A stretch of 63,062 nt of DNA, filler included, from Rhabdomonas costata (lineage: Eukaryota), in assembly GCA_019059605.1 (NCBI GenBank). It is 56 parts of 56 records of this genome, joined end to end, with 100 filler letters (N's around TTAATTAATTAA, not from the genome) between each part and the next. Parts side by side here need not be neighbours in the genome. Positions count along the whole stretch, not along the records: positions 53,003 to 54,030 come from JAHMHO010032681.1; positions 54,131 to 55,158 come from JAHMHO010032682.1; positions 55,259 to 56,286 come from JAHMHO010032683.1; positions 56,387 to 57,414 come from JAHMHO010032684.1; 52 more parts are not named here. The stretch is one strand, 5' to 3'. This document shows positions 1-63,062 of the stretch, piece after piece; position 1 is the first letter of the stretch; every line of letters begins with the position of its first letter. The notes beneath the pieces are model-generated. The model had not been told where the DNA came from. It searched no databases and saw only the letters and a program-made list of their open reading frames with translations. The position numbers were made by a program, and so were the translations under genes.

Positions 1-503
1 GTGTGGGGGTGTCAACAGGTCTTTCTCTGAATTTGTTTGTCGAGAATGATGAAACCACATCTCCAACGCAGAAACAATCATTACGTGTTGCTTTCATCAT
101 TCTCGACAAACAAATTCAGAGAAAGACCTGTTGACATCCACGAAATCCCTCCCCCATCCACTCTCTCTTGCACAATACGGCTCCTGAAGAGTACCGCGCT
201 GAGTGCAATACAGGACACATTAGAGAGGGTGACGGGGGACACTGAGTGGGGACAACAAGGAGGAACGAGCGTCTTTATACTGAGTACCTAGTACAGCGCA
301 TTAAATAAAAGGTCCGAGTTCCAGAAGCACAGAACAGAGCACTCACTCGTTCAAATCTTCCTGGCTCAGGCACTGCAGGATTGTCGCCGGGGAGAGCCTC
401 AGCTGCTGCGCCTGCACCCTGAGCTCCTGCGCACGCTCTTCCTGGGCGTGCTTCACCACGGCGCTGGTCCTCCGCAAACTCTGTCAGCGACCCACACAGA
501 CCC

Positions 504-553
504 TCACTCACTCACTCACTCACTCACTCACAACTCACTCACTCACTCACTCA
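504..553. repeat. (CACT)n microsatellite
   Basis: tcactcactcact... run, directly visible. Confidence 0.9.
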
Positions 554-1029
554 CCATCGCGCGGCCCTACCATATCTTCCGCAAAGTAAGCCTACTCAGT
601 GGCAGCAATGGTGCCCCCTGGAAGACAAAGCAGCTAGGTCAGGCTACGCAGAATTTGTTTCAATTTGGCTCAAGTAAAGAGATCTCCAACGTTTTCTTTC
701 CAAACAGGGAACAATTGAAAAGGTGCGTCTCCAACCAGCGTGCCTGGATGTGCAGATTTCCGAGATCTTAGATAACAGGGGACCGACCAAAAGCGTAAAA
801 AGAAATCTCCAACGGTGAGATAAGCAAAAACGGCATCAGTCAAGTCCAGATTCAAGGAAAACATCCCTGATGCTGAAACCCTTTCCTTACTTGTCAATGT
901 ACAGCAAAAGACTATAATACTGTAGGTCAGCTGGTGCAGCACCAGGGTGACAGCGAAACGAATGAAGCTGGAGCCAGTCATCCACAGGTAAAGCAGAACG
1001 CTGTTGAGTTTCACTACTACCCCCCCACC

Positions 1030-1129
1030 NNNNNNNNNNNNNNNNNNNNNNNNNNNNNNNNNNNNNNNNNNNNTTAATTAATTAANNNNNNNNNNNNNNN
1101 NNNNNNNNNNNNNNNNNNNNNNNNNNNNN
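1030..1129. other. Artificial contig-joining spacer (44 N + TTAATTAATTAA + 44 N); first of about 55 such spacers, roughly every 1.13 kb
   Basis: The same 100-nt spacer, with a linker carrying stops in all six frames, recurs throughout (e.g. 2158-2257, 56287-56386, 57415-57514). The flanking sequences are unrelated. Confidence 0.99.
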
Positions 1130-1311
1130 GGTTTTTGGGATCGGACAACGGCGATTCTCGCAGCAGAGATTTCTTCGTCCTGCATTGAAGAACGAGTGTG
1201 ACGCCGGTGAACTTGTATCGTAGTATCATTTGAAGAGAAAACTTTGACAGCTCTGTTGGAAGTACCTTCGTGGAATATTGCAATGTCTGCGGTGCCCCCC
1301 AAAAAATATAG

Positions 1312-1789
1312 GAAATTTGTTATGATCAATGCCGAGAGCAAGGAAGCGCCCGAAGAAGAGTACAAGCCCGACGGGGAGTACATCCCTCGGATCATCTTCC
1401 TGAACGCCAAGGGCGAGGTGGACACCTCTTTGAAGAATGTCGGAGGTGAGGCCCCTTGACATCGTTTATTTTCTTGGGGAAGGAAGTAGACTGACCTTTT
1501 TGTGTGTTCAAATGATGTCCCTATGCTTAGCGTGGCAATGGGATTGTTTCCCCAACATTACGGTTTGTTTTTCTGCTTCTCGTCTAATTAGCCCTCAACG
1601 TGTGTGCTAGCATAATAGTAGCTGGTATGTGTGCTACTTTACTGAATGCCGTCATTTGATGAGTGAGGGGAGGGGTCGCCCGCAGGCAACGCCATGTTCG
1701 TCTACTACTACTCCAGTGCGGAGGAGATTGTGAAGACCATGAAGAAGGCTATCAAAAAGCTCGGGGAGGGAGCTAAGCACGAGCTTTAG
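1312..1789 (+). CDS. TXNDC12: Thioredoxin-domain ER protein (TXNDC12/ERp18/AGR family), last two exons (1312-1445, 1686-1789)
   Basis: Spliced across a GT(1446)-AG(1685) intron: KFVMINAESKEAPEEEYKPDGEYIPRIIFLNAKGEVDTSLKNVGGNAMFVYYYSSAEEIVKTMKKAIKKLGEGAKHEL*. The PDG.YIPRI.F motif is typical of ERp18/AGR proteins, and the C-terminal KHEL is an ER-retention-type signal. Confidence 0.88.
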
Positions 1790-4521
1790 ATTCTAGTCCT
1801 TCTAGCCTTCTTGCGGCCATCGTACGGAGCCACAAATGTTTGGTCGAGATCTGTTTTCCCTTTGTGCTGCAAGGTCACCACCATTTCCCATGGTGTCCGA
1901 AGTGTTTCCAAGTGGTTTGACTTACGCGCATAATTTCACATGATGAATACGGGTGCTGTTTCTCGGTGCAGGAGTTGGGGGTTCCATTGCAGTACCCCTC
2001 CTACCTACATTGTTTGGTACCATCGCTCTGTCAGTGCATTTGACCTTCGGATCTACTTGGACTTCGCCCCCCCCCCCCCCACTCCCGCCTCAATTCGTAT
2101 TGGTGGGTCCGCAAAGGTTCATCGTGCTCGCGACGGTGAACTGATCCGCAAGCTCACNNNNNNNNNNNNNNNNNNNNNNNNNNNNNNNNNNNNNNNNNNN
2201 NTTAATTAATTAANNNNNNNNNNNNNNNNNNNNNNNNNNNNNNNNNNNNNNNNNNNNGTGTTGTGTTGATGACACGGCGGCAGAGCTCAATCAAAACTCA
2301 CCAATGTAGGCAGACTCGTGATTGAGCTCTGCCGCCGTGTCATCAACACTACACACATGCATGCACACACCGCAGTACCCTTGATATGGACTTCAAGGAC
2401 GGTCTGCGTCAATGGAAGGGGCTGGATATGTGAACGAATGTTTTTGCTTACCGTTTTCCCTTGAATGTATTTTCCCAACGCCGATTCTACAGATACGATT
2501 TCTTACGTGTCTGAATGAATGTATAACAGGTGTCTGGGGGAGTCGTCCGATTTTCTAGACTGAAGCAATTATTTGGGTGATTCTGCCATTTACCTTGAGG
2601 CCTCGTGAACACGAATGCTTGGGTTCCCTTACCCATCTGGAGGCGAATGCCGTACAACACGGTGGGGTGAGGGGTGGAGAATCTCGCGGAGAATGTCAAA
2701 GCATTTGGGGTATGAAAATAATAGCCCCAGTCTTCCACCGAAAAAATAACTCGATATCCTATATCCTTGCATTGAAAACCCGACCATGCCTTCCCTCTGC
2801 AGTCCATACCAGATGGTAATATACATCCTAGCCGCCATTGCCAAATGAAACAGCACAAAGAACAACCACTACTCACAGCATTCTTTTATCGGTTCTATTT
2901 TGAGATAATCAATGAAGAAAAAACCTGTGGCGCCACCGTCCCCCCCCCCCAATAATCACCGCTCAGCTCGCCCAGTCCTGAGGGAAACTTTGCTCTTGTA
3001 CCCGACGTCAGGGAGGGGGAAGCAAATGGGTGCACACATGCCGTCATAGCTCCCTTCGGATTCAGGACCCTTTTACGTCGAGCTCCGGGGTGCCACTCCC
3101 GCAGCCTGAATTCCTGCCTTCACCAACAGTGGCCATTACACAGTAGCAGAAGGGATTTGTCTAGGAAGCCAAGAAGATTGCTGTTCTTGGAGAGAGAACC
3201 AGCTTGATAATTTTTGCACGGCCTCACTTCCACTTCTTGAACGTCCTTCTTCGAACCCGTTGGCACATATAGCCACAAAAACCCCNNNNNNNNNNNNNNN
3301 NNNNNNNNNNNNNNNNNNNNNNNNNNNNNTTAATTAATTAANNNNNNNNNNNNNNNNNNNNNNNNNNNNNNNNNNNNNNNNNNNNTGTCAGTGGGGGAAG
3401 CGCGAAAGGCGGGTCCTCCTCCATCAAAAGACTGTCTGTCCCAGGCAGCGGCCCCGGCTGACGGGCGGAGGTAGACTTTAAAGGGAGCAGCTCCGCTCTT
3501 GGCCGCTGCTTTCCCGAGGAGCGGCTGCTGACGCTCGCCGGGCTGCCGTGGGGATCCGGGGAACGGCGCAGCACCGCTGTTGGGGAGAAGCAGGGGCCCT
3601 TCTCGACTACAGTGGCCCAGTCTTGGGGCTCGGGGAGCTTCGGGCTGGTGGGGACCTCGGACAAGGGGCGCAGCCTGCGCATGCTCTCAAGCCTACGCAT
3701 GGGCGAGGTTGGTGAGGTGGGCCGACTGCCGGACGGCTGGGGAGAGGTGATTTCCGAAAGGCAAGACGTCGACAGGTCGGGGATGGTGAGAGAGGCCTCA
3801 ACCTTCAATCCGGCCCTGAGCTCTGCACAGCGGGGGTGGGGGGACCATAACATCGGATGCCCGCACAATTACAACTATCGAGAAACCACACAAGACAGAC
3901 ATTTAAAAATCACTATGAGCCCACCATTCCATGTCAATTTAATCGCTCGCTGCATAGTGAGAGATGCCTTCTTCCCCGGGTAGCATTCACCTTACAGACT
4001 TTTAGGGCTTGGCAATGACAGACGCGAGCTGATTAGATTACGACATTCTAGATAGCAAAGGAAGCCGGTATTCACAGGCCCACACAGGAAGCATTCACGG
4101 GCCCAAGCAAACGCGGCGTTTCTGAAAAAACGCCGCAAACAAAGCAAATGAAGGAAAGGAAGTGCCCGAGTTCACAACCCATAACGGAGTCACCACAGAC
4201 TAGGAGACCTGAGAAGGCGGAGCTGCTGAGAGAAAGCTGTGCCACCAGTGCGTCGCCATCAGGGGACGGGGAGGAAGCGTGCCCCCACGGGGGGCCCGTG
4301 TGGGCGGAGGGGTGAAGCTTCTCAAAGGACACCAGCTCCTGTGCACCCAAAGGACAACTATCGTCACCCCCCACCCTGCTTCGAGGCATTGAATCCCACA
4401 ACCCACCCAACACNNNNNNNNNNNNNNNNNNNNNNNNNNNNNNNNNNNNNNNNNNNNTTAATTAATTAANNNNNNNNNNNNNNNNNNNNNNNNNNNNNNN
4501 NNNNNNNNNNNNNGGGTTGGG

Positions 4522-5057
4522 TTGGGTGGAGATGGCCTTTACTGGGGGCGGCCCTACTACGTCCACTATCAAGGGTGGAGTGTGCTTTGGTACGACCCCA
4601 CTCTTGGATGGACCTTTAGCTCCAGCCCGAATTCGACAGATAGCTATTACGCGCACAATTTCCAGAACGTGTCCACTCCCGACCAGCTTACCGAGCCATG
4701 GTTGGTGATGCAGGACTCGGTGTTTGTGTTCGACTTCTCGCTGCGGACGTTGTGCTCAAGTGTGCACGTGCATCGAGGATAGGTAAAGGAGAGGGTTTTA
4801 CACTCGTCTCGTGAGAAGAATTGAGGTGTTCCGGATCTTCGACCAAAGTGTCGGCTGGTGCCGCTTCCAGACTGGTCTTGCAGGAGACCTTTTTTGGCCC
4901 TGTTTCGTGTTTGATGGGGGGTCTTTGATGGGGGTAATCTTTCCCACAGCCCAGTCATGTGCCTTCTTTGAGGGCTGCCCTGAGCCTGTGCTGTACCACA
5001 ATGCCTCGAAGCTGTGCGCCCAGGACCCGTGCACCGAAGCCGACTGCTGTGTGGAAG
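4522..5057 (+). CDS. Partial extracellular protein, two exons (to 4759; 4950-5057), the second encoding a Cys-rich module
   Basis: A GT(4760)-AG(4949) intron joins in frame ...FDFSLRTLCS-T-QSCAFFEGCPEPVLYHNASKLCAQDPCTEADCCVE; donor GTAATT at 5058. Confidence 0.6.
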
Positions 5058-8000
5058 GTAATTGATCGGTGATGTGGATAGTACTGGGGATGGTGCTAAT
5101 TGCTCCTTCTGAGCGCTATTGCCGCCCCCCTCCCCCTGTATGTACTGCTTGATGCCACTACCTGTATGACGGCTCGACCGCTGGCTGGATGATACACGTA
5201 ACTCTCCAACGCTCGAATGCTTTCATTTTGCAAATGCCGCTTTTGTGCCGACTGTTCCCGTTGAGGCATCTGAGAGCGACATAGGTTACCCATTCACCCC
5301 ACAGTTGGCAACCCCAGGACTTCTGTGACTGCTGGACCCTCCAGTAGTCGCAGAGCTGTTCCTCACGCAGTGGGGAACCTCCGCTATGGTCAGATCCAGA
5401 GCTCTCAGACGCCTCGTGCGCCTGCCCGCTACCATAACCTTGCGTGGCGCTACCCGCGTTGCACTGCCCGCCACCATACGCTTGCGTGACTCTGCCCGCC
5501 TCCATGAAGTTGCCTGCCCACAACGATGAGAAAAGCCCAGANNNNNNNNNNNNNNNNNNNNNNNNNNNNNNNNNNNNNNNNNNNNTTAATTAATTAANNN
5601 NNNNNNNNNNNNNNNNNNNNNNNNNNNNNNNNNNNNNNNNNTGTATATGTGTTCGGAAAATCCTTTTTTTTCTCTACGGTCTAGTTGTGGATCCTGCAGT
5701 TGTCTGTGTGTTTTACGGACACGAGCTTTCCTAAATATCGTGGTCAGCCGGTTGATGGTAATATTTCAATATGGCCATGTATGGTTAAAAAATAGGGTGA
5801 TCTACGCACCAAATTGTGGGGGGAGAAGCCGGGAGAACTAAGCGCGAGGATGAGAACGGAAGAGAAGCAGCAAGGAAGCTTTGGTTTGAACGGGAAAACG
5901 GCAATTTAATCTTTAACAGTGGCAGCGGATGGTTTGGGTTTGACGTTTGTCGCACAAAAACAAAAGGCAAAAGCCCGTTTTGAAGTTTGACCATATTCCC
6001 GAAAATTTGTTCCAAGACATCGGGTTAGATTTTGTCCGCTTTAAACAACGGTTCTTTTACGTCCGTGAAAGGAAAGGCCAGCGTAATTGGCATTGCCATT
6101 TGCGGGTGCGGCAAAGTCCGGTCGAAAGAGACGAGCGGAGTAAAACATTCCGGAGGGCCGCCACAAATCGACGACACAACAACATAGGAAATCGGTTTTC
6201 GACGCGGAGCCCGGAAACCACCCGCGGGTGTCAGAGACGACGGAGCGGGACCAGGCGGCATACTTTATTATTTGGCCCCGGGAGAATATCGTTGGATTTT
6301 TTTGCAAGACTTTTTTGCAAGACCAAGCCGGAAAAACACCATTTATCTGAAACGGGCGGCTCCCCTATCTCCTTATCTCCCTATCTATTGTGGCGAAGGG
6401 GCCGCGTGGAACGGAAACGGGCAACAACCCAAATGGGCGACCACCCCTCACCGAAACCACGGCCTTCCGGGAAAAGACGTCTTCTCGGAAATATTCCTCG
6501 CCAGCCGTGGGCGCGCGGTACTGGAACCACTCTTTTGGTAGGGCTCTTTGCCGCGCGCGCTCACCCTCCTGTTTTGGGGCGCTAGCTGGAGCCGAGAAAG
6601 CAATCCAATACTGTGCCTGAACTCTCCGTCCCTCTCACTACCACAGAAGGCATCAACAAGGAACACCCCCCNNNNNNNNNNNNNNNNNNNNNNNNNNNNN
6701 NNNNNNNNNNNNNNNTTAATTAATTAANNNNNNNNNNNNNNNNNNNNNNNNNNNNNNNNNNNNNNNNNNNNGTTTGTGTGTGTATTGCCCACGTTGATCC
6801 GCCCCCAGAAGCGGCCTGTACGCTCACGCAATGTTTGTGTGTAAGTGTGTGGGCGCCATGAAAGTTTCAGGTCAAAAGCCTCTTCGAAATCCGACCTTCA
6901 CGCACTGCTTTGCCACAAATGAAATGTTACGTCTTTTGCTGACCAAATCATCAATGTTGCCTCAGTCGAACATCTAACGTAGCATAGAAAAGTGCAAAGA
7001 AGCGTAAAAAGTTTTGATGCCCGTAAAATTCTGCCCGCGTCTGAAAAGTAGCAGATTGTCCTGATCGTCTACTATGTGTGCATGCATCGCCTTCTAGTCT
7101 CCCTACCTTCTGTTGTAAGTTTATAGGAGTGTCTGCCGCGTTTCAAACCAGTATGGTATCAGCCATATTTTCGATTGGAGGGAGCGTGGTACCGGCAGCG
7201 GTTCTGATGACGGCTCATGTCTGTGTTTTTTTTCAAGCCCCTACTGGATCTTTCTGCCTAACACGCATCCACACTTCGGATCGGCCACCTGTTGTTTAGA
7301 GTCACTTATGGAAATTCCTGGCCGAGTTCTGCCCTTACGCCGCCTTTGAGGGGAGCTCGCCGCGGGGCTACAACTTCCCCGCGGACCTTGTGTTGAGCTC
7401 CTCCGCGGATGTGAAGAAAGCGTGGCAGCCCTTGATCATGGCTCGCTCTGAGGAGCTCGGTGCCAATCCCACCCCTTCACCCACGCACACACTTCGTGCC
7501 TTGCGCGGTGCCCTTCTCCTCTTTCTGCACACCTGTTTATTGGGTGGCTTGTTGACTGCGCGACTGCTGCGCACTTGTGCTGCGGATTTGCCGACCATGG
7601 CTGGGCCGAAGGCAAAACAAATGAGCCGCAACGAGACCAAAACTGCCATAGCATCTGATAACATACCAACGGGCAGCTTACCTTTCTTCGGTTGATCACT
7701 GTTTTGCACTGTTGTGATGCTGAAGCTAAAAACAAGAGATAATGCTCCGAGGATTTGCCCTCGCCCCCGACCTGCTACACCCCTCCCTCACAACAAAACN
7801 NNNNNNNNNNNNNNNNNNNNNNNNNNNNNNNNNNNNNNNNNNNTTAATTAATTAANNNNNNNNNNNNNNNNNNNNNNNNNNNNNNNNNNNNNNNNNNNNG
7901 GTCACCACCAACCAGTCAACCAGTCAACCAGGCAACAGCGAGCGCGCAATGCGCCCAACACACACACACACACACAGACACGTTTCCATTCTCTCTTTTA

Positions 8001-11000
8001 GTTGTCCATACGACAATTCTCATTTTCGCCCTCCCCCGTTCCCATTTCGGTTTTTCTCCTTCCTCTCTTTTCAATTTGAACAGCAGACGCCCCCGTTTCT
8101 TCCACTTCTAGAGTTTCATGGTTGTGGTTTTGTGCACTCCCACTCCTCTTCGTCCTCTGCTCTTCCCTCTGTTACATTATTTTCAATTCTTCCACTCACC
8201 ACTCTTCTTCGTTGTTATGGAGATCTCTGTCCAGATTTTTTTGTACAGCAAGCACACTTTATTCTCATTCCCATGGTTTGGGTGTTGCTGCTACTCTTCG
8301 CTATGCGTTCTGCAAAGAGTGTTTCGGACCTTGGACTTTGTTCGATGAGTGAGGTCAATGCAAGGGCGCTGCGAACAGAACATATGTTGAAGTGCAAATG
8401 AAGACCCCGACCACACAGTTAAGTTCATTTCAAAAGATATGAAAGACGAGCGAAAATGACCAAACGATGGAGCTTGATTTTTCTTTGAATCTCTGCGTGC
8501 CAGGTCTGGTGACATGCGCCGGGTTCAAAGTGTTTTCCGCCAACGGGGCTCCGGCGTTTTGAACGAGGCGATGAAGATGATGCGTATCATGGCAGTGGCA
8601 CGGTCTCACCGCCGGCTGTGCGACTACGCACGGACGGTGCAGGCGGCGCTTGAGACTATGGTGTTGAGCTTTCGCCTTTTCTATGGTTAAGGATTGCGGG
8701 AATGCCATCTGGTATTACTCAGAATTGCAGTTGCCTTCGGATTGTTTTCACCGATTTTGCTCTGGCTCTCACCTGCTTTTCAGAAAGTTGTGTGACGCTC
8801 ACCTTTCTGCGCCCAAGAATTACCTCTCCTTCGCTCTCATTGACCGCCCCTTCATTGGCTTCCCGAACTCATTCCCCGTGACCACACCTCCCATATCCCC
8901 ATATATCAAAACAGGGAAACCCAAAACNNNNNNNNNNNNNNNNNNNNNNNNNNNNNNNNNNNNNNNNNNNNTTAATTAATTAANNNNNNNNNNNNNNNNN
9001 NNNNNNNNNNNNNNNNNNNNNNNNNNNGGGTGTGGGGGGACATGCAAGTCAGTCCTGCACGCGAAACAAAAGACGTACACGCACAGACATTGGTGCACAC
9101 GGAATCCACAGGATAAGCATGCAAGTCAGTCCAGGGACACGCTCCCCAGGACTCCAGCTCTGGGGCGCGCAACCAAATCATTATTTGTTTGGTTATGGGA
9201 AGGGAGGAAGCATGCAAAAGGGGAGGAAGATGGGAGGATGGGCAGGCACAATGCGAACCACAGCTGGCGGCTTCCAGCTTCTCTGTGGTGGAGGACAGGC
9301 TTTGCTTCTCGGCCTGCACCTGAGCGAGCTCTCTGCGAAGCTCGGCCAGCTCACACCGCAGCCGCCGCAGCTCTGCAGGGAAGTAAGGGCAGGAGCTGGG
9401 CGAACAAAGCCCGCAAACCTGAGCTCCAGCCTCCCACTGGAGTAAACTCTGTCACCCCAACACTGTAACTGGAAGCCGGGGCAAGTGACCAAAGTCTATT
9501 GTGATTTGTGGCGCACTTCCTTTCGAGCTCTGTAAACTGCATGTAATGAAAATGAATCCACGGTAAAACCTTGAGGTTTTTAATTCTTAATCCTTATTGA
9601 AATCTCCTCTTGGGGCTCAGCAAGGCGCAGCCACTTTTGCCTCCCCCTCTTATTGAAAGAAACTCCATTTGGGCAATCTAACCCGGCCAAATTATTTTTT
9701 GTCCGTGCCACATCAAAGGAAGAGACGGAAAGGCGAAACCAAAAAGGGATAGAAAGAACGTCGTCTTTTGTAAACGATGTCAGCATATTTGCTTCCTGTG
9801 CATTGAAAGCACCAAAGTGCAGGTTACTTTTCTGGGGATATGCCGATGTCTGCCGATATCCATGTGACATAAGCTATTGTGCTGCTTACTTTGACATGGC
9901 GCGGGCCAAAAATATGTTCACTTGGCCCAAGGGGGGTCCACCACCCTACTAATCACCTTACTTGAGCTGACACTCCCAAAACTGTGGGATGGGGCCCCCC
10001 AAATAGACTTACGCAGAAGTACAGAACACACCGAAATCCCAAAGTCCATATTTGCNNNNNNNNNNNNNNNNNNNNNNNNNNNNNNNNNNNNNNNNNNNNT
10101 TAATTAATTAANNNNNNNNNNNNNNNNNNNNNNNNNNNNNNNNNNNNNNNNNNNNTGTGGTGGAGTTATCTCCAAGTTTCCATCAGGAAATCTATGGAAA
10201 GCCATAGAGACAAAGAAGACCTTCAAAAACAAGGCCGCAGACAAGCCGAGAAGATCAGGAAAATCAAGCATGAAATGAAAGCGAGGAAGGAAATCCGGAC
10301 CTAAGAAAAAAGGAATCAGCTCCATGAATCCAAGGGGTTGCCACTTTTTCCTATATCACATTCTTATATCACTGGAATGGTTTGATTTTGTGATATGCGG
10401 TTAATTGTGTGGGTCACGCTGTGGACGTTTTTGGTGATTGTGTTACTTTCCGTTATACTTGGTCGCGTCAGTTTGATATTCAAAAACTGGTCAGATATCA
10501 GGCTGTTACATCCCAAAGGAGTCCGATATACACCGATCTCATCCTTCATGCATAGATGCGGAAAATGGATGTGAATGTATAATGCAGCGACTGGAGTGTA
10601 TATGGAGTGTAGCTTTGGAAGGATATTACGCAGTACGTGGCACGTCATGGAGTAGATGATGGAGCAGTGCTGCCGCAGCAGCAAGCAGAGCGGACGCAGC
10701 ACGGATAGAGACAAGCGATTATTAGGCGACGGACAGCAAGAAGCAGCAACAGTGGAAGGTGTGAGGCAGAATCAGGAGCGATTCATGAGGACAACGCGGT
10801 GGTGTGCGCAAACTTCTGTGTGGTGTTGGACTCACTGTGATGTGCAGTGTGTGGTTCCGGCAGTGCAATGCTGTGTTCGTGTTCCCTGCGCTTGCTTTTG
10901 GCTGGGTGGGAAAAGGGCAGAGTACTAAGTAAGTTATTAAGTAGGCTAGGCTACCCCACTGTGGATCCCATTGCCCAGCAGCAGGAACGAAAACCAGGCA

Positions 11001-11283
11001 AGCCCCCCAGGTGCTAGACAAGCGGTATACCATACCGGCAGTAGCACTGTAGGCTGTCTGAGGTACGTCCTGGTAACGTCCGGCAGCAAGGCCCAACGGA
11101 ATCCAGGAAGAAGGTTCTGCGAAGCTAGACGGAAGAGGCAAAGCGAGCGATAAACCCACAAACCCCCCCAAACACACCACACANNNNNNNNNNNNNNNNN
11201 NNNNNNNNNNNNNNNNNNNNNNNNNNNTTAATTAATTAANNNNNNNNNNNNNNNNNNNNNNNNNNNNNNNNNNNNNNNNNNNN

Positions 11284-12312
11284 AGAAAGGGGAGGATCTC
11301 CGAGATCCAGGCGCTTCCAGCAGCAGACTCTTTTTGTATCACATTGCCCACAACGGGAATGTTGGAAGCTGAGTTGGAGGAAAGTGGAAGTCCATTTCAG
11401 GTTGAAGGGGGTAGGATTGCAATTGAGGTGGCGCCCCCCATGAGCGAAGTGAAGATCCCCGTGCTCAGTTTAGCAGGGGAGAGTTCACGGTCTGATCAAG
11501 CGGTTGACACTAAGCGGAGGGGGTTGGTAAAGGTGTTGGGAGTGGCCCCCCAGCCGAGATTTCAGTGCTGCAAGACGAGATGGTTGGGAACGAAGGAGCA
11601 GCAGGAAGTGAGGAGGTGGAAGTCGTGCCTACGGCGGAAGATCAGCGAGCAGTGGCAAGAGCACAAGAGCCAAAGTGGAAGACGAAGAGAAAGTCGCGGA
11701 ATTCTCCAAGGAAAGAGGTGGAGAAGCTTATCAAGAAGGTGGACCACACACCACACACCACAGCGTGTGCGGCCCCACCTGTGCGGTAGTGTCGACACCA
11801 CCAGAGATTGAGGAGTTGAATAGGGAGTTCGCAGACATCTTTCCAGAGAAAGTTCCAGGTGGTTTGCCGCCAGCGAGGAAGACGGATCACAGGATTGATC
11901 TGAAGCCGGACAGCAAGATCCCAGCGCAAAGGTTGTATAGGATGTCGCCAGCGGAAGATGTGGAGCTACAGAAGCAGCTTAAGAGTTTACAAGAGCTAGG
12001 GTTCATTGAGCCAGCCACGTCTCCGTATGGTGCGGGAGTGCTGTTCGTACCGAAGGAGAATGGGAAGTTGAGGTTGTGTGTTGATTTTCGTCCGTTGAAT
12101 GCAATCACGATCGTAGATTCGTATCCATTACCTCGCATTGATGAAATGATTGATTACGCTGGTAAGGCTAAGGTGTTTTCGAAGTTAGATTTGCATGCAG
12201 GTTTTCATCAGATTCGTATTCATCCTTAGCATGTGGAGCGGACAGCATTTAAGACGAAGTACGGCACGTTTCAGTTTTTGGTGATGCCGTTTGGGTTGTG
12301 CAATGCGCCAGC
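11284..12312 (+). mobile_element. Ty3/Gypsy LTR retrotransposon pol fragment (spacer + RT N-half), defective
   Basis: EFADIFPEKVPGGLPPARKTDHRIDLKP...SPYGAGVLFVPKENGKLRLCVDFRPLN...YPLPRIDE...[45 protein letters not shown]; in-frame TAG at 12227-12229. Confidence 0.95.
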
Positions 12313-12504
12313 NNNNNNNNNNNNNNNNNNNNNNNNNNNNNNNNNNNNNNNNNNNNTTAATTAATTAANNNNNNNNNNNNNNNNNNNNNNNNNNNNNNNN
12401 NNNNNNNNNNNNGTTAATGGGAGGGGGTGAAGTTCTGAAAAGCTAAAATCACTTTTTAAGAGAAGGAGACACCATAATAATGTCTTGTGTGTTGTGAATT
12501 GCAG

Positions 12505-12714
12505 GTTATTGATGCGCTTGCGCATGGTACACCCTCTCGGGACCGCGAGCGCGCGTTGTACGCGATGCACCTTGGGCTTCGGACGAGGCAGGGCCAGGTC
12601 CACTCTCCAGCCGAGATCACGCGGTGGCTCACTGCCGCGGGACTTCAAAATGTGACGCCTCTGGACCACCCGGATGTGATTGGGGCCCTGGGCGTTCTTA
12701 TTGGAAAGCGGTAG
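12505..12714 (+). CDS. Terminal exon of a probable SAM-dependent O-methyltransferase (Methyltransf_2-like C-terminus)
   Basis: After acceptor ttgcAG: VIDALAHGTPSRDRERALYAMHLGLRTRQGQVHSPAEITRWLTAAGLQNVTPLDHPDVIGALGVLIGKR*. The pattern T..G...S.AE...WL..AG....V followed by a terminal beta-strand is typical of class II OMTs. Confidence 0.6.
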   Translation, partial: VIDALAHGTPSRDRERALYAMHLGLRTRQGQVHSPAEITRWLTAAGLQNVTPLDHPDVIGALGVLIGKR

Positions 12715-13285
12715 TGAGGGCCTTGCTTTCACCGCCGCCCGCGCACCTTTTCACCCACATATCTTCCGTCTCTGTTAGAACTGAACTTTGCACAGCTGCT
12801 GTGATAAGGCGATTGTTGGATTATTGGCTGGTCTGCGAGCAGGTCATTTGAACGAAAGGGAAACAACACGGAGGAAAATGCACACTGATCCTCCCTTGCC
12901 GCTGTGGCCAGAACGACGCTGTCTGTGGTGACTTCATGAATTTGGCTGAAGGCGACCAAGAGCAATGGTACGTGCGCTCCATCAGGCCCCTGCAAATTGG
13001 AGCAGAGGCTAAGTTATGCCTAATGTGAGGACTGCAAGCATGCTAATGGGGTTCCGATGGTTTTAGGTGTGCTTTTTTTTACACTTTCTGCCTTATCTTC
13101 TGTCTCCTTCTCACCTTTTCCAGCTTGAACCCCCTTTCGAGAAAATTTTCGGGAGAGATTCTAGTCAGTGCTGAGCAAGCCGCCGTTGGATTGGAGAGCG
13201 ACGAGGCTTACCTTTTGGTTAACCAACCACCTCGAAGCAGGAATTGGCATATCTTGCGAGTTCTTATACTTTTAGTTCTGAAGTG

Positions 13286-13387
13286 ATGAGCTGCGCCACC
13301 GAGAACCTTCCCGTGGATATTCTTCGACTGGTTTTCGGCTTCGCTCGGAGTCATTACCCGGTCTGCTGTACCTGCAGGGTTTGGAGG
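13286..13387 (+). CDS. N-terminal F-box motif of a protein truncated by a fold-back artefact
   Basis: MSCATENLPVDILRLVFGFARSHYPVCCTCRVWR fits the F-box consensus LP.EIL..IF.....VC+.W. Confidence 0.55.
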
Positions 13388-14072
13388 ACCCTGCAGGTAC
13401 AGCAGACCGGGTAATGACTCCGAGCGAAGCCCAAAACCCNNNNNNNNNNNNNNNNNNNNNNNNNNNNNNNNNNNNNNNNNNNNTTAATTAATTAANNNNN
13501 NNNNNNNNNNNNNNNNNNNNNNNNNNNNNNNNNNNNNNNGGGGGTGTGTGTGTGTGTGTGTGTGTGTGCCGTTGCTGTCTTCTCCACCTTCTCCTTTTCG
13601 CCATATATGTTGGTTGTTTGTGTAACTGAAACCGAACATTCGCCCTCCTCTGCTCTATCCTGCAAGCTGTCGACATTTTGTGCTACTTTTTTTTGCTTTC
13701 TGTTTAATCAGAACCATAGATGTGTGTCTGTTGATGGCAAGCAGGGTAACTCAGTCATGAAAAGAAGGAGAAGACACTCCGCCCTTTGAACCTAAACACC
13801 TAAACATTCTCCCCACACAATGCTGGTGGTCGGGAGAAGGTTGCTAGAAAATTCATTGAGGGCTGAAGAGAGCGGGGTAGGGGAGGGGGGTAGGCTCGGG
13901 TGCCACGTAAACTCATTCCGAACGCAAGTGTGGATCTAGTTGCCTCCCTTCGAACACTATTTATTGGGGGGGGGGCGAAAGAAATACTGAAGGGGGGAAT
14001 TCTCCTGATACCACACACACATACAGTGTGGCTAATCTTCCTGCTTTGCTGACCTGCCCCCCTCCCCCCCAG

Positions 14073-14405
14073 GTTTATCTCACCAGCAACGCGCAGTGGC
14101 AGGCGCACGACCAGGCCAACAAGGAGTGCTGGACCCTCCACGAGGAGTCCATCATCGCCTGCCTGCAGGCCTTCATACAGGCGCGTGGGGCGACTGCCGC
14201 GGTGGGCCTGCAAGAGTTCATTCAGGCATACCCCTCGCTGGGTGGCTGCGGTGGGGAGCCCCACCCTCCGCTGCCCGCGCGGGGGGACCTGGTGCGGCTG
14301 CTGCGGCGGCACCACTACGACGTGGACCCATCCCAGGGGTTCCGCATCATTGCCCCCGAGAAGAAGAAGAAGGAGAACCCGATTCAGAAGCTTAAGGAGA
14401 AACCC
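14073..14405 (+). CDS. Internal exon (111 codons) of an unknown protein
   Basis: Pyrimidine tract + AG before 14073, GTAAG donor at 14406, open frame with strong GC3 bias. Confidence 0.7.
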
Positions 14406-15325
14406 GTAAGTTTTCTGATAACTCGTCTATTTAATTCGGTTGCTTGATAATTGCTCTCATGGTTTGATGTTAATTAAATAAATCTAGATCTTGTTAAATA
14501 ATCTTAATTAGCCAAGTAGCGTAATTAATTTAATTAACATCAAACCATGAGAGCAATTACCAAACCCCNNNNNNNNNNNNNNNNNNNNNNNNNNNNNNNN
14601 NNNNNNNNNNNNTTAATTAATTAANNNNNNNNNNNNNNNNNNNNNNNNNNNNNNNNNNNNNNNNNNNNGGTGTGGGGGGCGCTGCTTCAGCGGCGCAGGG
14701 GGGAGCCGCCCCAGCTGTGCACAGCTGGCCAGCACGGCGCTGCTTATGGTGACGTGGGGCGTGACGCGGTGGTTCAACAGCCGAGCTTTATTTTTGTTCA
14801 GGGAGAAAATCTGCACTGGTCAATATTTCGCAGCCATGCTGGATATGAAGATGTCCTGCCAATGGCATCCTGCCTTCCTGGGTTGAAATGCAATGATTGC
14901 AGAAACGCAAACTGCCGGGGGTGCATGTTTTTTCTTAAGACTTTCCGTTGCTCTGACGATTCTCACTTGCAAAAGCACTGAAGGGAAAGAGCAACCATCA
15001 CTCATTCTTTCGCGAGAATATCCGGGGGGAAGGGGTGATCACAAAAACCTGGAAGCCGGCTGTCCACGGGAACCACCGTGATGTTCAGCGTTCGTCCCTG
15101 GATGAGGCCAAACCGTAATCCGCTGACAAAGGTACAATGATATGGTCTGGAACCGTACCACACCCCACCTACCACCAACCCTGCGGCATGTCAACGAGAC
15201 TTCCCTCTAACATGGGATTGGCGCCTCCAGTCATGCCCCATTGCCAGCTAGAAGCCTCGCAAAGGAAGCCACAACACTCAGCCCAAGGTCCCAAACTTGG
15301 GTCTTCAGGTCGTGCCGCGGCACAC

Positions 15326-15535
15326 CGTCTTGGCATAGGCCTCCGCGAAGGTCATGCCCAGGGTCAGGCGGTTCACCACGACCTCCAGCCCCTCCATCGG
15401 CAACACGGCCTGCTGCGAGACCAGCCGCAGCACCATGTACACGGGCTTCGCAGGCAGGCGCAGGAGGTCCAGCACGCTGCCTCCCCCAGAGTCCACGGTG
15501 AACTGCCGCGCAAGCTGTTCCACTGTGAGCAAGTC
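15326..15535 (-). CDS. Internal exon (70 codons) of an unknown protein
   Basis: ccacAG|DLLTVEQLARQF...MTFAEAYAKT|GTGTG; GC3-rich. Confidence 0.6.
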
Positions 15536-15950
15536 CTGTGGAAAAGGAAAGCCCACAAAAAGCCACCAGACCCAGGGTTCACGATATTGCGAGAGCTGAC
15601 TGTGTTAATTTCAGTTGCGGCAAAAAGGGGGCTCATACACACTGTCTCCGGCATGCGAACACAACCACAGGAACACAAAGGGGTGAGGCACAACTGNNNN
15701 NNNNNNNNNNNNNNNNNNNNNNNNNNNNNNNNNNNNNNNNTTAATTAATTAANNNNNNNNNNNNNNNNNNNNNNNNNNNNNNNNNNNNNNNNNNNNTGTT
15801 TGGGGGGTGGTGGGAAAAAGAGAAGAAAAACAGCAGCTAAAGCACTGAAATGAGAAGAACTGCATGAGCCTTTTTCCGGTTATAACGACACAGTGTCCTG
15901 TCTCATTTTCACTGAGAATGAGAATAATGGGACATGGGGAGGGGGCATAC

Positions 15951-16171
15951 TTCTCTACAATATCCCCGATGGGGGGGCCGGCGCTTACGTCCAACTCTCC
16001 GCCGACGAAGGTGGGCATGTACTGGGAGCCAAAACGCTCCAGGAGAGTGACAGGGGTCAGAAAAGAGATCCTCAGCCCCGTGGCATGGGCCAGGGTGGTG
16101 ATGCCCTTGCGCACAAAGGCACCTGTGTGGTACAGCACCACAGTCCGGATGTGCGAAAGCAGCGGCGAACG
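15951..16171 (-). CDS. Exon encoding a CRAL-TRIO/Sec14-like domain C-terminus
   Basis: RSPLLSHIRTVVLYHTGAFVRKGITTLAHATGLRISFLTPVTLLERFGSQYMPTFVGGELD resembles the I.F....L...I....LP...GG end of CRAL-TRIO domains; bounded by AG and GT. Confidence 0.45.
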
Positions 16172-18037
16172 CTGATGGTTGAAAAGAAACAGCAAAGTGG
16201 CAACTCCCGCAGCATCCCACGCACAGCATCCAAGTCATTTCTAAGGGAGACTACAAAAGGATAATCACCTTGAGCACCAGCGCGCTGTTTGCACAGGGAA
16301 TTTGCATATTTCAGTTTTGGAGGAGTTCCTCGGCGGACTTCTGATCAGCTGTGTATTTTTTCAGCTGTGTATGAGTTTGAGTTATTCCAAATATACATTA
16401 TAAATGGGACATCTGTTGAAGCTTCCCTGGAGACCGTTTAAGGGTCATTTCACACACGCGTCATTGTTTGTGGTTGCTCGACACACCCCAGGCGCAGCAC
16501 ATCAGAAGCTCCGAGTAGAACTTTGGGAAGGAGCGGCCGAGGACACCACTGAACATCTTAGCTTGCGCCCGCAACTCCATGGTGCTGGGCATGTCCCCTT
16601 CAGACATGTCAACAACCAGCTCGACGGATTTTCCGTCACCCTCCAGTTCCTAAAACCAGTCCCAAATCCGCATTCCAAACACAGCAAAAATCGACACACA
16701 CAGACCTAACGGGAAAATGTCCGTGTTTCTTTCCGTAACGAAACGTAGTGTAGTGTAGGGTTTAGATACGAGAAAAACGGGAAAATGTCCGTGTGTGTTC
16801 CCGTAACGANNNNNNNNNNNNNNNNNNNNNNNNNNNNNNNNNNNNNNNNNNNNTTAATTAATTAANNNNNNNNNNNNNNNNNNNNNNNNNNNNNNNNNNN
16901 NNNNNNNNNCTGGTTCACGGATGTGCTGTTGGTGGTTTTGGCGCAATTTGTTTTCAAAAGGATCCATGGGAAAGAATCAAATCAAATACAAGGCCAAGGA
17001 GGAAAGAAAAAAGAAAGCAAGGAAGAAACCACGGACTGGCGAAAAAAGCGTGAACGCCGAGAGTGGATGGTGCACTTTTTCCCTTAAATCAACCATGCAA
17101 AATTGCGTAGCGCAAAAAATTTTAACACAGGCACGCAGGAAAACGAAGTAAACAAGAGACTGGATTGCAACAAGTGGCTTGCAGTGTCAAAAACCAGCCA
17201 TTTTCACATATAAGCATCAGGTAGCCAAGCCTCATATTGTGGTGTTAGTAACTAATGTCATATCAGCCAACCACCATCTATTGATGTTATGGGCATAAAG
17301 TACATGTCCTGTTGCACGGCTCTTGCTATAGCGTAAAATTGCCTAGTTTTTGTTTTGATAGTGGTGTTGGCTATACCGCCATCATACAGATAGTGCTACG
17401 GTGGTAGTGTAAATGCGCACATACACCTATGGTAATAAGCTCGTGGCGTTGTATTAGTTAAGTCCCATGTGTCCCAGAACAATGAATCAGCTTATGCCCG
17501 CTAGGTGTTGATGCTCGCTAGGGCGTAAAATCTCTGAAGGCACAATAGAAAAGCCACCACCTCCCTTTCAGTCTACATCTGACTTGATATTGTCGGTGCG
17601 TTGCGTGAGACGGGATAAAACCATTTCAGATATATATCCAATGTGTTTGCGATCTTGCAGATGCAACAGCAAATCACTCAAACTAATTTTGGAACTGGCG
17701 AGATAAGCATACGGCCTCGATACCACAAAGAGAAAGATGGATTTGCACAAATGTATTCTCCGGGTATGATGGCTTTGGGGGACTTTTACCAGGTCGTGTG
17801 TATTAACTCATTCTAGTTGTAGTGGCTTAAAAAAAGGTATAGGGCATTTTCCCGTTCACTGCGTTCCTTCCTACCGCCGGAATGGAACGCAGTGAACGGG
17901 AAAATGCCCTATACCTTTTTTTAAGCCACCACCACCCNNNNNNNNNNNNNNNNNNNNNNNNNNNNNNNNNNNNNNNNNNNNTTAATTAATTAANNNNNNN
18001 NNNNNNNNNNNNNNNNNNNNNNNNNNNNNNNNNNNNN

Positions 18038-18900
18038 TTGTTTTTGTGCAAGAGCTGTGCAAGGTCTCGAACGAGGAGATCGAGGGGCCTTCTCCGCGGG
18101 TGTTTAGCATGCAGAAGCTGATCGAGGTCGCTGACCTCAACATGGACCGCATCCGCCTAGTCTGGAGCAAAATCTGGAACTTCATCTCCAAGCACTTTGT
18201 CACGGTACGCGTGTGTGTCTTGGCGTTCACAAATGCGCGCTAACCTTTCCGCGCGGTGTTTCATATTGGTTTCCTTGGCTGGTGTTGCATATGCTTAGTC
18301 TGTGCAACTGTTTACTTTTACCCTTTGTGACACAACACACACAGGTTTCTTCCTCGTCTTGTGCTTGGGCCCTCGCTGCAGTTCGCAGATGAATTCATGA
18401 TATTGCATAACATTACTTTTTTACACCGATTTGGTGTTGAAGAGCTGTGGGAAACCCAAAGGACAGCCTTGCAGGGACAATAATGAATGTGGCTACAGAC
18501 GAGGCCGTGATCCGATGCATAGATTTTAAGGAGATAGGACCTGCGCGCTGCCACCTCCGCACCTCTGGCTTTTTGACACTTTTTAGGCCATGCCCCCGAT
18601 CGGCCCCTTTTCCTTTACGAATCCAAAGCCGCAAACTCGGTTTCAGTGGAGGTTTGTTTCCTTGGGCGTCTTCTGCGGCTGATGTCTCTGTTAGGCGCTT
18701 TTGGGGTTGATGGTGGCGCACAGGTGGGGAGTCACCCCACCCTCTTTGTGGCGATGTTTGCGATTGACTCTCTGAAGCAGCTGGCGATGAAGTTCCTGCA
18801 GAAGCAGGAGCTGGCAAACTTCCAGTTCCAGAGGGATTTCCTGCAGCCCTTTGACGCCATTCTCGCCAACAATGCCGACAAGATCGAAGTCCGGGACTTG
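18038..18900 (+). CDS. BIG1/BIG2/Sec7-type large ARF guanine-nucleotide exchange factor, HDS region, two exons (18038-18204, 18724-18900)
   Basis: ELCKVSNEEI...PRVFSMQKLIEVADLNMDRIRLVWSKIWNFISKHFVT|VGSHPTLFVAMFAIDSLKQLAMKFLQKQELANFQFQRDFLQPF, highly characteristic of BIG/Sec7; in-frame GT(18205)-AG(18723) intron. Confidence 0.93.
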
Positions 18901-20916
18901 GTCGCATTCCCCGCCCCTGCCCTCCCACCTCGCTTGTTTACCCTCGCTTGTTGTCACTGCCCTACTCCACAAGTGCCTAGAACCACACACACCAGGGAAT
19001 TCCACAATTCTTATCCTTCGTCTGAGCTTGGCTCAAAAATGGGCTGTCTGTGAGGACCAACCAACNNNNNNNNNNNNNNNNNNNNNNNNNNNNNNNNNNN
19101 NNNNNNNNNTTAATTAATTAANNNNNNNNNNNNNNNNNNNNNNNNNNNNNNNNNNNNNNNNNNNNCACATAAGTAAAATAGCAGGTTGGGAGCACCGCAG
19201 TTGCATTGGCAGAGTTGGTAATTGCCGATTGTCTGCTCTGCCTCCTCTTCCGTGCACAATTTCCCCAGTTCAGCGAGGGGATCCACCAAAAATGGCTCTG
19301 GGACGAAGTCAACGGTGCGCGCGGCCCTCGGGCTTAGAGTGGCTCCGTTCCCTCGTTTCCCTGTCTTCGGGATTTTGGCTGGCAGGTCGATTAAAGACTC
19401 CAGATTAACGAGATAAATGGTGAATTGGTCCATCCTGGAGTTTGGCTGCTCCCGTTGCTGCCATCGCCCGCGGCGCACGAAGAAGGGAAACTGCTGCCAG
19501 TCTCGATCAGTGCTGAGCGCGCCCAAAATTCAATTCAACAGGAGGTCATTGTGATAACTTCCCAGAGCTGTCTGCTTAAAATGGTCCCCAGTTTCCTTTG
19601 GTGAAGCATGAGAAGGAAGGTGAGTGCGCGGAGAGAAGTTCTCAACTCACTTTCCTCACTTTTCGTGTGCAAGCCCTCTGCATCAGGCATCACAATCATC
19701 ACAATTATGCACTTGAATCCAAGAAAGTGACCTTCAATTTGCAAAGGCAAGCCCAATGCATCAAGGCATCCCGCGCAAAACGGCCGGCGGGACAGTGCAG
19801 CTATGATGCACATTCCACCGTGTGGGTGCTTTTCCGATGATGTTAAAGACGGTGAGAGATTTCTGCAACACCGCAACCTTGCACCGTGTCTTCCGGTGTC
19901 AAGCGCCTCTTCAACGAGTGCATTGACCTGCGTCTTTTGGACGTTACCCTACAGCTGGCCGCTCCTTTACTGCGGCCTGCACAGCGTATTCCCACCCCCA
20001 CTGCTCAATAACCATCCAATTCAAAACAATAATTAGAACAATGTTTCGAACAATCTTATCACTTGCCTTTATGAACGCACCGGCTTAGGAGGAAACAAGT
20101 GCCTTCCGAATCCGAGCGGAGTAAAAAAGAAAGAACAATCTTTGGAAGACGAAAAACAATCTCCTCACAAAGATGCAAACCTGCACCACCCCNNNNNNNN
20201 NNNNNNNNNNNNNNNNNNNNNNNNNNNNNNNNNNNNTTAATTAATTAANNNNNNNNNNNNNNNNNNNNNNNNNNNNNNNNNNNNNNNNNNNNCAACACGG
20301 CGCTTGGGTTTCCGGGGAAGAACTGCAAGTGCGGCTTGTGCGGCACCTCCTTGAGTTCTTTGGGGCAATCTTTCTCTTTTTTTTTTTTTTGCTGAGGGTA
20401 ACCAGCAATTTTTTTTCTGGAAGCATGACCATGCCTACCGGCCAAAGAGTGGGGCGCCGTATTTGAATGTGCCCAGACCCGAGTGTGTCATCAACCCAAT
20501 GCAGCGCTGTTGTCGACAAGGTTCACACTTGCCAATTGTGCGCAAGTACGGCTTTTTCTTCTGTTGTTTGATATCTCGTTAAAGTCGTTTTTAGCGGTGG
20601 ACACCGATAACATTTTTTTTTGGGAGGGATGACCACCTACCTGATCAATGGGACTGAGTGGGGAGCTTGATTTGAGTGTGCCCAGCTCCCTATGGTTCAA
20701 CGGCATACGAGGCTGCTGATGTAAGTTTTGTTTCTTGCCCGGTGCGTGGAGTCGTGAATAGTTTACTTGCGTAGCCCCATGCCAGCGGCCTTTTATAGAA
20801 GCAGAGGGTTCATATTTCCCCATTCTTTTAAGTTTAGCTTTCCCTCACACCCTTTATGGCATCAGTGGCTTCGTGCTATGGGTTCATATAACCCCCTATC
20901 TCTGTGCCCACCACAG

Positions 20917-21225
20917 CAACCCTGGACAATCCTTGTACGCGATGGATTCTAACCTGCACCCCAACTACAGCAGCGTGATCAACGTGAACGCCGGGTATCG
21001 GATCAGCACGGCCGCTCAGGTGGTCACCGGGGCTGTTGCTCGGGCTGCCCGCCTGAACTGGCGCAGCACTCCCGCGGACCCCTTTAACCAGGGCTACGCA
21101 GACATTCTTTTCGGCAGCACCATCCCGACCTTCCTGGTGTTGCAGCTTAATCTGTGCATGGTGGATGATCAGGGGCAGTGCATTGGGCAGTTCGGCCGCG
21201 GGCTGCTGCTGCAGTTCCTGGGAAG
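20917..21225 (+). CDS. Exon encoding a possible extracellular Cache-like sensor domain
   Basis: W....DPFNQGYADILFGSTIPTFLVLQLNLCMVDDQGQCIGQFGRGLLLQFL resembles the Cache pattern Y.D...G..LV.....V.D..G..IG..G....L..L; bounded by AG and GT, GC3-rich. Confidence 0.4.
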
Positions 21226-21912
21226 GTGGGAGTGAGTGGAGTGGGGACAAAGGAAGAGGGATAGTAGGGCGAGCCTGTTCCTTTGTCCCCACTCCACTCA
21301 CTCCCACCTTCCCAAAAAACNNNNNNNNNNNNNNNNNNNNNNNNNNNNNNNNNNNNNNNNNNNNTTAATTAATTAANNNNNNNNNNNNNNNNNNNNNNNN
21401 NNNNNNNNNNNNNNNNNNNNGGTTGGTTTTACGATCCGGAGAGCGGTTGTGGAGAAGAAACATGGCGGAGTTCGAGGAGAAAGGCATTTCAGGGGCAGCG
21501 GTGCTCTTCTTCGTTTTTTCCACGTGATGCGCGTCCGTGCGCCCATTCACTCGGTGCACGCGTTTTTACAGTTTGCTGCGGGACACGTTACCCACGATGG
21601 TCGATTATCGCTGTTTGAACTGATTACCGTTTGATTTTTTTCTTGCCCATTTTGGGAATTAAAGAGGGCGAAATGGAAGTGTTGTTGACGGAAGCCGAAG
21701 TATTTCAATGGAAAGTTGTGCAAAAAAAATTCCTACAAATGGGAGCTTCCGAAAGAGTTTCTTCACTCTTCACACAGTTTTTCGCACTTCTTTCGCTCTC
21801 AGCTCACTTTATCTTTTCACGCTCATTAGTTGGGCGCGCGGAGGAGCGGGGTCCGCGATTGGGCCCTCGCCCACTGGGTTCACGCAGAAGAGATCTGCTG
21901 CACATATTTGAA

Positions 21913-22188
21913 ATGTCTGTTGTTCGTCCTGTGATGCCGTCGTTCAACGCGAGCTGCGAGCCACTTCATCCTAGCAGCAGTTCGCCTCGGGAATCCTTGC
22001 CACGAAGAACTGAAGAGCTTCTGCCACAACCGTGGCGAAAGGCCCCCAGAGTCTCATTGAAGCTTGTTTTTGTTGTGTCCATGTGCCTATTCACGGGAGC
22101 TCCGGCAATCTCGCTGTGGATGGTGTCTTGGATGACTGCCAATCGTGGCATCGGTAGGGTGCATAGCTTGGGCCAAAGCTCCGTTGAG
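21913..22188 (+). CDS. First exon of a membrane protein (N-terminal TM segment)
   Basis: MSVVRP...PRVSLKLVFVVSMCLFTGAPAISLWMVSW...GQSSVE|GTGTGT; hydrophobic stretch followed by a donor. Confidence 0.4.
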
Positions 22189-23771
22189 GTGTGTTGAGGT
22201 GTAAAGCGAGAGGCTGTTCACTTTTTTGCAGCCTGCAGATTGTGTTGCTAAATTCTTTTTTCCACTTTTCAAGCGACTGGCGAATTGGTATTGTTCATGT
22301 CTGATGACTCACATCACAGTTTGTGGGTTGAATTTTGCCGTTCTCGCCATCCAGTGCCAACTGCACCATCTGATACCTTTTGCCTGTCTTCGGATTTTGC
22401 CCACACTGTGATGTGAGTCATCACACACAACCCAAACACACCTAACACNNNNNNNNNNNNNNNNNNNNNNNNNNNNNNNNNNNNNNNNNNNNTTAATTAA
22501 TTAANNNNNNNNNNNNNNNNNNNNNNNNNNNNNNNNNNNNNNNNNNNNTTGTGGTTTTCCACGTTTTGGTGAGCAAGGTGAATTGTTCAGTTATTTTTCT
22601 CATTGGTGACTTTGCTGACGAAACACTTCTTCCACCAGTGGTGGAAGTGGTGATTACTTTTTGTCTTTTTGTGTAGTATTGGGTGGCATTCAGAGATGCT
22701 CCCAAATGAGAGCATTTCTGTTCAAAAGTCGTCATTGAAAATTGCGTGTGCTGCATTCTTCTTCTTCAGTAAGGTTGGAGCAACCTCCCACTCATGGGGC
22801 TGAAATCAAGCACGCGTTTCTGAGGCGCGACCTTATGACAGGATTGAGCAAACTCGATGAAACGTGACGGGACGTAGGTGTTTAAGGTTTTGTAATGATA
22901 TTTAGCCCACTTGCCACCCCCCTTGGTTTCGTACATAATCCACCCAACTGTTTTTTTTTGCTTCGTGGTCTTCTTTAGGCTTTTTAGTTGCCCATGCCGT
23001 AGGAGGGAAATTGGATGCCTGCCTGCAACAATTTCCAATATATATGTTGGAAGGTCGAAAAATCGAAAATAAAAAATACTTTTCATCGTGTTCGGGCTAA
23101 TTTTCTCTTAGTTTCTTAATTTTCTCTTACGAGAACTCATCTGTGCTGCTCATTTTAATTTCCTCTTCCAAAAATGTAAAATGAGGGGGGGGGGGTACGG
23201 AAAGCGTTGCATCTTGAGATATGCTCGGAGTTTTTCGCTGGGCTTAAAGATTCTTTTCGTTTTTAGTGCCTGCTAAAGAAAACGTCGAACCGCTGTCTGT
23301 AGTAACAAAGACTCGGAAAAATGCATAACACACACCCAAGACGTTTGCACCCCAAATAAAAAACTCGGAGAAAAGATATAAAAAAAGCGTCACGGCTGCT
23401 GTGAATTGACAGGTCTACCTAAATTAGCATAGCAGTTTGAAGTATATTGCATGCATCTTGACGAGCATATGTTTCTTTAGAAGGCCGCTAGGACGTACTT
23501 GGACCGTCGGTCCAGCAGTTGCGGTCAACTCGATAGGGTATTCAAAAGGACGTCGTCCGGTTGTTCCACCAACCACNNNNNNNNNNNNNNNNNNNNNNNN
23601 NNNNNNNNNNNNNNNNNNNNTTAATTAATTAANNNNNNNNNNNNNNNNNNNNNNNNNNNNNNNNNNNNNNNNNNNNTGTTGTGTGTGGTGTATCTGGGGG
23701 GGAAGTATGTTTTGGCGTAGCTTTTCTTTTGTTTGTGTACTCATGTACTGGTGTTTCCTTCACTTGGTCAG

Positions 23772-23825
23772 GATGGCTTGATCAGCGACAGCGAGGTGCA
23801 GGCAGCGATCAAAGCGAAGGTGGAG
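23772..23825 (+). CDS. 54-nt exon with an EF-hand-like half loop
   Basis: gtcAG|DGLISDSEVQAAIKAKVE|GTAAGT (canonical splice sites). Confidence 0.5.
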
Positions 23826-24829
23826 GTAAGTAGTTTGTACCCTGTTCGACCTATTTTTTTCATTTCTTTTACAACGAAATGTCGGCCAAGCTTGTAGATA
23901 ACATCCGATCTTAGCGGTCTTGACCAAGTACTGCACGGAGAATTTTCAGGAATAGTTTTGCGATCAATTGTGGTGCCTTTATGACGAATGCTTCTAATCT
24001 TGTTGATGTCAGACAGACAAGGTGGAGTAGAGCTGGGCATGACAGATCAGGGCGGCATTTTTTTGCTTTGCGTCTTTTCAAAATTCAAAACTCATACACA
24101 GCAGTATGTATCGGGCAATATGCCCATCCAAGCAACAGTGCGGCACGGCATGAATGCAGGAACCACCGCCAAGGCTGTGCACGGAATGGCGATGGTCGTC
24201 ACCTTTTCAAAGGCGGACGTGCGACTCTCCAGTTAAAAATGCCCCCTTGTTTTCTTTTTTTAAAGCTAAAAGCGTGACCAATATTTCTTTGTAAAACCAT
24301 GTGCTTGAAGCGGTTGCATACAAGCTGCAATGGTGTCACTCAAGGGCAGAGAGCCAACACGAGTTTTTTTCTTGCCCATGGAATTGCCAGTACATGTCTA
24401 TAACCCTCACTTTTAAGGTGACTGGGACCGGATAAATAGCAGCACCGTGGTTCTTTTCGCTTTTTCCGTGACGGAAGCTGTCAGACGATGAGGAGGGCGA
24501 GTGCTATTTTCTTTTTGCTTTTCTTTAACTTCTGCATGCTATGGTGCCACCTCTGTATGTCACTTTGTCGTTGTATCGTTGCATCGTTGAATCGTCTAGC
24601 TGAGCCCGGACTTCACCTTGCTCCACTTTCCGTCATCGCTAAGAGTCTTCAGTTGCTGTGACAATAAATTCCGGGCTCAGCTAGACGATTCAACCACACA
24701 ANNNNNNNNNNNNNNNNNNNNNNNNNNNNNNNNNNNNNNNNNNNNTTAATTAATTAANNNNNNNNNNNNNNNNNNNNNNNNNNNNNNNNNNNNNNNNNNN
24801 NGGTGGTTGTGGCTTCAAAATTAGGTAAT

Positions 24830-24831
<2 letters not shown>

Positions 24832-24866
<35 letters not shown>
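24832..24866. repeat. (TG)n microsatellite
   Basis: Directly visible; a similar run lies at about 13544-13568. Confidence 0.9.
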
Positions 24867-24871
<5 letters not shown>

Positions 24872-27800
24872 GGTGAGGGTCATAAGCGTCCTTACATGAC
24901 CCCTGATGCCGATTGCGAAATTGCCGAATCGTCACGGCCTGCTGCCGTCCTATGCGAACTGCGCCCGTTCCCTAAAAAAAAATTTCAGAAATTTTCGAGC
25001 TTGGAAAATATCGGCGTCCCTTCCTAACTCACCCTAACCGCCCTAACTCATCCCATCTCTGAAGTATTTTCTTGTCCCACACGGTCCATGCAACTGCTTT
25101 CACTCTGCTTAAGATCTTCAGCGGTTCTCCTGTTACCTTGTTCACTTCTTAACTTGCCACGAATTACCATGAAAGGGCAGTTCCGAAAAAAGTTCCTCTC
25201 CTCTCCTTTTCTCGTTGGTCCTTGTGCTCCTTCCTACACCATTCGGCGTGCTTTTGCACACAGTGCAGTTTTGGGACTCTGCAGACCCTCTTTCACCGCT
25301 GCATTGCTGCGAAAATTGCTGTGGAGTTTGTTTGGAAAAAAGTTGCAGTTTGTTTGTTGTTGTTTGATGTCTGTGTATTTGCTCCGGAATGGACACTGGC
25401 ACCCCGTGCACCTCCAGCAACGTTTTACCCGAGAAGCGGTAATGGTCGAGCCAGTCAGTCAAACAGGTCAGAAGGCAGAAAAAAGCCCAGCTTCCTTTTC
25501 CTCAGACTTGCATCGGGTTTTCTTTTCTTTGGCTTTCCTTGAAACTTACCTCTGACAGTCAAAGCAGTTGCCAAAGAAAAGAAGCTCCTTCCCTCTCCCC
25601 TTCGGGTGCCCTGCGCACGCACCGGTCAACCAAGACGTCAACATCCGCGGAGGGCGCCACCGCTTGCAGCCCGTGCTTTTCCGTGAAGAACTCGTTAAAG
25701 GTCTTTTCGAGGGCTCACTTTCATTGGCCTTGTGCACAAAGCGCCGAGAGGAAGTTCCAAAGAGAAACTTCCACCGAAACCTGGTGCCCACCTCAAAAAT
25801 GGTCATTTTGTGGGGCGAGGCTATTCAAAAAAAAAACNNNNNNNNNNNNNNNNNNNNNNNNNNNNNNNNNNNNNNNNNNNNTTAATTAATTAANNNNNNN
25901 NNNNNNNNNNNNNNNNNNNNNNNNNNNNNNNNNNNNNTGTCGGGTGTGTTTGGTGTTGTGGGTGGCACCCAGGTAGCACTTCTGGTGCCACTCGTAGTAC
26001 AGCGGTAGCTCCGCTGTAGACTTTCGGGAGCCCTCAGACACGACCTTAAGGAAAAGATATAACAGGGAAACAGGGTGTGAGGGCGGTTCCTGGGAACTCA
26101 GAATGGAGACATGACCTCACCGGACAAAAATCGTCCAACTCGGAAAACATCATACGGAAGTTACGGTCGGCATGGTGATATACCACAATCAACGTGAAGG
26201 TGAGTCATTTGCAGGAAATATCACAGGAAACACAAAGCGCCAAGGACTGAGCCTGTGAATCCGGAAAAGTGATTGCAACAAATCGACCATCCCGAACAAA
26301 AATACAACACCATTCGCAACGAGAGCACCCGCCCCCAATTTCATCTGAAATATCCTCAGTGCATCTCTTCGCTTGACTTAAACAAAAATGGTACGCCAGA
26401 AGGGCAGCACACCTGTCGCACCACAGAAGCCACTTCCTCCTTGCCAAGGCTGGGTGCACCCAGAAGCTTTCTCACAAACAAAACCTGAGAGTCGACAATT
26501 ACGTGCGAGTGGTGTGCGTGTGTGGGGGATGGTGGTGCAGAAGACCTAGCGCCGTCACAGAACTCCTCCAGCACACCTCAATAAGCAATCGCAATGTTGG
26601 TGGCGGCCACTATGTCTGGGACGTATGCAGACGCTCACCCAGCGAATCTGGCAATGAGCTGGGCAGAAGTTTGTAAGACCCCGCAAGGACAACAAAAATC
26701 ATCTGCACATCCACAAGACGGCCGTCTGGGGTGTGACGACGAAGCCACGATGTTCGGTGAGTTATGTGCGATGTGGCTGAAGTTATGCAAGACGCATGCG
26801 CCTGAATCGGGAAACCGGAGGCCCGTGAAGAGCCGCAAGAAAAAGCATGTGCGGCTTCTCCACACATCAATCTCATACTAGCGGTAAAGAAGAGGGAACA
26901 ACAGCCCATACGCAGACATGACAGGTCGACCCAGTGCCTCCAACCCCAACCAGGGCCCAACAACANNNNNNNNNNNNNNNNNNNNNNNNNNNNNNNNNNN
27001 NNNNNNNNNTTAATTAATTAANNNNNNNNNNNNNNNNNNNNNNNNNNNNNNNNNNNNNNNNNNNNGGGGGGGGGTGGCCCCCCTTCGCTCAACGCTGCAG
27101 TGATTGGGTCAGCGGTGGGGTCACTCGAGGGAATCCCCACCGGGGCGACGGAAACGGAGGGGAGACCTGTAGCGGATTCCGTTTCCATGGCTCCCGGACC
27201 TTCTGATGAAGCAGGAACAGTCCCGACCATGTCCGTCCCGGGAGAGTCGGTTGTGGGATTGTCCGAAGCGGCAGCCCCAGAGTGTGCACCTAAAGCGCGA
27301 AGGAGGGGAAGTAGCACCTTACAGTATCCCCCTCACATGAGAAGCAGTGTGAGGCAACAAAGTCGCCATCTCAGTGCATCAGAGGGCGTCTTGTAACGAA
27401 CCTCAGCTGCGAGGCAAGGTCCAAACAACCGTCCAGCCGTTGCAAAACAACGGATCCAGCATATGGGGTTAACCACAAATCTCCCACTTTTTTTTTTTTG
27501 CACTGTGCGGTAGTTTGTCGACCTAGCGAAGTTCACCGCGGGCAGCGCTTTGCAGCAGAACGTGGGGTTTGGTTTTGGCGTGCTGACCACCCAACTTGCC
27601 CTGCAGCACGTGCGCAATCCCTTACAGGGGAAGCCTAAGGAGTGAGCCTGCTTGAGGCGCGGGAGGGGGGCTCTTCATCGAGAGTAATAGCGTGGTGCAC
27701 GTTTATGGAGGGATTCTATTCCCGACTGAGGTTGCGAAAGAAGTGCGGAAATAAAGGAAGGCCCTGTCGGTAGAAGAGATTACGAGACAAAATGAGAGTT

Positions 27801-30800
27801 CGGTGCACTAACGGGTTGCCTCCCTAAGAATTCTTTGCCGACTATGTGGGTATTCAGGTTACGCAGGTGGCTTTCCAAAAACGGCGTACGCAGGCAACGC
27901 GGTGAACGATGTTTTGGAATTCCTCCCTTGCCACTATTATATGCAGATACACCGTTTAGGCATGAAACTTTTCAGGTCAACATGGTCTTGGGGACTGGGC
28001 CCGATTTTTACACTTGTTTTTTTTTAATATAGCGATATTGAAAAATGAAAGTCGTGGACAGATCGCTGAAAAATCGAATCCTCTCCTTGAGCGNNNNNNN
28101 NNNNNNNNNNNNNNNNNNNNNNNNNNNNNNNNNNNNNTTAATTAATTAANNNNNNNNNNNNNNNNNNNNNNNNNNNNNNNNNNNNNNNNNNNNTCCCCCA
28201 TTCTCCCCCAGCAACGTTCTCTCCCCAGCCGACTACTACACGGCCGCCGCGGGCTCGTCTCCGTTTTGGTGGCAGAAGCCCGAGGACTTATGGTGCAGCA
28301 GAGACCGGATCCTCTGCTTTAGAAACACCTGCATGGCCACGTATACCGTCCACATACTCTTAGATAACCCAATCCCCCCATTGAGGCAGTGGGAAGCGCG
28401 TTGCTATGGTGAGGCCAGGGTGGCGCCACCGTGTCCAGCGATCACTACAGCAGAAGCACCACCAACTAGCAAACAGAGGTCCGCACGGAGGACCGAAAAA
28501 AGGAGAACCGAATAAACCAGACACCAAAGCAAGGGAAACCAACCAGAACTAACGACAAAAGAAAGAAAGGCTAACCCAGATTAACAAAGTAACCAAATTA
28601 AGAAACGGTTATAACACCAAAAAGCACTGAAGAGCCAAAAGAAACAATGCTGCAGCCAACAAAGCATAACGCCAGCAGGAGAGCGAGCCCAGACAAGCCC
28701 AAAGTAAAGAAGTAACACAGCACGAAACGTCTCAAATGAAAGGTTAAGAACTTGTGCAAAAGACAGAAAATCTATAAAGTCTTTACTGTTATGTGGGTAA
28801 GGTGGGTTTTAGCTCCCCACGTTTCTCGTACAGAGGTGTGGGTCAGTGGTACAAGCTTTCAAGTAGAACTAGGCAAAAAGTGAGAAAAATCTGGCAGAAG
28901 AGAATTGTGTGCTATAGCCATGTTGACGATCTGACATTCGATTGTAAAAGCCCACAACTGACACACGCGAGTAACGTTGTTCATGCCTGGCTGATGGGCT
29001 TGATGAAGCTTAACACAGTTCCCCGCTTACTGCGAATCTATCTTTCGCCTTTTACTAAAGATAGCCGTTGGCTGGGGAACACGATGTGTTACATCAATTT
29101 TTGGAACCTTTCTTTTACTTCAACACCATTCCAAAAAAGCCAAGAAAGAAACTGTGCCCATTGTTGCGCAGGTGTCCACCCAGGGTTGAGGGTAGGACAA
29201 AAGCAGGCCGGACAAACCAACNNNNNNNNNNNNNNNNNNNNNNNNNNNNNNNNNNNNNNNNNNNNTTAATTAATTAANNNNNNNNNNNNNNNNNNNNNNN
29301 NNNNNNNNNNNNNNNNNNNNNTGCTCCTAAAGACCTCCCGAACCGCGACCGACACATTGTAGCCCCTTTGGCAGCTCAGGTCAGAGGGCTGGTGAACGCT
29401 CACTCCCTTTTGGTGTACTCTGACTGCTTGATGCCGATGCTCTGTACAGGCTTGCCCTATGTTGTGCTCTCTCTCTCACTCTCAAAAAAAAATGCCCGGG
29501 CCACCTTCAATGTGAGAGGTGAAAAGTGCTCCTAAAGCACCACCGTTTAGACTTGCAACTGGGGTTTAGGAATGACATTCGAATCTCGGCACAGATGCGT
29601 TCAAAATGTGCGGGTAACCGCTGTTAATATTCGCGTTTGAGTGTGACGGCGCGCCGAGCGGCAGGTGAAACCTTGAGTACAGCTCATCCGATGCAGGGAA
29701 ACCGTGTCGCGGAGGAGCAGGCTGACAGAAAAAGATAAACCAGGTATGAAAAGAATACATCCAGATAAACATCCATACCGCTGCGGTCGGACGAAAGCAG
29801 ACTACTATCCAGGAGAAGCAGAACGGAAAAACTCGCGTTGACCTGATCATTGCCGCTTTATAAGAAGTCAGCCTTTGAAAAAGCCATGACCAGAGCAACA
29901 AGCAGCCAGAAACGCTATATATATTTTGCTGAAGTTGACCTGACGTTGAAGGACTCAGTAAATAAATTCATGATGACAAGAGCGGAGCGAGAAAAAGAAA
30001 GGCGAAAGCGGTGCAAGGTGAAGTGAGGACCGAATACCGGGCGGGGTTCCCTGTGAATGTCCTGCTGCGGTTCCCTGTGAGCCCACGTGCCGTCTGCTGC
30101 TGTCGTTGTTGCTGTTGCTGTTACTGTTGCTGGGGCAGGCTGAGCGGCCTCCTCACCTCCGCCCCCGCGGACAGCCGCCCGGGACGGGGTCATCACCACA
30201 GGCCTCAGGGCCCCATCAGTTGGGTCTCTCTCCACGACCCACACCTTGTGCCCGTTGGCCACCACAGTGATCTGATCCCCAGAAGGGGTGCTGTCCGCGG
30301 GGGCGGAGGACTTTTTCGAGACAGGCGAAGAGACGGCAGCAGGGAGAGGNNNNNNNNNNNNNNNNNNNNNNNNNNNNNNNNNNNNNNNNNNNNTTAATTA
30401 ATTAANNNNNNNNNNNNNNNNNNNNNNNNNNNNNNNNNNNNNNNNNNNNGTGGGTTGCTGGCTGAAAAGCCAATTCCTGTAAATTCTTATGGGTGCTTCT
30501 CTAGCTCAAGATTGTGGGAAAATGAGATAAAGCTGCAAGCTGTTGTAACAATTTCTTCCCTCCGAGAGCATTGCCTTTTTTATTTTAACCTCGCTTGTTT
30601 GCCTTGGGCTAGTTTGTCCCTCTCCCAAATTCCCAATTCAGTTTTGCATAACCGCGCGAAGGCCAGTGCCGCGAAGGCCAAACACCTGAGCGCCATACAT
30701 GTTCCCCTGGAATTGCAACAGAAACCCAGCAGGGGTTTGGGTGCGGTGTACGTATGAGTACGTCGGAAACAGTTACGTTGGCTTCGCTGCACCGCTTCTC

Positions 30801-32230
30801 ACCTTACCTGTCCTCCGTTGGTTTTCTCTCGCCGTTGTGGACCAACCGGAACAGGTTGCACTACCCTTACCAATCCGTCGTGAGGATCCTTCCTTACATT
30901 GGGAGGGGGATTCAACGAATGAATTTGTGTGTTTGGAACAAAGCTCCCAGCCTCTGCGGCCCTACCGGTTCACTTAGTGATCCGTGACGCTGCTGGCTGG
31001 AAGAAGGTGCTTCACAGTGTGCTCTTTTTTCTATTAGGTCTCCGTGCTTTCCGGGGAAGGGAAGTCACGCTGTGGGCTTCCCGGGGAGGACCTGCTGGCT
31101 TGCCAGGTGCTCAGCACGGCCCCTCTCGCATTTCGGGACCCCAACCCCGGCCGCTCACCCGTCTTCCAGGGCTCGTACTCCGTGAAGCATCAGGCGCGCC
31201 TGTTGGGGATCGGAGGGCTGGGCCTTACAGAATTAATGTCACAAACATTAAACATTAAACGATAAAAAGTTGATAAAATGTTAGTTGCCGCTTTTTTCGT
31301 TCCTGACGTCGGCTTTTGCTGTGTTTTTGGCATACGCGCCAGATGACTTGACACCCCTTTACTCGTTTTGTGGCTGCCCAGGGCCGCTCCAAAGGACCTC
31401 AAACTTCAAAATGCATGTGGCACAGCAAAACAGCTTTGGCAGGTCAGTAAATTTGGTAGCTCAGTTACTTACAAAAANNNNNNNNNNNNNNNNNNNNNNN
31501 NNNNNNNNNNNNNNNNNNNNNTTAATTAATTAANNNNNNNNNNNNNNNNNNNNNNNNNNNNNNNNNNNNNNNNNNNNATTGAGGTGTTCTTGATCGTACC
31601 CATTTACAAGAGCAAGGATGGGGATGACGGACCTGTTTGGTTTTTTGGTTTCTGCCGCAGACGCTATGCTGCGATGACTTTTGTATGGGTAGCGGTGGTG
31701 TCCTCCCTTTACAATGAGAAAGCCCCTGCTGGGCCTGTTGGTCGCAGTTTTCTTTCTCAGCGTGTGGTATGTCCCCCGTTCTGATCTGCTATTCCAAAGT
31801 CAGGAAGTGGAGGACCGATTTTTGCGCAGCTGGGGGGGCATACCCGACTGGAGTGAACAGTAGCCCATGTACACTGTCATGTTCTGCATATTGTGCTCTG
31901 GATTGTGTTTCGATTATCTTTTGTGTTCTGTCACCATGGTTTTTATGTGAACCATAATCCTTTCCGATTGCTGGAACGCTGAAACCGGGACGGTTTACGT
32001 TAAAGACGATGGAGCTAAAACTTTTGGCCGGACATAATTGTTGCGAGTAATTTCAAAAAGAAAAAAGACACTCGTTGACAGGGCAGGACATGGGTTTGTG
32101 GTGAAGAAGAACCGCAATGAAGCCCGTTAGGTTTTCGTGTTGACTGCCGTTTGGTGGTAACCGATCTATGCGTGACACACCGGTATGCTACTCGATCGGA
32201 GAATGGATGACGGTTGGTTGGTTTATCAGG

Positions 32231-32416
32231 TTGATTGCGCCGCCTTCGGAGGGTGACCCTGGGCCAGAGGTTCCTCCATTCGACATTCCGCCAGTGACTG
32301 GACCAACTGGACTTCCCCTTCAGGAGATGCCCAATTCGACGGCTGGGTTCGCCAGTGAGCTCGCAGGAAGGCCGCTCTTTGCTGCGAACGTCACAGTTGG
32401 CACAGTCCCCCAAACC
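32231..32416 (+). CDS. Possible exon of a pepsin-like (A1) aspartic protease N-terminal region
   Basis: Ends LFAANVTVGTVPQT, resembling Y.ANITIGTPPQ.F; the DTG motif was not seen, so the call is weak. Confidence 0.3.
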
Positions 32417-35400
32417 GTTTCGCCTTCATCCCGCCCGGGCACCAGGGGCGGTGCTTTGCTGTCCTTGCCTGCGCTGCCCTCACCAGGGGGCGATGGTTTT
32501 CCAGATGTGCATGGTAGGTGCCTTTGCGAATAGCTTGTCCCTCGTCCTCCTTCACTGCAAGTGCAACGTTGTGGACGAGGGACAAGCTATTCGCAAAGGC
32601 ACCTANNNNNNNNNNNNNNNNNNNNNNNNNNNNNNNNNNNNNNNNNNNNTTAATTAATTAANNNNNNNNNNNNNNNNNNNNNNNNNNNNNNNNNNNNNNN
32701 NNNNNGGCAAAAGCCCGCCACAGCAACGCACGGGGAGAACAAACACAGAAGCCGGAAAGACGAAGCCCGGAAAAACACGGGGCACCGACTTGGACATAGG
32801 CGCTGCAACCTTGTTTGCCCTTTCCGGCAAGACTTTCCTTAAGCACCATCCGAATCTCAGAGACTGTTGGAATGAGGATGGCGTCGCCTCCTAACCCGCA
32901 CCTGCTTCGCCTGAAAACCCCCGGCCGTCTTCCTAAACGCGGTCCCGCAGGGGGGTGCTGAAAGGAAAGCGTTGCTGGGGGAGTAAGATTTCCAAACACC
33001 AGCATCATTTCAAGCCTCTCTGTTTCAACCCCACGGGACCCGTGCATCGCCTCTAACCCCCTGATCAAGCCGCTGTTAGAATCACAGTGGACGCTTGCAT
33101 CGCCACCTAGCCCCCAGCAAAAGCTTCAATTAGAATCCCAGGACCTCCTAACCCATGCAATGTCCAGAAGGGGCCCATAAAAGCTCAAGTTCACAGCCCG
33201 AACAGGGTGGACCCACCTTATGGTGGGCATAAATACACTTGATAGGGGGGGCATAAATGCACTACCGCCGGTCCTGTTGGCCTCCCCTTATTTTTTGCGG
33301 CAGATTGCCCGAAAGTCACTTTCGAACCAGCATTCAGCATGCGCCACCTGTTTTGCAGAGTTTTGGAATTGGAATGCGGCGTATGCTCGTCGGACATAGT
33401 CCATTTTTAAGGCGACCGTGATACGCGTCACAAAAGCAGCCGCGTGGTCTCTCTTTCCTTTTAACTGCGTATGCTGCGAGCACTGAGCTTATGTATCACA
33501 CACAACCTCTTGTTGCAACCCTTAGATCTGGAGGGACAGTCCCAGACGCTCCCAAACCGATCAGTTTAGCGTACAGGACAAACAGGATCACAGTCCGTGG
33601 CGGTCAAGTACAGCAAAAGCAGAAGCTGAAGCTGAGCAAGGACAAGAAGAAGCAGAAGAAGAGGATGGTGATGATATGTTGCTCTCTATCTTTCTGGTGG
33701 TTGCCCCCATCAAGATAGAGAGCAACAACACANNNNNNNNNNNNNNNNNNNNNNNNNNNNNNNNNNNNNNNNNNNNTTAATTAATTAANNNNNNNNNNNN
33801 NNNNNNNNNNNNNNNNNNNNNNNNNNNNNNNNCCACGCGAGGCAAAGCCCCATCCAGCAATACCATCACCTAACCCAGCACCGAAATGGCGCATGCAACA
33901 CTGTCGCACTCATACCCATAGAAGCACACACATAGCAAAAAATGACTCGGCCGTGGAAGCTATCCCACCTCCCTCAAGGTCTCAGGTCCACCCGAAGAAC
34001 ACCCGCACACGCACACTGCACCTAAATCCTGTGACTGGTGAGGAATCGACATTGCCCAAACAAACGTGCACCAACCAGAGTTTACGCAAGGAATCCCCAA
34101 CACCAATCTCTCAATACCGCCCACGCGTGTGACACGGGAGATCCAGCACTAGTGCAACTGCGACACCAAACCCTGGCCGAAACCAAGCCCCGACTACCTA
34201 CACGAAATGAGAAGCAAGCTACAATTATGAGACCGAGAGATCCAGACTACGTGCACGAACCACGATCCTTTCCAGCTCGCCAGTATAATGCAGCCACCAA
34301 CCAATCCATGAACCCATGAACTGCAGTGGCTTGAAGCCGACAGAGACCAGGTGCGACAGATATCGAGACTGCGGTAGAACCAAATAACCCAACTAACCAG
34401 CATCACATGATTCCCAACGACTTGAACGACGAATACACACGGATGAACAGGACAGCAACGGATGTATCGGGCGCGCCGACGAATGCATGCACCTTCGCCA
34501 GACACTGTAGACCGCAAGCATGTCCGTGGCCGTCCCGCCCCACCCCACTTTCAGGATTGCTGCGAGAAGGCGATTGTCAACTCACATTAGATATATTACG
34601 AAAAGCACAGCGTCAATGGGTCGCAACAACTTGTGACACAGTTATAGAATGATGTGGAATTCCGTTTCTGTTGTGCCTGCAACCATACAAGAGGATCAAA
34701 AATAACAAGGGGACACGGTTCCCCCGCATATCATTCGCGGGAAGCATGCTCGTTCTGTTCACCACAAGAAAGTCACGCATCCAGGGAAGCGGACCCCTGA
34801 ATGCCGATAACCCGACATTACATAAGCCAACGCGTGACCTGGTATACCGTACCACAACCCNNNNNNNNNNNNNNNNNNNNNNNNNNNNNNNNNNNNNNNN
34901 NNNNTTAATTAATTAANNNNNNNNNNNNNNNNNNNNNNNNNNNNNNNNNNNNNNNNNNNNGGGTTTGTGCGATGTAAGTCTCAAGTGTTACTTACAAGTC
35001 TGATTCTGTATGCCGACCATTACTGTACTACCGACGGGGGACGTTGTGTGATGTTGCACATCCATGAAAAGAACAAGCTGTCCAAATTTGTGTAAAAATA
35101 CAAGTGATCACAGAGGTTTTGACACATGTTGTATTCAAAAACTGCCCAGCAGGGTATTGAAAATGGTAGGGACGGAATTTTAGGGATTTTATGTAATGCG
35201 GAGCATAAATTGCCTGCACTTTCATCCCTTACCAACAATGGACACGCGTATGCCAAAAAATGTTCGAAGTGACCCATTTTGGGGCGCAAGTAGCAAATAT
35301 GCACTGCAAAGGGTGCAAAAAATGTCCTACTGGCCCGATTTGTCCTACCGTGGGGTTGGGGGTGTCCACTTCACCTCACTATATAGTTGATCGGGGCTTC

Positions 35401-36416
35401 TTATCTTTATTTTGTTTGCCGCAACCCCTGAGAACCACAGTTCGCAGACAGCTCACAAGAATTTCAAAAAGGGTATACCCCTTATCCTTTTTATTATTCT
35501 ACCCTGTGAACTGCTGTGAACTGTTGTGCACCGTGAAAAACTTCGTTTCGAGCTCTGTGAACTGTCTGTGAACTGTATAGATCAGGGGTAAAAACTCCAT
35601 TTCATGTTCTTGTCTCAGATTTCCAACACGAGAAATGCCGCCTGGAGAGTCCAATGTGGCCCTTTTTCTGTTCACTGTCGCACAGGGAATTGTTTGGAGA
35701 GAGGGCACCTGCCCATCTCGTTATTTGCAAGGGCTATGTCAAAACCACTCCATCCTGGGCTTCCCACGGCAACACGGGCTATGATCCTCTTTTTAGTTAA
35801 AACGTGAAGCAAACCAAACCATCTTGTTTTTGAAAATAACTGGTACTCCCTGGTGATCCCTGGTGTTCCCTGGTATTTCCCCGATCTCTTTTGCAGTAGG
35901 GATACAACTGTGACCTGTGACAAACCTCTCTGATTTTTCACGTTTGACGGGTTTTCTCAATTTTGGCCTATTATTGAGAAAACCCCCANNNNNNNNNNNN
36001 NNNNNNNNNNNNNNNNNNNNNNNNNNNNNNNNTTAATTAATTAANNNNNNNNNNNNNNNNNNNNNNNNNNNNNNNNNNNNNNNNNNNNTGTGGTTTGTAT
36101 GTCTGTGTTTCCGAAGTGTAGGGTCACAGAAATCGGGGTCCCGGGATTCGTCAGAGCCGCGGGTCCGAAATGAAAAACCCGAATTTCCACTGCGGGTGTC
36201 CGCCATGGGCTTGACTAGGGGTTGCGTCTGTTGAGGGTAGGTGGGATCGAAAAAAATTGCCCAAAAAGAAGCAGAAGAAACATACGCGCACCGGGTGAAG
36301 GAAAGAAAAGTGGGAAGAAATGAGGAAAGTCGAATTTTTGGCAAAGTGGTCGGAATCGTGGATCACGAAAACCACAATATTTTCAGGAAAGAAGTAGAAA
36401 ATGGACGGTGGATGTC

Positions 36417-37116
36417 CTAGAGGGGAAAGGTTTTGAAGGAAACTGGTGCATTGCTGTGGCAAATGGAAAAGCACAACAGGGGTGAGACGTGGCCGATGTG
36501 ACGACGATGTGGGAAATAATACGCGACGGCAGCGATGAAGCCTGATTGGCAGGGGGCAGCATCACAGAACATCACGGGCATGCACACGGGAGGGGGGAGC
36601 ACGCGACAGATTAGAGGTCTCACAGATGAGAGGCATGCGATGAGCAAAGTGTGCCAAATACTGCGAGGAAGGAGAGCTGGAAAGCGTGGCTGGAGAAGGA
36701 GCTGATAACTGGAGGCGAGAAATGTCGCAGAAAGATAACACGTGGCAAGGAACCATTGCAGGAACCCGAGGAGGCGTTGCAAACATCGAGCGGAGAGGCG
36801 ACGGCAAAGAAGAAACCAGAGATGTTGAAGAGCCATAGCAATGCGAGAGGGAGTGTTGGAGACAGTGTCAAGCCAAGTGATGGACTGCGTTGGAACAAAC
36901 TCGGATTTATGGTTCAACTGAAGACCTGCAGATGTAATGAGATGCTCACAGTAGTGTGTGACGTAGGAAAGGAAGTGAGGATTGGCACACGAAAGAAGAA
37001 TCTCATCAAGATACTGAAAGAAGAGAAGTGAGCCACCAGAAAGGAGAGGATTTAGGGGAGAGAGTATGCGTGTGAGAGTGTGTTGTGCAAGGAAAGGAGA
37101 CCAGTACCACCCCAAC
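36417..37116 (-). mobile_element. DIRS/Ngaro-like (tyrosine-recombinase class) retrotransposon RT-RNase H fragment, probably defective
   Basis: GWYWSPFLAQ (the PFGW..SP motif), QYLDEILL (YxDD site, here YLDE), GLQLNHKSEFVPTQSITWL, LQRLLGFLQW, then MFCDAA (first RNase H acidic motif). Confidence 0.8.
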
Positions 37117-37396
37117 NNNNNNNNNNNNNNNNNNNNNNNNNNNNNNNNNNNNNNNNNNNNTTAATTAATTAANNNNNNNNNNNNNNNNNNNNNNNNNNNN
37201 NNNNNNNNNNNNNNNNTGTTGGTGTGTGTACTATTGGCATTTCGGTCGTCTCACTCAGACGGCGGTAAAACAACCTGGGAGCACACTGACAGTCTATGGC
37301 TTTCAAACAGCTTCGACGACCGAAATGCCAATAGTACACACACCAAATACCACGCGGGACACAATGCACCCAGCAAGGCAAGGCGGAGAGGCACAC

Positions 37397-38220
37397 CCAG
37401 TTTTTGCGGAGACGCAGCTGGTACAGCTCACGCTCCCTGTCCTGGTTGGCACGGTGCAACTCCACGTCGGGGTGAACGAAGGGTAGTCCTCGGGCCGTGA
37501 GGAAGGCCTGGGTGGGCTCCAGCAACCGCATCCCCTGCGCCGCGGCCTCGCGCAGCCGCGGAAGCTGAAAAAAACCCGAGACGATGAGACCCAGAGAGAG
37601 AGAAAGACCCTGTGTCAGTGTAGGAGCGAGATGGGGCGAAGAATTTGGCCAATTTATTCAACCTGATCAACCACCACCACCAACTTGAGCAATTTCTACA
37701 CTTCATCTTTTGACGTGTTATTGCACACAGAAGCCATGCGTCCGTCCTCGGCGACCGGAAGGCATCCACAACTGGTTTCCTTTCAGCAAAGAAAGCGTGG
37801 GGAACCAGACCACTGCATTTCGACGGACCTTAACCCTAACCCCAAGAAAAGAACGAGAGAAGAGTTCCAAACCCCTTCCTCCAGCTCCTGGCTTTGCTGC
37901 AGCAGCCGTGCCAGTTGCTCGTCGTACTGGTCTGCGGTGGGGTCAAGCCGCTCCAACGCCGCCCTGCACAAGCCCACACCCGCACCTCGCCAATGCACAT
38001 TTCACCGCACTGAGAGGTGCCATTCATTGGAGTGATCGGAGAGAAGTATTGGCAAAGGAGGCGCCCGAGGGGCAGGAGAGATGGAGTCGGTTCACCCGAA
38101 CACACACTCACACGAATGACACGAACGCACTTCTTGGCCTCCTGGAGCTCGGCGATCTTCGTGGTGATGTCCCGTAGCAAGAGGGCCTTCTTATGGAGGT
38201 ACTCCCCGTGGCCCATGTAC
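37397..38220 (-). CDS. Three exons of an unknown, partly coiled-coil protein (to 38131; 37963-37873; 37564-37397)
   Basis: Two GT-AG introns join in frame: YMGHGEYLHKKALLLRDITTKIAELQEAKKAALERLDPTADQYDEQLARLLQQSQELEEGLPRLREAAAQGMRLLEPTQAFL...LRKNW. Confidence 0.7.
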
Positions 38221-39471
38221 CACCCCCACCAAACACACCCCACANNNNNNNNNNNNNNNNNNNNNNNNNNNNNNNNNNNNNNNNNNNNTTAATTAATTAA
38301 NNNNNNNNNNNNNNNNNNNNNNNNNNNNNNNNNNNNNNNNNNNNTGTTTGTTGAAAGTACGTTATAGACGCAGTATGATGTTTAGTTGATGTGGAGTTCA
38401 ATTTCAAATTTTGTGTTCGTGTGAGCTTGTTTTTTGTGCAGTCTGTATCCTTCTTTTTTGAGAAAGCCTCAGCGGAATGTTACTGATTTGTAAACTCTGT
38501 GTCTGCGTCTAGAGTTTGTTTGATGTAATATGGTCTGATTGATACTCTAAATCAAAGTGGTTTTTACGTTGTGCAACTAACTCATGGATTTGATGATGAA
38601 TGTGCCTAAAAGACAATTGATTTTGAATGTTTTGTTTTGGTGGGGTGGGCTGCTGCTCGGTCTCTTGTGTTTGGGAATCAATGATCCAATACTTTATCGG
38701 TAGCGTCTATGTTTTTATGGATGTAAGTGAGATACTGCGGCTGCTCAGTCACTCTACAGAATGATGGCATCGATCGCAGTTCTTGTCTCGACTATTGGGG
38801 CTTATATGCTAGCTGGATTTGTGCATGAACTGTGAACTGTATGAACTGTAAAGGATGTGGCTGGGTTCTCATCGGGATTACCGCTGAAGCTTTTTCTAGT
38901 GTAAATAATTAATCAAAACTTCCCATATGCGTCGAAATTCTGCTTCAAAACTATGGATACTGGTGCGTACTTTGAGTCATTTGGATCGATTTCTTGAAGC
39001 TGGTGTCCAGAAAAATGCGGTTGTCTGTTCCAGGAACTTGCAAAAACTGGCTGTGATTGTTGTGATTCTTCCACATCTTGTAGACACTCTATTTTTGTTC
39101 CATTGAAATAAATGGTCTGTACCTACTTTGGTCTTAAAGTAACAACCATCGGTGAGTTTCGGAGGTGGGATTTCCATGCATTCGTGCTGGTTGTCGTGGC
39201 CTGTTTTCTTGTGAGAGTGCACCACACGTCTGAGAACAGTGCTGTAGTACAATCAGTGTCATTGCCAATGCTGCACACGTTTTAGGTTACGTGCAGAGTT
39301 TTTTCCATCATAGCTTCCTTAATGTGTTTCTTTTTTATGTGATTGCATTTCACAAACATACACAAACAAACNNNNNNNNNNNNNNNNNNNNNNNNNNNNN
39401 NNNNNNNNNNNNNNNTTAATTAATTAANNNNNNNNNNNNNNNNNNNNNNNNNNNNNNNNNNNNNNNNNNNN

Positions 39472-39994
39472 TGTGGTTGGGGAAGAACGAGGAAGCTGCG
39501 AGGGCTTGAACTCCTGCAGCGCAGATTCGATTTTCGCTCGCATTCAAGGAGCTAAGGTTGGGGAAGAAGGAAGAAACGGCGAGGGCTTGAACTCCCGCAG
39601 CGCAGATTCGATTTTCGCTCGCATTCAAGGAGGTAAGGCTAGACAAGGAAGAAGAAGCTGCGAGGGCTTGCATTCCCGCAGCGCTAACCCAATTAGTCCT
39701 CACATCCAAGGAGCTAAGGTTGGTGAAGAAAGAGGAAGCCGCGAAGGCTTGCATTGCATTATCGCCAAATCTATTATTCCTCACATCCAAGGAGGCAAGG
39801 CTTGGGAAGAGAGAGCAAGCTGCAAGGGCTTTCATTTCTGCAAACCCGAGCTCGGCCCTTCCGATATTGAGAGATTTGAGGTTTGGGTACAAGCAGAAAC
39901 CGGAATGCGCAGCCAATGCCGCACCGTACGAAAGCATGTCCCACGAACTTCTTGTTTTCACCGAAATCGACGCCCCGGAGCAAGCCAGACGCAC
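39472..39994 (-). CDS. Leucine-rich repeat protein (RI-like, 27-aa period), partial
   Basis: Five repeats of L.SL....N.I...G.QALA.SSFFPN; 81-nt tandem periodicity in the DNA. Confidence 0.9.
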
Positions 39995-42402
39995 GCTCTG
40001 AACCGCTTAGCCCATCCATGAGGTGATCAAGGGTCGCTGGAAGGCGGAGCATAACCTTCCACTACAGCAAGATTCTCCTCAATCAGCAATAGGAACAGCT
40101 TGTAAACCAGCCCCAGGGGAGCTGCGGTTCAAGTTCTAGAAACCGAAAGGTGCTAGCCAGCGGGTTAGGGAAAAGCTACACAAACAACATCTACAGGATA
40201 AACCATTCACGATTTCAGAAGCACAGATCGTTCCCCCCTGACCCTTGTTGACCACCTCAACAAAGTCAGCTGTGAGAAGATACGGAGAGCCAAGCTGCGG
40301 TGGACCCCCCCAAGAGAACACCGAGTTACGAAGCCCGACTGATGGGACGAGGGCGTCATCAAAGAAACGACTATAAAGGCTTCGTTTCTCCTCGATTTGC
40401 ATTTAGAATGAATACTGCTGTGACACAATCCTGAAACGAGATGCCGTTTAAATGAGAACTCTTCGTAATCACACATCACATCACATCACAACAAAANNNN
40501 NNNNNNNNNNNNNNNNNNNNNNNNNNNNNNNNNNNNNNNNTTAATTAATTAANNNNNNNNNNNNNNNNNNNNNNNNNNNNNNNNNNNNNNNNNNNNGGTG
40601 GTTGGGAACATTGAGCAACCCCACATTTTACTTCGAGGTCTCTTTTAACACTAAATCTACATCTTCAGCAAATGCATCACGTTACTGCAGCAAAGGAGGT
40701 TTACACAGTTCGAAAGACAGGGGCGACGCGACAACACGAACAGACACCTAAGCACAAAAGATTTGACTCGGATACCTCGGAAGACAACCCCAACATAGAA
40801 TGTCTATTGGGAGTCGACATGAGGCAACCTCCTGGATTAGCAATGGGCAAAACTGAGCCAGGACGAGAGATGCTATACAGGGCGCCTACCCTTGATCCAT
40901 CTAGTGGGCCACCTTTCGCTAGTCGGTGTTCCTATTTTTAATTTTGGCACGGTCAAAAATCCCTTGCAATGTTTCCTGTCAGGGTGCTAGTGAAGAGTTC
41001 CTTTTGCTCTGTCCCCCCAACTTTGCACAGGCCAACAGTTGCGGCTCCATCCCTCTCAGCAGGTGCGGACGACCTAGTGGGTGACTCTCAGGTTGTTTGT
41101 TCTTTTGGATTTATTTTTGATTCCACCCCACATGTGTCCTCCATTTTGCAACTTCCTTTCACAGCCATAGAAATTTTTTCTTTTGCCGGCCGCCCCTCCC
41201 GCTCGTTTCATCTCCCCTCTGTGAATCACCTGTCACCAATCCTCGAACTGCCGCGGCTGATTCGCTGTGCTCAACCACTTGGTGTGAAAAAGAGAGAATA
41301 GGAAGCTGTTTGTGACATTTTGAAAAAACAACGGGCATGCCCCGTACAATAGTAGCTTCGGGGTGGCGCACCCCGCAAGCCGCCTTAATCAACGAAAGCC
41401 TCTTCTGCGGTGATCAATGGCAAACAGTGAAAAGGACTTATCCGCGGCGAGGGGAGGGAGACAGACAAACAGTATGATGAACCTTCCCTCTACCGGCGAG
41501 GTGCCCGACCCCAGCAGCTGGTCCCTGGAGATGAGCGGGTTGAGCACGCTCAAGGCAGGCCCGTGTTTGTGATATTGGCCCTAACCTTCTCCCTGGAAAC
41601 CGGGAAGAAGGTTAGGGCCAATATNNNNNNNNNNNNNNNNNNNNNNNNNNNNNNNNNNNNNNNNNNNNTTAATTAATTAANNNNNNNNNNNNNNNNNNNN
41701 NNNNNNNNNNNNNNNNNNNNNNNNGGTGGTGTGTGTCTGTTGGGTGGGGTTGTGTTTGCTGTGAATGTCTGTGAAGAGGAACAGGTGTGCCCTCTTCTTC
41801 ACTGCATGGTGATATTTTCTCTCTCACACACCACACCACCTTTACTCTTTTCGATTTCAGCGTCTTATTCTGTGAGCAACTGTTCCAGAATGAGCAAAAC
41901 TCCGCTGCCACCGATAAAGCACGGAAAAGGGATGTGTTTGCGTCGTCCCCGCCTCCTTCCGATCTGTAAGGCGTGCTTCGTTTCCTACACCCTGCCCCCC
42001 TCCCCCTTCTTTTTCCACAACTGTTAGTATCACTTTGTTTCTGTGTTGTTGTTTTTGTCTTTGCTATTGAATGATGTGCAGCTTTTTTTTTAGCGACTTT
42101 TTGACTTTACTGTGCAACGGAGGACGTCCTCCGATTGAGTACAGGACCTTCCCTTGTGGTAAGTGTGGACTATGTGGCTATCGAGAGCGGTGACCGGGTT
42201 TTTGGGAACGACCAGTGAACGGATGGCTGCTCTGGCATTAGCACCCCAGTCGTGGTTGGAAGTTTGGCTGTAGTTTGTGTTCCGAGCTGTGGTGCGAAGG
42301 GAACAGCATGCAATGAATCCTCCTCCAACAGACCTTGCTTCACTCCTCGACTTCCCTCTCTTACCTCCCTTCTCTCACGGACTTTTTTGGACTCCAACCC
42401 CT

Positions 42403-42630
42403 ATGCCCTCCTGGGCTTGCCCCCGATGCACCTTCGAGAATGACGACACAGCGGCGAGGTGCCAGGTCTGCGGAGGGAGCAGGGGCTCTTTGAGGAGGTT
42501 TGGACGCAGAGTAAGAGGGGGCCCATCTTCACCTCAGCACACCACGGCGGGGCAGGTTTGGGCATGCTTGAGATGCACCCTGGAGAACCCTGCCACGGCG
42601 AAGTGCTGTGAGGCGTGCTACGCTCTCAAG
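42403..42630 (+). CDS. First exon of a protein with two RanBP2-type (NZF-like) zinc fingers
   Basis: MPSWACPRCTFENDDTAARCQVCG and VWACLRCTLENPATAKCCEACY match W-x-C-x2-C-x3-N-x6-C-x2-C. Confidence 0.85.
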
Positions 42631-44452
42631 GCATGTGTGTGTGGCTGTGTGGCTTGCTTTGTAATACACCTGTTTGTACCTGGCAAGGAGAGGACTCCAG
42701 CGCCATCCAAAAGGGACTTCAGGAACCATAAACGGGGGCGTCACCCCCACCCNNNNNNNNNNNNNNNNNNNNNNNNNNNNNNNNNNNNNNNNNNNNTTAA
42801 TTAATTAANNNNNNNNNNNNNNNNNNNNNNNNNNNNNNNNNNNNNNNNNNNNCCTTCACCAACCCTTACACGGGGACCAACCTGGACATGTCCGATTACT
42901 GCCTGGTGCGCATTTTGGCGCAACCCTCCATGGAATATGAAGGGAAGAGGAACAACAATAACCGTGGGGCAAACGTTTGGCAGTGTTCGCTGATGATAAG
43001 GTTACACAGAAACGTTGGGCACAAGCACACGGGAAAGCAGGGGATACGTTTGTGTGCGACTGTGTGCGTGAGTTGAAGTACAAGCGGAACAAACCCTGCA
43101 AGGGGCACACTGACTGACCAAAGCACAACTTGCCATTCGGAAGGTCTGCTTCGGAAGGTCTGTCCACAAAAAAGATAAGAAAGACCACACCTGCTTCGGT
43201 TTTGCCCTAACCTCTCCATTGCTGCTGCTTCCAGGATGTGGTTCTCGACGCCTTGGAGAAGGAAGGCCTCGCCGCGGTTCCCGACTACGACACGAAATTG
43301 TACACGATCACCTGGGGGGCCTAACTTTTCTGTGGAAGACTGTGTTCTCTTTGCGTCACGGCACCCTTCCTTCGGTCTCCCTCTTCGCGCCTGTTTAGAT
43401 TACAGAGTAGAGTGCGTCCCCGCGGCAGCTGCTGTGTTTTCGATGTTCGTGCATGCTGCCACGGGCAGGGTGTTCCTTCATTCGCCTCACGTGTGCGGTT
43501 GGTGCTTTCCCCTGACGTCTGATGTCTCTTTGTGGAAAATGCGGATCGAGTGGTGGCCTGCCGCAGGACGGACCTTGTGGACTCGGGCGATGTGGGTTGC
43601 CGTTTCCCTGGGGTTTTCTTTCGTAAATGAGATGAGATTGTGGTGTGCGTGATCTGGAGCATCAAAGAAATTGGAGCGTCACAGTCTCGGGAACGTGCAC
43701 CTATTCCTTGGTGAAAGGGGGAACGGGAACGGGGGCACATGAGCACTAATTTTGTGGGGTTTCTCATGCCCTTTGTCATTTTTCGTTTCTTTGTGCTTTC
43801 TTTTTTATAGCTGCCTTTTGACTTGTGAAACTATGGCCTTGTCTAACCCGTCAATCGGAGCCCTCTCCCCCACTCTTGGGNNNNNNNNNNNNNNNNNNNN
43901 NNNNNNNNNNNNNNNNNNNNNNNNTTAATTAATTAANNNNNNNNNNNNNNNNNNNNNNNNNNNNNNNNNNNNNNNNNNNNGCTCTGCGAGCGAGTGAGCG
44001 AGGGAGGGAGTGTTGTTCGAGTTTTTATTTGTTCGGCTTAGACCTCTTCTACAAACTCTTGCTGTGAAAAAGCACAATCCTGCATTCTTGAACCCCACTG
44101 CTATTCCTCGCTTCCGCATTGCACTTGTCTTGCCACGTTCAAGACATCAATCACTAATATTGGCACGTTTTCGTATGGTTTGAAGTTGTGTGGAAACGGA
44201 GCATTCCCTCTGTCTGTCCACTGTTGAAAGGGAACTGCTTTTTGGCGATATGGGCTGATTTTTCCTCACTGGAGTATCACAAGGCGCTTCACTGGTGGTT
44301 CGCATTCACTTTGTCATGTGCGTTGTCTGTACTGTCTCTCCTCTTTTCTGTTTCGGTGAATACCAATGTGCGCAATGTTGCACAATTCTTGTAAATGTAG
44401 TTCCCACATGCTGCTCCGTGGAACCCACTCGACGATTTTGTGTGTGTGGCAG

Positions 44453-44577
44453 AGAACGAGCGGCTGGCGCGGAGCATTCAGCAGGCCCGCACTAGCTACA
44501 GCACCACCCAGATGTCCCGAGACTGGGTGCAGACCCGACGGCGGATGCAGCGGATGTCCCGCCACCGGGGACCTAGG
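44453..44577 (+). CDS. Exon of a CFAP97/KIAA1430-domain cilia/flagella-associated protein
   Basis: ENERLARSIQQARTSYSTTQMSRDWVQTRRRMQRMSRH fits EN..L..RI....P.Y.......DW..........S..; bounded by AG and GT. Confidence 0.6.
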
Positions 44578-47500
44578 GTTTGTGCTCGCTTGTTGTCTCC
44601 ACCTTTTTTCTTCTCATCTCATGCATTCTTGTCTTTTTCTCAAAATATCGTCAAAATAGCTCTCCGGGAGAAAGACACATGTGAAACTCGGACTAAGGGC
44701 AGTAATAGCATGACAGGACAAGGATGGTATATTGCCGACGTTCGGGACCGCCATCCTGGAAAGTTTTCTGCACCAGTATCGACGGAAAAAATACGGGTTC
44801 ACAGTGATTCAAAGAAAATGATGGAATCTTGTCTCTTGTCTTACCCTGCTGAGAAATGCCAACATCCAAATCAGTCTTACATAACCAAAACCCATAGAAT
44901 ATGGATGGGGGAATTGGAATGGGAACATGCTAATCGCGTTGAACGCTGTTTTCAGCACACGCCCGAGGGAGGTAACTCAAATCATCGCATCAGTGGAGCC
45001 AACCACCCNNNNNNNNNNNNNNNNNNNNNNNNNNNNNNNNNNNNNNNNNNNNTTAATTAATTAANNNNNNNNNNNNNNNNNNNNNNNNNNNNNNNNNNNN
45101 NNNNNNNNTTTTTTTGGGCAATAAAAACAGTGTCATCACCCGTATGTCAGATATATCATCATTATCACAAACACTACTTCCGACTTGGACTCCAGAGAAG
45201 CCGCCCTTCACCTCACCTTCCCCCCCGCCCTCGTGCATCAGCCCCAGGAGGCAGACCTGCCTGCTCCTTCGCCGCAACCTGCAGCTCCAAGGCGTCCAGG
45301 TCATCGGTCAGCCGAATGTCCGCTTTGCTTACTTCCACCACCTATCGAGTCGACAAACCTCCACCCTTCTCATGCGAAGCCAAATCAGTATCAAAGTATA
45401 ACCATAATTTCACCAACCAGCCTACCCCCGCGGCAAAGTATCCGAAAAAAAAACGGTGAAAAACCCTGGCTTCCACCGCACAAACGTATTCGAGAAACGC
45501 CAGTGCCCAGTGAATACCCACGAAGTGAGGAGACCAAACTTGTTTCACTAAGATCGAGTTTTGGCAGATTTTTCTGCCTCCTTGATGCGCAGAAGTCTCC
45601 AAGATTGTTCGGTGTCCCGAGCAGGAAAAAAGACGGGGAGAAGCGAAGCGAATCCACATGCACAGAAGCGATGAAGAGCGGTGAGTGATGAAGAGAAGCG
45701 TTTCGTGAATCCAGGAGGACATGGGCCCCATGGAAGTTGGGAGGGAGGTACCCGTTACCAGTGGTGACAGAAAACTGGCTTAAAACTATTGCTATAACAA
45801 CTTAAAAACGGTCAGACAAAACACCCTCAAAGAGACATTGTGTGACAAAGTGTCAGCACCCTTAAAGTGACATTGCTTTTGTGGTTCGGTAAAATTTGTC
45901 AGTGCTCCCTAGATGAGTGTTTTTTTGTTTGATGAGCGGCTGGAAATTACTGCTGGCTAAGGACTCACCAACGGCTGGACGAGTGGGACATTCCAGGCCA
46001 TTCTGCGACGCGTCTGGAACGAACGGCTGAGGCGCGAACGTCACCTGAGGGCATTCAACCACTTTGCTCCCCAAAAAAATTGCTTCCACCGGGAATAGTA
46101 CCGCTCCCCACCACCAACCAAACACACCCACCACNNNNNNNNNNNNNNNNNNNNNNNNNNNNNNNNNNNNNNNNNNNNTTAATTAATTAANNNNNNNNNN
46201 NNNNNNNNNNNNNNNNNNNNNNNNNNNNNNNNNNGTGTTTGTGGAATGGTCAAGGGTGAGGCGTCCTTTCTGGTTCTGGTTTCGTTGGGGAAGTGGAGGC
46301 GACGTTTTCGTCATGTTTTGAGCGCGGCAAGCATATTCTATCGTATGGACCTCAGCTAACAGCGTGGAGAGCGTTCTGGTGCAGCTCCGGACAGAGATCG
46401 TGCTGGGGGGTGGTCGCTTGGACCTGGGCAACCAGTCGGACTACACTGGTGCCCTATTTCCCTTTGACACCCCCCCCCCCCGCCCCGCCGGTGCCCCTCA
46501 ATAGGTGGTTGAGGAGAACTCGGCAGCACCTTTTGTTGTGCTGGCAGTGTTCAAGAGCACTTTTTCGAGACTTAGGGAAGAAGGGCTTATAGAAGGGTAT
46601 CTCCAAACATATGGGGGGTTATGCCTCAGGACATTTTGGGAGTGGAATCCGAGATATGAGTTCTCTTTAATTTGAAAAAACAGAAAGCTAGCGAAATGTG
46701 CGGTGTTGAATTATCACAGATGGTGTACAGATTGCGTGGACTGTCGACTGCGTTGGAGCTTTTTGCGCTTTTTGCGACGCAGAAGATGAGGCCAGGTCAG
46801 CCTTCGCGCGGGTTGCTGCCCAGCATGGCTGGAAACGCTGAGGCTCGTGCTTTCTCGCGTGCACCACGAGTCACTTTGCGCAGGTTTTTGACATATTCAT
46901 CCCGCCCGCTTGCCAAACTTTTTTGAGGGGCGTCGTGCATCTTGCATTCCACTTTCAATATAGTTCAACATAGGAAAATACAGACAAAAAATAAGCAGAA
47001 ATCAAGCATGCAACAGAGTTCAGGGGTGGATGAGCCAGGGCGCACTCAAAAAAAAATGACTCAAAGGACGACAACAAACACAACAGAAAATCATAACGAG
47101 CACCCCCCCCCCCTTCTTAACCGTACTCCCGTCGCCGTACTCTATCACAGCGGCACGCTGACACACCCCTCCCATTTCCCCTCGCTCGTTCCTCTTCACT
47201 CTTTGCACGCTTCTCTCTCTCTCTCTCTCTCATCCTTTCACCTCACGTACACACACAACACCNNNNNNNNNNNNNNNNNNNNNNNNNNNNNNNNNNNNNN
47301 NNNNNNTTAATTAATTAANNNNNNNNNNNNNNNNNNNNNNNNNNNNNNNNNNNNNNNNNNNNGTGTTTTGTTTTGTGTGTTTTGTGCCCCCCTCATCGCA
47401 ATAAATAAAGTCTTGGTGCCCATAAGGCCCTATTTTGAAAGGTTTCGGGTTGTTGTGTTGTGCTTCCCATTCCTGGGACGGGCTTTTTCGGGTTCCTAGC

Positions 47501-47711
47501 GGAAGGCCTGGTTCCACAGCAGGAAGCAGGAACGCTACACCAGATACCTGAATGCCTTGATTGGGTAGAGCAAATGAAGTGGGCACAAAACACACAAAAC
47601 AAAACAAACAAAGCAAATCGTTAGTTACACCGAGAAAGTGGAAAAAGCAGCAGAACAGACCTAAGCAGTGACCCCCGGAGGGGTTATCTCTCAACTTCTG
47701 AAGATTCGGGC

Positions 47712-48247
47712 TCACCGGGCAATGCCAATCATGAAAAGTGCCACTGTGGTAGCCGCAGCTGTCAACACGAACATCTCTGCAAAGATTGACGGTTTGTGGT
47801 ATAACAATACAAATTCAACCATATGGACCGAACCCGTTTCGGATAGCATCCTTGCAAATAAAACGCAAAGCAAACACGTGGAAAGCGGAAAATATTATCA
47901 GGCCACGTCGCCATCAAAGATGGTTCTAAGGTTCAACCCTGGGAGGAGGAGGCGTACCAAGTGTGACAGGAATTAATAGGGCAACCCAGCGAGCTGGAAA
48001 CCAAGACAATGCGGCATGGTCACGCTCCACGAAGGGCTGTAAAAAGCGAACAACCACACTCCAAAAAACAAAACAGCAAATCACAAAAACTGAAACTACG
48101 CACAACTCAGATAACTTGCCATTTACAAAACCAAAAGCTCCAACGCAGCAATGAAGAGCGTACCGTGACGAGAACCCAGACCGTGTAGTACCCAAAGCTC
48201 ACGATCAGAAAACCCATCAGGAGTGCTCCTTTGGTGCGGTCTTTCAT
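47712..48247 (-). CDS. DPM2: Dolichol-phosphate mannose synthase regulatory subunit DPM2, complete 3-exon gene (48247-48164, 48036-47958, 47776-47712), 75 aa
   Basis: Spliced product MKDRTKGALLMGFLIVSFGYYTVWVLVTPFVERDHAALSWFPARWVALLIPVTLEMFVLTAAATTVALFMIGIAR*. YYTxWV...PF...H....F..R..A..IP is the DPM2 signature. Both introns are GT-AG and preserve the frame. Confidence 0.9.
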
Positions 48248-49913
48248 TTCAAAGACACAAAGCTTTTTCCGAAAGGAGAGGTGGACCGCAACGAATCACA
48301 AGGAAAGGAAATGCCGTCTTTTCCGATGCAATTGCAGATGCAGTGAGCCAATGCCGCCCGTTAACGACAGGAGCCTTGAACAAAAAACCCNNNNNNNNNN
48401 NNNNNNNNNNNNNNNNNNNNNNNNNNNNNNNNNNTTAATTAATTAANNNNNNNNNNNNNNNNNNNNNNNNNNNNNNNNNNNNNNNNNNNNGTGTATCGCG
48501 CCTGCCAGATCAGCGCAAACCCTGCAAGCTGCACGGCTCGCCTCGTCGCGAACCGCACGTAGGCCCTCGCGATGCACCAAGCCGACCGGAAGTGCAGCCG
48601 GAGCTGGTGGCCCAGTTTCCACGTGGGGTGGTTGCGGAAGAATCGAAGGTACCACGTGATCACTTGTACTGCACGCAAGATCTCGCAAGGTTCTCGTTCA
48701 GCAAGAAGCCGGGAGATGGTGAGCAGGGCATGCGGTGAGGCTCTGCAATGCGACCTCTTCCGGCTCCTTTCGCGGGATATGTCGCTTACAGTGAGCTCTG
48801 AGCTTTCAATTACACAAAGAGGATCAACTGCTTCGCGTGACATCTTGAAGAAACTCGAGGAAACGCACCACACTAAAGAAATGGGACCCGGTTCCACAAA
48901 AATGCTCCCAGAGCAATTTCATTCCACCTCATGAGTTTTTTTTGAGAGAGATGAGAGGTCACTGCAGCAGCGCACAGGTTTTCATGGTCCAGGCCTTGCG
49001 GGTTAGGGTTAGGCAGTGCAATAACTTACACTGGCAACGAAGTAAAAGCGTTCGGTGGAGAATGCGTGGAGGTCAAATGATCGTAGAGGGAAACTAGAAA
49101 AAACCGCGGAGAACACACGCCGTGGATGTGGTGTGATTCCAAAGGGGGCAAAGGCAACAAATGAACCCGGAGGACAGGATGAGGAACACGGATATCAGAA
49201 GGGTAACAAATGAAGGAAGCGGGCAGGCAGGCTCGTGGGGGAGAGGTGCACAGTGGTTTGCCCGGCAGTTGGACAAGAGGGCGAAAACGTCCATGGTAAG
49301 TTTTTACAAAAACGGTGCGTGCTATTCACAACCCACCCACCAAGGGTCAAGTGGTCAGGAGGGATGTGACCAACCGACCACGTCCGCTTCGAACGCAAAG
49401 GAAACCAAAAACCCATGAGGGTCCATCTCAAGGGGATCCCGAGCCCGCCCGAAGAAATAGGAATGCAGGCAAGGGACCATTGTAGGTCTGAGAGAATAGC
49501 ACCCAAACAACAATACCANNNNNNNNNNNNNNNNNNNNNNNNNNNNNNNNNNNNNNNNNNNNTTAATTAATTAANNNNNNNNNNNNNNNNNNNNNNNNNN
49601 NNNNNNNNNNNNNNNNNNTTTGTGGGGGTATTAGAGTTATAAGTGTGGTACGTGCAAGGACTGTAACGTCTGTGGTCTCGTGGTGTAAGACCCGTCTTCA
49701 AACCTCCCGGCTCTGACCCCACCCCACCCTGAGACCCTCTGCGTGTGCCAGCAATCTAACTTTTGTAATACACCTAATTTCTAACACTGCCTCAACATCC
49801 GTTAGAAGGGTGCCCCACTCTATGCATCTCTTGACGACGGCCATCCACAACTGCTGAAGTGTACCGCATTTGTGCTTGAAATCCCGTGTTCCCACCGTCT
49901 GGGGGGGATGCAG

Positions 49914-50029
49914 GTGTGATAGCGGTTGGAACCTTCGCGTTTGTCGTCACTGCGGTGCTCGCTGCGGGTGTGGGGTGGTCGGTGCGATCCCCCTTCCAGA
50001 GGATGGTGGCCATGCGGAGCATTCTTCGG
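49914..50029 (+). CDS. Exon encoding a TM helix followed by a HAMP-like start
   Basis: gcAG|VIAVGTFAFVVTAVLAAGVGWSVRSPFQRMVAMRSILR|GTAGG. Confidence 0.4.
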
Positions 50030-50746
50030 GTAGGGAACCGTGCCCACCACCACCATCATCACTCCCCTGCTAGTTGTCCCCGAGTTGCTGTTCTTCGCAA
50101 TGGAAAAACCGTGCCGCGTGTCTTTCCTAGTGCCCTCCCAGGTTGAGGTAAAATGTTTTCTGTGAATCCAACAAAGCTGATGGTCGCGGAGGTGCGAAAT
50201 TGATTGTTGTTTGCGCTCAAGGAGTTGACTTCCCTCTGCTGCGATCCAGCTTGTGTGAACGTACTCCCTCCAACCGGTTCTCGGCTGCAGTTTTGATTGC
50301 TGTTATAAATGTTATAAAGTGTAGCGCTTTTATCAGAAAAAACGAATGCGCCTTGCCACCACTATGCTCGTGTCTATATGTGAGCTCGTATCTCCGTATG
50401 CAGTCTCAAATCAACAAATTCAGATTACGCCACAAAAACCCTTCCTTGGGGCACTTATTATTTCCGTTACTTTTTCGACGCATCGGAACCACCTGTCTTT
50501 TCTTGATGCACACAACTCGACTTCCAAGTTCTCTACAATGTTTTGTTTACTGGCTTATTAACAGTGCCACTCATCCCTCATTGTCCAGCATCCGCATCCA
50601 AAGGCACAAAGCACAGAAGCGGCATTGCGGTAGAAAACAACCCACANNNNNNNNNNNNNNNNNNNNNNNNNNNNNNNNNNNNNNNNNNNNTTAATTAATT
50701 AANNNNNNNNNNNNNNNNNNNNNNNNNNNNNNNNNNNNNNNNNNNN

Positions 50747-51774
50747 TCATCTTCCGCCTGGGACATTCGGTACAGCCTCTGGGCTGGTACCTTACTGTCC
50801 GGCTTCAAATCAGTCCTGTGGTCCGTCATCATCGAAGGGGGTAACCATCCGGGAACTAACGCTGGAAAAATGTGAGCAAATTCTTGATTTAACTTCCCGA
50901 TCTCTGGAGGTGTTGGTAACACCGCACAAGGGGGGCTACAAATGCTGTGTCTTAGTTATGGCTCGCTGGTCTTGCTTGGTTGGAACAACATTTTCTACAT
51001 AAAGTTTAGAAACAACGAACTGTTGATGGAATTGTGGATTTGTTTCCGCACCGTGTGGAATGGTCTCCAACAAGACTCCAACACTATGGACGTCGGGACT
51101 GCTCGGGACGTCGCCGCCACCCTCCCCTACTATTGTGGTCTCTGGTATGTGACGACTTCTGAACGTTCTGCGGTGGAGCAATCAACGGTTTCACCGGGGC
51201 AACTTCCCCTTGCTCTGCCTCCAACATTGCTGTGGTGGGGCATGTAATTCGAAATGAATCCACTGCTGGAAGCGCCTGGATGTCGTACATTCTTCCTCAT
51301 CTCCACACCTTGACATTTCTGCGCTTCCAATGAACCTGCGGTTGCAGCCTCGTTAACAATGGATATTCCAGCACTACTGGGATTGACGTTTTGATCACTC
51401 TCAAAAACAATTTGATCGGCATGGTACCCAACATTCCGACAACTCGTACTAAGTTTTTCCCCGTTCGCAACCCTCACTGTAAGCTTCTGATGCAAAGGGT
51501 ACCTCTGCAAGCGGAATCTCTGGACCGACTCCTGACTTGTAAACGAATCTGATTATACAATAACTCCCTAGCTTGGGTGTTCCCAATCCGCAACGGCAAG
51601 AACATTAGTGGTTGAAGGGGGAGGGTCTGGCAAATCTCCCAAGAACCCAACCCGCTCTCTTGCGTCTCTCTTGAATGGAAACACGAACAGAGGGACCGTG
51701 GTACTTCCTTCCCATCTTCAAATGCTGCTCACCGCTGTCTTTACTAAGTCGTCCAAAGACTACCCCCACCACCC
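50747..51774 (-). mobile_element. Decayed Ty3/Gypsy fragment (protease remnant, spacer, RT start), same family as 11284-12312
   Basis: PLMFLPLRIGNTQARELL/(frameshift)SDSFTSQESVQRFRLQRYPLHQKLTVRVANGEKL is a retropepsin remnant. PPEIGKLNQEFAHIFPALVPGWLPPSMMTDHRTDLKPDSKVPAQRLYRMSQAED aligns without gaps to the copy starting near 11795. Confidence 0.88.
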
Positions 51775-53034
51775 NNNNNNNNNNNNNNNNNNNNNNNNNN
51801 NNNNNNNNNNNNNNNNNNTTAATTAATTAANNNNNNNNNNNNNNNNNNNNNNNNNNNNNNNNNNNNNNNNNNNNGGTGTGTGCTTGTCGGCACGGATCAT
51901 GATGCGGTGCGGACGTTTGCTTATTTTTCCTGCCGTTTTTCTGGTCCGACTGGTCCGACCCGACAAGATGAGGGTGGTTGACCTCCGGAGCAAAGTAAAA
52001 ACAGTGATGCGTTCTACGTATGTGAAATCAAGGTGTATCAAGGCTTCATAGTTGCAAAATATCTGGAAGGGAAAGAAGGGACTGTCAGGAGCCCTGTGAC
52101 TCAACCTGGGTGGTGTCCAACGGACAACTTCGTTTCTGCATAAGGCGTGACGTTTTCGAAACCTTTAGGAAGGCTCCCGCGGCTCTCTGTCCGAGCAGCC
52201 CACCCAGCCAGCCCGTGCAATGGCGGAGGGGTCGCCCGCAGCGGTATGCAGTGCCTCGTGGCTGTGCATGTACATTAGGTGCACTCACGCTTGAGTTGAA
52301 AGGTTTCAAGTGGGACCGGTTCAGTTTTTTTTGGTGCAGATGTCTTCATACTCTTGACACACAGATTACAAATACCACAAGAGGTTCAGAAGCACGAGAG
52401 GTGTCAAAATTCTAGGTGTTGCTACGGTACACCTTACGCGAAAGAAGATAAAATCAAAGATGAGCACCTTGTCTCCAATGGACTGGTAATATGGCTTTGC
52501 TCGAACCCACACCCCGCATAGGGTCAGTCCTACCTGCTGCGCAACAGAGTTGGGAAAAGCAACGAAGGGGTGCAGGCAATATGCCCCACCCCCATTGTCG
52601 TCGTTGCCATTACAGATGCACACACACACACACTTCTTGTCCTGGGAAAAGACCACGGAAAATCACAGCAAAGACAAATGTTACAGCAGACACTCCATGC
52701 ACCCCGTCACGAACCCAAAACGCCGCAGATGGCTTCTGCAAATGCAGACGTTTGAAATCGTGCCACAGGACCCGAGGACAAAGAAAGACGCAGGCTGGGA
52801 TTAAAGCACTCACATTTTCGAGATTGGTGATGCGCCAATTTCACGAGAACGCAGAACATAGCTCGAGGAAGGAACCCACCAACCCACTCACCCACAAACG
52901 TGNNNNNNNNNNNNNNNNNNNNNNNNNNNNNNNNNNNNNNNNNNNNTTAATTAATTAANNNNNNNNNNNNNNNNNNNNNNNNNNNNNNNNNNNNNNNNNN
53001 NNGGTGGGGGGTGGGGGGGTGCAGTGGTGGGTCG

Positions 53035-53545
53035 TCACCCAGCCCTTGCTAGCCGCTCAAACTCCTTTGCAAAGTCCGCAATCGCACCAAAGAAGGCTTG
53101 AGGCCCACTGTCGGGGCCCCCGAAACCGGCGGCCGGGGGCTCCCCGAAGAACTTACACAGTTCCAGCACGTGCTGCTGGCACCCCGCGACCTGAGCCTGC
53201 AAGAGCAATGACCAATTCCACAGCGTCTTAGCTAAACCCGTCAGTGTTTTCCCTCGAGGCCTCCTCTCGTTCAAGTGTCTATGGCTGCCAACTGCTGGTG
53301 TTTGTAAGCAGATGTGCGGCGAATTGTGTATTGTGTGTGTGAATTGCGTTGCAATGGATATGCGAGTCTCAGCATGTGGGAATGCGGTGCAGAGGCCCTC
53401 CTCGTGATGTCTCGCTCGGCGGCAAAACCTGTGTCTGCTGCAGTTGGCCCACCGCCTGCTGGTGGAAAGGACCCATGACTTCCGCAAAGCGGTCAGGGGC
53501 ACCCAGCTCGGCGGAGGGAGCAGCGGCGCAGTCCTGCAGCACAAT
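53035..53545 (-). CDS. Formin FH2 domain C-terminal region, two exons (53545-53429, 53196-53035)
   Basis: DRFAEVMGPFHQQAVGQLQQTQ|AQVAGCQQHVLELCKFFGEPP...PQAFFGAIADFAKEFER matches the FH2 pattern D.F...M..F...A......L..YFGE......P..FF..+..F...F; GT-AG intron. Confidence 0.85.
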
Positions 53546-53825
53546 CTGAAACCCATGGAGCAAAGCACTAAAAAAGATCTCTCGGGAGACAAACAATTAA
53601 AGCCCAGTGACGACAACGGAAGATTTGACAGCAACCACAGGATGGCACGCAACTCGTTAACTTAAGACCACCCTTCTTGCCGCATTGGGCACGTTCCCCA
53701 CATTCTTGCGCGCTTGTTCTAATTTAACTTTTTGATTATCATGGCAATTCGATGTTGCTGCAACGCCACGCCACTGTGAGTCTGTCATGTCATATAATGT
53801 CATCTCATCTAAAATGGTGAAATGG

Positions 53826-53876
53826 TGAAATGAAATGAAATGAAATGAAATGAAATGAAATGAAATGAAATGAAAT
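53826..53876. repeat. (TGAAA)n pentanucleotide microsatellite
   Basis: About 10 perfect units with degenerate flanks. Confidence 0.9.
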
Positions 53877-55259
53877 GGAAATGGAACCGCTGCAAGGCGG
53901 TGGTGCGCTGAGCGGTCTACTCTCAGAGTGGTGGCTCATGGACTGCGGCCGCTTCCGGCGACGAACCGAATGTCTCCTGCCTCAGTGGGGCAATAGTGAA
54001 GGAGACGGGGCACTAAAAGCCCCACACCCCNNNNNNNNNNNNNNNNNNNNNNNNNNNNNNNNNNNNNNNNNNNNTTAATTAATTAANNNNNNNNNNNNNN
54101 NNNNNNNNNNNNNNNNNNNNNNNNNNNNNNGACGGAGATGGCGATGGAGAATGGTTTGGTTTTCTCATTTTCGGTGTTTTTCGCCCTTTTAATTGTCCGG
54201 GGTCCAGGGTCCCCAAGTATGGACCTTGCCCCGCAGCCTGCAAGAGAAGCATTACACGCGGAATACCACACAGTGATAAGTCATGTTCATGCTGAGTTCA
54301 GTCAGTTTCAGATTTGTCTAGCGGAGTGTTGCAAGAAGACTCCGGATCAACATTCAACGCTCAGGGAAATACACATGAGCTTCTCACACTTTACTTCTCC
54401 AACAAGCTATGCCTTACCGCGCCCCTCAGCCAACAACAGGAACCGTTTGCGTGTTGTGTGTGTTTGGAGGAGATTCCCGTTTAACGGCATTAAAGGCGAA
54501 AAGTTGTGTTTTTGTGATGTTAGCTTCCCAACGCGTGGCTTTGAGCTTAACTACGTCAGCTATTCCCAGAATAATGTGTGCTTACATAAGGAAAGGGAAT
54601 ACAATTACCATGGTACCATGTCAGTGCCTCATAAAAGTTTCTTTTCGGTTCAAAGGAGTCAGAATACCTTTTACCGTTTAAAAAGGTTTTTAAACGTTTA
54701 ACCCGATTGAGCCCTCGATAAGTAGCGGGAACGAATCTCAAGCTCAAAAGCATGACACACCACAATCGCTTCCGTTGCCCAGGGTGAACTGCGCATTTCG
54801 CTTCTGGGATTGCAATCCATCTCACCCCACAGGATGTATGTACTTCAGCAGCAGCAGACTGGAGACCCCTTTGCGGCGTACCACGAAGCTGTGCTGAGCC
54901 TGTTCTACGGCTCCTACAGGAGGGGCCGTATGGGTCTGCAGGTGTGTATGTCCTGTCTTCCAGCCCCATGCTCCAGTCTCTCTTGCTGCTTTGGCCGATG
55001 GAAGAGAATGGGCATGAGGCTGTTCGGATCCTGGGTTGCTTCCGGAAGCAGAAATACACCTAAGGTTACCTACATGTCCGGAAACATTGGAAAATCCCCA
55101 CAAGAAACGATTTGAACGTCGAATACACCAGAATATTCTGGTCTCGGACCCCCACACANNNNNNNNNNNNNNNNNNNNNNNNNNNNNNNNNNNNNNNNNN
55201 NNTTAATTAATTAANNNNNNNNNNNNNNNNNNNNNNNNNNNNNNNNNNNNNNNNNNNNT

Positions 55260-56286
55260 GTGGTTTGTATGTTGTATTCATATGTATTTATTCCATGTAA
55301 TAATACATATTTTATTGTAAATAAAAATATAGCAGAGTATAATCATTTTATTTATTCTTTTAATAAATTATCAAAAGATACACAAGATGATATAAAAAGT
55401 GAAATTAAAATTTTATCAAGACCATGGGATCATCAAATAAAATCATGTAATAAAATCGTTGATCGTTATATAAATGGTGAATATCGAGGACAGGCGAATA
55501 GTTCAAATACTGGATCAGGTAAAACATTATGTTGTTTATTGATCTTTAAAAAATTATATGAAATTTCAAATTATGGAAAAGGATTCCTAGTTATGTTGCC
55601 TAATAATAAATTATATACATCATGGATTGATGAAATTAATAAACATACAAATGGATTTGAAATTATAACACAAAATGCAAATGGAACATTAAAAATGGAA
55701 AGTAAAGAAAATTTTTTTAAGAAAAAAAATACACAAATAAATCATACAACAATTGTTTTAACAACAATGGGCCGCATGCGTGATCATCCTATAAACAATA
55801 AATGGAAATTAGTATGTATTGATGAATGTTTAACAGTTCAAAACAATAATGCACTATGGACTATAGAAGCATGGCGACAAATTATAAATAGTCATTATGG
55901 TTGTTTATTAATGAGTGCTACGTTTTTTAGATCTAAATTTGAAAAATTATTTTATATGTTAAAGATGCTTTGTTCTGGAATACCTGAACAAAAAAAATAT
56001 TTAGATTTGATTTTAAATGAGACGATGATATGTGACAATATTGAAGGTAAAAATTGGATAACAAACGTAAATCATATTAAATTATCAGATGAAGATAAAA
56101 AAAAATATGATTTAATAAAAAATATAAAAACAAAATCATCAAAAGAAACATATATAAAATTAGAATCATTTATTCAAGAATATGATATTACGGATTTTTT
56201 AGTAGATAAAATAAAAGAATTAAATAAAAAAGATTTGAATGTCTTATTATTCATAGACGGTATTGAAAAAACAAATAAAATTAATG
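55260..56286 (+). CDS. Superfamily 2 (DEAD/SNF2-like) helicase fragment, probably from a giant virus
   Basis: Open across the whole AT-rich contig, no introns. Q-like motif PWDHQ, Walker A NTGSGKT, Walker B LVCIDECL, motif III LMSAT. Confidence 0.85.
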
Positions 56287-56386
56287 NNNNNNNNNNNNNN
56301 NNNNNNNNNNNNNNNNNNNNNNNNNNNNNNTTAATTAATTAANNNNNNNNNNNNNNNNNNNNNNNNNNNNNNNNNNNNNNNNNNNN

Positions 56387-57041
56387 GTTCCATGCCATTA
56401 AACAATGGTTCATTATTTTCTTTTTCAATATATACTGTAAAATATGAAATGATATGTGTATTTTTTGCATATATTGTTCCACTATATCCTGCATGTATTG
56501 CTAATCTCATTATATCATCACATAACTGTTCTGACTGTGATACATAATAATCTTTTTTATTATGTTTTTTAAAGTTATAATCCATAATCAAAGATAATAA
56601 TAATCTTGATTGTCGTTGTCCAAGGTCCCATACAAATCCTGGTATTGTTTGTATATCATTCGCAATATCTTGTGCAATATTATGTAAATATACATCTGTT
56701 TCATATTTTTCATTTTCAATACATATTTCTTCTTTTTCACTATATATATTATTACAATTCTTTTTGTAATGTACCGAATTACCAAATACTATTTTTGCAG
56801 GTACTCGTTCAAATGTATCATTCATTTTAACATATAAATGATGATCTATTGTAACATCTAGATCTACTTCTTTTGATCTTATTTTATATATTTGTCCTTT
56901 ATATTGTAATTTATATATTTCAGTTGGATTTTCATATTCAAGATATTTTCCATTTACTAAAATTGCAACTTTATCATACATAGTTATATCTTTGATATTT
57001 TTCCATCCTGAAGATGTTAATACATCACAATTTAAAAAACA
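56387..57041 (-). mobile_element. Intein inserted in RPB2 after GDKF (N-terminal part; C-terminus lies off the contig)
   Basis: In place of the expected (S/C)SRHGQKG the frame continues CFLNCDVLTSSGWKNIKDI (block A, Cys1) and VDLDVTIDHHLYV (block B, TxxH), then a degenerate LAGLIDADG-type region. Confidence 0.88.
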
Positions 57042-57414
57042 AAATTTATCACCCACATGAGGCAACCGTTCTGATCTTACTTTGATTTTTTTAATACCAT
57101 AGCCTTCACTATTATATATATATCAGTATATACTTTGTCAATAGTTCCCGGTTCTTGATATTGATATATTTCACTATTATCTGTATATATCTTATCACTT
57201 CCTTCTATTGGTAGTATCGGTGATACTTTTCCTATTAATATATCGCCCTTTACTACTTTGGTCTCTTCTGGAACATATCCTTTCTCATTTAATTTATCAT
57301 ATACACCATATTTAATTCCTGTTAATTTTTCAGGTTCTGGTTTCAAAAATATGTCATCATGTGATGTTATTTGATTCTTCTTTATTTCTGATACATATTT
57401 TTGAAACCCAACAC
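56387..57414 (-). CDS. RPB2: DNA-directed RNA polymerase second-largest subunit (RPB2) fragment, NCLDV-like, intein-containing, frameshifted near 57113-57123
   Basis: YDKLNEKGYVPEETKVVKGDILIGKVSP...GTIDKVYTDIY / NSEGYGIKKIKVRSERLPHVGDKF: the conserved RPB2 hybrid-binding region ending at GDKF. AT-rich, intron-less. Confidence 0.9.
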
Positions 57415-57514
57415 NNNNNNNNNNNNNNNNNNNNNNNNNNNNNNNNNNNNNNNNNNNNTTAATTAATTAANNNNNNNNNNNNNNNNNNNNNNNNNNNNNN
57501 NNNNNNNNNNNNNN

Positions 57515-57852
57515 GGGGGGGTGTAGCAATGTATTCCAACAGGAATTGAGCCACGCAATCACCCTTCTTGACGCGGTAGTCCCTCCTTCAGTGGTTCAAC
57601 AGCAAGATCTTCACATTCCCTCGGTAGTCGGGATCAATTACTCCCGATCCAACCGAGATGTGGTGCTTCCAGGCCAAATCACTGTGCGGGCAATGCGTCC
57701 ATACATGTCGGTAGGTATGGCAAAGGCCAAGTCTGTGGGAATGAGCCAGCTGCAATGACCACATCTTCTGCACTGGCCAGGTCAAAAAATGCTTCAAGTG
57801 GGGTGCTTCGGCGCTGCAAAACAGCATTGCTGCTGAAATCATTCACCAGCAG
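57515..57852 (-). pseudogene. dut: Trimeric dUTPase domain within a retrotransposon pol, with 2 frameshifts and 1 stop
   Basis: Reconstructed as [109 protein letters not shown]: motifs 1-4 (AGYDL, RSG, GVIDxDYRG, GDRIAQ) appear in order. Confidence 0.9.
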
Positions 57853-58551
57853 AGGTTCCACCTCTGAAACCGAAACCTTCTCCGGAGCAGCCAGATGGGT
57901 TCCGAGAACAAGGGGGGCTGACTCAGGCTCTACAACTCGTTCCTGAGCGGCAAGATTGGGCGTGGGCACAACGGCATTCAGTTGCTGATTATGGACCTCT
58001 TCAGAAGGAGGAATGGAGTGTGGGAGGTATGGTACTGAACTCTTGATTGCTTTCGCAACAGGAACACGAGTAAGCTTCTTTCCCATCATAATATCAAAGG
58101 GTTGAACTGATGAAGGAAAGGATAGCCCAACACAATGGGAAGAGGAGTTTCAATCACACGCAAGAAAAGCCTCACCTGCAACTCACCAATCTTCCCATGC
58201 AAGCGAACATAGTGCACCACTGTAAGGGTATTCCCATTCGCGACCTTCACCTGAATCTGTGACTTCAAAGGCAACAATTTGTAGCGTGCCTCTCGCACAA
58301 AGAGGAAGTAATGGACTTCCATCCTGTCTCTGGATCACGGTGGAGGGCTCTCCGCAAGCAACCTCCCGCGCTCCTGAAATTGGATTCCATGCAAGCGGCA
58401 GGGTGGGCTTAGGCGCTCCGCACTCCAAAAACCAGTCATCTGTCTGCATTGTGGCGTCCACAAAATCAGCTTTCCAAGATCGAGAGAGTCCATCTCCTCA
58501 AGGAACAAGCAAGGAACAAGCTCAGTCAAGGGAGATACGTTACCACACACC
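57515..58551 (-). mobile_element. Decayed Ty3/Gypsy-type pol fragment: retropepsin (58086-58322), low-complexity spacer, dUTPase
   Basis: PLKSQIQVKVANGNTLTVVHYVRLHGKIGELQVRLFLRVIETPLPIVLGYPFLHQFNPLI has the VANG and ILG.PWL...NP.I motifs of Gypsy proteases and resembles the protease remnant near 51460-51600. Confidence 0.8.
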
Positions 58552-59797
58552 NNNNNNNNNNNNNNNNNNNNNNNNNNNNNNNNNNNNNNNNNNNNTTAAT
58601 TAATTAANNNNNNNNNNNNNNNNNNNNNNNNNNNNNNNNNNNNNNNNNNNNGTTGTTGGGGCGGCTTTCAATCTAGCTGGACAGGCGAGGTATTCCGCGC
58701 TCCATCTGCCCTTCTTTTATTTTGAGATAACGTCCACTGCGCGGACGTGCCAACAAAGGGTTATACTACCACGAGGTCATCCCAGTGCCGTGATCAAGCA
58801 ATGGGAATCCCGCAGCAGATCGAGAAAGGCATACAAAGTGAACAGCTGTACACGTGAGCAAAACATGTGTTAAAATGGAGCAAGGGAGTTGTGGGGCCTT
58901 ACAGTAAAGGGGAAGAGAAAAGTAGCATAGCGGATATTGAGTGACCGAACTCGTGTGGAAGAGGAATTAGGAATAAGACCCCCTGACGCGCAGGCGGGAG
59001 AGATTAAAAACATAGAAACGGGTGTGATGCCACGGCCTCCTGGTTGGCTGATGATAGCTGCAGAGGGTGACCCGTGGTGACATCCATGGCGTTCAGCCGC
59101 AGCGGCCAGGAAGACATCGCCGGGCAAGCGTTGGACAAGGGCTCTTTGGGTGTGACTTCGTGACTTAGTGTGTCCATCACCGCAACCGCAGAGTGCAAGT
59201 ATGGATACCGTACCGAAAGCGCACTAGCGCTTGAAATACTGACACATCGAACGGAGCGGAGCCACCCGCACCCGACAAGGTGGTGAGACAAGAACCCGCG
59301 TCGGCCCGACTGCAGGAGGCCACCATGCGGTTTAACGCTTCAAGGACCAACTGCTGTGCTCGAAAATATTGCGCAGCGTTGCTCCAGTCCTTCTGGCTCC
59401 TACCGCAATCCGCCAGCTTGTGTGAGAGGTTGCCTGATCAGAGAAAGATATATGAATGCTGCTGGAGGATCCTCCGCTGTTCTTTCAAAGGCACTGCGCA
59501 TAATTTCCCAATGGCTTTCCCTTGGCAGCCCTCAACACGGTGGAACCCACACCAGCGAGTATTCAATTCCTCGTCAATCTCTTCACTGGAAAGGCACAAT
59601 GCGACTTCTACCTACGACATCCGTCCGCGAGCTGATGCTTATCAACGACCGAGAGGGTATCCTCACCAAACACCCCCCCNNNNNNNNNNNNNNNNNNNNN
59701 NNNNNNNNNNNNNNNNNNNNNNNTTAATTAATTAANNNNNNNNNNNNNNNNNNNNNNNNNNNNNNNNNNNNNNNNNNNNCCCCTTCCACGGAAAAAC

Positions 59798-60070
59798 CTG
59801 AGGGGCACGATGAGCTTACCCAAGCCCAACTCGCAGAACAAGTTCCCGAGGTTGGGCCCGAAGAGGTCCCAGTCTTGCACGTTGAGGAAGACCCGCACCA
59901 CCCACAGCTGCTCGCCGCCGTGCACGAAGAGCACGCGGTGAGGCTCGAGCACGGGTCCGTGGTGGAAGTGCAGCAGTCTGACTGGGTGCAGCTCGCCGAG
60001 GCGCACACGGTGCTGGAGCCCTTGGAGGTGTAGCCCGAGGGGCAGGAGTAGGCTCCGCAAGTCGGGTGTC
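59798..60070 (-). CDS. Exon encoding a Cys-rich module plus a PSI (plexin-semaphorin-integrin) domain
   Basis: TCGAYSCPSGYTSKGSSTVCASASCTQSDCC followed by DPCSSLTACSSCTAASSCGWCGSSSTCKTG...WAWVSSSCP (C..C....CGWC signature); bounded by AG and GT, 273 nt. Confidence 0.8.
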
Positions 60071-63062
60071 CTTTTTTTTTGCGGCGGAAGAACGAGAGAA
60101 AGTGACAGCGACTGTGCATAGACACTATGCAGGCAACAAAAAAAGACGCGCAGCAGTGGTGAACTTTTTAGAATGAGGAGAACATGCGCCTTTCACAATC
60201 TGGCAGAATCAAGCACAACGCCCCCACCATCAACTGGCGAGTCTGCTGGGGTCGGGTGGTATTGTCCAAAGCCTGAAGCTGGGAGGCTGGGCGGCGAACG
60301 AACGAACCAACGGACGCTCCGCTTTGGAGCATTCTCAGCTCCCCGAAAGGAGGGAAACTCTTGAGGGTGCTAGTTGTTAAGCGAATCCAACAACAACCAG
60401 GTGCGCTGTGGCGCAACGGTACCGTGTCTTGACCGACGTCGCTCATGACAGCCAGTTCCTCAGAAATACACCATGCTCATGTTGGACTTGAGAATGCGCG
60501 ACGTCAGTAAGGAGACTGGACGAGACATTGGATGTTGGGGTGCGACCTTGTTCCACAATGCAGTCATATGATTGCGCAATCCCGCGACCAGCGCCACAGG
60601 TCCACCACACCGCAACCACACAGAGAAGCCGTAATCACACCACCGAGCGAAACACACCAGCACGCAGGCAACCGGATACCCGTCCCGTCCCTGAGCAACA
60701 TCTCCCGACAATTCTCCAAACGCTACATACGGAAATTACTCAGTGCACAGCGGGCACGTGAAATGGCGCCAAGCAAAAAGAAAAGAAGGCTGGACAACCA
60801 ACACCACNNNNNNNNNNNNNNNNNNNNNNNNNNNNNNNNNNNNNNNNNNNNTTAATTAATTAANNNNNNNNNNNNNNNNNNNNNNNNNNNNNNNNNNNNN
60901 NNNNNNNGGTGGGGGGGTCCTGGTGACCACCACTGGGGACGGCACGCCCCCTGACCAGGTGGATTGATGGTGGTTGCATTTACCCCCGGAATTGATGATT
61001 TTTCAATTGACGATTTGCAGAAAAAAGCGAAACGAACTGTCCCAAGCTGGCAGAGCCACTCTGGGTTTTTCTCTCACGAATCGGGTGCTTGCTGTGTTGC
61101 CGTGTGAAAAATGCAAAACGCGAACGTTTTTTTAGCCTTTGCTATTTGCTTATATATGGAGAGGGTTTCGTGTGTGCTCATTAATACCGTACTTTAGAAT
61201 TGAACGTCTGCAGGGCCTGGCTACTGTCATCCTTTTTGGTGTAGTGCAGCAGTAAATTAAAAGGTCTCGTTTTGGGGGATCGGGTTTTTCAGTGTCGCCT
61301 TGTAGTTTTGACCCTCCATAGTATATGCATGATCAACACTACGTGACTGTCTACAGTCACAGTTGTGTGTGGTCGATTTATGGCAGAGCCTAGAAAGAGT
61401 GTGGTTGGCCTGTTTTCGGCACAAATGTTACACAGATACGCTGTACCTCGTTCACCTCTGCTACCCTCGCGCGAATGATTCCATAGGACGCGGGGAGTGT
61501 TTTGCTTGTCCTTATGGAGACTCTTTTGCTGGCCGAGTACGCCGACCGACTGATGCTGACTCCCTCTGGTTCCGCAGTGCTTGACACCCCCTCTTCCATT
61601 CCTCAGGCCATTCTTTTTGTTAATTCCTTTCACTCTCGGTGAAAGTGCCGCCTATGAAATTTCGTTGGATGATAGTCAATGAAGTGCGCAAACTAAAAGA
61701 AGCTTCGTGAACTTCATTGAGCTGGTGGTCTCTCTCTGAGGCGTGGTTCTTTCAGTGGCTTTTTCTGCTGGTTCCACCTCTCGCAGATCTTGGCCTAGTG
61801 GCAGGGTGGCGGTCCCTGCGGCCCTATCTCCTGCACCCCAGCCACAACACGACCTGCGCGGGCTCATCCTCTGACTTCGAGACTTCTTGGTGCCCCCGGA
61901 AGTACTACCCAAACCCCCACACACACCCACCACANNNNNNNNNNNNNNNNNNNNNNNNNNNNNNNNNNNNNNNNNNNNTTAATTAATTAANNNNNNNNNN
62001 NNNNNNNNNNNNNNNNNNNNNNNNNNNNNNNNNNGGTGGGGGTGTTAGTCCTCTGGAGCCCCGACACCCTGGACGTCTCGATCCGGGCTCTAGAGGACTA
62101 ACACCCCTGCTTGTCAACCACATGGTGCACACGCGGGACAGGGAGAAGCTATGACCCTTGTGTGGAGGGCAATGTTCACGGCAATTTACGGCCCACCGTG
62201 AACCGCCCGCAGTGCACGAAAGAAGGTCAGCCGACGACGACGACGACGAGAAGGAAACCGACGAGCTGATGACGGACTCCGATGAGGCGCTCGTCGAAGT
62301 CGAGGTTGCAGAAACACCCGACGTCGCAGTCTTGGGCAAAAAAAAAGACATCCCGGACTGCGCCGCAAGGAGCTCCCCCCTTCTTCATAAAGATGTATGG
62401 CAAAGGATCCTCGGATGCTTGAGATGACGACGGCCCCCGTGGCAGGAGTGCCCGGCAAAATTCACTACACACAGAATGAATCCAAATAACCGAGGGACAA
62501 TTCGGGTAGAGGAAGAAGTAGTAGACACGAGAGAAAGATGCAAATCAACAAGCCCGTAGACCATATATAAGCAAGCGCAAGCTGCAACTTCAAACCCCGA
62601 GTGTCCCAGGCAGGAGGCCCAGACCGCCCAAAAACAAGGAGCCGCAATGCTCTCCAGAAAGAAACGCCCAGGGTGAGGGCCCGCGAAGGAAACCCGTCGA
62701 CAGAGTAACACGAACCGCTCAGGCCGACAGCAAAAAATGGGGCCCGATCGGGGGAGCAGGACCGATCTCAGGGTCGATGTGATATGTGGAGACGAAAAAG
62801 ATTACACTCAATAAGGTTTTCGTATTTTGGTGCGTCAGAGGGCAATGTTCGTTCACGGTTGTGCTTTTTCAGCCAGTCACATTTCACTGTACATATTTGA
62901 GCGTGCCGGCTATCCCCCTACGCTGAAATTTCGGCAAAAACTTTTCTGCTAATACTTCCCGATCCTAAGCGCAGCGAACGATTTTCCAGGTTCCAACAGA
63001 CATACTCACCCTAGGTGGCACGACGCAGCTCGGATTCCGATCTTGAAAAGTTTGACTACGCT

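What the first reader, a model, noticed from the sequence alone, without database searches (positions are those of the whole stretch)
55259..57414. Giant-virus-like (Nucleocytoviricota) DNA inside a protist amplified-genome assembly: candidate virus-host link or endogenous giant virus
Seen: two contigs are far more AT-rich than all others, coding end to end and intron-less. They encode an SF2 helicase and an RPB2 fragment, while the other contigs are of roughly balanced GC and intron-rich. Established: AT-rich, intron-less eukaryote-type RPB2 with inteins is characteristic of Mimiviridae-related viruses. Inference: the virus infected, was ingested by, or is integrated in this flagellate; a Klosneuvirinae-like affinity is my impression only. 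The two contigs are separated by an artificial spacer, so their physical linkage is not shown.
Basis: partly seen in the sequence, partly recalled or inferred. Interest (0 to 1): 0.78.

Follow-up and report, generated by a model that had tools for sequence, protein, structure and literature searches.

The report
Giant-virus gene fragments among eukaryote contigs
Two short, very AT-rich pieces in this fragmented eukaryote assembly are bits of a Mimivirus-like giant virus genome (a helicase and an intein-split RNA polymerase subunit), but nothing here shows whether the virus infected, was eaten by, or is built into the cell.

Summary
The window is 56 contigs of about 1 kb joined by artificial spacers. 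Contigs 55259-56286 (GC 22.4%) and 56387-57414 (GC 26.0%) are the only two below 40% GC, and the only two with contig-long open frames.

- **Contig A** is an internal piece of a roughly 1,250-aa protein with a DEAD/SNF2-like helicase core. Its relatives sit on giant-virus contigs and are 38-55% identical.
- **Contig B** is RPB2 domain 6, broken by one frameshift in a (TA) run. After GDKF it runs into a Cys-initiated intein, and the contig ends inside that intein.
- **The RPB2 piece** scores 113-127 bits against Mimiviridae-type RPB2. It scores only 23-34 bits against every solved cellular or other viral RPB2, the same as a real Indivirus piece.
- **The intein site:** 48 of 80 IMG/VR relatives carry an insert at the same site.

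A giant-virus (Imitervirales-like) origin is well supported. A Klosneuvirinae affinity is unresolved. Infection, ingestion, integration, contamination and linkage of the two contigs could not be tested, because no genome or reads were available. This is a new, divergent member of a known kind, of modest interest.

The parts
55259..56286 (+). Contig A: an internal fragment (342 codons, open at both ends) of a giant-virus DEAD/SNF2-like superfamily-2 helicase protein. It corresponds to about residues 790-1130 of relatives that are 1,200-1,370 aa long.
   Evidence: ORF. Pfam ResIII 1.3e-13, DEAD 7.5e-13, SNF2-rel_dom 2.1e-10. Relatives. Position of the match within full-length relatives.
55512..55526 (+). 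Walker A / helicase motif I, GSGKT (residues 85-89 of P0001).
   Evidence: Read. G87 and K88 are nearly invariant in alignment A1.
55821..55832 (+). Helicase motif II, DECL (Walker B, DExx).
   Evidence: D188, E189, C190 and L191 are invariant in 16 aligned sequences.
55914..55922 (+). Helicase motif III, SAT.
   Evidence: S219 and A220 invariant, T221 nearly invariant.
56387..57414 (-). Contig B: a fragment of the RNA polymerase second-largest subunit (RPB2) that runs into an intein.
57122..57412 (-). RPB2 domain-6 piece, first reading frame (97 residues).
   Evidence: Pfam RNA_pol_Rpb2_6 2.5e-07. 59-66% identity to giant-virus RPB2.
57113..57123 (.). An 11-base (TA) run where the RPB2 frame shifts. 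Relatives have the same number of residues across this spot as the window would have with two bases fewer.
   Evidence: Sequence, the two frames, spacing in relatives.
57042..57116 (-). RPB2 piece in the second reading frame, NSEGYGIKKIKVRSERLPHVGDKF. It ends at the conserved GDKF just before the intein.
   Evidence: Aligned to Pol II RPB2 GDKF and to relatives.
56388..57041 (-). N-terminal 218 residues of an intein that begins with Cys directly after GDKF. The contig ends inside it, so the C-terminal splice junction is missing.
   Evidence: 55% and 44% identity to the intein at the same site in P0027, and 47% to that of P0022. Pfam Intein_splicing 3.4e-4, below its cut-off. PDB AceL NrdHF intein 4.4e-4. 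phrog_85 1.4e-9.
56841..56852 (-). TIDH, the TxxH motif expected in intein block B. The motif name is recalled.
   Evidence: Read. Aligned to TIDH in P0022 and P0027.

Best explanation
Both contigs are fragments of the genome of one or two uncultured giant viruses of the Mimivirus kind (Nucleocytoviricota, Imitervirales-like). They were sequenced and assembled together with the DNA of a eukaryote.

Contig A encodes the ATPase core (motifs I-III) of a DEAD/SNF2-like helicase domain. In complete relatives this domain sits in the C-terminal third of a protein of about 1,250 aa. Contig B encodes part of the virus's own RNA polymerase subunit RPB2. Its gene carries a self-splicing intein right after the GDKF motif, and the intein would have to be cut out of the protein for the polymerase to work.

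My best guess for the setting, which is inferred and not shown, is non-integrated viral DNA: a replicating virus, or particles inside or stuck to the sampled cell. On that reading the single frameshift in a (TA) run is an amplification or assembly slip. I put viral origin at about 0.9, and non-integrated DNA belonging to the sample at about 0.6.
For: Composition and coding:
- GC is 22.4% and 26.0%, against 40.0-59.4% for the other 54 contigs.
- Open frames of 342 and 245 codons have chance probabilities of about 2e-17 and 4e-12.

RPB2 piece:
- 97 proteins reach E<=0.001 among 154 candidates. The best score 127 bits at 63-66% identity.
- All 5 organism names among the hits are viral: Mimivirus LCMiAC02 64%, Indivirus 59%, Barrevirus 58%, Edafosvirus 59%, uncultured virus 59%.
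- Against all solved structures the best match is an RPB2 homologue at 34 bits (the African swine fever virus polymerase, as I recall the entries). Pol II RPB2 scores 23-29 bits, and no Pol I, Pol III or archaeal chain passes E 0.001.
- The matching Indivirus piece gives 25-33 bits against Pol II.
- In the 123-column tree the piece joins P0027/P0037 with 99/97 support, inside the viral set. A member of P0027's cluster lies on a 490-kb contig.

Intein:
- It is homologous along its whole available length to the inteins at the same site in P0027 and P0022.
- 48 of 80 IMG/VR relatives have a Cys-initiated insert at or one residue after this site.

Helicase:
- 18 hits, best 52% identity, with Edafosvirus at 42%.
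- 30 IMG/VR loci, 28 of them at 35-44% identity, on GVMAG contigs and on records of 1.02-1.26 Mb.
- The 1,021,348-bp record has the length given for moumouvirus in the abstract of PMC3542560.
- Only 204 representatives in 1.84 billion proteins reach E<=0.001.

No host-like flank on either contig.
Against: - Only about 2 kb is available. No capsid, PolB, A32 or VLTF3 gene was seen, and the rest of the assembly could not be screened.
- One helicase relative, at 39% identity, is annotated in a ciliate genome (Pseudocohnilembus persalinus, on a 1.2-Mb contig). The family therefore also occurs in eukaryote assemblies.
- RNA-polymerase inteins also occur in some eukaryotes (PMC10710043 passages).
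- No named cellular RPB2 could be put in a tree. The case against a cellular origin rests on score gaps, not on phylogeny.
- The frameshift in an essential gene would also fit a decaying integrated copy.
- Nothing links the two contigs to each other or to the cell.
- The protein-atlas neighbours of the helicase were mostly phage SNF2 clusters. I read that only as shared superfamily.
Confidence: 0.85

Rival explanations
1. The two pieces belong to an endogenous giant-virus element integrated in the nuclear genome of the sequenced eukaryote.
For: - RPB2, an essential gene, carries a frameshift at 57113-57123.
- One helicase relative is annotated in a ciliate nuclear assembly and pairs with Edafosvirus in the quick tree at 96 SH-aLRT, so such genes do end up in eukaryote genomes.
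- Giant-virus endogenization is documented in print. I saw it only as entries in the reference list of PMC10710043.
Against: - There is no host-like sequence at any contig end, and GC is 17-33% throughout.
- The helicase frame is intact over 342 codons at 22% GC.
- The only defect is a two-base-type slip in a dinucleotide run, a common amplification or assembly error (my inference).
- Contigs of 1 kb are too short to decide.
Confidence: 0.2
2. The pieces are contaminating giant-virus DNA (from reagents, neighbouring samples or free particles in the sorted droplet) with no biological tie to the cell.
For: Only two 1-kb fragments are seen. No coverage or control data were available.
Against: No near-identical sequence turned up:
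- IMG/VR.
- JGI metagenome contigs.
- The protein collections, where the best matches are 55% and 66% identical.
So it is not a commonly sequenced laboratory or reference virus. This weakens the idea but does not exclude it.
Confidence: 0.15
3. The pieces are nuclear genes of an AT-rich cellular eukaryote, such as prey or a contaminant like a ciliate or slime mould.
For: - Eukaryote-type RPB2 with inteins exists in some eukaryotes (PMC10710043 passages).
- One ciliate protein matches the helicase at 39% identity.
Against: - The RPB2 piece scores only 23-29 bits against solved Pol II RPB2, against 113-127 bits for giant-virus RPB2. That is exactly how a real Indivirus piece behaves.
- Both contigs lack introns.
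- Neither open frame contains an in-frame TAA or TAG. From my own knowledge, many ciliates read these codons as glutamine, so a gene from such a ciliate would usually contain some.
Confidence: 0.03
4. The helicase contig comes from a bacteriophage or a bacterium.
For: - Atlas neighbours by language-model features are mostly phage SNF2 clusters.
- PHROGs DNA-helicase families match at 2.4e-10 and 8e-9.
Against: - Those matches are 35-40 bits, against 220-265 bits for proteins on giant-virus contigs.
- The homologous region lies in proteins of 1,200-1,370 aa on Mb-scale viral records.
Confidence: 0.01

Closest known systems
Intein-bearing RPB2 of Mimiviridae-type giant viruses. Named examples are Mimivirus LCMiAC02 (P0052) and Edafosvirus (P0112). 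Another is the 617,453-bp IMG/VR record L083, which I take from memory of its length to be Cafeteria roenbergensis virus.
   Same: - Eukaryote-type RPB2 domain 6, 52-64% identical.
- L083 has a Cys-initiated insert directly after GDKF, at the same site.
- Edafosvirus P0112 is named intein-containing and carries a precomputed LAGLIDADG_3 match, as does LCMiAC02.
- Low GC.
   Different: - The nearest sequences are unnamed metagenome proteins (P0027/P0037, P0023, P0025), not any named virus.
- Identity is at most 66%.
- Only the first 218 intein residues are present.
- The gene has a frameshift.
Klosneuvirinae (Indivirus P0053, Barrevirus P0066, Edafosvirus P0006 and P0112)
   Same: - RPB2 piece 58-59% identical and helicase 42% identical.
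- In the full-length backbone tree the window's nearest neighbours share a clade with 100% SH-aLRT support with Indivirus, Barrevirus and LCMiAC02, apart from the L083 clade.
   Different: - The piece does not fall inside the Indivirus/Barrevirus group.
- Holding it there costs 36 log-likelihood units, with AU p 0.049, which is borderline.
- No Megamimivirinae or other named subfamilies were in the tree.
The DEAD/SNF2-like helicase protein family of giant viruses. There are two copies in each of the 1,021,348-bp (moumouvirus-length) and 1,259,197-bp IMG/VR records.
   Same: - The same ResIII/DEAD/SNF2 core with motifs I-III, 39-43% identical.
- The family is small: 204 representatives.
   Different: - Only the middle 342 residues are present.
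- The window's piece pairs with P0004 (55% identical over the matched stretch; 97 SH-aLRT) outside the clade that holds those isolates' copies (quick tree).
- I did not test whether this family is the 'superfamily II helicase' core marker NCVOG0076 used in PMC7162819.
Giant viruses recovered from sorted single wild protists (PMC6789865 and PMC6792449, abstracts seen; PMC12644861, abstract seen)
   Same: Giant-virus DNA found alongside the DNA of an uncultured eukaryote in one assembly.
   Different: Those studies recovered large parts of viral genomes and backed the host link with further evidence. Here there are two 1-kb fragments and no such evidence.

Membership tests
Nucleocytoviricota, Imitervirales-like (Mimiviridae in the wide sense) genome fragment | A virus-encoded eukaryote-type RNA polymerase second-largest subunit whose nearest relatives are giant-virus RPB2, not cellular RPB2/RPA2/RPC2. 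| tested here: met
   113-127 bits against giant-virus RPB2, against 23-34 bits for all solved RPB2 chains. The Indivirus control behaves the same way. The piece sits within the viral rows in the tree. No named cellular sequence was in the tree.
Nucleocytoviricota, Imitervirales-like (Mimiviridae in the wide sense) genome fragment | A helicase of a family carried on giant-virus genomes. | tested here: met
   28 IMG/VR loci at 35-44% identity on GVMAG and Mb-scale records. Edafosvirus at 42%. One ciliate-annotated exception.
Nucleocytoviricota, Imitervirales-like (Mimiviridae in the wide sense) genome fragment | Low GC, densely coding, no spliceosomal introns. | tested here: met
Nucleocytoviricota, Imitervirales-like (Mimiviridae in the wide sense) genome fragment | The other hallmark genes (major capsid protein, PolB, A32 ATPase, VLTF3) in the same genome. 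| not testable with these tools
   No whole assembly is held. No other coding-dense contig is in the window.
Klosneuvirinae | Falls inside the clade of named Klosneuvirinae in marker-gene trees. | tested here: inconclusive
   Outside Indivirus/Barrevirus in the 123-column tree. AU p 0.049. Edafosvirus is unresolved, and few named references were available.
Intein (Hint-domain self-splicing protein element) | A Cys (or Ser) as first residue, inserted within a conserved host-protein motif. | tested here: met
   GDKF|C. Intein-free relatives read GDKF[ATSC][SN]RHGQKG, and 48 of 80 relatives have an insert here.
Intein (Hint-domain self-splicing protein element) | Block B TxxH motif (name recalled). 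| tested here: met
   TIDH at 56841-56852, aligned to TIDH in P0022 and P0027.
Intein (Hint-domain self-splicing protein element) | A match to the curated intein splicing-domain model. | tested here: inconclusive
   Pfam Intein_splicing scores 20.9 bits, below the 35.8-bit cut-off. Relatives carry precomputed PF14890 and PF14528 matches.
Intein (Hint-domain self-splicing protein element) | A C-terminal splice junction (terminal Asn plus a Cys/Ser/Thr at the start of the next extein), and actual splicing. | not testable with these tools
   The contig ends inside the intein at 56387.
Endogenous giant-virus element | A junction between viral and host DNA on one molecule. | tested here: not met
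   No host-like flank in either contig. The contigs are only 1 kb, so this is weak evidence.
Endogenous giant-virus element | Signs of decay, such as stops, frameshifts or introns. | tested here: inconclusive
   One frameshift in a (TA) run in RPB2, with the helicase frame intact.

The most novel reading that the evidence does not exclude
The two fragments come from a virus of an unnamed Imitervirales lineage, the P0027/P0037 group, which so far is known only from metagenomes. On this reading the virus was replicating in, or is integrated into, this particular eukaryote. That would be the first host assignment for the lineage. If integrated, it would be a giant-virus insertion caught with an RPB2 gene that has just begun to decay.
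Probability: 0.3. Interest if true: 0.55.

Novelty: new member of a known kind. Interest (0 to 1): 0.3.

Why it matters
Most giant-virus lineages known from metagenomes have no known host. Viral DNA inside a single-organism assembly is one of the few cultivation-free ways to propose one. These fragments are divergent: at most 55% identity for the helicase and 66% for RPB2 to anything in the collections searched. They flag this assembly as worth screening for the rest of the virus. On their own, two 1-kb pieces add a data point and not a host link.

Tried and rejected
- **Whole-assembly screen:** not possible, because no genome is held.
- **RPB2 from the large IMG/VR records behind L005, L010, L015 and L083:** the records are not held.
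- **Cellular RPB2 references:** I searched with P0118, the most Pol II-like hit (1,050 bits to human RPB2). It returned 120 listed relatives with no organism names, on contigs up to 1.4 Mb. I could only use them as an outgroup of unknown nature.
- **Full-length RPB2 tree:** the window's piece was dropped for filling under 10% of the columns, so I rebuilt the tree on the 123 shared columns.
- **Helicase tree:** the careful search did not finish, so only the quick tree is reported.
- **Cluster look-up of 10 top hits:** gave no organism names.
- **Protein atlas:** gave only superfamily-level phage SNF2 neighbours.
- **Solved structures:** no match to the helicase piece at E<=0.01.
- **Close-relative scans:** nothing in IMG/VR with the helicase, and nothing in JGI metagenome contigs with the intein piece or the helicase.
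- **Earlier notes of this scan:** nothing by place, sequence or words.
- **** was a badly formed pattern search and gave nothing useful.
- **Intein count:** a first attempt with a strict context pattern missed many loci. The alignment-based count replaces it.
Full report
**What the window is.**

The 63,062 bases are 56 contigs joined by N44-TTAATTAATTAA-N44 spacers. Of the 56, 41 are exactly 1028 bp and the rest are 1013-1037 bp. The listing therefore seems to run by length, and neighbouring contigs need not be linked. That is my inference.

The finding covers two of these contigs: A at 55259-56286 and B at 56387-57414.

**Check of the observation.**

- **Composition.** A has 22.4% GC and B has 26.0%. 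The other 54 contigs lie between 40.0% and 59.4%. In 150-bp steps both contigs stay at 17-33% GC from end to end.
- **Open frames.** A is open in one + frame for all 342 codons. B is open on the - strand for 97 codons, and then in another frame for 245 codons. Given each contig's base composition, the chance of such open frames is about 2e-17, 3e-5 and 4e-12.
- **Other contigs.** None has an open frame above 232 codons. Of their ten longest frames, eight match no Pfam family and two match reverse transcriptase weakly. One contig holds a U5 spliceosomal RNA.

So the bulk of the window is eukaryotic, poor in long ORFs and carries retroelement debris. I could confirm neither 'intron-rich' nor 'protist'.

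**Contig A.**

Pfam finds ResIII, DEAD and SNF2-related domains. Motifs I (GSGKT), II (DECL) and III (SAT) are present, and they fall on invariant or nearly invariant columns of a 16-sequence alignment.

- **Word-indexed search.** It gave 18 relatives among 2,163 candidates. The best was 52% identical. The only two organism names were Edafosvirus (42%) and the ciliate Pseudocohnilembus persalinus (39%).
- **IMG/VR.** A scan gave 30 loci, 28 of them at 35-44% identity. They lie on GVMAG contigs and on records of 1.02, 1.15 and 1.26 Mb. The 1,021,348-bp record has the genome length stated for moumouvirus in the abstract of PMC3542560. That record and the 1.26-Mb record each hold two copies.
- **Exhaustive search.** Among 1.84 billion representatives, only 204 proteins reached E<=0.001. 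Most were 1,200-1,370 aa long, and the window's residues 2-340 aligned to their residues of about 790-1130. The stop-to-stop frames around the IMG/VR matches show the same layout. Pfam sees nothing in the N-terminal 800 or so residues of four such proteins.

Contig A is therefore an internal piece of a long giant-virus protein. It is not a whole gene, and the ATG at 55269 need not be a start codon.

In a quick tree the piece pairs with P0004 (97 SH-aLRT), outside the clade that holds the two Mb-scale records' copies. The careful search did not finish.

**Contig B.**

- **First frame.** This is RPB2 domain 6.
- **Frameshift.** At an 11-base (TA) run (57113-57123) the reading frame shifts. The spacing in relatives (VYT-5 residues-EGY) fits the window if the run were two bases shorter.
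- **Second frame.** It continues as NSEGYGIKKIKVRSERLPHVGDKF and then CFLNCDVLTSSGW...

Relatives without an intein read GDKF[ATSC][SN]RHGQKG at this point. Of 80 IMG/VR relatives:
- 39 have a Cys-initiated insert directly after GDK[FL]. One of these looks atypical, and one is cut off by the end of the locus.
- 9 have the insert one residue later.
- 32 have none. These are 29 classed 'no intein' plus 3 classed 'other', which are intein-free by eye.

The window's insert is 55% (N-terminal part) and 44% (later part) identical to the insert at the same site in P0027, and 47% identical to that in P0022. It has a TIDH motif aligned to theirs.

The generic intein matches are weak:
- Pfam 20.9 bits, below the 35.8-bit cut-off.
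- A solved NrdHF intein at 4.4e-4.
- A PHROGs family at 1.4e-9.

The contig ends inside the intein, so the C-terminal junction cannot be seen.

**Viral or cellular?**

The 97-residue RPB2 piece found 97 proteins at E<=0.001 among 154 candidates. The best scored 127 bits at 63-66% identity, and many of the hits carry intein domains. All five organism names among them are viral: Mimivirus LCMiAC02, Indivirus, Barrevirus, Edafosvirus and 'uncultured virus'.

Against every solved structure the best score is 34 bits, to an RPB2 homologue. As I recall those entries, it is the African swine fever virus polymerase. Pol II RPB2 of yeasts and mammals scores 23-29 bits, and no Pol I, Pol III or archaeal chain passes E 0.001. 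As a control, the matching 97 residues of Indivirus RPB2 score 25-33 bits against the same Pol II chains. The window's piece is thus as far from cellular RPB2 as a real Mimiviridae RPB2, and much closer to the latter.

I could not obtain named cellular RPB2 sequences for a tree. The search meant to fetch them returned only unnamed relatives of P0118. This point therefore rests on score gaps.

Passages of PMC10710043 state that RNA-polymerase subunits carry inteins in some fungi, amoebozoans and Anaeramoeba as well as in Nucleocytoviricota. The intein alone is therefore not diagnostic.

**Placement within giant viruses.**

- In a careful tree of 73 rows on 123 columns, the piece joins P0027/P0037 (99/97). 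That group then joins P0023/P0025/P0038/P0082 (97/80).
- In the full-length backbone tree, from which the window's piece was dropped, these neighbours lie in a clade with 100% SH-aLRT support together with Indivirus, Barrevirus and LCMiAC02. They are apart from the clade of L083, the 617,453-bp record, which I recall as Cafeteria roenbergensis virus.
- AU tests are borderline for forcing the piece into the Indivirus/Barrevirus group (p 0.049) or the L083 group (p 0.055).

'Klosneuvirinae-like' is therefore possible but not shown.

**What remains open.**

- No closer relative exists in IMG/VR, in JGI metagenome contigs or in the protein collections.
- No whole assembly and no reads were available.
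- Infection, ingestion, integration, contamination, the reality of the frameshift and the linkage of the two contigs are all untested.

Finding giant-virus DNA alongside single uncultured protists is an established approach (abstracts of PMC6789865, PMC6792449 and PMC12644861). Supplementary files of these papers were not consulted.

**Verdict.**

This is real giant-virus DNA from a divergent Imitervirales-like lineage, seen as two small fragments. It is a new member of a known kind. Interest is modest unless the rest of the assembly or the reads tie it to the cell.

Noticed in passing
window 29012-29126 (+): A complete U5 spliceosomal snRNA (77 bits, gathering score 40) on one of the 50%-GC contigs. 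It shows that the bulk DNA is eukaryotic.
   Followed up: no
window 36420-37115 (-) and 11612-12226 (+): Two of the ten longest ORFs outside the finding match reverse transcriptase RVT_1 weakly (24.7 and 32.1 bits). They look like retroelement fragments. The other eight match nothing.
   Followed up: no
whole window: 41 of the 56 contigs are exactly 1028 bp and the rest are 1013-1037 bp, so the window looks like a slice of a length-ordered, very fragmented assembly. Adjacency of contigs carries no linkage information.
   Followed up: partly
P0027 (relative, 1878 aa): The nearest RPB2 relative seems to carry two inteins in tandem near the GDKF site. The window's intein N-part also matches a second stretch at residues 1288-1379, at 42% identity.
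   Followed up: no
L033, L057, L069, L100 (IMG/VR loci): In 4 of the 80 RPB2 loci the frame breaks with stop codons right after GDKF[CS][SN]RHG. That suggests another kind of interruption a few residues downstream of the intein site, such as an intron or a split gene.
   Followed up: no
P0023, P0025, P0038, P0054, P0064, P0066, P0067, P0072, P0082, P0089, P0032, P0045 (relatives): In 12 of the 72 RPB2 reference rows examined, no GDK[FL] was found within the roughly 40-residue search span downstream of the part matching the window's 97-residue piece. A further insertion just upstream of the GDKF site may explain this.
   Followed up: no
P0020 (Pseudocohnilembus persalinus, 360 aa, on a 1.2-Mb contig): A ciliate-annotated protein is 39% identical to the helicase piece and pairs with the Edafosvirus helicase in the quick tree (96 SH-aLRT). 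It may be a giant-virus-derived gene in a ciliate assembly.
   Followed up: no
P0118 and its 120 listed relatives: A large group of unnamed, apparently intron-free RPB2 proteins of about 1,180 aa, on contigs up to 1.4 Mb. P0118 is closer to Pol II (1,050 bits to human RPB2) than the Mimiviridae-type P0084 (659 bits). Its nature, viral or cellular, was not settled.
   Followed up: partly
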